Notes: generated by a model from the sequence alone, not told the origin. A DNA stretch of 36,757 nucleotides from an uncultured cyanobacterium (GCA_963807635.1 CAWEDJ010000060.1:1-36757); one strand, 5' to 3'; positions 1-36,757 are shown, numbered from the stretch's first letter. Program-made: numbers and translations.

Positions 1-3
1 ATT

Positions 4-170
4 GGGATCTGTTTTTGAGACAGTTGACATCCTCCCCGCCCTAAAGGGCTAGGATTCCCAAACCTCACGATTTAGGTTTCTGTTTCATAGCACCCACCTT
101 AACAGATTTACTCTGTTCTAGTCTTACGGTCGCTCCACAGACTGAAACTCTGCTAAGTCCAAGCAGCCAA
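4..170 (-). ncRNA. Putative TnpB reRNA/omegaRNA: scaffold overlapping the tnpB 3' end and right end, plus a flank-derived guide (CTGTCTCAAAAACAGATCCC)
   Basis: Inferred from known TnpB biology and the position of the right end. Boundaries are approximate. Confidence 0.5.
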
Positions 171-1339
171 AATATTTTTACTCGCGTTCACATCCCGATT
201 GTGGTTAGAACCACATTCAGGACAAGTCCATTCGCGATATATTTAAGAGGCATTTTATCGACAATATTGCCCACAGGAAAACTACAACGCTTGGAACTGG
301 GGAACCATCGGTCAATAGCGACCAAGTTCCTTCCGTACCAACGACACTTGTAGTTCAGTTGTCGAATCAACTCACTCCACCCGCTATCCGAAATAGCCAA
401 GGCGAGTTTGTGATTTTTGACCATATTCTTAACAGCTCAACGACTCAACAGCAATTGTTTGATTTTCGCGTACCAATTGAGTCGTAGTTTTGTGCAAGAA
501 ATCTTTTCGAGAATCCGAGATTTTCAGGTGAATTTTAGCGACCTTTATTCTCCTCTCGCTTTTTCTCTTATTCTTGGAACCTTTCTGTTTACGAGAAAGA
601 TTCTTTTTGCGCTTTCTTCAAGCGTTTACGATGCTTTTTGAAATGCTTGGGATTAGCGAGCTTTTCACCATTACTGGTCGCAATCAGGCTGGTTACTCCC
701 AAATCTATTCCGACAGCATTCTCGCTAACGGACAAGGGTTGAATGGTTGGATCATCGAATCTAATCGAGATATGCCAACGTCCAGAGGGGTGAAGGCTGA
801 GAGTCTGTTACACTGCTTGGTTCACACTCCTTGGGAATTTGTCTAGACCATCTAAATCGGCAATGCTTCAGAGCATTTGGCAAGATAAATTTCTTTATTC
901 TTAAAATTTAAAAGCCGATTTAGTAAAATCGGCACTGCCACCATTTCGTTTCTTCTTGAAGTTGGGATATTTAGCCCTTCCTGCGAAGAAATTAGTGAAA
1001 AGCAGTCTGGAGATGTCGAAGTCCTTGTTTGCATGTGGGACTGAGCTAACCTCATTGAGAAAATCAAGCTTCTTCTTGCTTTTTCCACTGAGTAAGCATG
1101 GTAGAGGTTTCGGGATATCCGACTCTTTTTCTTGTCTTTCGTACCAAGCTTGTGTTTTTGTGGAGAGCTTTGTTGTACACCAATCTTCACACAGCCCTTA
1201 GTCTGCCGTCAACAGCGACTCTTGCCTCTAGCGTTGGGTAACATCGGTAACGAAAAAGCTTTTTGCCATATTTCACAGACTAACATATTAATGACAAAGC
1301 CGTCCTAAAGGACGTTGGCTTTTCAAACCCATTTTTCTG
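24..1339 (-). mobile_element. IS200/IS605-family element, tnpB-only (IS1341-like), non-autonomous
   Basis: Minus-strand right end reads ...GAATCCTAGCCCTTTAGGGCGGGGAGGATGTCAA (hairpin, then terminal TCAA at 27..24). Left end has the hairpin AAGCCAACGTCCTTTAGGACGGCTTT (~1296-1322), preceded by TTCAT (1344..1340). tnpB fills the interior; no tnpA and no target duplication. Confidence 0.85.
65..1269 (-). pseudogene. tnpB: TnpB RNA-guided nuclease, multiply frameshifted (real decay or sequencing error)
   Basis: Fragments stitched across frames: start MAKSF; GCVRLVYNKALH; FKFKNKEIYLAKC; RuvC-I region GIDLG; MVKNHKLALAISDSGWSELIRQLNYKCRWYGR; SSKRCS..CPEC Zn finger; RDVNASKNI; stop at 67..65. Confidence 0.9.
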
Positions 1340-2665
1340 ATGAATCCGATGAATCTAGGGGCGATCGCGGAGTTTCACTTTCTGAGGGTGTTTCTTCGGG
1401 CTTTTTCTTCAAACAAAGCCTTTTCTTCTAAAATTGGCAACTTCTATCGTCTCCTCAACATAGAGTGAAAATTTATAGGATGTTTGGGAAGAATTGGTCT
1501 ATGGGTTCCTCGGTTTCGGAAATTTCGGGACTTTCTTCTTCATGGTCTTCTTCTTTTTCTTCCTCAGAGGCTATTTCGAGAGGCGTTTCGGCGATCGCTT
1601 TTCGATTATGGTTGGTGCCGATGGATCGGTAATTATTTGAGAGATTTCTGAATCATTCTCTTCTTCCCAATCATCATCCCAATTTTCTTCTATTTCGTTT
1701 TCGGCTAAGGTCTCGGTAGAAGGAACCCCTTCAGACAATTCGACGGTTTCAATTTCAGTAATTACTTCCGTCACTGAGATATCGGATTCTTCGGAGTCCG
1801 AATTTTCGGTGGTGATCACGCTCTCTTGAACAGTTTCAGTCTTGATGACCTCGACGGGATTGGTTGCTTCCTTGGGTTCCCCAGCATCCTCCTCAACGGT
1901 TTCGATCGCCTCTAGGGCGGCAGTAATAGTTTCCGTTTTAGCAGGTGTGGGCTTTTTCCCGGTATAATTTGCTAAAAAATCCCTGTTTTTTAGGTTTGGC
2001 AACCGTTGAGAAGTTCTAGCTCTGGGCGGGGTGATGGTAGCTTCAGTTTTTTCGGGCAAAGGGGCTTCACCACTACTTTCGATCGCTTCTCTCGTTAAGA
2101 CTGGCTCCACCGCTTCAACTTCTGGGGTAACAGGACTTTCAGGCTCAACCGTCTTCTCAGGAATTTCCTGTGCGATTTCCTCATTGGCATTAGGGGCGAT
2201 CGCGTCTTCTGGTGATACCGATTCAGGAATTTCAGTTTCCACAACAAAAGGAGTTTCAGCAGGCGTTTCCGTCAAAGATTCCGTTGTCTCGACAGGCGTT
2301 ACCGTTTCAACCGCAGTCTTAGCAATGGGTTGGACTTTCGCTTTTTTCTTCCCGCAATCCGCCCCCGATCCAATTGAGCAAAGAAAAGGTTTTAATGCCG
2401 CTTGTTTTTCGGGATTGGCGATCGCGTCCCGCAAAGAAATCGTTTGCCAGGCAAAAGGACAAAACCAACACCACTGCCGCCATCTGTCCTAACAAAGCAC
2501 CGCCCGTAAAGCGTCCCGCACACACCCAGAGAATTAAGCCATAGAATAATCCCACCCCACTCCACAAGAAATCATCCTTACGATGTAACTTGGGGGCAAA
2601 AACTCAGAAAAGAAGAGGACAACACTAGCCAGTGCAATCGCGATCGCTAAGATATATGCCAACAT
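1340..2665 (-). CDS. ycf66: Ycf66-family membrane protein with a long acidic low-complexity tail (frameshifted here; 3' end apparently interrupted by the IS)
   Basis: ATG at 2665 gives MLAYILAIAIALASVVLFF..LHRKDDFLWSGVGLFYGLILWVCAGRFTGGALLGQ (Ycf66_N pattern), continuing into the E/T/P-rich ORF 1571..2434 and further acidic fragments to ~1340. Confidence 0.75.
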
Positions 2666-2785
2666 GAAGGGTTGCTCCGTCGAGATTCCTTATCCCATTT
2701 TGAAGCATCTTGTCCGTTCTGTTACAGTTTTTTCTATTTACTAGGATTGTTTTTGAGTTTCCAAAACATTAAGAATCGTAATTGG

Positions 2786-2799
2786 GTAGTCATTAATAC
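2786..2799. promoter_or_regulatory. Candidate NtcA site GTAGTCATTAATAC
   Basis: Exact GTA-N8-TAC in the divergent intergenic region upstream of the ABC ATPase. No -10 box at canonical ~22-nt spacing was found. Confidence 0.5.
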
Positions 2800-2891
2800 C
2801 TTAAATTTAAGTAGATTTTGCCAGGCTATTGTTACACCAAGTTCTTTTAACTAGCTGGTTGTAATTAAAACATCAAATAAATCTTAGACTT

Positions 2892-2937
2892 GATCTCCCC
2901 TGTCCCTCTTAATAAGGAGAGTGCCGATAGGTGGGGA
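2892..2937. repeat. Degenerate cyanobacterial short dispersed palindromic repeat
   Basis: CTCCCCTGTCCCTCTTAATAAGGAGAGTGCCGATAGGTGGGGA resembles the common CCCCCTT-AATAAGGGGG type intergenic repeat. Confidence 0.5.
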
Positions 2938-3013
2938 ATTTTACAATTTTCAACCCCTAATTACTTAGACATATTACTTAGACATCCCTGAAATCGCAAA
3001 AGGAGTTCAATCC

Positions 3014-4561
3014 ATGACCACTGAAACCCTCAGTCCCGATGTTCAGACCATCGATCCTCCCGAACTCGAAGTCGTTAATCTGACGAAACAATTTGGTTCC
3101 TTTACCGCCCTGGATCAGGTTTCTCTCAAGGTTAAATCTGGCTCTTTTCACGCGCTCCTTGGCGAAAATGGGGCAGGAAAAAGCACCCTCGTTAAATGCG
3201 TCATGGGTTTCTATACTCCCACTCACGGTGATGTTTTAGTGGGTAAACACTCCCGCGAAATTAATACTCCCCGCGATGCCCACCACTACGGAATCGGCAT
3301 GGTTTATCAGCATTTTACTTCAGTCCCCTCCATGACCGTCGCTGAAAATTTAGTCCTGTCTCGCCTGGATTCCGATAATCTCATCAACTGGAAACAGGAA
3401 CATCAAGACTTGCAAGCTTTCATGGAGACGACCCCCTTTCGGATTCCCCTGAATACGCCCGTCGCCCAACTCGCCGCAGGTCAAAAGCAAAAGTTAGAAA
3501 TTCTCAAACAGATCTATCTCAAAAGCCGCATTCTGATTTTGGATGAACCTACTTCGGTATTAACGCCCCAGGAAGCAGATGAAATCTTAGGATTACTGCG
3601 AAAAGAAGTGGACGAGAAACGTTTAAGTATTTTGATGATTAGTCATAAATTTCGAGAAGTCACCGCTTTTGCCGATGAAATTACCGTCCTACGCAAAGGC
3701 AAATTAGCAGGTCATGGCATTGTCAAAGAATTGACCGTCGCTGATATGAGTCAGATGATGATGGGGGAGAAAAAAGAGCCAGAATCCATCGAAAAGACCA
3801 TTCAACAAGAAAATAAGACTGTTTTAGAAGTTAAGGAACTTCATGCTAATAAAGATAACGGTTTACCCGCCCTAGAAGGCATTAATTTAACGGTTAATCA
3901 GGGAGAAATTGTGGGGATTGCGGGGGTGAGTGGTAATGGGCAACGGGAATTGGTCGAGGTTTTAGCAGGACAACGCCCTTTAACCAGGGGTCAATTATTT
4001 GTCAATGGTCAAATCTATGGCGCGACCCGTGCGGAAATGTTCCGTCATCAGGTTTTTGCTCTTCCTGAAGAACCTCTGAGAAATGCCTGTGTACCGTCGA
4101 TGAGTGTGGCGGAAAATATGGCGTTGCGAACCTTTGATCGTCCTCCCCAGGCAAAGGCGGGTTTTTTATTGATCCTCCGAGCCATTCGAGACGCGGCTAA
4201 AGGTCTGATTGAAACGTTTTCGGTTAAAACCCCTTCCCCTGAAACACCGATCGCGAATTTGTCGGGCGGTAATGTACAAAGGGCTGTTTTAGCGAGGGAA
4301 CTGTCGGCGAGTCATATTAACCTTTTGATTGCGGCAAATCCTTGTTTTGGGTTAGATTTTCGAGCAGTGGAGTATATTCACGGTCAAATTGGGTCAGCAC
4401 GAAATCGGGGGGTTGCAGTGTTGTTGGTGAGTGAAGATTTGGATGAACTTCTCAAATTATCTGACCGTATTCTAGTAATAAGTGAGGGAAAAATTGTCTA
4501 TGAAAGCGCGATCGCCGAAGCCGATTTTGGCATAATTGGGCAACGGATGGCGGGCCATTAA
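3014..4561 (+). CDS. ABC importer ATP-binding protein, two NBDs (CUT2/BMP-associated, NupA/YufO-like)
   Basis: Walker A GENGAGKS; GIGMVYQHF; ILILDEPT; second degenerate NBD with GIAGVSGNGQ, LSGGNVQR and LLVSEDLDE. Confidence 0.92.
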   Translation: MTTETLSPDVQTIDPPELEVVNLTKQFGSFTALDQVSLKVKSGSFHALLGENGAGKSTLVKCVMGFYTPTHGDVLVGKHSREINTPRDAHHYGIGMVYQHFTSVPSMTVAENLVLSRLDSDNLINWKQEHQDLQAFMETTPFRIPLNTPVAQLAAGQKQKLEILKQIYLKSRILILDEPTSVLTPQEADEILGLLRKEVDEKRLSILMISHKFREVTAFADEITVLRKGKLAGHGIVKELTVADMSQMMMGEKKEPESIEKTIQQENKTVLEVKELHANKDNGLPALEGINLTVNQGEIVGIAGVSGNGQRELVEVLAGQRPLTRGQLFVNGQIYGATRAEMFRHQVFALPEEPLRNACVPSMSVAENMALRTFDRPPQAKAGFLLILRAIRDAAKGLIETFSVKTPSPETPIANLSGGNVQRAVLARELSASHINLLIAANPCFGLDFRAVEYIHGQIGSARNRGVAVLLVSEDLDELLKLSDRILVISEGKIVYESAIAEADFGIIGQRMAGH

Positions 4562-4564
4562 AAA
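4505..4564 (+). repeat. 60-bp direct repeat, copy 1 (last codons and stop of the ABC gene; HIP1 near its start)
   Basis: AGCGCGATCGCCGAAGCCGATTTTGGCATAATTGGGCAACGGATGGCGGGCCATTAAAAA; 58/60 identical to 5140..5199. Confidence 0.97.
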
Positions 4565-4581
4565 GAGGGTGAACAACGGGC

Positions 4582-4612
4582 TACAATAATACTTGTACTT
4601 ATAGAGGTACAA
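4582..4612 (+). promoter_or_regulatory. TA promoter -10 (TACAAT) and operator palindrome TTGTAC-N8-GTACAA
   Basis: TACAAT at 4582-4587 and an inverted repeat at 4593-4612 just before yefM. GTAC-core palindromes are typical of YefM/Axe autorepression. Confidence 0.65.
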
Positions 4613-4620
4613 CTCTAGCG

Positions 4621-4875
4621 ATGAACATAGTCAACTTTAGCGAAGCAAAAAGTAACTTTAAATCGGTATTAGATACTGTATCTAATGACAAAAATTGTGC
4701 TGTAATTGTTAGAAGGGATGCAGAAGAAGCTGTAGTCATGTCTAAAAGTTATTATGACAGTTTGATGGAAACCGTTTATCTTTTAAAATCTCCCGCAAAT
4801 GCTCAACATTTAGCAGAAGCGATCGCCGAGTACAAGGCAGGAAAAACACAAAAACACGATTTAATTGATGCGTAA
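4621..4875 (+). CDS. yefM: YefM/Phd antitoxin
   Basis: 84 aa, MNIVNFSEAKSNFKSVLD..SLMETVYLLKSPANAQHL, a YefM/Axe pattern; overlaps the toxin start. Confidence 0.93.
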   Translation: MNIVNFSEAKSNFKSVLDTVSNDKNCAVIVRRDAEEAVVMSKSYYDSLMETVYLLKSPANAQHLAEAIAEYKAGKTQKHDLIDA

Positions 4876-5131
4876 ATTAGCTTGGGGTAGCAAAGCGTGG
4901 AAAGATTATCTTTATTGGCAATCTCAGGATAAAAAAACTTTAAAAAGAATTAATAAGCTTATTGAAGATACTTTATCTAATCCCTTTGTCGGCATAGGGA
5001 AACCCGAACCTCTGAAAGAGAATTTGTCAGGTTTTTGGTCTCGTCGCATTGATGAAACAAATCGTCTTGTCTATGCTATTGATGATGATTATCTGACAAT
5101 TCTTTCTTGTCGCTATCATTACCCAGAATAA
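4868..5131 (+). CDS. yoeB: YoeB/Txe mRNA interferase toxin
   Basis: AWKDYLYWQSQDKK..GIGKPEPLKENLSGFWSRRIDETNRLVY..SCRYHY. Confidence 0.95.
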   Translation: MRKLAWGSKAWKDYLYWQSQDKKTLKRINKLIEDTLSNPFVGIGKPEPLKENLSGFWSRRIDETNRLVYAIDDDYLTILSCRYHYPE

Positions 5132-5139
5132 AAATAATC

Positions 5140-5199
5140 AGCGCGATCGCCGAAGCCGATTTTGGCATGATTGGGCAACGGATGGCAGGCCATTAAAAA
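5140..5199 (+). repeat. 60-bp direct repeat, copy 2 (orphan 3' end of the ABC gene)
   Basis: Encodes SAIAEADFGMIGQRMAGH*; two differences from copy 1, both at third codon positions. Confidence 0.97.
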
Positions 5200-5215
5200 A
5201 AGACAAAAGGCTCGT

Positions 5216-5245
5216 GGGGACATGATATTTTATGTCCTTTGTTTT
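5216..5245 (+). terminator. Intrinsic terminator
   Basis: Stem-loop GGACATGA-TATT-TTATGTCC followed by TTTGTTTT. Confidence 0.6.
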
Positions 5246-5265
5246 AATCGATAATTGAGGGAAAA

Positions 5266-6048
5266 CTAATTAGCCCGTGCCAAAGCTTGAGTAATAACTT
5301 CATAGGTCGCTTTATCATAAAAGCGAGAGTCTGTAATAGTATTGCCAGTGCTATCAGTAACAGCCGATTTTAATCCAGCAGTTTTAGTTGGTTGAGTATT
5401 CAAAGCAGATGCAGAAGCATGAATTTCTACAGATTTTCTACTGTTACTGGTTCCAGTCGTATTATTAACACAGACATAGAAACCTTTTGGAGTCGTGCTG
5501 GTCGTGCTGGGAATTTGCGTCCATCCCGTAGTCGCTCCATTTGCACAACCCGTAGTTAAAGGTGCATCGGCAATCAGATCAACTAACAAATGTACTCCCC
5601 ATGTACCTGTATAAGCACCATTTGAATCAAGACCTGGCCCCCAACGATAAATCGCTAAATTTCCTAACCAGGGATCGCCAGGATTTTGCTGAGTATAGTA
5701 AATAATATCTTCTGAAAGGCCTGGTACTCTTATTGCTAAGATAACTGTTTTTCCTGTTTGAGAAAGATCGGCAAAAGTAGGCGCATTTAACTCTAAATTG
5801 GAAAAAGAAACATCATCTCTAATCAAAGAAGCTGTTTTAACTTCTTCACTAATAAAATCAACGGCGCGACCAAGATTGTATTGAATATCGCCAGCCGTAT
5901 TAGCCGCAACATTTTCTCTGGCAATCACAAAAATCCCATAGCCAGCCGCCATCACCACAAAAAACATTCCTACAGAAGCAAGGATCAGTTCAATAAGGGT
6001 AAAACCAGAATTATTTGTTTTTCTGATGAGATTAAGATAGTTTGTCAT
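5266..6048 (-). CDS. Minor type IV pilin, PilW-like
   Basis: Class III signal SG|FTLIELIL plus hydrophobic helix; IIYY..IYRWGP motif; last gene of the pilin cluster. Confidence 0.85.
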   Translation of the reverse strand: MTNYLNLIRKTNNSGFTLIELILASVGMFFVVMAAGYGIFVIARENVAANTAGDIQYNLGRAVDFISEEVKTASLIRDDVSFSNLELNAPTFADLSQTGKTVILAIRVPGLSEDIIYYTQQNPGDPWLGNLAIYRWGPGLDSNGAYTGTWGVHLLVDLIADAPLTTGCANGATTGWTQIPSTTSTTPKGFYVCVNNTTGTSNSRKSVEIHASASALNTQPTKTAGLKSAVTDSTGNTITDSRFYDKATYEVITQALARAN

Positions 6049-6060
6049 AAAAAATAAGTC

Positions 6061-6651
6061 CTAAATAGATGATTTACAGTAATCTGAATCAACACCGCTC
6101 GCATTTCCTATCGGTGGTGCAATGTCTTCGGTGTAAATACCACTTCTCATAATTCCCAAAAAGTTTGACAAAACTAAACAATATTTAGCGTGAGTTTTAG
6201 AAGAGTGAAATACAATAGTCCCCAGATTGGTACTATTCCCTTTGTAAGAAAAACGGATTGTTTTGCCTGGAAAATTTTCTGTAACGTTTACTCCACTTAG
6301 GTCAACTCCTGAGCTATTCAAACAGCCGATATACTTAGTTGCAGTGTCCACAGAAAGATAGGTCGGATTAATATCCGTATTCATTACAACTCTGCATTCC
6401 TTTCCCATTTTAATCGCATTTCGTTGTGCTTCCTGTAAAGCTCCCTTGACCTCATAAAGTGAGTTTTGAACCTTATTTTTGTTCATAATGTCCAACATAT
6501 TGACAATAGCAATAGACGCTAAAATTCCTGTTATCAAAGACACAACAATAGTTTCGAGGAGTGTCCATCCTGAATTCTTATAAACCCGATCCGAACCAAA
6601 ACGGCCACACTTGTTTGAAAAAAAGACTAGGTAGAAAAATGTTTTCAGCAT
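6061..6651 (-). CDS. Minor type IV pilin, FimT/FimU-like (paralog 2)
   Basis: SG|WTLLETIVV; ALQEAQRNAIKMGKEC; FSYKGN; CLVLSNFLGIMRSG. Confidence 0.85.
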   Translation of the reverse strand: MLKTFFYLVFFSNKCGRFGSDRVYKNSGWTLLETIVVSLITGILASIAIVNMLDIMNKNKVQNSLYEVKGALQEAQRNAIKMGKECRVVMNTDINPTYLSVDTATKYIGCLNSSGVDLSGVNVTENFPGKTIRFSYKGNSTNLGTIVFHSSKTHAKYCLVLSNFLGIMRSGIYTEDIAPPIGNASGVDSDYCKSSI

Positions 6652-6731
6652 CCTGATTAATTCTCCTTAACAGTACAAGATTAGAATTGTCAAGTATTGT
6701 ATTAAGATTTTTCAGGATTTTTCGGGTTCGG

Positions 6732-6789
6732 GTTCAAAGATGTTACTTTTTTTCCCTGAAAGCATTATTCTGTCGTTCAAAGATGTTAC
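6732..6789. repeat. Two exact 15-bp direct repeats GTTCAAAGATGTTAC (6732-6746, 6775-6789)
   Basis: Seen directly in the gap between the two FimT-like genes. Confidence 0.85.
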
Positions 6790-6811
6790 CTTTTTGCTGT
6801 GAAATGAAATT

Positions 6812-7360
6812 TCAAAAAGATGAAGTACAAGTTGTTCCGCTATAAGTACCTGATCGCATAATACCGATCCCTGCGGAAATGACTAGACAACGTTGGTCAA
6901 CTGTTTTTGTGGGATTACTAAGGATAAGGGTTAAATCACTCGTATTACTGGGATTTCCTTTATAAGAAAAACTGACACTTGTTGTACCAGAGGGGGCAGT
7001 TGCAAGCGTCGTACCAGAACTAAGTGTCACAGGACTCGTTATACAGACATTAGTAGAAGTGTTGGTACTGCTGACTCCCGTAGAACTTAAATTAACAGTA
7101 CAGGTTCGTCCATTCTTCATGGAAGAGCGTTGAGCTTCTCGTATCGCGCCAGTAACTTCGTTCATACTGGATTGCAGGGAATTTCTCGCCATCAAGCCTG
7201 TCATCTGAGGTAGTACCGCCGCCGCCAGAATACCTGTTATGACTGAAATCACCGCCATCTCGATCAGAGTCCAACCCTGATTAGGAACAGCTAAGGGCTT
7301 GGGGAGGCATAACTTCTGTATAAAGTGTTGCCAGTATAGACGTGTTATTTGTAGTATCAT
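6812..7360 (-). CDS. Minor type IV pilin, FimT/FimU-like (paralog 1)
   Basis: QG|WTLIEMAVI; AIREAQRSSMKNGRTC; FSYKGN; CLVISAGIGIMRSG. Start uncertain because it overlaps the upstream gene. Confidence 0.85.
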   Translation of the reverse strand: MILQITRLYWQHFIQKLCLPKPLAVPNQGWTLIEMAVISVITGILAAAVLPQMTGLMARNSLQSSMNEVTGAIREAQRSSMKNGRTCTVNLSSTGVSSTNTSTNVCITSPVTLSSGTTLATAPSGTTSVSFSYKGNPSNTSDLTLILSNPTKTVDQRCLVISAGIGIMRSGTYSGTTCTSSF

Positions 7361-7944
7361 CTTGAATTCGATCCGTGTCGCTTGTACTATCAGTTGGAAG
7401 TCCTACTCGATAGGTAATTTTTAAAATTTGGGGATTGTCATTGTAGCCTTCAGTTATACGAACTAAGCGATATTCTTTGCCCATCAGTTTTTTGGTTGTA
7501 TTAGCAGAAAATGTTGTTGATGTTTCAGATGTTTTAACAAGCTGAGACTGTCTTCTTCCCACAGGAGTAGTAGTTACGGAAACAGCAGCAGGAGATGTCC
7601 CTGTCATTGTCGTATTAGATCCTAAAGTAGACTGTAAATCTCCAGCATAAGAAGTAGTAAAGACGGAGTTGCATTTGTTTTTGGGATCTGATAATTGAGA
7701 AGCAGCCAAAGATTTAACCTGCTCTAAATCTTGCTGAATCCAATAGGTTGCTTGAGCCTGTCTTTCTGCTTTAAGTTGAAAAAGCGTTGCATACAAAAGT
7801 CCATTCAATGCACCCATCATCGTAAAAAAGACCACCATCATGGCCACTAAAACCTCTAGCATCGACAAGCCAGAATCGGGAGAAGAGCGATCCCGATCGG
7901 CATAGAAACAGAATTAATTTTAAAGGCATAGATTTATTTGGCAT
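7281..7944 (-). CDS. Minor type IV pilin, PilV-like (one frameshift in the leader, ~7895)
   Basis: GGAGG then ATG at 7944 (MPNKSMPLKL..); after the shift DSG|LSMLEVLVAMM..QATYWIQQDLEQVK. Confidence 0.8.
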
Positions 7945-7963
7945 TGGGTTTAATCTTCCTCCT

Positions 7964-9390
7964 TTATCGCTGTTTCCGTTGCCAAGTAGAAATATTTCTG
8001 AGGATAGGCGGGGCATTTTTGGGCTGTAATCCAATTTCATCCCAGCGAGCTGCTTGATAAACGACAATATTAGAAGTAGAAGAGCCACAGCCTCCGCTAT
8101 TTGACCAATCGTATGCCCAAACCGTCCCTTTGATCCCTCCTACACCACCCCCCGATCCCCCTATTCCAACTGTATAAGCGGGCGCGAGAATAAAGGTTTC
8201 TAGGCGATTATTTCCAGATAAACAAATTTTGGGTCGGGTAGGAGGCGTTACTGTTGCTTGGGCATAACCAAAAATTTGGAAATCCGTTGGTTGACAACCC
8301 GCGAATCGCTTGATTACTGGCATCCGTGCATTTATGAATAATATCGCTATTTGCTCCCACATTAATACTTCCATCAAGATAAAACGTCACTCGTTGGCCT
8401 GGCGTAATCGTAAGATTATTTGAGCCTGAATTGAAGGCAATTTCATTAACCCTGTATTCATAGACAGAAACCGATTGACCCGCGATCGTTTTTGTGATTG
8501 CCGTATCCCCAGCACGGGGTAAGGTAATATTTCCAGAGGGATTATTCAGGGTATTCGCAGGGGAAGGATTGGAGGGTAAATCAGGAAATTGTAGATTCGT
8601 ATATTTAGCGGTATAGGGTTGATTCGTAGTAGGGTCTGTTCCTGTTACCGAAACTGTACTGGGAGAAGTTGTACAATCTCCTAATAAAACATCTCCTTGA
8701 ATCGTATTACTGCCAGGGCTACCACTAGATAGCCAGACTCCAGGGACTCCTGTGGTTAGGGGTGGACTGGGATCTACGGGAATTTGGACTTGTAAACGAG
8801 CATTGGAATTACTCAGTTGATTACTATTTTTCGCCCTTCCTTCTACGGTTAGCGTTGCTGTACCAGGAGCAACTCCCAGGGTCGGTGTGTATTGATAACT
8901 AATGAGTCGATATTCTCCCTGGTCTGTATTACTACTATTGACTGGGAACCAACTCTGATCAGTCGCGATCGCGGTGACCTTGGTTAAATCCGTACTAGTT
9001 CCACGCAATCTGGCTCGTGAGGGTATTCACCGTTGCCCAACTTTGGGGTGGGGGTGAAGAGGTAACACTAGGATCTTGGCATTGACCACTACCATTGCGG
9101 GAAACACAATCAGGAAACATGGAAATATAACGATTTTGATTGATTAAATCTAAAACACGAGTTACCCCTGTTTCTGCGATCGCCAATCCCTCGGCAGTCG
9201 ATTTTTGAGCAATCGTATTTTTTTGATTATTTTGGGAACTGGCCATAATCCCCAAACTGGCCACTATCAGCACTGAGACCCATCATGATGACCAACGGTA
9301 AAACAAAACCGTGATCGCCCTTAGACAGGCTCAGTTGACCAAGAGATCCGAGTTTGAGGTGGGAACGAAGAAAAAAAGAAAAGGATTCAT
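7964..9390 (-). CDS. Large PilX-like minor pilin (frameshifts ~9275, ~9000, ~8305)
   Basis: ATG at 9390..DHG|FVLPLVIMMGL (no Glu5, as in PilX/GspK); LAIAETGVTR PilX-N pattern. ORFs 8995..9273, 8208..9008 and 7964..8377 join into one protein. Confidence 0.78.
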
Positions 9391-9450
9391 AAGCGTACTA
9401 GGTACATCCATAACCCATAGGTCGGGAAACAGAATTTCCTACTTCTCTAT

Positions 9451-9492
9451 AATCTATGATTTGGATCACTTTTTACTGTGATCTAGATCACG
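9451..9492 (-). promoter_or_regulatory. CRP (SyCRP1-type) class II promoter of the pilin operon
   Basis: TGTGATCTAGATCACG at 9477-9492 (15/16 to the ideal TGTGATCTAGATCACA); weaker site TATGATTTGGATCACT at 9455-9470; -10 TAGATT (9456..9451) at about class II spacing. Confidence 0.8.
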
Positions 9493-10014
9493 ACAAAGAG
9501 TAAAAGCAAGAAAAATTGACAATTTTTGTAGAGATACAGGAGAAAACTCGTAGAGTTAGGGATTTAATTCTAGTAGTAACTTCAGTGTATTCTCTAGGAC
9601 ATCAACAGTTTTTAGTTGGATTAGTGATTTCGCTTGAATTTCAGATTGTTAATTCATTTGTCCTCATAAATTAGGTAACAGTAAGCGATCGCCGTTCGTG
9701 ATAGAACCAAAAGATGGAATCGGGTGAAACTCAGATTTTGTCCTACACCGTGAAGCCTACAAATTTTTTGTAAATTTTCTGTGAGTCACTGAATTTTTGC
9801 TGATGCTCTCTCAGACAAGCCATAAAATCTCTCAACCAGTGGGGCTAGTCAAGTTTGTAAAGGGCGATCGCCGTTCGATTAAATTTCCAAAATTCTTTGC
9901 CTATAAATAGTTTTCAGTGATTTTAAACCTGCAACATCTGGGTTATATTGGGTGAACGCCAATAAAAATTTCAGAACTTAAAAACTATAAAATATTTTGT
10001 CTTAAACAGTCAAT

Positions 10015-10977
10015 ATGTCCGTTTATTCCCTGATTATCCCTATTTATAACGAAGAAGAAAACATTGGCGAACTCTATCGCCGCGTTAGTTTGGTCATGGA
10101 TCGCCTAGACGAATCCGTAGAGCTAATTTTTATTAATGATGGCAGTCGAGATAATTCCCTCAATCTGATCCGAGAATTACAGGAAAAAGACGATCGCGTT
10201 TGTTACCTGAGTCTAGCTCGAAATTTTGGCCATCAAATTGCAGTTACCGCAGGCTTAAACTTTGCTAGGGGTCAAGCTGTGATTATCCTCGATGCGGATT
10301 TACAAGATCCCCCCGAACTAATTCCCGATCTATTAGAAAAATGGCGACAGGGCTACCAAGTCATCTACGCTCAACGCACTAAACGCAAAAAAGAAGGCTG
10401 GTTCAAACGTTTTACCGCCTATATTTTTTATCGACTGTTACAACAATTAGCCGATGTGAATATTCCCACCGACACAGGGGATTTTTGCCTAATGGACAGA
10501 CGAGTCGTCAATTTACTCAACTCCATGCCCGAACAAAATCGCTATATTCGGGGACTCCGCTCCTGGGTCGGATTTCGGCAAACCGCCATTCAATTTGAGC
10601 GAGATCCGCGTTTTGCAGGAGAAGTGAAATATACGTTTCGTAAATCTTTTACCTTGGCGATTAATAGCCTAGTCTCTTTTTCTAAGGTTCCCCTGCGTCT
10701 TTCCACTTATTTAGGCTTATTTTCTGCATTTTTAGCCGCTTTGATGGCTTTATTGGTTTTATATTGGCGTTTATATCAACCCCATTCTCCCCTAACAGGA
10801 TTTGCGGCGATTATGATTGCCATTTTATTTTTAGGTTCAGTCCAATTGGTCTGTATTGGAATTTTAGGAGAATATATCGGGCGAATTTATGAAGAGGTTA
10901 AAGGCCGACCGCTTTATACTTTGGCGGAAGTGAGTGGTTTCGAGTACATTCCGACAAAGGAAGATTTCCATGAATAA
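10015..10977 (+). CDS. GT2 polyprenol-phosphate glycosyltransferase (GtrB/YkcC-like)
   Basis: [44 protein letters not shown]; two C-terminal TM helices. Confidence 0.92.
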
Positions 10978-11041
10978 TTTGCCTGGGTAGCTCGTTTTCC
11001 TCTATCTTCAAGCGTGGCCGTCTGAATGAGTGAAATACCGT

Positions 11042-14000
11042 TTAAAAACGTTGCTCATATTCCACAATACCGCGACTATCATCGGCAAAATTACTAGAAC
11101 CCCGAATTGTCGTATTTTCATTTAAACGATATCTTAACCCCCATTGAGGAGGGCGATCAGTATTAACAATCTTTTGGATAGAAACCGATAAATCATTACT
11201 CAAATCTACCCCAGCTTCGGCGGCAACCCCTAACTGATTGGAGGTCGTTCTTTCCTTGTCATTAATTAAAGGCGTGGGAAAAATGCGGAATTGACTTAAC
11301 CCCAATGCTTCCCCAATTTGTCCCTGAACTCCGCCTAAAACCGCCGATCCCGCTAAATTCGCCAGACCGATCGCGCTATCCTCTTGACCTAATGTATTCA
11401 CAAAACCCCCACCGAGGAGAGCTATAATTTCCCGTTGACTGCGACGAGGACTACTGCTTAATTGGATACTTTTAGTCAATTGACTAGCATAACCCTGTAC
11501 CAAAGCTTGAATTCGGATCATCTGCAAACTTTCACTATTCGCCGAAAAAGGTTCATTGATTTCTGAAGAGAGGGGGCTGGCATTCAGGCTATTACGGCTG
11601 GTTTCGGTGGCGGCACTGACCAAACGCAGGTTTAGGTAGGGATCAAGCCCGCGATGGGGGCTAAATTGGGCGATATTTTCATTTCCGCCTGCTAACCGTA
11701 ATTGACTGGCAAAAAGATTAATTTGCCCGCTTTTGAGGGAAATTGTTCCTTCAGGTAGTAATTGTCCTGTATTTCCATTGAGAGTAACCGTTCCCGTTGC
11801 CAAAAAATCCAGAACGGGCGATCTTTGGATGCGAATATCTTCACCCAGGTTTAAATTGAGTCCCTTAAATTCAGCCGTGTGATTGATTTCTCCTGTCTGT
11901 TCTAGGTTAGGCAGAGCTTCTCCAAGCAAGATTTTTCCCTTAAATAAATCCAGATTTCCGCCAATATCGGGTTCAACCACGCTCCCTGTGATCTGAATAT
12001 TGCCTTTGATCCCGCCCTGGTAGAGTTCCTTGAGTTTAAAGGCCGAATTTTCAAAGGTAATGGTTAAAGGATTTGCCTGGGCGATCGCCTTAAACAACGG
12101 TAATGATCCCGCGATCGCCACATTGCCACCGTCTAATTGACCCGTCCAGGAAACATCCAGTTGATTCAAATCCAGATGCAGATTGCCGTTAACTTGGGTG
12201 AGGGGAGCATCGGGCAGAATTTGGGCCGCGATCGTGGCATTTTCTAAACTGACATTGCCTTCTCCCTGAATTCCTCTCAAAATCTGGGTCTGGGGATCGA
12301 TGCGCCCAAAAACATCGAGTTGTACCAATCCCTTTCCGTTGATCCAACGAAGTTCTCCCTTAGTCGCCAGGGCAATCAGTCTCAATGCCTCATTTTTAGC
12401 CTTAAAACTGAGATTAAAGCGATCGCTGTCGGGTTGCACGGAGGCAAAGGGGAAAACGTAGGGAATCGATCCCTCTAAAATGAGCGGTTCAGTTTTCTGC
12501 TGAAGAATGCTATTAATCGCAAAATCAAAACGTCCCTCTTGATAGGCAAAATTTCCTGCGGTTGCCTGTAACTGGGTTTGATTGAGAGTCACATTCTCAA
12601 TTTGCAAATTCCCTTTTGCCTGGGGATTACTGCGATTTCCCGCTAAAGAAATAGTCGCATTCAGGGAACCATCTAAATCTAAGCCTTGGGGATTCGTTAT
12701 CAGGCTTGCTAGGGGTTTTAGGGGAATATTCGCTAGTTGTAATTCTCCAATTTGGCTTTTTTCTCCTACTTTTCCCGTCAATACAAACAAACTTTTTCCC
12801 GTCTGTAACCGTAACGGCTCTAAAGTCAGGATGCCATTTTGCCAATTGCCTTGTAATTGCAAGTTATCTATCTGTAAATTTGCCCATCGCCAATCTTTTC
12901 CTGTGAAATTAAAAGCCGTTTCGATTTTTCCGCCCATTTCTCCCTGAACCGCAATTTTTCCTGATAATTGACCCCGAAGACTGTCTAAATCGGGTAGCGG
13001 CGAATTTTCTGCCCGTTGTTGCCGTTGTTGCTTGAGTTGGGCATTGATTTCCGAGAGATAACTCAATTGTTTGTGAATAGATGACTGGGGTAAACCCGCT
13101 TCGCCAATGCCTGGGTGGGATTCATTTTGTCATAGAGATCGGCGGCTTTACTGTAAACAGGTAACTTTAAACCGCGTTTGAGGTCATCAAGACGGAAAAT
13201 TTGCAGGGTTTGCAGAATTTCTTCAATATTGCTTTCTGGTAGGCCAATTTCACCCTGAAAACGAGGGTTTTGACTATTAAAGCTCACTTTTCCTTGGAAG
13301 GGATAGTTCTGATTTTTGAGGGATAATTGGCTATTGCTGACCGTTAATACGCCCTGGCGATAGGCTAAACTCCCGAAAAGGCGATCGCCGCTCAGGGTTC
13401 CGTAACGGGGATTATCAATAACGACCTTTACCCCTAAAATACTGGAATCCGAGAGATTAATTCTGAAATTTCCCGATAAATCTCCTGTGAAGGGCATTAA
13501 CTGTTTAATAGAATCAGTATTAGCGGTAACTAGGGACGATTGGATCGCAACTTCTTTGACTAGAACCAGGGGAAACTGTTGAGCCGTGACAAATAATAGA
13601 TTTTGTTGGCGATCGCCCGTCACCTGTATCTCTTTTCGTTTGAAATTAAAAGAAACAGGCTTAAATTGCGGATCTAGGAACAGATTAAGCTGATCATTTT
13701 TTCCCAGTAATTCTAGGGTTAATCCTTTCGCGGCAGTTTTATCAATTTTTCCTTGTAAATAGGGATCAAAGGCGATCTGATTAATCGTTAAATCCTGTAG
13801 AGCTAAATTGCCTTGGATATCAGGATTTTTTAGGGAACCTCGTACTTTTCCGTCAAAATCAACTTTTCCTGTCTGGGTAATTTTTTGAGGTGAGACAGTC
13901 TGAAAAAGTCGCGCTAACGCCAGATTTTTAACCTTAACCTCTAAATCAACCGCCTGGATCAGGTTTACAGACAGATCAGAACGAAATAATGAATCTAAAG

Positions 14001-16254
14001 ACGCGATCGCCGATCCCCGTGCGATTAAATTCTTCGCTGTCACCTCTTCTAGGATTAATCGATTATCTTGCCACTGAAAACGGGTTGCGAGAGGGCGTTC
14101 CAACCCAGGTAAGCCTTGACTGAGCTTAATCTTTCCTTGAGCTTGTAGATTATGGGGTTGCCATTGTGCTAAATTTCCTTGAATTTTTATTTTTCCATCT
14201 AAATTTCCTCGTAAATTAGCATTAAACGAATTTAAAGCAACGGATTGGGGCGATAGAATTGCCTGGAAACCTTGAGAGTCAAAGGAAACTTGAGTCGCTC
14301 GGATTTGTCCCTGGGGTAAATGAACCGTTATTTGACCCTTACCCTGCAATTGATCGAGGGGCTTTTCGAGGGAACCCGTGAGCAGAGCCTGACCCGTTAG
14401 GTTAGAAGAAGCAAAACGCGGTACAATTCGGCGTAAATTCAGATTATCAGTGACTAAATGGGCTTGCCATTGTTTTTGGATTAAAGAAAATTGTTTTGCT
14501 CGAATTATTCCCCCCGCACTAGCTAGACTTGCTTGCCCTAAAATTTGCAACTGGTTGAGATCATGATTTTTTCCCTGAACGGTGAAATCTCCTGAGAGGG
14601 TTCCCTGACGAAATCGAGGTTGAACGGGCAAGGATAGGTGAGCCAAATTAACCCCTGAAACTTGCACTTTCCCTTGCCAATTTCCGCTTTGATAGGTTAA
14701 ATCCTGAGTTCTGACCGTGCCATTAGCAATGGGTATGGCTAAATTAGCGATCGCCTTAACGGATTGGGTTTGTCCCCATTGGCCTGAGATTTGGGACTGA
14801 CCCGAAACCGCAAACTTCGGTAAATTAGCCTGATAGTCGGGCGCGATCGCCTTAATCGGTAACTGGGAACCCTGTAGATCAAATTGAAAATCCTTGAGGG
14901 CAACTTTTCCTGTGGGCTGGACTTTTCCCGTAATGATTCCCTTTCCTGTCACACTCCCACCTTCCTTGGGAATAGCATTGATTTGAGAAACGACAATACT
15001 AGAATCATTCAGGATTAAATCGGTTTTAATGGACTTTAAATTAAATTTATCAACCTGAATCAGGCTTTTTCCTGAATTTTGAATCGATGCAGTGATCTGC
15101 GGATGGGATAGCACGCCCTGAATGCGAATCTTGGATGCAATGCTTCCGTTGAGGGTAATTTGGGGTTTGGGTAAGGCAAAGGTTTTAATAACTTGGGCGA
15201 TCGCGATCGGCTTGGTCGTAACGGTTAAATTATAATTTTTCTGAAAATCGACATAACCTCCTGTCTCGCTGGCAATCGCGCCTAAATCTGCCTTAATGCC
15301 ATCAAAACCGATCTTGGTTCCCTTAAAGCGCAGGATTCCCCCGATATTTCGTAACGGTTGGGGTAGAACGGCTAAACTTGTTGTTACGCCCCGCAGATTA
15401 GCAATTCCTTGCACACTCGTTAAACGTTGTTGACGGACTTGGATATCCAGATTGCTGTCTAGATTTCCCTGATTTAGGGCGATCGGTAGGGTCAATAAAT
15501 TATTAATGTCATTTATCGCCAAATTATGACCCTGTACAGATAAATTTGTGGCGATCGCGGCAGATCATGGGAACCCTTTAGTTTAAACTGACTCCCTTTT
15601 CCTAAATTTCCTTGGAGTTGAAAGCCGATCTGCTGGCCTTTGGTTTTGGGCCTGTATTTTCGCGTGATCCAGATAAACCGAGACGGGGTTTTTAAAGTTT
15701 CCTTGGGGGTTACGCGCTATTACGGTAAGTTGGGCTTTTTCCAGATTCAAACGGTCAAGCTGAATCGGATGGCTGGGGTCAATTTTATCAATAGGCGTGA
15801 GTAACCAATTTCCTGTTTTTCCCTGTTCTAGGTAAGCTTTCGGTTGAATGGCAGTAACATTGAGATTTAATTTGCGACTCAAAAGCCATTGCAGAGGGTT
15901 AAAAGAGATCTCCAGAGCTTCTAGGGATGCGCGATCGCGATCGTTGCTTGTCGGTAGAAATTCCGTCTGCCCGAAGCGAATATGATGGAGAGAAACCGCT
16001 TGGACAGCCCCTATTTTGACGGGACGATTAATAAGATCCCCCAATCTGTTTTCGACTAGGGGCGCGATTTGGGTCTGGACAAAATAATGTCCATAGGCGA
16101 TACTTCCTCCCAATAACAGCAATCCCACGCCGCCCATTCCCCAGAAAAAATTGCGTCGTCCTAACCAGAATTGGGATTTTGAAGAACAGGAATTTTCAGT
16201 CAAAACGGGATGATTCTTTGACGGTTGCTCAGATTTTTGGGGATCAATTAACAT
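11042..16254 (-). CDS. tamB: TamB/DUF490 translocation-assembly module protein (frameshifts ~15530-15620 and ~13065-13100)
   Basis: N-terminal TM anchor, long beta-rich repeats, and C-terminal GLDPYLN..LSSSPRRSQREIIALLGGG..GIVEYEQRF; three consecutive ORFs form one gene. Confidence 0.85.
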
Positions 16255-16568
16255 AATTGGTTTCTCCCACACCTCCGACGGTAGGGCGTGTGGCTCTAGC
16301 CGCGATTTTTAGGATTCGGATTTTGATTGTAGTCTGAATTAAAAATAAACGAGTGAGGAGGATTAATTCTGTAGACTACTGTATTCTAGTGGCTGGTTCC
16401 TGTTTGTGACCTATCCCAGGGACGCTTCCCTCTCTGGTTAGAGATTTGTTTCTTGGCAATTTTGATTCCTAAGATTCCTAATAGGTAGGAATTCTCATTA
16501 ACATCGGATAAACGCGATCGCCTTTAATTCTGTTTTTAATCCCTTAAAAATAGCCAATTAATTGATTA

Positions 16569-17708
16569 TTAACGATTAACGTCTTCAATTCGAGAAGTTT
16601 TAAAGCGATTCATCCAGCCTTCTAAATATACTCGATTGGCCTGTTGTTCTTGAGGATCTTTTGTTTCTAGAGGATGGGGAGCGAGTCCCTTAATAGCGGC
16701 TGTGGTAACGCAAAACATGGATTTCTGAAAAGTCTCACAAATTTTCACTAATAAATCGTCTTCCTGGCGATCGCCTTGACGATAGATTTTATGAAGATAT
16801 TCAGGGAGAAAATGGCGCATATCCTGCATTAATAAAGTCGGGGGAATGCCTGAGCCGCCAATGGGTAAGGGGTCGGCATACAACGCTCCGTAGGAGAAAA
16901 CGGCTTGATCGTAGGGAATTTGGCCAGCTTGAGCATTAAAGGAAACCGTTCCTGGAAAAGGTGTTCCCCGAAAGAAAACGGCTTCTACATAGGGAATCGC
17001 GGTATCGGCTAGAAAAGTTAGTCCTGCGGATTTAGGCAAAATGGGATAAAGGCGATCGCCGATTTTGACTTCGTAGGTAATGGGGTTAGCGGCATTGGCG
17101 ACTAAGGCATCTTGAATATGTTGAACAACCTGGGGAATCGTCTTAATTTTTCCTTGATCATAAAGGTCAGAAAGCGATAAAAACATATCGGCCATGACTC
17201 GCCAAAATTGACCTAAACCTGAATAATAGGCCATCATTCGCATTTGTTCAGGAAGAAATTCAGGAAAAATTTTATGGAGCGTTAAAATAAATAAGTTGCC
17301 TTTAATTTTTGCTTTAATAACCTGTTCAATATTTTTATAAAAATCATCACTATCTAAGTATTTATCCAGTCCACCGCCACCATGCCATAACATCGTTTTC
17401 ATACAATATTCTGCATATTCAAAATTAATGCGATCGTGCCATAGATGTTTGCCTAATTGTTTAAAAGAAACCTTACCATTAAAATATTTAAAAAATGGAA
17501 ATAGCACTAAAAATTGATTTTCCGCAATATAAATTAAGTTGCGGGAATAGTTGTCTAAAACGACACCATAACTCTTGAGAATGCCGACAACTTCGATGAC
17601 ATTTTCAGGAGAATCTTTGAGCAACGCTTCACCCGACTCCAGACGATGAATATAATCCGATAGGGAATGTTTTGAGGGTTCTAAAAGAGTAGTGGGCATG
17701 GCTAACAA
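16569..17708 (-). CDS. cupB: CO2 hydration protein CupB/ChpX
   Basis: HDRINFEYAEYCM..WHGGGG, YGALYADPLPIGGSGIPPTLLMQDM; 379 aa (CupB size, shorter than CupA); downstream of ndhD4. Confidence 0.92.
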   Translation of the reverse strand: MLAMPTTLLEPSKHSLSDYIHRLESGEALLKDSPENVIEVVGILKSYGVVLDNYSRNLIYIAENQFLVLFPFFKYFNGKVSFKQLGKHLWHDRINFEYAEYCMKTMLWHGGGGLDKYLDSDDFYKNIEQVIKAKIKGNLFILTLHKIFPEFLPEQMRMMAYYSGLGQFWRVMADMFLSLSDLYDQGKIKTIPQVVQHIQDALVANAANPITYEVKIGDRLYPILPKSAGLTFLADTAIPYVEAVFFRGTPFPGTVSFNAQAGQIPYDQAVFSYGALYADPLPIGGSGIPPTLLMQDMRHFLPEYLHKIYRQGDRQEDDLLVKICETFQKSMFCVTTAAIKGLAPHPLETKDPQEQQANRVYLEGWMNRFKTSRIEDVNR

Positions 17709-17752
17709 TACATTTATTTTACAAAAAAGTTTTTCACAATTACCCTAAAAAA

Positions 17753-19246
17753 TCAAGGCAGAGAGACAGGGGGTAAACTCGCCAAATCGGAGGAACCTGT
17801 TAACAAAATCCCTGCCTGGGGTTCACTCCAACGAGCTAACCATTGGGGCTGAATACCGAGAACAATAATTAAAATTGCTAACACAACGGCGGGAAGACGT
17901 TCTTTCCAGATAATACGGGGGAGGTTGGAAAGTTCGGGGGTGAGGCGACCAAAAAAGACGCGATTAATCATCAAGAGGAAATAAACAGCCGTTAAACCAC
18001 TCGCAACTAGACACAAAAGTGTTTGGACGGGAAAAATCGGAAAACTACCCCGAAATACTAAAAATTCTGCGACAAAACCGACTAAGCCAGGAATTCCTGC
18101 ACTCGCCATCACGCCTAAAATCATTAAGCTTCCTGTAATGGGATAGCCTCGTTGGGGCGTTAGTAAGCCGCGTAAATAGTTGACATCACGACTACCTGTT
18201 TTTTTATAGACAATTCCTACGAGTAAAAACAACATGGCGGAAATTAAGCCATGACTGAGCATTTGGCAACTGGCCGCGACGATACTAAGACGGGTGGTGG
18301 CGGCCGTCGCGAGCAATATATAGGCCATGTGAGAGATGGAGGAGTAGGCAACCACTTTTTTCATGTCTTTCTGGGCGATCGCGCACAAGGCTCCATACAA
18401 GGCACTAATGGCGGCTAAGGTGGCCAAATAGGGGGCAACAATAACCCAGGCATCTAGGAATAATCCAATGCCAAAACGGAGTAAGCCGTAGGTTCCTAAT
18501 TTTAATAAAACCCCTGCCAATAGGACAGAGACGGGGGTTGAGGCTTCAACGTGGGCATCGGGTAGCCAGGTGTGGAAGGGGAAAATGGGGATTTTAATCG
18601 CTAATCCGATTAAGAGGGGAATGAGTAACAATAATTGGCTACTGACGGGTAACAGTTGCGATCGCGTTGGGTCATAGTCAAAGGTGGTGGAATGGGTCAA
18701 CCACACCCAACCGAGAAAAGAAACTAAAACTAAAAATCCAGAAAGGGCGGTGTAAAGTAAAAACTTCATGGCCGCATAGCCCCTTCTTTCTCCTCCCCAG
18801 ATAGCAATGAGGAAATATAAAGGAATAATTTCCAACTCATAGCAGAGGAAAAACAATAATAAATCCTGAGCTAAAAATGCCCCTGCAACGCCACCACTTA
18901 ATAATAATAAGAGAGAGTAATAAAAGCGAGGGCGAAGTAAGTCTTTATTACTACTATAAATAGCAATTAACGTGAGCAAACTATTGAGGCATAACAAGGG
19001 AAAAGAGAGTCCATCAACAGCTAAATGATAATTTAAACCAATTCCTTTGATCCAAGGAATATATTCTACCAACTGCATCTCTGGATTCATGGCATCAAAT
19101 TGGAATCCGATCGCTACATTGAGGATTACAACGATAATTGCACTGATAAAAGCAATAGACTGCGATCGCGTTGCTACCCAATCACTAGGAAAAAAAGCAA
19201 TGATCACAGCAAAAATAATAGGAATCCAGACTAAGGCACTGAGCAT
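17753..19246 (-). CDS. ndhD4: NDH-1 subunit D4 (NuoM family)
   Basis: WGGERRGYAAMKFLLYT; PFHTWLPDAHVEASTP; LLKLGTYG; located between ndhF4 and cupB. Confidence 0.92.
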   Translation of the reverse strand: MLSALVWIPIIFAVIIAFFPSDWVATRSQSIAFISAIIVVILNVAIGFQFDAMNPEMQLVEYIPWIKGIGLNYHLAVDGLSFPLLCLNSLLTLIAIYSSNKDLLRPRFYYSLLLLLSGGVAGAFLAQDLLLFFLCYELEIIPLYFLIAIWGGERRGYAAMKFLLYTALSGFLVLVSFLGWVWLTHSTTFDYDPTRSQLLPVSSQLLLLIPLLIGLAIKIPIFPFHTWLPDAHVEASTPVSVLLAGVLLKLGTYGLLRFGIGLFLDAWVIVAPYLATLAAISALYGALCAIAQKDMKKVVAYSSISHMAYILLATAATTRLSIVAASCQMLSHGLISAMLFLLVGIVYKKTGSRDVNYLRGLLTPQRGYPITGSLMILGVMASAGIPGLVGFVAEFLVFRGSFPIFPVQTLLCLVASGLTAVYFLLMINRVFFGRLTPELSNLPRIIWKERLPAVVLAILIIVLGIQPQWLARWSEPQAGILLTGSSDLASLPPVSLP

Positions 19247-19339
19247 GGTAAAGATGGTAAAGGGTTTTTGTTAATAGTTTTTATTGATAAAAGATAGAGA
19301 ATTAGATTCTCCTTAATTCCCTGGGGAAGAGGCCTTGAA

Positions 19340-21241
19340 TTAAGCAGGAGCCATAAAAGATGACCAAAAATGACCAATGATTGACCATTGACCACTCAAT
19401 ATCAACCACATTAATAAACCGACTCCCACAACAATCGTTAATACATAAAATTGGGATTGACCCGATGTATTGTATTTCAGTGCGCTACCACTAAAAATCG
19501 TTGCCAGACTAACGAAATTGACAACTCCATCGATCACATAACGATCAAACCAAGCGGTTAAACGAGATAAACCCCCGATCGCAGCTACAACAGTATGGGC
19601 ATAGATTTCTTCTAAATAAAAGTCATAGGCAAACAAATCTTGGAAAAAACGCAGAGATAATTGGGTAGATCTCGCTAAAGCACGTCTTAATTCCATCAGG
19701 GAACCGATCGCACAGCCGCAGATCCCAGAGAGGATCAAGAGGGGAATTGACCAATGGACGATGAAAGTCTCTTGGTTCATGAGGGGATTATTAGGAGATA
19801 ACCACAGGGGCCAGCGCAGGGGAACCAAAGGAGCCAGCAGTGTGACGATGCTTAGGGTTACCATCGGGAAGGCCATTTGCCAAGGAGCTTCTGGGGTACG
19901 ACGGGTTTTACTTTGGGGTTTCCCTAAAAAGACGAGGCGAAATACCCGTGTGAGATTCAAGGCCAACAGGCCATTCACAAATAACAGTAAGATTAACAAT
20001 GGCCAGCCCACGTCCCAGGAACCATCTAACCAACGATAGAATGTCCAAAACATCCCCAAAGGAAGTAAACCGACTAAACCTGCCGATCCTGTCATAAAAG
20101 CAGTTGTAGTCGCGGGCATTCTCGACCATAGCCCCCCCATTTCCGTAATATCCTGATTACTGGTCGTCAAGATAATTGAACCAATACTCATAAACAGCAG
20201 GGCTTTGGCGATCGCGTGGGTAAAGAGAATCATGAAAGCAATGTCCACGTGTCCCAAGCCTACCGCCACGAAAACCAATCCTAAATAGGCACTGGTGGAA
20301 TGGGATAGGGTTCTTTTTATATCAATTTGGGCGATCGCAATAAAAGACGTAATAATTGCCGTCACCGTACCGATCACGATGAGCGTATTAGAAACCAACG
20401 GAGAAAGGGTAAAAATCGGTTGAAGCTTGATTAAAACGTAGGCTCCAGAGGAAACCACAATGGAATTTCGCATAATTCCCGCAGGATTGGGGCCTTCCAT
20501 CGCTTCGTCTAACCAAAGATTCAGGGGAAATTGGGCGCACTTACCGATCGGCCCCGCAATCAAAGATAATCCCAACAGTGTCGCCGTAACCGTTGGAATC
20601 GGTGATGCTTTCGCCCAGTCTTCCAATTGAGAAAAGGTCAAACCCTCGCCGTAACTCGATAGAGCCACTAAGCCCATTAACAAAATAATATCTCCGACCC
20701 GTTTCGTTAAAAAAGCATCCCTCGCCGCACTGACGACCAAGGGTTGGGCATACCAAAAACCCACCAACAGATAGGTAGAAAGCGTCAACATTTCCAGTAA
20801 CGCATAACTGAAAAATAAAGAGTCACTCAGGGCCAATCCACTTAATGCCGCTTCAAAAAAACCAATTAATCCATAAAAGCGACCAATTGACCAATCTTTC
20901 TCCATATAACCCAGGGCATAGATCTGGGCAAGTAAGCTGATTCCCGTGACGACTTCTAACGCCCCTAAACTGACGGGGGAAATTTCAATGGATAGGTCTA
21001 ACTCTAAATCCGCAACCTTTAACCAGTCGAGAACGAGGTGTTGGCTTTCTCCTTGCCACACGGCAAAAAAAGCAATAGAACCATGAATGACTGCCATGAC
21101 CGTCATCAATAAATTCAAGTAGACAGCAGGACGCGGCCCCGTTCGTCGAATCAGCCCTAATGTCCAAGGAAGCGTCACCAAGGAACCGATTAACCCATAA
21201 AAAGGAATAAACCAACTATTTTGTAGAAGAAAGTCAGTCAT
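19340..21241 (-). CDS. ndhF4: NDH-1 subunit F4 (NuoL family)
   Basis: RRTGPRPA; ARDAFLTKRVGD; KCAQFPLNLWLDEAMEGPNPA. Confidence 0.92.
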   Translation of the reverse strand: MTDFLLQNSWFIPFYGLIGSLVTLPWTLGLIRRTGPRPAVYLNLLMTVMAVIHGSIAFFAVWQGESQHLVLDWLKVADLELDLSIEISPVSLGALEVVTGISLLAQIYALGYMEKDWSIGRFYGLIGFFEAALSGLALSDSLFFSYALLEMLTLSTYLLVGFWYAQPLVVSAARDAFLTKRVGDIILLMGLVALSSYGEGLTFSQLEDWAKASPIPTVTATLLGLSLIAGPIGKCAQFPLNLWLDEAMEGPNPAGIMRNSIVVSSGAYVLIKLQPIFTLSPLVSNTLIVIGTVTAIITSFIAIAQIDIKRTLSHSTSAYLGLVFVAVGLGHVDIAFMILFTHAIAKALLFMSIGSIILTTSNQDITEMGGLWSRMPATTTAFMTGSAGLVGLLPLGMFWTFYRWLDGSWDVGWPLLILLLFVNGLLALNLTRVFRLVFLGKPQSKTRRTPEAPWQMAFPMVTLSIVTLLAPLVPLRWPLWLSPNNPLMNQETFIVHWSIPLLILSGICGCAIGSLMELRRALARSTQLSLRFFQDLFAYDFYLEEIYAHTVVAAIGGLSRLTAWFDRYVIDGVVNFVSLATIFSGSALKYNTSGQSQFYVLTIVVGVGLLMWLILSGQWSIIGHFWSSFMAPA

Positions 21242-21470
21242 TTATTAGTTATTTATTAAATATTTCGCTTGTTCTCTATTTCTACGCTACAGTAGCTTAA
21301 CCCTCTTGACAAGCCTTGTCGGCGTATGAACTTGAGGTTGGCTGTCAATAATTTAACAAGCTATTTTTCTACTTGATTTTACCGATCCTAATTTTTAGAA
21401 AGGCGATCGCCCCAAAATCCAAAGATAGAAAGATAACGCTAAAATAAAATTCCCTAACTGTCTAAATAAC

Positions 21471-23267
21471 GTGACTATTGCTCAAAAAAAGACTCGTCCA
21501 ATTCCCCCCATCCAACAACTTTTTAAGTACGGAAAATCCTATCAAACTCTCATTTGGCAAGCTGTTACTTGTTCCGTTCTCAATAAAATTTTTGATCTGG
21601 CTCCCCCTGCCATTATTGGGATGGCCGTTGATGTGGTAGTTCAAAAAGAGACTTCTGTGTTAGCAAAATGGGGAATGGTCGATGTTTTTAGTCAATTATT
21701 ATTTCTAACGCTAGTTTCCATGATTATCTGGGGATTAGAATCGGTTTTTGAGTATGCCTATGAACGATTATGGCGAAATTTAGCACAAAATATTCAACAC
21801 AATTTACGTTTAGAAGCCTACGATCATTTACAAAAATTAGAATTAGCCTATTTTGAAGAACGCAGTACGGGGGGATTATTATCCATTCTCAATGATGATA
21901 TTAATCAACTGGAAAGATTTTTGGATGTGGGAGCTAATGAAATCCTTCAGGTTTTAACAACGGTTGTAATTATTAGCGGGGCTTTTTTTATTTTCACCCC
22001 GAATATTGCTTGGATGGCAATGTTACCAATTCCCTTTATTTTAGCAGGGTCAATTGGCTTTCAAAATCTATTAGCCCCTCGTTATAGTTTAGTTCGAGAA
22101 AAAGTTAGTTTACTCAATAGCCGTTTGTCGAATAATCTCAGTGGCATCATGACGATTAAAAGTTTTACTTCGGAGGTTTATGAGGTAGAACGACTTCGGG
22201 AAGATAGTGAAGCCTATCGGCAAAGTAATCGAAAGGCGATCGCGCTGAGTGCGGCCTTTGTCCCTTTAATTCGGGTGATCATTCTGGCAGGATTTACCGC
22301 TATTTTGCTCTTTGGTGGCATGGATGTGGTTAACGGTAAATTAGCAGTGGGAACCTATAGTGTTCTCGTCTTTTTAACCCAACGCTTGCTCTGGCCTCTA
22401 ACTCGTTTGGGACAAACTTTAGACCTTTATCAACGGGCAATGGCTTCCACCAAAAGGGTAATGAATTTATTAGATACACCGATCGCGATCGATTCAGGTC
22501 ATTTGAGTTTACCTTTAACCGAAATTAAAGGTGAAATTCAACTAAAGAATGTGACTTTTGGCTATCAAGAAGATTATCCTATTTTAAGAAATTTATCCTT
22601 AGCAATTCCCGCAGGAAAAACCATTGCGATCGTGGGCTCTACGGGTTCAGGAAAAAGCACTTTAGTAAAATTATTACTCAGACTTTATGAGATTCAAGAG
22701 GGTCTCATTACCCTTGATGGTATTAATATTCAAGACATTCATTTAGGTGATTTACGGCGCAGTATGGGATTAGTAAGTCAGGATGTTTTTCTATTTCATG
22801 GAACAGTGCGGGATAATATTGCCTATGGCAGTCCCGATGTGACGTTTGAGCAAATTGTTCAGGCTTCCGAAATCGCAGAAGCTCATAGTTTTATTCAAAA
22901 ATTACCCCAGGGTTATGACACGATTGTGGGTGAACGAGGACAAAAATTATCAGGCGGTCAACGGCAACGGTTAGCGATCGCGAGAGCCATTCTCAAAGAT
23001 CCGCCGATCCTCATTTTGGATGAAGCCACTTCCGCCGTAGATAACGAAACCGAAGCAGCTATTGTTCGTTCTTTAGAAAAAATTACTTGTAACCGAACCA
23101 CTATTGCGATCGCCCATCGACTTTCAACGATTCGTTACGCAGATCGGATTTATGTGATGGAATACGGCGAAGTTGTAGAGCAGGGAACCCATGAGGATTT
23201 ATTAGCTAAAGCAGGAGTTTATGCGGGATTATGGCAAGTTCAAACAGGAGTGAAAACAAATTATTAA
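21471..23267 (+). CDS. ABC exporter, fused permease/ATPase (MdlB/MsbA-like)
   Basis: N-terminal [39 protein letters not shown] start. Confidence 0.93.
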
Positions 23268-23338
23268 ACAAAATAAAAATTGCTATCTCGATAAAATTCG
23301 AGTTATAGTGGGTTATATCCGATTAAGGAGTTCTTAGT

Positions 23339-24493
23339 ATGCAAACTATCCAAATACAAGAATTTAACAATATTTCTGATCAAAAGATCTATTTAGAAAA
23401 TGTTGAGAATTTAAAACAGCACTTCAATGATATTCTTGAAATTTCTGAGCAAATTCTAGCTGAAAATCTGATAAAAGAAACGAAAATTCTGCTGAAACAA
23501 ACTCAGGATAACTCAAAAACATATTGGGAAAAACACGAAATCTTTGGGAACTTAACTAAAATTTGGCTGAAACACTGGAATCACTATAGAAATCGTCCTG
23601 AAGCAATTGACTTAATGAAATCTATAGATAATTTGACAAATTACTTCATAGCACATTTTCATATATTTCTTGGACTTTCTTATGTCAACGAAGAAAAAAC
23701 AGGAAATGAGCGGGAAGATCTTGAGAGAATAGTATCAGGTTTTCTGATTGTTTCAGAAAGCATAGATGTTTTTCTTGAATATTTTTCTATGACCCAATTG
23801 AAGCAAATTTATGTGGGAGTTAAAAAAGCATTCGTTTCTACAAATCGTAACATAACTGAATATTTAGAAGAAGAAGAAGAACTTTCATATTTGGAGACTC
23901 AACTCCGAGCCTATTGTAATTTTATTCTATTAAGAATAGAACAATCTGTTGATAAATCTTATCTAGGTGAAAATTCATTCCAAAATCAGATCTCAGGTAT
24001 TCCAGAAAAAATTGTTCGATCTCAGTCTCAATATAAAGATCTCGGTTGGGATTTATTGGTTAGTAACTATCAAGGAAAACCGATTCTTGGAGTTCAACTC
24101 AAAACTAAAATAAATACCTCCTCGGATTGGGCTGTAAAATTTCGCCATAATATCTTAATGGATAGTTATGTACAAAAAATTCCTTTCTTTTTAATGGCTT
24201 TTCCAGATCGTTTCTACCTGTGGACTGAACCTGATATTTATTCAAATCAAAGCAAACCGACCTATATTATTGATGCTCTTCCTGTTCTAAAGCCTTATTT
24301 TGAAAGAGCAGGAATAATGCCTGAAAAAATTCGAGGAGACAGTTTTGAATTATTAGTTGCATCTTGGCTTTCTGATATGATTAACTCTGAGCAATTACCT
24401 GAAGAATTCAATGAATCTCAACGTTGGTTAATTGAGTCAGGATTATATAGGGCTATATCAGGAGGAAGTTTAAAGTATGGAGCAAGTGAGTGA
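23339..24493 (+). CDS. Hypothetical protein: helical N-terminus plus C-terminal putative PD-(D/E)xK-like domain
   Basis: 384 aa, AT-rich, AAGGAG RBS; C-terminal WDLLVSNYQGKPILGVQLK (D..QxK pattern)..FFLMAFPDRFYLW. Confidence 0.7.
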   Translation: MQTIQIQEFNNISDQKIYLENVENLKQHFNDILEISEQILAENLIKETKILLKQTQDNSKTYWEKHEIFGNLTKIWLKHWNHYRNRPEAIDLMKSIDNLTNYFIAHFHIFLGLSYVNEEKTGNEREDLERIVSGFLIVSESIDVFLEYFSMTQLKQIYVGVKKAFVSTNRNITEYLEEEEELSYLETQLRAYCNFILLRIEQSVDKSYLGENSFQNQISGIPEKIVRSQSQYKDLGWDLLVSNYQGKPILGVQLKTKINTSSDWAVKFRHNILMDSYVQKIPFFLMAFPDRFYLWTEPDIYSNQSKPTYIIDALPVLKPYFERAGIMPEKIRGDSFELLVASWLSDMINSEQLPEEFNESQRWLIESGLYRAISGGSLKYGASE

Positions 24494-25098
24494 ATATTTA
24501 CGTTGAAAGCAATTTTGTTTTAGAACTTGTTTTTGAACAAGAACAATGCGGTAGTTGCGAGAAAATCTTAGAACTTTGTGAAGCACAAAAAGCGAACCTC
24601 ATCATTCCCGCTTACAGTTTAGCAGAACCCCATGAAAAATTAATTCGACAGAAACAGGAGCGTCGAGCATTACAACAGTCACTTGATAAAGAATTGCGAG
24701 AGCTTTCGCGTACTAAATCCTATAAAAATCGTCTAGACAGCATAGAAGATATTAAAAGTTTAATTGTACAAAGTAGTCAAGAAATAAGCGAAAATTTTGC
24801 TAAATATAGAAAAAATCTTTTGAAGATTGCAGAAATTATTCCACTCAATGCTGATATTTTACTTAATACCGCATCTGCCGAAGAAAATTATAATCTAAGT
24901 CCACAAGATGCTTTAGTGTATGTTTCAGTTCTTAAGCATTTACAGGAAAATAAACCCCAAGAAGCCTATTTTTTAAATCGAAACTGGAAAGATTTTAAGA
25001 CTCCAGATATTGTTGATGAGCTTCAAAGTTTAAATTGTAAAATGTTTGATAAATTTGATGGTGGCTACAAATTTCTTCAATCAAAGCTTTTATCTTAA
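24490..25098 (+). CDS. PIN-domain protein (DUF4935-like)
   Basis: MNIYVESNFVLE (beta1 acidic residue), LSPQDALVYVS, FLNRNWKDF; GTGA overlap with the upstream gene. Confidence 0.8.
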   Translation: MNIYVESNFVLELVFEQEQCGSCEKILELCEAQKANLIIPAYSLAEPHEKLIRQKQERRALQQSLDKELRELSRTKSYKNRLDSIEDIKSLIVQSSQEISENFAKYRKNLLKIAEIIPLNADILLNTASAEENYNLSPQDALVYVSVLKHLQENKPQEAYFLNRNWKDFKTPDIVDELQSLNCKMFDKFDGGYKFLQSKLLS

Positions 25099-25276
25099 CT
25101 ATTGATGGAAATCCTATAAATCTAAAAATAATGAGTCTAAAAATTTTTATCTCTATCTTTTTTCCTAAAAAAGGCTTTGTTAATTTTTCTTAAAGATGGA
25201 AACAATAACTCTGAGAATCAAAGAAGCCACTTAAAATAAAGATATAGTCAGTGCGATCGCCTTGGAGGCAACCAAG

Positions 25277-26557
25277 ATGAATACTCAGGTTAGCGATCAA
25301 GAAAAAGACCGAATTCGCCAAACAGCCCGTGTATTATACGAAGCCAGCCGTTCTATCCGCATTTTACGGACGATAGCTTGGCCGAGCGAAGTTAAAGAAG
25401 AATTTTTTGCCCAAAACGCTAAGGAACTTCCCAAAGTCAGCTATACGCCCCTCGATCCCGCCCCTGTTCTTGACCTTGTGCATGATGCCCGCCGTGCGAT
25501 CGTACCCATTTCAGCGATCGATCTCTGGCTTGAACATCAAGCGGATGGCATTGAAAAAGGAGCTAGAATGCTTGCAGGCGTGGGGACTCCCGCTTTTTTT
25601 GAATATTCTCGTCAGGTTTATGGTGAACCGACCGCTCCCCTGCGTTATTTTCCCCTCTCGCCCCTAGAATTGTCCCAAAGTATTAGTGACACGATCGCCC
25701 AACTTGCCTGTATTGATATGGATATTGCCCCGCCGACCTATCACAGTGCAGAGGAAGTGGCGGTTGATATGGAACGCGCTGTCCAAAAACATTTTGGAGA
25801 AGATGCTCCTAAAATCGAATTGGTTGATAAACTTTCGGCCAATGCCCTAGCAACCACCAGTGCAATTAAAATTCGCCGTGATGCCCGTTTTACCGATCGC
25901 GATGCCAGCCAACTTCTACACCACGAAGCCCATATTCATGTTGCGACTTCTCTTAATGGTCGCGCCCAGACCGATCTGCCCATTTTAGCCGCAGGCCATC
26001 CTGGGACAACACGCACTCAGGAAGGATTAGCAGTTTATGCAGAAATTATCAGTGGTTCAATGGAATTAGACCGAATGCGACGATTAGCGGATCGGGTGTT
26101 TGCCATCCAGATGGCAGTCGAGGGAGCAGATTTTCTGGAAGTATATCGCTACTTTTTAGAAAAGGTCGGCGATCGCGATCAAGCCTTTGAGAATGCTCGA
26201 CGGGTCTTTCGAGGAGGCGTGATCACAGGGGGCGCACCCTTTACCAAAGACGTTGTATATCTGTTGGGGCTACTGCAAGTCAGCAATGCGATCCGTGCCT
26301 TTTTTGCGGCGGGTCGTTCAGATTGTCTGAAATTGCTCTTTTGTGGAAAACTAGATTTTATGGATATTCCCGCTATTTGTGAACTTTATACAATGGGATT
26401 ATGCCAAGCACCGCTTTATTTACCGCCTTGGGTGAGTGATCCTCGTTATTTACTGGCTTTACTAACCTATTCGATGTTTATCAACAAGATGGACATGGAA
26501 CCTTTATTAGTCGTAGCAAGTAAACTGCTAGAGAATGCGCCCGTCGTCAAATTGTAG
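25277..26557 (+). CDS. DUF1704 'QEGLA-motif' gluzincin-type metallopeptidase (MATCAP-like)
   Basis: HHEAHIHV (HExxxH), TRTQEGLAVYAE, RVFRGG..PFTKDVVY; GGAGG before the ATG at 25277. Confidence 0.88.
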   Translation: MNTQVSDQEKDRIRQTARVLYEASRSIRILRTIAWPSEVKEEFFAQNAKELPKVSYTPLDPAPVLDLVHDARRAIVPISAIDLWLEHQADGIEKGARMLAGVGTPAFFEYSRQVYGEPTAPLRYFPLSPLELSQSISDTIAQLACIDMDIAPPTYHSAEEVAVDMERAVQKHFGEDAPKIELVDKLSANALATTSAIKIRRDARFTDRDASQLLHHEAHIHVATSLNGRAQTDLPILAAGHPGTTRTQEGLAVYAEIISGSMELDRMRRLADRVFAIQMAVEGADFLEVYRYFLEKVGDRDQAFENARRVFRGGVITGGAPFTKDVVYLLGLLQVSNAIRAFFAAGRSDCLKLLFCGKLDFMDIPAICELYTMGLCQAPLYLPPWVSDPRYLLALLTYSMFINKMDMEPLLVVASKLLENAPVVKL

Positions 26558-26632
26558 ACAGGGAACCCATCCATAAAAACTCTTAGATTAAAAATAAGCG
26601 GTGTTTAGTTTATCTCCAAATGAGAGGATGAG

Positions 26633-26711
26633 GCGATCGCCTAACTTTTCATAAAATCCTAAATATCGCTTATTTTTGAATTATCTAAACGCGATCGCCT
26701 AACTTTTCATA
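26633..26711. repeat. Two exact 21-bp HIP1-anchored direct repeats GCGATCGCCTAACTTTTCATA (26633-26653, 26691-26711)
   Basis: Seen directly. Confidence 0.9.
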
Positions 26712-26769
26712 GCACCTATCGTATCGCAATTTACCTTTTTTACTGAGACACTAACAAGAAAATAGTATC

Positions 26770-26800
26770 AAAGAAAAAGGCAGGCGTAAACACCTACCTT
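26770..26800 (-). terminator. Intrinsic terminator
   Basis: Minus strand AAGGTAGGTG-TTTA-CGCCTGCCTT (10-bp stem, two G-U pairs) then TTTCTTT. Confidence 0.75.
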
Positions 26801-26824
26801 GAAAATTAAATCCCTTTAACTTCT

Positions 26825-27058
26825 CTATTTGGAGTGCGAATCGAGTTTACCAGATTTATCATTGTAAGGAGAAATCTTCAAAAACCCATTTTTAGCATCA
26901 AACATAAATTCATTTTTCGTGTACATAGCCTCGAAAAAGCCAGCCATACACAACAAAAAACAAAACAAAGGCTTGTCACCATGAATATAGTATTCACACA
27001 CTCCCATTGAGACAAGAATAAATGGGATTTTTTTTGATATTGATAATAGATTGAACAA
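26825..27058 (-). CDS. Small hypothetical membrane protein (77 aa)
   Basis: Two hydrophobic stretches; terminator directly downstream; CGATATAAT -10 at 27220..27212. TTG start uncertain. Confidence 0.45.
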   Translation of the reverse strand: MFNLLSISKKIPFILVSMGVCEYYIHGDKPLFCFLLCMAGFFEAMYTKNEFMFDAKNGFLKISPYNDKSGKLDSHSK

Positions 27059-27308
27059 AATATTTAAAAAAAAATTGTATTATCTATTATTAAGTCAGAC
27101 ACTTTTGCGGAATGCTTGAGAAGAAAGCTAAAAAGTTTTGCTTGTTAGAGCTAAGGGATGGAACCACTTGCTTATCAACTCTTCTATCCCAAAGATATCG
27201 AACTTCCCTTAATTATATCGTATAAATCAAGTTTTTAGGGTAGAGAAGGGTAGAAATAACTGTACCCTGTTCTCTTCGTTTTCGAGAGAACACCAAATTT
27301 TGCAGCAA

Positions 27309-28691
27309 TCAACTTTTCACAAGTAAACTCATCAACCAACCGAATCCTATTCCACTTAGATTAGTACCAGCCATAATTAAAAAACAATAAAAGTGATTAA
27401 AATATCGCGATAATCGACGGCTAATCATCTGTGTAATTTTCAACAACGATATAGACAAGATCAGTACAGATGAAAATGTCAAAGCTTCCAAAAATTGATT
27501 TCGTATGTTTAAGCTAGTGACCAAAAAGGCCCCACCTCCCATACCGCTGATCAAGCTGGGAGATATTCCCACGAGTACCCAATCGTTACTATTAACAAAT
27601 TCTTCGTTTTGCAATATTACTACTGAGGCAAAAGCTCCCCAGACAGTAACAACAGTATGCACGATAACACCAACAACACCAAACCAAGTTGTAGCTACAT
27701 AACCAGATATGCCATACATTACAAATGCAATACTTAATTCCATCCAGGGAAATTTTCTGTTTTTTTGAGAGAGGGCATTTTGATTTGACTTATGGCTAAG
27801 ATTAGAAAAATCTTGTAAAGGGCGAAGATTTTCCCTTTTATATTTTGGTTCAACAGGTGACGGTGATAAATCTAATTGCTGAAGCCAAGTTGACATAGAT
27901 TGAGGTCGGTTTTCTTTCTCCAACGCCATACCCAAAACGATCGCATCATTAATATGTCCACTCAATTGACGATTAAATTGCTGAGGAGGAAGTAGAGGAC
28001 GATTATCTAACCTTCGTTCCATTGAAGGAGTCGGAAACTTTCCTGTTATCGCATAATAAAACGTTGCCGCGAGGGAATAAACATCTACATTTGGCTCACG
28101 ACTGGCATTACTCCCCTTATAAATTTGTTCATAGGGTGCAAAACTCAAATGTGCCGCGTTATTGGTAGAACTACGAGTCGCAGGAATAATATTCTTCGCA
28201 ATGCCAAAATCAATCAAAACCGCTTTGCCATTGGGTTGAATCATAATATTGCCTGGATGAGCATCTCGATGAACAAATCCCGCTTGATGCACAGTCGCCA
28301 GAGCGTCCCCAACTTGGCGAATATACTTTAAACACTCGGATTCTGATAAACTTCCCTGATTTTTGACTTTTTCCATCAAAGTCTGACCTTGAATAAAATC
28401 CATCACCAAACAAGGAAATTGATCCTCTAGAAAAATATCCAAAATCCTAACGATATGAGGATGGGGATTAGCTGAAAATCTGGCTAATTTACGCCCTTCT
28501 TCCTGAAATTGTTGAATATATTGATCGTATTCGCTATCTCTTCTTTGCAGAGTATTCGGCGTTTTGATCACCACATCAATATCTAATACCCGATTTCTGG
28601 CTTTATAGGTGATCCCAAAGCCTCCTTGTCCTAATATTTCGATAATCTCGAACTTGCCACCCTGTAATCTTTGTCCTGTTTGCCAGACCAT
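27309..28691 (-). CDS. Hanks-type Ser/Thr kinase with C-terminal TM helices
   Basis: LGQGGFGITY, VVIK, HRDAHPGN, LIDFG, APYEQ, DVYSLA; hydrophobic C-terminal third. Confidence 0.92.
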   Translation of the reverse strand: MVWQTGQRLQGGKFEIIEILGQGGFGITYKARNRVLDIDVVIKTPNTLQRRDSEYDQYIQQFQEEGRKLARFSANPHPHIVRILDIFLEDQFPCLVMDFIQGQTLMEKVKNQGSLSESECLKYIRQVGDALATVHQAGFVHRDAHPGNIMIQPNGKAVLIDFGIAKNIIPATRSSTNNAAHLSFAPYEQIYKGSNASREPNVDVYSLAATFYYAITGKFPTPSMERRLDNRPLLPPQQFNRQLSGHINDAIVLGMALEKENRPQSMSTWLQQLDLSPSPVEPKYKRENLRPLQDFSNLSHKSNQNALSQKNRKFPWMELSIAFVMYGISGYVATTWFGVVGVIVHTVVTVWGAFASVVILQNEEFVNSNDWVLVGISPSLISGMGGGAFLVTSLNIRNQFLEALTFSSVLILSISLLKITQMISRRLSRYFNHFYCFLIMAGTNLSGIGFGWLMSLLVKS

Positions 28692-28772
28692 AAAGCTATT
28701 GTTTTACAATATTTCTTGCCATTATATCGGAATATGAAAAAATTTACTTTGTCGGCAACTTTGGATTTTGTT

Positions 28773-29399
28773 CTATGAAGATATTTCTTCACGAAGATGG
28801 TCAAAATCAACGCGACGATAGATTTCTTGCAACGGAAGTTCTATCTTTAAACTTTCTAGAGAGATTATTTGATCAAGTTGATCGTAGGTTTGTAATTGCC
28901 AGCGATCGCCTTGTTCTAATCTCAGATATTTCTCAACATAGGGTTCGGTTTGGCTAACGACTAGATATTCACAAAAACTCGGTATAGAACGATATTTTCT
29001 AAACTTATCACCGCGATCATAGGCTTCTGTTGAGGGAGAAAGCACTTCTACAATCAATAAAGGATTAAGAATTTCATCCGTGCGATCACCGTTAAATTCT
29101 GGTTCATGATTAACTACCATCAGATCGGTATAGGTTCCGCAATGATGCTCAGGAATCCACACCCGCAGATCGCTATTATACAAACGAAAATCCGTATCTC
29201 TTAACAAAAATCCCAAATAAACCAATATGTTGATCGCGATCGCGCTATGGGTTGCGGTTCCTCCATACATAACAATCATTTCTCCATTGCAATATTCATA
29301 ACGTTCCTCCGCCGTTTCCGCGATCGCCCGATATTCTTCCAACGTCACAAAGGTTTTAGTTGCAGTCGCAATGGTCGGTTTCTCTTGAGCAATAACCAT
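28773..29399 (-). CDS. Uma2/DUF820 family endonuclease-like protein
   Basis: [52 protein letters not shown]. Confidence 0.92.
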
Positions 29400-29426
29400 A
29401 TTTATTCCCCTGAGATATTCTATATA

Positions 29427-29691
29427 ACGTCAGTTCGGGTGAAGCAGCAGGGGGTAAAACCCATTCAAGACAAAGCCCTGGTTTTTTAGGTTGATGACAG
29501 TAGGCAATCAAACCACAGAGAAGATTAACCCCAAAATTCACAGGACTGCGATGACGAGAATGTTCAATCTGAGAAATATTTTTGAGCTGGTCAATAATGG
29601 TCTCAATAATAAAACGTTTACGAGAGAATAATTTATCCGTAAGGCGCATCAGAGAATTCTTCATATTACGACGGGGTTTAGCAAAGAATTC
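29427..29691 (-). mobile_element. IS982-family 3' remnant with one terminal inverted repeat
   Basis: [49 protein letters not shown]; terminus CCGAACTGACGT (29438..29427); 5' part absent. Confidence 0.85.
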
Positions 29692-30849
29692 ATTGCGGTA
29701 AACGTCCGCTAAAATTTCCTATTGCTTATCTTCAACCGTAGAACGAAAAACGTCTCTGGCTTGAGTAATAGCTCGTTGAGCGGCACGGATTGTAATCGGT
29801 AAACTGTTGACATGATCAATTGCTGATTCAATTAAAAACATTAAATTTCTCATGTGACCGCCACTCATCAAACAAAGCCGCTCTAAAACCTCTTTTTTTT
29901 CAAAAATTCCTGTTTCTAAAGAACGAGTAGGAGAAAATTGGCACACTCTCTTTTCTATAATTTCTTGCATTAAAGCGAGTCCGTTTAGGCAAGGAGAACC
30001 ATCTCTTTGTTGCACCATGACCATTGGCAAAGCTAAAGGAGCATTATCATAAAGATTGCGTAATTCCGTCGCCCGAATGGAATAGGCCAATGAGATAGGA
30101 ATCGTATAAATAATATGACACGCTAAACCTTTTAGCTGATTAGCTCGGTCTAAAAAAATCTCATCATGATTGGTTCTATCCGTCTTTAAAACAGGAGCAA
30201 TACGATCTAAATTATCCGCGATAACAACTAGTTGATTTTTCCTATTAGAGAGTTTACTTTTCCCATCTTCAATAAACAAATTCAGGGCATTCAGTAACGT
30301 TACCGTATGAGGATTAAGTTTTTCTCGAATCTTTGCTCTTTCTGTCGGAATTGCGCGAATATTAGCCGACAATTTAGCAAATAAGGGAATCAGATTTTCT
30401 ACTTTTAAATCCTGAACAGTAATTTCCAAAGAAGCAATATCTTCTAAATCCCGCCAACGTTCCTCAATCCAACGAAACAAAGGCTGAGTGTCAGCGTCCT
30501 TCAGAGCATTCAATAAATGACGAGTACAAGCGATTAAAATATCTGTGTACTGGGCATCTTCTTGATCAATATCTTCTTCATCCGCCGCAAAATAAACGAC
30601 AAAACAGCCTTGATTTTCTAACTCTGCCTTTAATCGCAATAATTCTGTTGATTTACCGCCGCCTTTATGACCGACATAAAGTTGACAGGTATTTCGATTA
30701 GGCGATCGCAAGATTTTATGACCAAAACCCCGAATAATGTCACTATCTCCTCTGACCTCCTGCAAATCCACATAGACAGGATCGCCCGCAGGCAAGGCCT
30801 TATCAGGATCAAACGCATTATACAAATTCGTGATCAGATCTTGAGACAC
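29692..30849 (-). pseudogene. P-loop ATPase (cyanobacterial AAA/KAP-like), 3'-truncated
   Basis: YVGHKGGGKSTEL Walker A; VVIADNLDR Walker B; LMSGGHMR; TAG at 29721..29719, then EILADVYRN runs into IS982 sequence. Confidence 0.75.
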
Positions 30850-30930
30850 GGGATTAAACCTATTTTTTAACTGATTTTATTTTAGTTCTCCTGACGCGAT
30901 AGAGCTAGAAACAAAATAATCATCCTTCGC

Positions 30931-30960
30931 TTGACAACTCGAAGTCATTATGACTATGAT
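30931..30960 (+). promoter_or_regulatory. Sigma70 promoter with a PerR/FurC-type operator in the spacer
   Basis: TTGACA (30931-36), 18 nt, TATGAT (30955-60); palindrome AGTCAT-T-ATGACT within CGAAGTCATTATGACTATG (30940-58); upstream of a peroxiredoxin. Confidence 0.75.
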
Positions 30961-31014
30961 TTACTCATGGGCGTTTACAATCAGCCCAACCCCAACCAAT
31001 CAGGAGTCATCACC

Positions 31015-31742
31015 ATGTTACCGAACCATGAAGGTCAAAAAGTCCCTAACGTCACCTTTCCCCTGCGTATTAATGACGAGTGGGTGAACCTTACAACCGA
31101 CGAATTATTTGCAGGTAAAACCGTTGTTGTCTTCTCTTTACCCTGGTATTTACCCCCACCTGTTCCTCTGCTCACGTTCCTGGTTACAACGCCCTCGCTC
31201 CTATTTTTAAAGAAAATGGTGTAGATAATATTATTTGTATGTCCGTCAATGACACCTTTGTAATGAACGAGTGGGCTAAAGACCAAAAAGCTGAGAATTT
31301 AACCTTTATTGCTGATGGTAATGGAGAATTCACCGAAGGAATGGGTTTATTAGTCGATAAATCAAATTTAGGTTTTGGTAAACGGTCTTGGCGTTATTCC
31401 ATGCTGGTAAAAGATGGCACAATCGCCAAAATGTTCATTGAACCCGAAGTGGAAGGCGATCCCTTTGAGGTTTCCGACGCTGAAACCATGTTGAAATATA
31501 TTAACCCTGATGCCAAAGAACCCCAATTTATCTCACTTTTTACCAAAATCGGTTGTCCTTATTGTGCCAAAGCTAAGGCGGCTCTGAAGGAAAAAGGATT
31601 GAAATATGAGGAAATTGTATTAGGAGAAGATATTACTACTAGTTCTTTAAAAGCCGTTGCTGGAGCCACATCCGTTCCCCAGGTTTATATTAACGGGAAA
31701 CATATCGGTGGTTCGGAAGAGCTTTTGGCTTATCTCAAATAA
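31015..31742 (+). CDS. Hybrid peroxiredoxin (Prx5/type II)-glutaredoxin; frameshift ~31143-31150
   Basis: [46 protein letters not shown]-terminal Grx domain CPYC..VPQVYI..IGG. Confidence 0.9.
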
Positions 31743-31765
31743 GAATGGGTAATGAGGATAAATTA

Positions 31766-31813
31766 AGGGGCGATCGCAGTTCGATAAACTCACTAACCCC
31801 AATACGCCCCTAC
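31766..31813. repeat. GTAG-type REP-like palindrome with a nested second short repeat
   Basis: Arms AGGGGCG (31766) and CGCCCCTAC (31805-13) enclose a HIP1 and GTTCGATAAACTCACTAACC. Confidence 0.6.
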
Positions 31814-31894
31814 CATTTTTTGTTAATATTCATTCAGTGTAAAAAGATCTTAAATCTTGTCTGAAATTAGGTTATATCCCAGGAGACATTTACT

Positions 31895-32402
31895 ATGACC
31901 GCAACTCAAGTCAAAATTTCTAGCAAATTGTATTCAACTCGTATCGATTTACCCGTTGATGTTCGCACTCAGATAATCGCTATTTTAGGTAAAACCTTAG
32001 CAACAACCTTAGACTTAAAAACTCAAATTAAACAGGCTCATTGGAATGTAAAAGGACTAGATTTCTACCAATTACATTTGTTATTTGATGAGTTAGCAGG
32101 GGAAATTGAAGAGTACGTTGACATGGTGGCTGAACGAATTACGGCTTTAGGGGGAACGCCCTTGGGGACAGCTCGTGTGGCGGCGGCTAATTCTCTTTTG
32201 TCTGAATATCCCTTAGATGCAGTGACGGGAATTGATCATCTAACGGCCTGAAGTGATCGCTATGGAACCTATGCCGCCCATGTCAAACGGCGATCGGGAT
32301 ACGGCAGATTTAGGGGATGCCAACACCTCGGATCTTTATACCGAAATTTCCCGTAATATTGACAAACGCCTCTGGTTCCTCGAAGCCCATTTGGTCAAGT
32401 AG
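31895..32402 (+). CDS. dps: Dps ferritin-like DNA protection protein (stop/indels ~32249-32300)
   Basis: KQAHWNVKG..LHLLFDE..DMVAERITALGG; continues DLYTEISRNIDKRLWFLEAHLVK* to 32402. Confidence 0.9.
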
Positions 32403-32417
32403 TTCAATAATCCACCT

Positions 32418-32441
32418 GTAGGGGCGTATGGCGTGCGCCCT
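32418..32441 (+). repeat. GTAG-type REP-like palindrome
   Basis: GTAGGGGCGTATGGCGTGCGCCCT downstream of dps. Confidence 0.65.
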
Positions 32442-32464
32442 TGACTTTAAAAACCTAAAATTGT

Positions 32465-33834
32465 ATGAATTCAGCCCGTCAAACCGCTTTTTTAGCCCTA
32501 CGAGATATTGACCGACGGGATAGTTATACCGATATTGCCCTCGATCGCGTTTTACAAAAATCTGATCTCAAGGGGAGCGATCGCGAAGCGGCACTGCGTG
32601 ATCGCGGATTAGTGACCGAATTAGTCTATGGCATTGTCCGCAGACAACGAACCTTAGACACCCTGATTGAACAATTTAGCCAGAAACCGATTGCCAAACA
32701 GCCGCCTGATCTGAGGCGAATTTTGCAGATGGGACTGTATCAATTGCGCTATTTAGACCAAATTCCTGAGTCAGCCGCCGTTAATACCAGTGTCGATTTG
32801 GCTAAAAGCAATGGTCTAAAAGGCTTGTCGGGCGTAGTTAACGGGATTTTACGGCAATATTTGCGATTAAGTGAAAATAATCAAGATCCCTTAATTTTAC
32901 CTGATCAATTAATTCAAAAATTAGGAATTTTTTATAGTTTTCCTGACTGGATTATTGCCCTTTTTTTAGAACAATTTGGACAAGCAGAAACAGAATTACT
33001 CTGTCAATATTTTAATCAAGCACCTACCATTGATATTCGAGTTAATATCCTCAAAACAACCCTTGAAACTGTCGAAAAAGCGTTTCAAGATAATCAAATT
33101 GAAGTATCACGGTTAACAGGCTTTCCCCAGGCATTACGCCTAACCAAGGGAACTCGCGCCATTCACAAATTGCCTGGCTTTAACGAAGGATGGTGGACAA
33201 TCCAAGACGCTAGTACCCAATTAGTCAGCCATTTGCTCGATCCCCAGCCCAAGGAAGTAATTATTGATGCCTGTGCCGCTCCAGGGGGTAAAACGACCCA
33301 TATTGCCGAATTAATGGGAGATAAAGGGATAATCTGGGCTTGCGATCGCACCGCATCCCGTTTGAAGAAATTAGATAAAACAATGGAACGACTGGGGATA
33401 ACGTCGATTAAAAACCTCGTAGGAGATAGTCGGGAATTTAAACAATTTGCTAATTTAGGCGATCGCGTCTTAGTGGATGCACCCTGCTCAGGACTGGGAA
33501 CCCTGCACCGCAATCCCGACCTCCGTTGGCGACAAAACCCCGATAGATCGAAGAATTAACGCAATTACAAGGAGAACTGCTCGCTCAAGCCGCTTCTTGG
33601 GTTAAGCCCCAGGGTAGTCTGGTCTATGGAACTTGCACTTTAAATTTTCAGGAAAACCAAGCCGTTATCCAAACCTTTTTAGAAAACCATCCCCATTGGC
33701 GAATCTGTCCACTCCCTGCTTTTTTACCCCAATCTTTCCTTGAAAATAACAAACAGTGGATTCAAATACTGCCCCATCGTCAAAAAATGGACGGTTTTTT
33801 TATTGTAAAATTAGAAAAAGATAGGGAAAATTAA
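32465..33834 (+). CDS. rsmB: 16S rRNA m5C967 methyltransferase RsmB/Sun (frameshift ~33546)
   Basis: NusB-like N-terminal domain; DACAAPGGKT; VDAPCSGLG; after the shift LVYGTCTL..EN..MDGFFIVKL. Confidence 0.92.
32577..32605 (+). repeat. 21-nt in-frame insertion at a HIP1 site (SDR5-like very small mobile repeat)
   Basis: GCGATCGC-GAAGCGGCACTGCGT-GATCGC adds EAALRDR within SDR|GLVTELVYG. Confidence 0.7.
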
Positions 33835-33894
33835 TTTGTACTGATATTTAGTTTTAAGTAGTATTAATTTTCCATCAAAAAGTAGAGATTGATA

Positions 33895-34317
33895 ATGAAT
33901 AAAAATACAAAAACAAAACAACTCATTAAAATTCTTATGGGAGTTGCTTGGATTGATGGGGTTATTCAAACCGAAGAACGAGAATATCTGCGTCGTATCG
34001 CTAGGGCTTACCAAGTAGAAAATGATCCTGAACTAAAACCGTTTCTTTCCGAATTAAAGCCTATTCAAGCAGAGGAATGTTATCGTTGGCTGACGGATTA
34101 TTTGGGAGAAAATCATCGAGAAGAAGACTATCAAGAATTGCTAGAAGCCTTAAGTGGATTGATTTATAGCGATGGAGATGTTCCAATTCAAGAAGCAAGA
34201 CTTTTAACTAAATTGCAAGAACTCGACCCGATTTACGAACAGTCCAAATCCCCCTTAGATAAATTACTAGAAAAAATTCAAAAACTATATCGCAAAACCA
34301 TGAGTCCCCAAACCTAA
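33895..34317 (+). CDS. TerB-like protein
   Basis: Two TerB-type motifs, AWIDGVIQTEE and IYSDGDVPIQE. Confidence 0.8.
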   Translation: MNKNTKTKQLIKILMGVAWIDGVIQTEEREYLRRIARAYQVENDPELKPFLSELKPIQAEECYRWLTDYLGENHREEDYQELLEALSGLIYSDGDVPIQEARLLTKLQELDPIYEQSKSPLDKLLEKIQKLYRKTMSPQT

Positions 34318-34429
34318 ATTTTGCCTTTTTTCCACAATCTTCAAAATTTTCCTGAATCAATGCCTCATTATATTGAATAATGGGACAAGGGTATTTTTGC
34401 TCCCACAGATTACGAACTAGGAAAAAACG

Positions 34430-35515
34430 ATGGGAATCACGACAATTTTAATACTGATTGCAGGTTTAGTGCTATTGGTCGCTGGGGCTGAAGTTTTAGT
34501 TAAGGGTGCGTCTCGGATTGCTTTAATGTTTGGGCTTTCTCCCCTGGTGATTGGTCTGACCATTGTTGCGTACGGCACTAGTTCACCTGAATTGATGGTG
34601 AGTATCCAATCCAGTTTGGCGGGACAACCCGATATTGCGCTAGGAAATGTTGTTGGTAGTAATATCTTTAATGTTTTACTGATTTTAGGGGTATCTGCTC
34701 TGATTACGCCCTTAGTTGTGGCCCAACAGCTAATTCGTTTAGATGTTCCCATTTTAATCGGGATTTCCTGTCTAACCCTCATGTTTGGGCTGGACGGAAA
34801 GATTAGTCGGGTTGATGGTACGATTTTTTTGATTGGCATTATTCTCTACACCACGTTTTTGTTGATCCAAAGTCGCAAGGAACGCAATCCAGAAGTCACT
34901 GAGGAATATGAACGGGAATATGGTGATTCTGCTGTTCGTTCTCCCCAGCAGATCGCTATTAATATTGGATTCGTTGTGGTGGGATTAGGTCTTTTGGTAT
35001 TGGGGTCAAAATTTTTAGTGGATAGTTCGATCGCGATCGCGAGAAGTTTTGGGGTTAGTGAACTCGTGATTGGTTTAACCCTCGTAGCCGCAGGGACTTC
35101 CCTACCAGAATTAGCCACTTCCGTTGTGGCAAGTATACGCGGAGAAAGAGATATTGCGGTCGGGAATGTGATAGGCAGTAATATTTTCAATATTTTGGCC
35201 GTATTAGGCGGATCATCTCTATTTTCCTCTGAAGGATTAACGGTTTCAGCCTCGGCTCTGCGGTTTGATATCCCCGTCATGATTGCGGTGGCAGTGATTT
35301 GTTTACCCGTTTTTATTACAGGACAATTGATTGCTCGCTGGGAAGGGCTACTGTTTTTGAGCTATTACGTCGCCTATACCGCCTATTTGATCATGGATTC
35401 AACAAACCATGAAAACCTTCCAATCTTCAGTAATATTCTTTTATTTGTCGTATTTCCCGCCACGATACTCTCCTTGGGAGTCTCCTTTTTACCTTCTTTT
35501 CGCAAAGCCAGATAA
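34430..35515 (+). CDS. Ca2+/cation (Na+) antiporter, YrbG family
   Basis: Alpha repeats GTSSPE..GNVVGSNIFN and GTSLPE..GNVIGSNIFN. Confidence 0.92.
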   Translation: MGITTILILIAGLVLLVAGAEVLVKGASRIALMFGLSPLVIGLTIVAYGTSSPELMVSIQSSLAGQPDIALGNVVGSNIFNVLLILGVSALITPLVVAQQLIRLDVPILIGISCLTLMFGLDGKISRVDGTIFLIGIILYTTFLLIQSRKERNPEVTEEYEREYGDSAVRSPQQIAINIGFVVVGLGLLVLGSKFLVDSSIAIARSFGVSELVIGLTLVAAGTSLPELATSVVASIRGERDIAVGNVIGSNIFNILAVLGGSSLFSSEGLTVSASALRFDIPVMIAVAVICLPVFITGQLIARWEGLLFLSYYVAYTAYLIMDSTNHENLPIFSNILLFVVFPATILSLGVSFLPSFRKAR

Positions 35516-35755
35516 TTGCAGATAATATGGCTCTCTTGCAAATTGAAGTAAGTGAGCCTTGAGTCTTGGAGAATATTCGTTTTTTTCTATTTTTGTTGAT
35601 TAACATCAATTTTTGTGCCAAAGTGAAACTCACTCTTCTCCCAAACTTCTAAGTCTTGATTGTTAATAAACCTCAATATTTTCAACAAAATGCTAACAAA
35701 ACCAATTGCCCCCTAAAAGCTGTCATAAAATGGGGAATTATAACCCCCCTATAAC

Positions 35756-36622
35756 ATGATGAATTATCGCTTTTTGGCCATCTTTTTAACCGTCTCTTTA
35801 GCGATTCCCTTCTCTCCGATCGCGGCCCAATCGACGGAATCGCTGTTACAAAAAGGTTACGCGGCCCAATCCTTAGCGAATTATTCCGATGCAGAACGGG
35901 TTTTTCAACGGATTCTAGCGCAAGATCCCCGCAATTTAGAGGCTCATATTCATTTAGCTAACGCTTTTTATAACCAGGGAAAATTAACCCAGGCGATCGC
36001 GACCTATGAAAAAGCCATTCAAATAGACCCGAAAAATCCCTATCTTTATTACAACCTGGGCATTACCCTCGCCGAACAAGGAAACCTAGTAGAAGCGATC
36101 GCGACCTATCATCACGCCCTAGAAGTCGATCCCCAGTTTACCGATGCCTATTACAATCTAGGTCTTGCCCAATATGCCCAAGGAGATATTGCCCAGGGAA
36201 TGACTAACTTTCAACGAGCCATTGAATCCAATCCCGATGACTCGGATGCCTATATTTGGTTAGGGAAAGGATATTATTTCCATAAAGAGGTCAATAAGGC
36301 CATTGAAACCTGGAAAAAAGCCATTGAAATTGATGATCAAGCGGTTTATGCCTACAACAGTCTCGCCGATCTTTACGCCCAACAGGGTCAATATGCAGAA
36401 GCGATCGCCTATTATCATCAAGCCCTAGCGGTTCCCGATCAACAGGGCATTCCCGTCAGCGCACACACCCTAGCCCATAACGGTTTAGGAGAAGCTCTCC
36501 AACAAAAGGGAAATCTAGAAGGTGCGATCAAGGAATATCAGGAATCGATTCGTCTAGATCCAAGTTTTGCCCATGCCAAAAAAAATCTTGAGGAAGTTCA
36601 AAAAAAACTAGTTTCTCAGTAA
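35756..36622 (+). CDS. Exported TPR-repeat protein
   Basis: Signal peptide ending ..PIAA|Q followed by tandem 34-aa TPR units (YYNLG..G...A...Y..A...DP). Confidence 0.9.
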   Translation: MMNYRFLAIFLTVSLAIPFSPIAAQSTESLLQKGYAAQSLANYSDAERVFQRILAQDPRNLEAHIHLANAFYNQGKLTQAIATYEKAIQIDPKNPYLYYNLGITLAEQGNLVEAIATYHHALEVDPQFTDAYYNLGLAQYAQGDIAQGMTNFQRAIESNPDDSDAYIWLGKGYYFHKEVNKAIETWKKAIEIDDQAVYAYNSLADLYAQQGQYAEAIAYYHQALAVPDQQGIPVSAHTLAHNGLGEALQQKGNLEGAIKEYQESIRLDPSFAHAKKNLEEVQKKLVSQ

Positions 36623-36757
36623 AAATAGGCTAAAAAAGCAAAATATAGTTGATTATTACCAATAAAATTCTAAAATTACTTGATTTTTACTCACATTCCG
36701 CAAGTTGATCAGCAAAGTAAATAGAGCTTGCTGAAAAAAGCTGAAAGCCTTATATCG

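Follow-up and report, generated by a model that had tools for sequence, protein, structure and literature searches.

Integrative elements lie between attL and attR sites in the 3' ends of genes, where the end of the host gene is restored and its original end is displaced, and the minimal mobile elements of Neisseria carry variable cargo between conserved flanks and are spread, in the absence of mobility genes, by homologous recombination. An insertion with long target duplication was reportedly described for restriction-modification genes by Nobusato et al. in 2000. Furuta et al. (2010) described restriction-modification units whose target duplications, long and variable, often span start or stop codons, a Microcystis case being among them (PMC2853133). 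A further relevant process is homology-facilitated illegitimate recombination (HFIR), which proceeds at microhomologies of 3-10 bp and normally deletes DNA, and duplications of 109-950 bp were obtained in E. coli conjugation from circles by single crossover (both PMC3240628). In the T6SS effector-immunity arrays of V. cholerae, as well as in Rhs/CDI orphan modules, modules are added gene-proximally by a proposed HFIR (PMC5361080). HIP1, a common 8-letter palindrome of cyanobacteria, has been known for three decades and its function is still unsettled; it was linked to site-specific and to illegitimate recombination (PMC4390886, PMC13756078), a HIP1-bounded excision was reported at smtB (PMC13756078), and a methylation-dependent increase of transformation efficiency has been connected with it (bioRxiv 2024.09.10.611283).

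The locus described here lies in a stretch of 36,757 nucleotides from an uncultured cyanobacterium, the whole of which is called the window, and the genome to which the window belongs (G000) comprises 4.03 Mb in 107 contigs with 4758 HIP1 sites. A toxin-antitoxin (TA) pair stands in it between two copies of a gene end. The features are the following:

3014..4561, plus strand: gene of a two-domain ABC ATPase, sugar/nucleoside-transporter-like, 515 amino acids, the putative homology anchor
4505..4564, plus strand: repeat copy 1, with which the ABC gene functionally ends (last 18 codons and stop), HIP1 lying at 4508-4515
4558..4612, plus strand: promoter-like site with a -10-like TACAAT at 4582-4587, weak and near chance level (promoter scan: 3 found, 2.3 expected)
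4593..4612, plus strand: inverted-repeat, operator-like site TTGTAC-N8-GTACAA
4621..4875, plus strand: yefM antitoxin gene, 84 amino acids (PF02604, TIGR01552)
4868..5131, plus strand: yoeB toxin gene, 87 amino acids, full length (PF06769, TIGR02116)
5132..5150, plus strand: right flank of the module, ending in HIP1 (5143-5150), the putative illegitimate joint
5140..5199, plus strand: repeat copy 2, a stranded ABC gene tail, apparently from another allele and non-coding here
5214..5239, plus strand: REP-like dispersed palindrome, which passes a terminator scan and may also act as terminator
5266..6048, minus strand: convergent, highly variable pilin-like gene, the last of a prepilin-like cluster, forming the right-hand flank (weak pilin HMM matches, below cut-off)

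Self-comparison of the window gave a direct repeat in two copies (4505-4564 and 5140-5199, period 635) which are separated by 575 bp, contain the last 18 codons and the stop of the ABC ATPase gene and are identical at 58 of 60 positions, as the first-pass annotation of this DNA had read them. Taken out to 63 nt the identity is 60/63, and an origin by chance is excluded (BLAST E 2e-21, genome-wide in G000). Both differences fall at third codon positions, as had also been noted; only one of them is synonymous, the other changing Ile to Met. HIP1 stands at 4508 and at 5143, that is 3 nt inside each copy.

Between the copies the Phd/YefM antitoxin gene overlaps the downstream YoeB toxin gene, both products score above the family cut-offs, and residues 3-85 of the YoeB can be aligned without gaps to the solved YoeB structure 2a6q. 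By gene order and family matches the cargo is predicted to be a YefM-YoeB type II TA pair, and the inverted repeat in front of it we take to be operator-like after the operators of the YefM family. No integrase or recombinase family was matched when the 31 ORFs of the window were compared with Pfam, in agreement with the first reading, and the sole trace of a mobile element in the window is a TnpB-like fragment at 188-424, about 4 kb from the insert. Structured RNA was looked for in positions 1-12000 and no Rfam match was obtained. As to a plasmid carrier, 50 plasmid records match the TA pair in part, none of them over more than 80% of the query, the best with 71% identity, and so no carrier came to light. 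The supposed terminator past copy 2 does pass the terminator scan; it is, however, one copy of the dispersed REP-like palindrome, presumably of the GTAG type, which has 86 strand-specific matches across G000, many loci being counted on both strands.

The same bracketed structure was found in two congeners among 40 relatives searched, intact in G004 and with a 217-bp internal deletion of yoeB (after 4881 to 5099) in G003, and the junctions of both carry substitutions of their own. The deletion is shared by the metagenome locus L076 and by the independent run X8, and the junction from yoeB to copy 2 is bridged by contigs of the runs X13 and X8. Neither the TA pair nor a duplicated end was found at 10 orthologues of the ABC gene that are more distant (L004-L013), and none of 79 other metagenome loci of this gene (L077-L155) has a duplicated ABC end.

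The cargo together with copy 2 has been exchanged laterally in recent times. In this segment (4568-5199) G000 and G004 differ at 2 of 632 nt, as against 70 of 1551 nt in the ABC gene and 12-15% in the downstream DNA. Copy 2 has five variable sites across the three species, all at third codon positions; at two sites, copies 1 and 2 of one genome agree with each other in a base by which they differ from another genome, which points either to conversion between the copies or to an exchange with coding alleles that has continued.

Three alleles of the locus were found. Besides the bracketed structure there is an empty allele, as the first-pass annotation had proposed to look for in relatives: record 20 of run X4 (1433 nt, depth 7) joins 4564 to 5217, in the REP-like palindrome, this being one low-depth contig with 85% alignment likeness, 39 nt on its short side and a joint marked 'between: not known'. 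A separate, TA-bearing record of the same run has a depth of 131, and that strain is covered up to 4927 only. The third allele is that of L076, in which the ABC gene is followed by yefM and the deleted yoeB without copy 2. L076 departs from the window sequence right after AGCGCGATC and continues with 38 unrelated nt, the REP-like palindrome and the pilin-like gene; its point of divergence is exactly the HIP1 core. The right flank of the module and the tail of the ABC gene have a microhomology of 9-11 nt in common, AG(C/T)GCGATC(GC), and an L076-type allele and the empty allele, joined at this HIP1-centred microhomology, give exactly the structure of the window. Both likely parent alleles, the empty one and a TA-bearing one without copy 2, occur in nature, although L076, known from one contig, may be a derived form that had its copy 2 replaced and not an ancestral one.

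The duplication is best read as a scar of recombination, and neither as an att site nor as a dedicated cassette. It was probably, though by no means securely, left when two alleles recombined homologously on one side only and were joined illegitimately on the other, at the HIP1 microhomology in the tail of the anchor gene. According to this model two alleles would coexist in the genus: allele A, with the ABC gene, yefM-yoeB and the module's own HIP1-like flank, lacking copy 2, and allele B, with the REP-like palindrome and then the pilin-like gene immediately behind the ABC gene. DNA of one allele, either of which may have been the donor, would be taken up, most probably by natural transformation, by a cell with the other allele and would recombine homologously on one side, presumably in dependence on RecA. 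The other side would be joined via the 9-11 nt of HIP1-centred microhomology, connecting a site just past yoeB with another inside the ABC gene, 54 nt from its end, where HIP1 might act passively or might be actively processed. The product would have an intact ABC gene, no loss of DNA and a second gene tail stranded behind the cargo. Once formed, cargo and copy 2 could be spread between species by ordinary homologous recombination.

The locus is not a single case. There are 17 duplications of gene 3' ends in the genus, mostly around TA-like cargo, all curated by hand. Eleven came from the self-comparison of G000 (ABC, clpB, marC, carB, tsaD, gatA, SDR, a GGDEF gene, a deaminase and two in a TPR gene), and six more were found among 169 loci of the genus centred on TA genes, G000 itself contributing some of these loci, so that the congener cases were sampled via TA genes. 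Before this count, repeats of IS or paralogues were dropped (C1, C12, C36, the IS of C39 and C41, C47, C49, C85, the DUF4351 pair and L247), as were short internal repeats (C7; C69, pentapeptide-like), matches with a doubtful host ORF or with less than 20 coding nt (C11, C16 reverse, C41, C42, C44, C83, C107) and the compositionally odd stretch of C28. The duplicated lengths vary from 24 to 363 coding nt, host genes and cargo differ from case to case, and one SDR gene has two different junctions. Duplications of 5' ends also exist, for instance around a DUF29 insert at C16; their 28 raw matches (29 were obtained for 3' ends) are uncurated and mostly repeats of IS or paralogues, and no asymmetry between the two ends is claimed.

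The cargo in G000 consists mostly of HicAB, DUF433-DUF5615, Phd-ParE, DUF29, Uma2 and a Gp49-like pair, and non-TA cargo, a sulfatase pair and one unassigned gene, occurs too. The association with cargo genes suggested at the outset was substantiated: a TA-like ORF (from a seed-based set of 99) follows 6 of 9 tested host genes and 65 of 2560 others (Fisher P 3e-8). Of 68 testable TA-like clusters, 13 are bracketed by some kind of repeat, a count without matched control. It had been proposed as well that the TA pair selects against loop-out, which is weakened by alleles that keep the duplication with a deleted yoeB (G003, X8) and by the persistence of non-TA cargo. Exact empty alleles are known for the clpB site in G003 and for the TPR gene, which in G000 carries a stack of three stranded tails, in G004 and G003. 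The gatA-Uma2 arrangement is present without duplication in G001 and G004, where it ends at the same junction. In this locus there is a concrete way in which TA modules that lack mobility genes could accumulate behind core genes.

Over the 17 cases 99 of 166 differences between the copies are at third codon positions (P 4e-12), which argues that the copies come from two coding alleles and not from one duplicated target. This bears out the earlier supposition that the replacement end derives from another allele. That the cassette itself brought this end is a different matter: the direction is unreadable at the ABC locus, and the foreign copy varies by site, being copy 1 at tsaD, which fits, and copy 2 at gatA and clpB, where the direction is opposite or ambiguous. 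For marC no orthologue was found in four of five congeners, and the fifth has a fragment only.

Outside the genus, 155 testable TA-centred loci were surveyed with flanks of up to 1.5 kb (21 cyanobacterial yoeB, 54 other yoeB, 25 HicA, 26 DUF433 and 29 Phd loci, some of them from this genus). Bracketing repeats were present at 45, mostly intergenic and resembling dispersed elements; the gene-3'-end class was represented by the focal site, clpB and the doubtful overlaps L170 and L220, with no convincing case from outside the genus among these loci.

The start of the duplicated ends near HIP1, which the first-pass annotation had proposed to look for genome-wide, was indeed recovered. With the index case excluded, a HIP1 hexamer lies within 8-12 nt of the upstream junction, in either copy, in 6 of 16 cases, and at 6.0-9.4% of matched random positions (P 2e-4 to 2e-3). 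At the downstream edges it was seen in 0-1 of 17, and at simulated BLAST alignment edges in 16 of 400. HIP1 is favoured about five-fold, on the upstream side only, yet it is not required: since it is missing from 10 of the 17 junctions, the HIP1-specific capture route considered earlier is not supported. The product, its breakpoint and its two putative parents are at hand together with a measurable bias, which makes the role of HIP1 as a recombination joint directly testable, and the locus hints at what this palindrome does in gene exchange.

The HIP1 at the joint probably arrived with the module, because several close relatives of this yoeB, at unrelated sites of other cyanobacteria, have HIP1 at most about 15 nt past the stop (L157, L159, L162, L231). 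A degenerate HIP1 follows the yoeB stop in L156 and L014, and L482, a relative of the DUF433-DUF5615 cargo, ends in HIP1 where copy 2 of clpB begins. An automated count gave a HIP1 hexamer at most 30 nt from the stop for only 5 of 24 cyanobacterial yoeB loci, and in G000 no clear enrichment past the stop codons of TA-like genes was found (12/99 against 221/2725). A bolder extension would regard HIP1 as a polar joint for non-destructive capture: TA or defence modules with HIP1 past their last stop would be added behind any conserved gene, whose homology would anchor them and whose tail would provide, by a HIP1, the second joint; integron-like stacks would grow without an integrase, and selection would maintain the flanking HIP1 as a signal of mobility, perhaps processed in dependence on methylation. 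We consider this extension rather doubtful.

Several points count against the reading as a scar. Experimental HFIR normally deletes instead of duplicating (PMC3240628); the TA-bearing parent is known from one contig, as is the empty one at low depth; most junctions are free of HIP1; the cases were selected by hand; one HIP1-like edge, at carB, looks like secondary trimming; and a HIP1 hexamer close behind yoeB was counted at only 5 of the 24 cyanobacterial loci.

The same end product would result if excision from HIP1 to HIP1, or another illegitimate excision, had released a circle of gene tail and TA pair which was then inserted into an empty allele by a Campbell-type single crossover. What G000 and G004 share corresponds exactly to one unit of the repeat, cargo and copy 2, as this course would have it. 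The homology available to the crossover is only 60 bp, and a circle linearised on uptake would split it. Furthermore, excision would truncate core genes of the donor, e.g. gatA, carB and tsaD, and neither a circle nor a tandem-amplification joint was present in four runs, a weak observation as it concerns contigs only. Circles gave duplications of variable length in E. coli (PMC3240628), and the smtB excision was bounded by HIP1 (PMC13756078). On balance we regard this course as unlikely.

Somewhat less plausible still is that a longer duplication arose first, at any junction, and was shortened later by a deletion between the HIP1 of the module and that of the stranded tail, in which case HIP1 would mark erosion and not entry. 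HIP1 was reported to promote deletions (PMC4390886, PMC13756078), and the bias towards the upstream edge would be expected here too. At carB the copy in G001 starts 26 nt upstream of that in G000, whose edge lies in CGATCG, so some HIP1 edges do look like later trimming; the SDR junction of G000 follows sequence resembling four loci of the DUF29 search, which suggests a cut inside a cargo gene. For the ABC gene, however, no longer copy 2 was seen in three genomes, L076 or four runs, and L076, which breaks at the same point and lacks the duplication, fits as a direct precursor.

A host-encoded enzyme directed to HIP1, either a site-specific recombinase or a methylation-guided nickase acting in trans, might also make the joint and thereby provide a dedicated capture route. 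The enrichment of HIP1 at junctions and the methylation-dependent gain in transformation (bioRxiv 2024.09.10.611283) are in line with it. We judge it very improbable: most junctions lack HIP1, several cut through HIP1 at differing offsets, and the 4758 sites in 4.03 Mb make HIP1 by far the likeliest long microhomology anyway.

Hardly to be expected is that a break-induced insertion truly duplicated the target site of a single allele. YoeB-family toxins are RNases, hence the cargo supplies no DNA break, and the third-position bias shows the non-coding copy to stem from another coding allele and not from random decay. The same architecture, with repeats spanning stop codons, was proposed to arise in this way for restriction-modification units, including the Microcystis case (PMC2853133). 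The present case suggests that in such 'long target duplications' two alleles have been combined into a chimera and that no target was duplicated. An assembly artefact, which the 107 contigs of G000 and another, slightly deviating version of the upstream region at the end of contig C67 might suggest and which the first-pass annotation had itself raised, can be set aside, because the same junction with different substitutions recurs in G003, G004 and the runs X8 and X13.

Returning to the scar of one-sided recombination between alleles, the structure of the locus is real, it recurs, and known recombination routes can explain it. With the attL/attR elements it shares a gene end that is restored and an original end that is displaced; unlike them it has no integrase and no fixed core length, and the class occupies many host genes, with two junctions at the SDR gene. 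The minimal mobile elements of Neisseria are not defined by duplicated gene ends and describe spread, not first entry. The closest architecture, and one already described, is that of the long target duplications: an addiction-type unit, long variable direct repeats (>30 bp), no mobility gene and an empty site in relatives are common to both (PMC2853133). By the limits of Furuta et al. (repeat >30 bp, insert <20 kb) the present repeat of 60 bp and insert of 575 bp conform, as do the missing mobility gene and the empty site, the latter from one low-depth contig and clearer at clpB and TPR; the cargo does not, being yefM-yoeB with no restriction or modification genes. In the main text of PMC2853133 the words 'toxin' and 'HIP1' are absent. 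Unlike in those units, the copies here come from different coding alleles, the junctions are HIP1-biased and both putative parents have been seen. In the open-access literature no report of TA cargo or of HIP1-biased junctions in such gene-end duplications was found.

In its putative mechanism the locus is closest to HFIR (PMC3240628), with one homologous anchor, one illegitimate joint at short microhomology (9-11 nt here) and variable endpoints. It departs from HFIR in that the recipient suffers no deletion and the joint lies inside the anchor gene, whose tail is duplicated. The T6SS arrays likewise form stacks with stranded 3' remnants, comparable with the three-copy TPR stack of G000. There the cargo is the gene's own variable 3' end (PMC5361080), whereas here free-standing TA-like modules stand behind unrelated core genes. 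The core genes which serve as anchors in the genus are those of the ABC ATPase, clpB, gatA, carB, tsaD and a deaminase.

In the genome to which the window belongs (G000), a TPR gene on contig C105 has behind it three further copies of its 3' end, left stranded there, and these alternate with toxin-antitoxin (TA)-like modules (locus L031) in the following order:

G000:C105:58100-60750, TPR stack: ParE pair and DUF4926, then HicAB, then DUF1902-HicA, then a RelB-like module

The comparison of congener loci revealed that this stack is missing from both G004 and G003. The TPR stack in G000 is an integron-like array without an integrase.

The mirror image of the gene-3'-end duplications was also recognized in the same genome: a DUF29 gene is flanked by two copies of the 5' end of an ABC gene (238 bp, 85%; G000:C16:56517-57602, L021), and the counterpart of this locus in G004 (L075) has one ABC gene start only. 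Additionally, at G000:C41:62985-64032 (L037) and C103:8103-9573, TA-like modules are bracketed by direct repeats that are short, intergenic and have HIP1-like sites at both ends. In a Lyngbya genome a yoeB locus (L162:1858-2979) is bracketed by a 218-bp repeat, 98% identical, which starts with HIP1 immediately past the yoeB stop and overlaps the 5' end of an opposite-strand gene.

As for the surroundings of the yefM-yoeB locus, the ABC ATPase gene (window 3014-4561) has no permease genes alongside; in several relatives, the gene that comes after the orthologue is one which, judging from its sequence, we take to resemble a cysteine hydrolase. Upstream of it, about 147 bp (window 2835-2980) are missing in G004 and G003; this stretch is similar to a repeat found in another compared locus (L008), and it is possibly a MITE. 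A TnpB/Cas12f-like fragment lies at window 188-424.

The final 1.2 kb of contig C67 of G000 nearly duplicates, with few differences, window about 2200-3363, a region upstream of the ABC gene and reaching into it, and this sequence likeness points to a segmental repeat or to the presence of a second strain in the assembly. Furthermore, at G000:C28:87249-91400 (L023) there is an abrupt switch to composition and ORFs unlike those of the host, where a chimeric contig or contamination is possible.

Downstream, the REP-like palindrome family (window 5214-5239) has 86 strand-specific matches across G000, many loci being counted on both strands, and beyond it stands:

Window 5266-9273, minus strand: prepilin-like gene cluster

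Nucleotide identity of this cluster between congeners is 69-86%, a divergence far above that of the ABC gene; in G001 the pilin-like ending differs and there is no adjoining ABC gene. The TA operator region (window 4595-4614) matches a pilin-like gene at its coding end (6830-6849) in inverted orientation, with 18/20 identical bases, which is probably due to chance.
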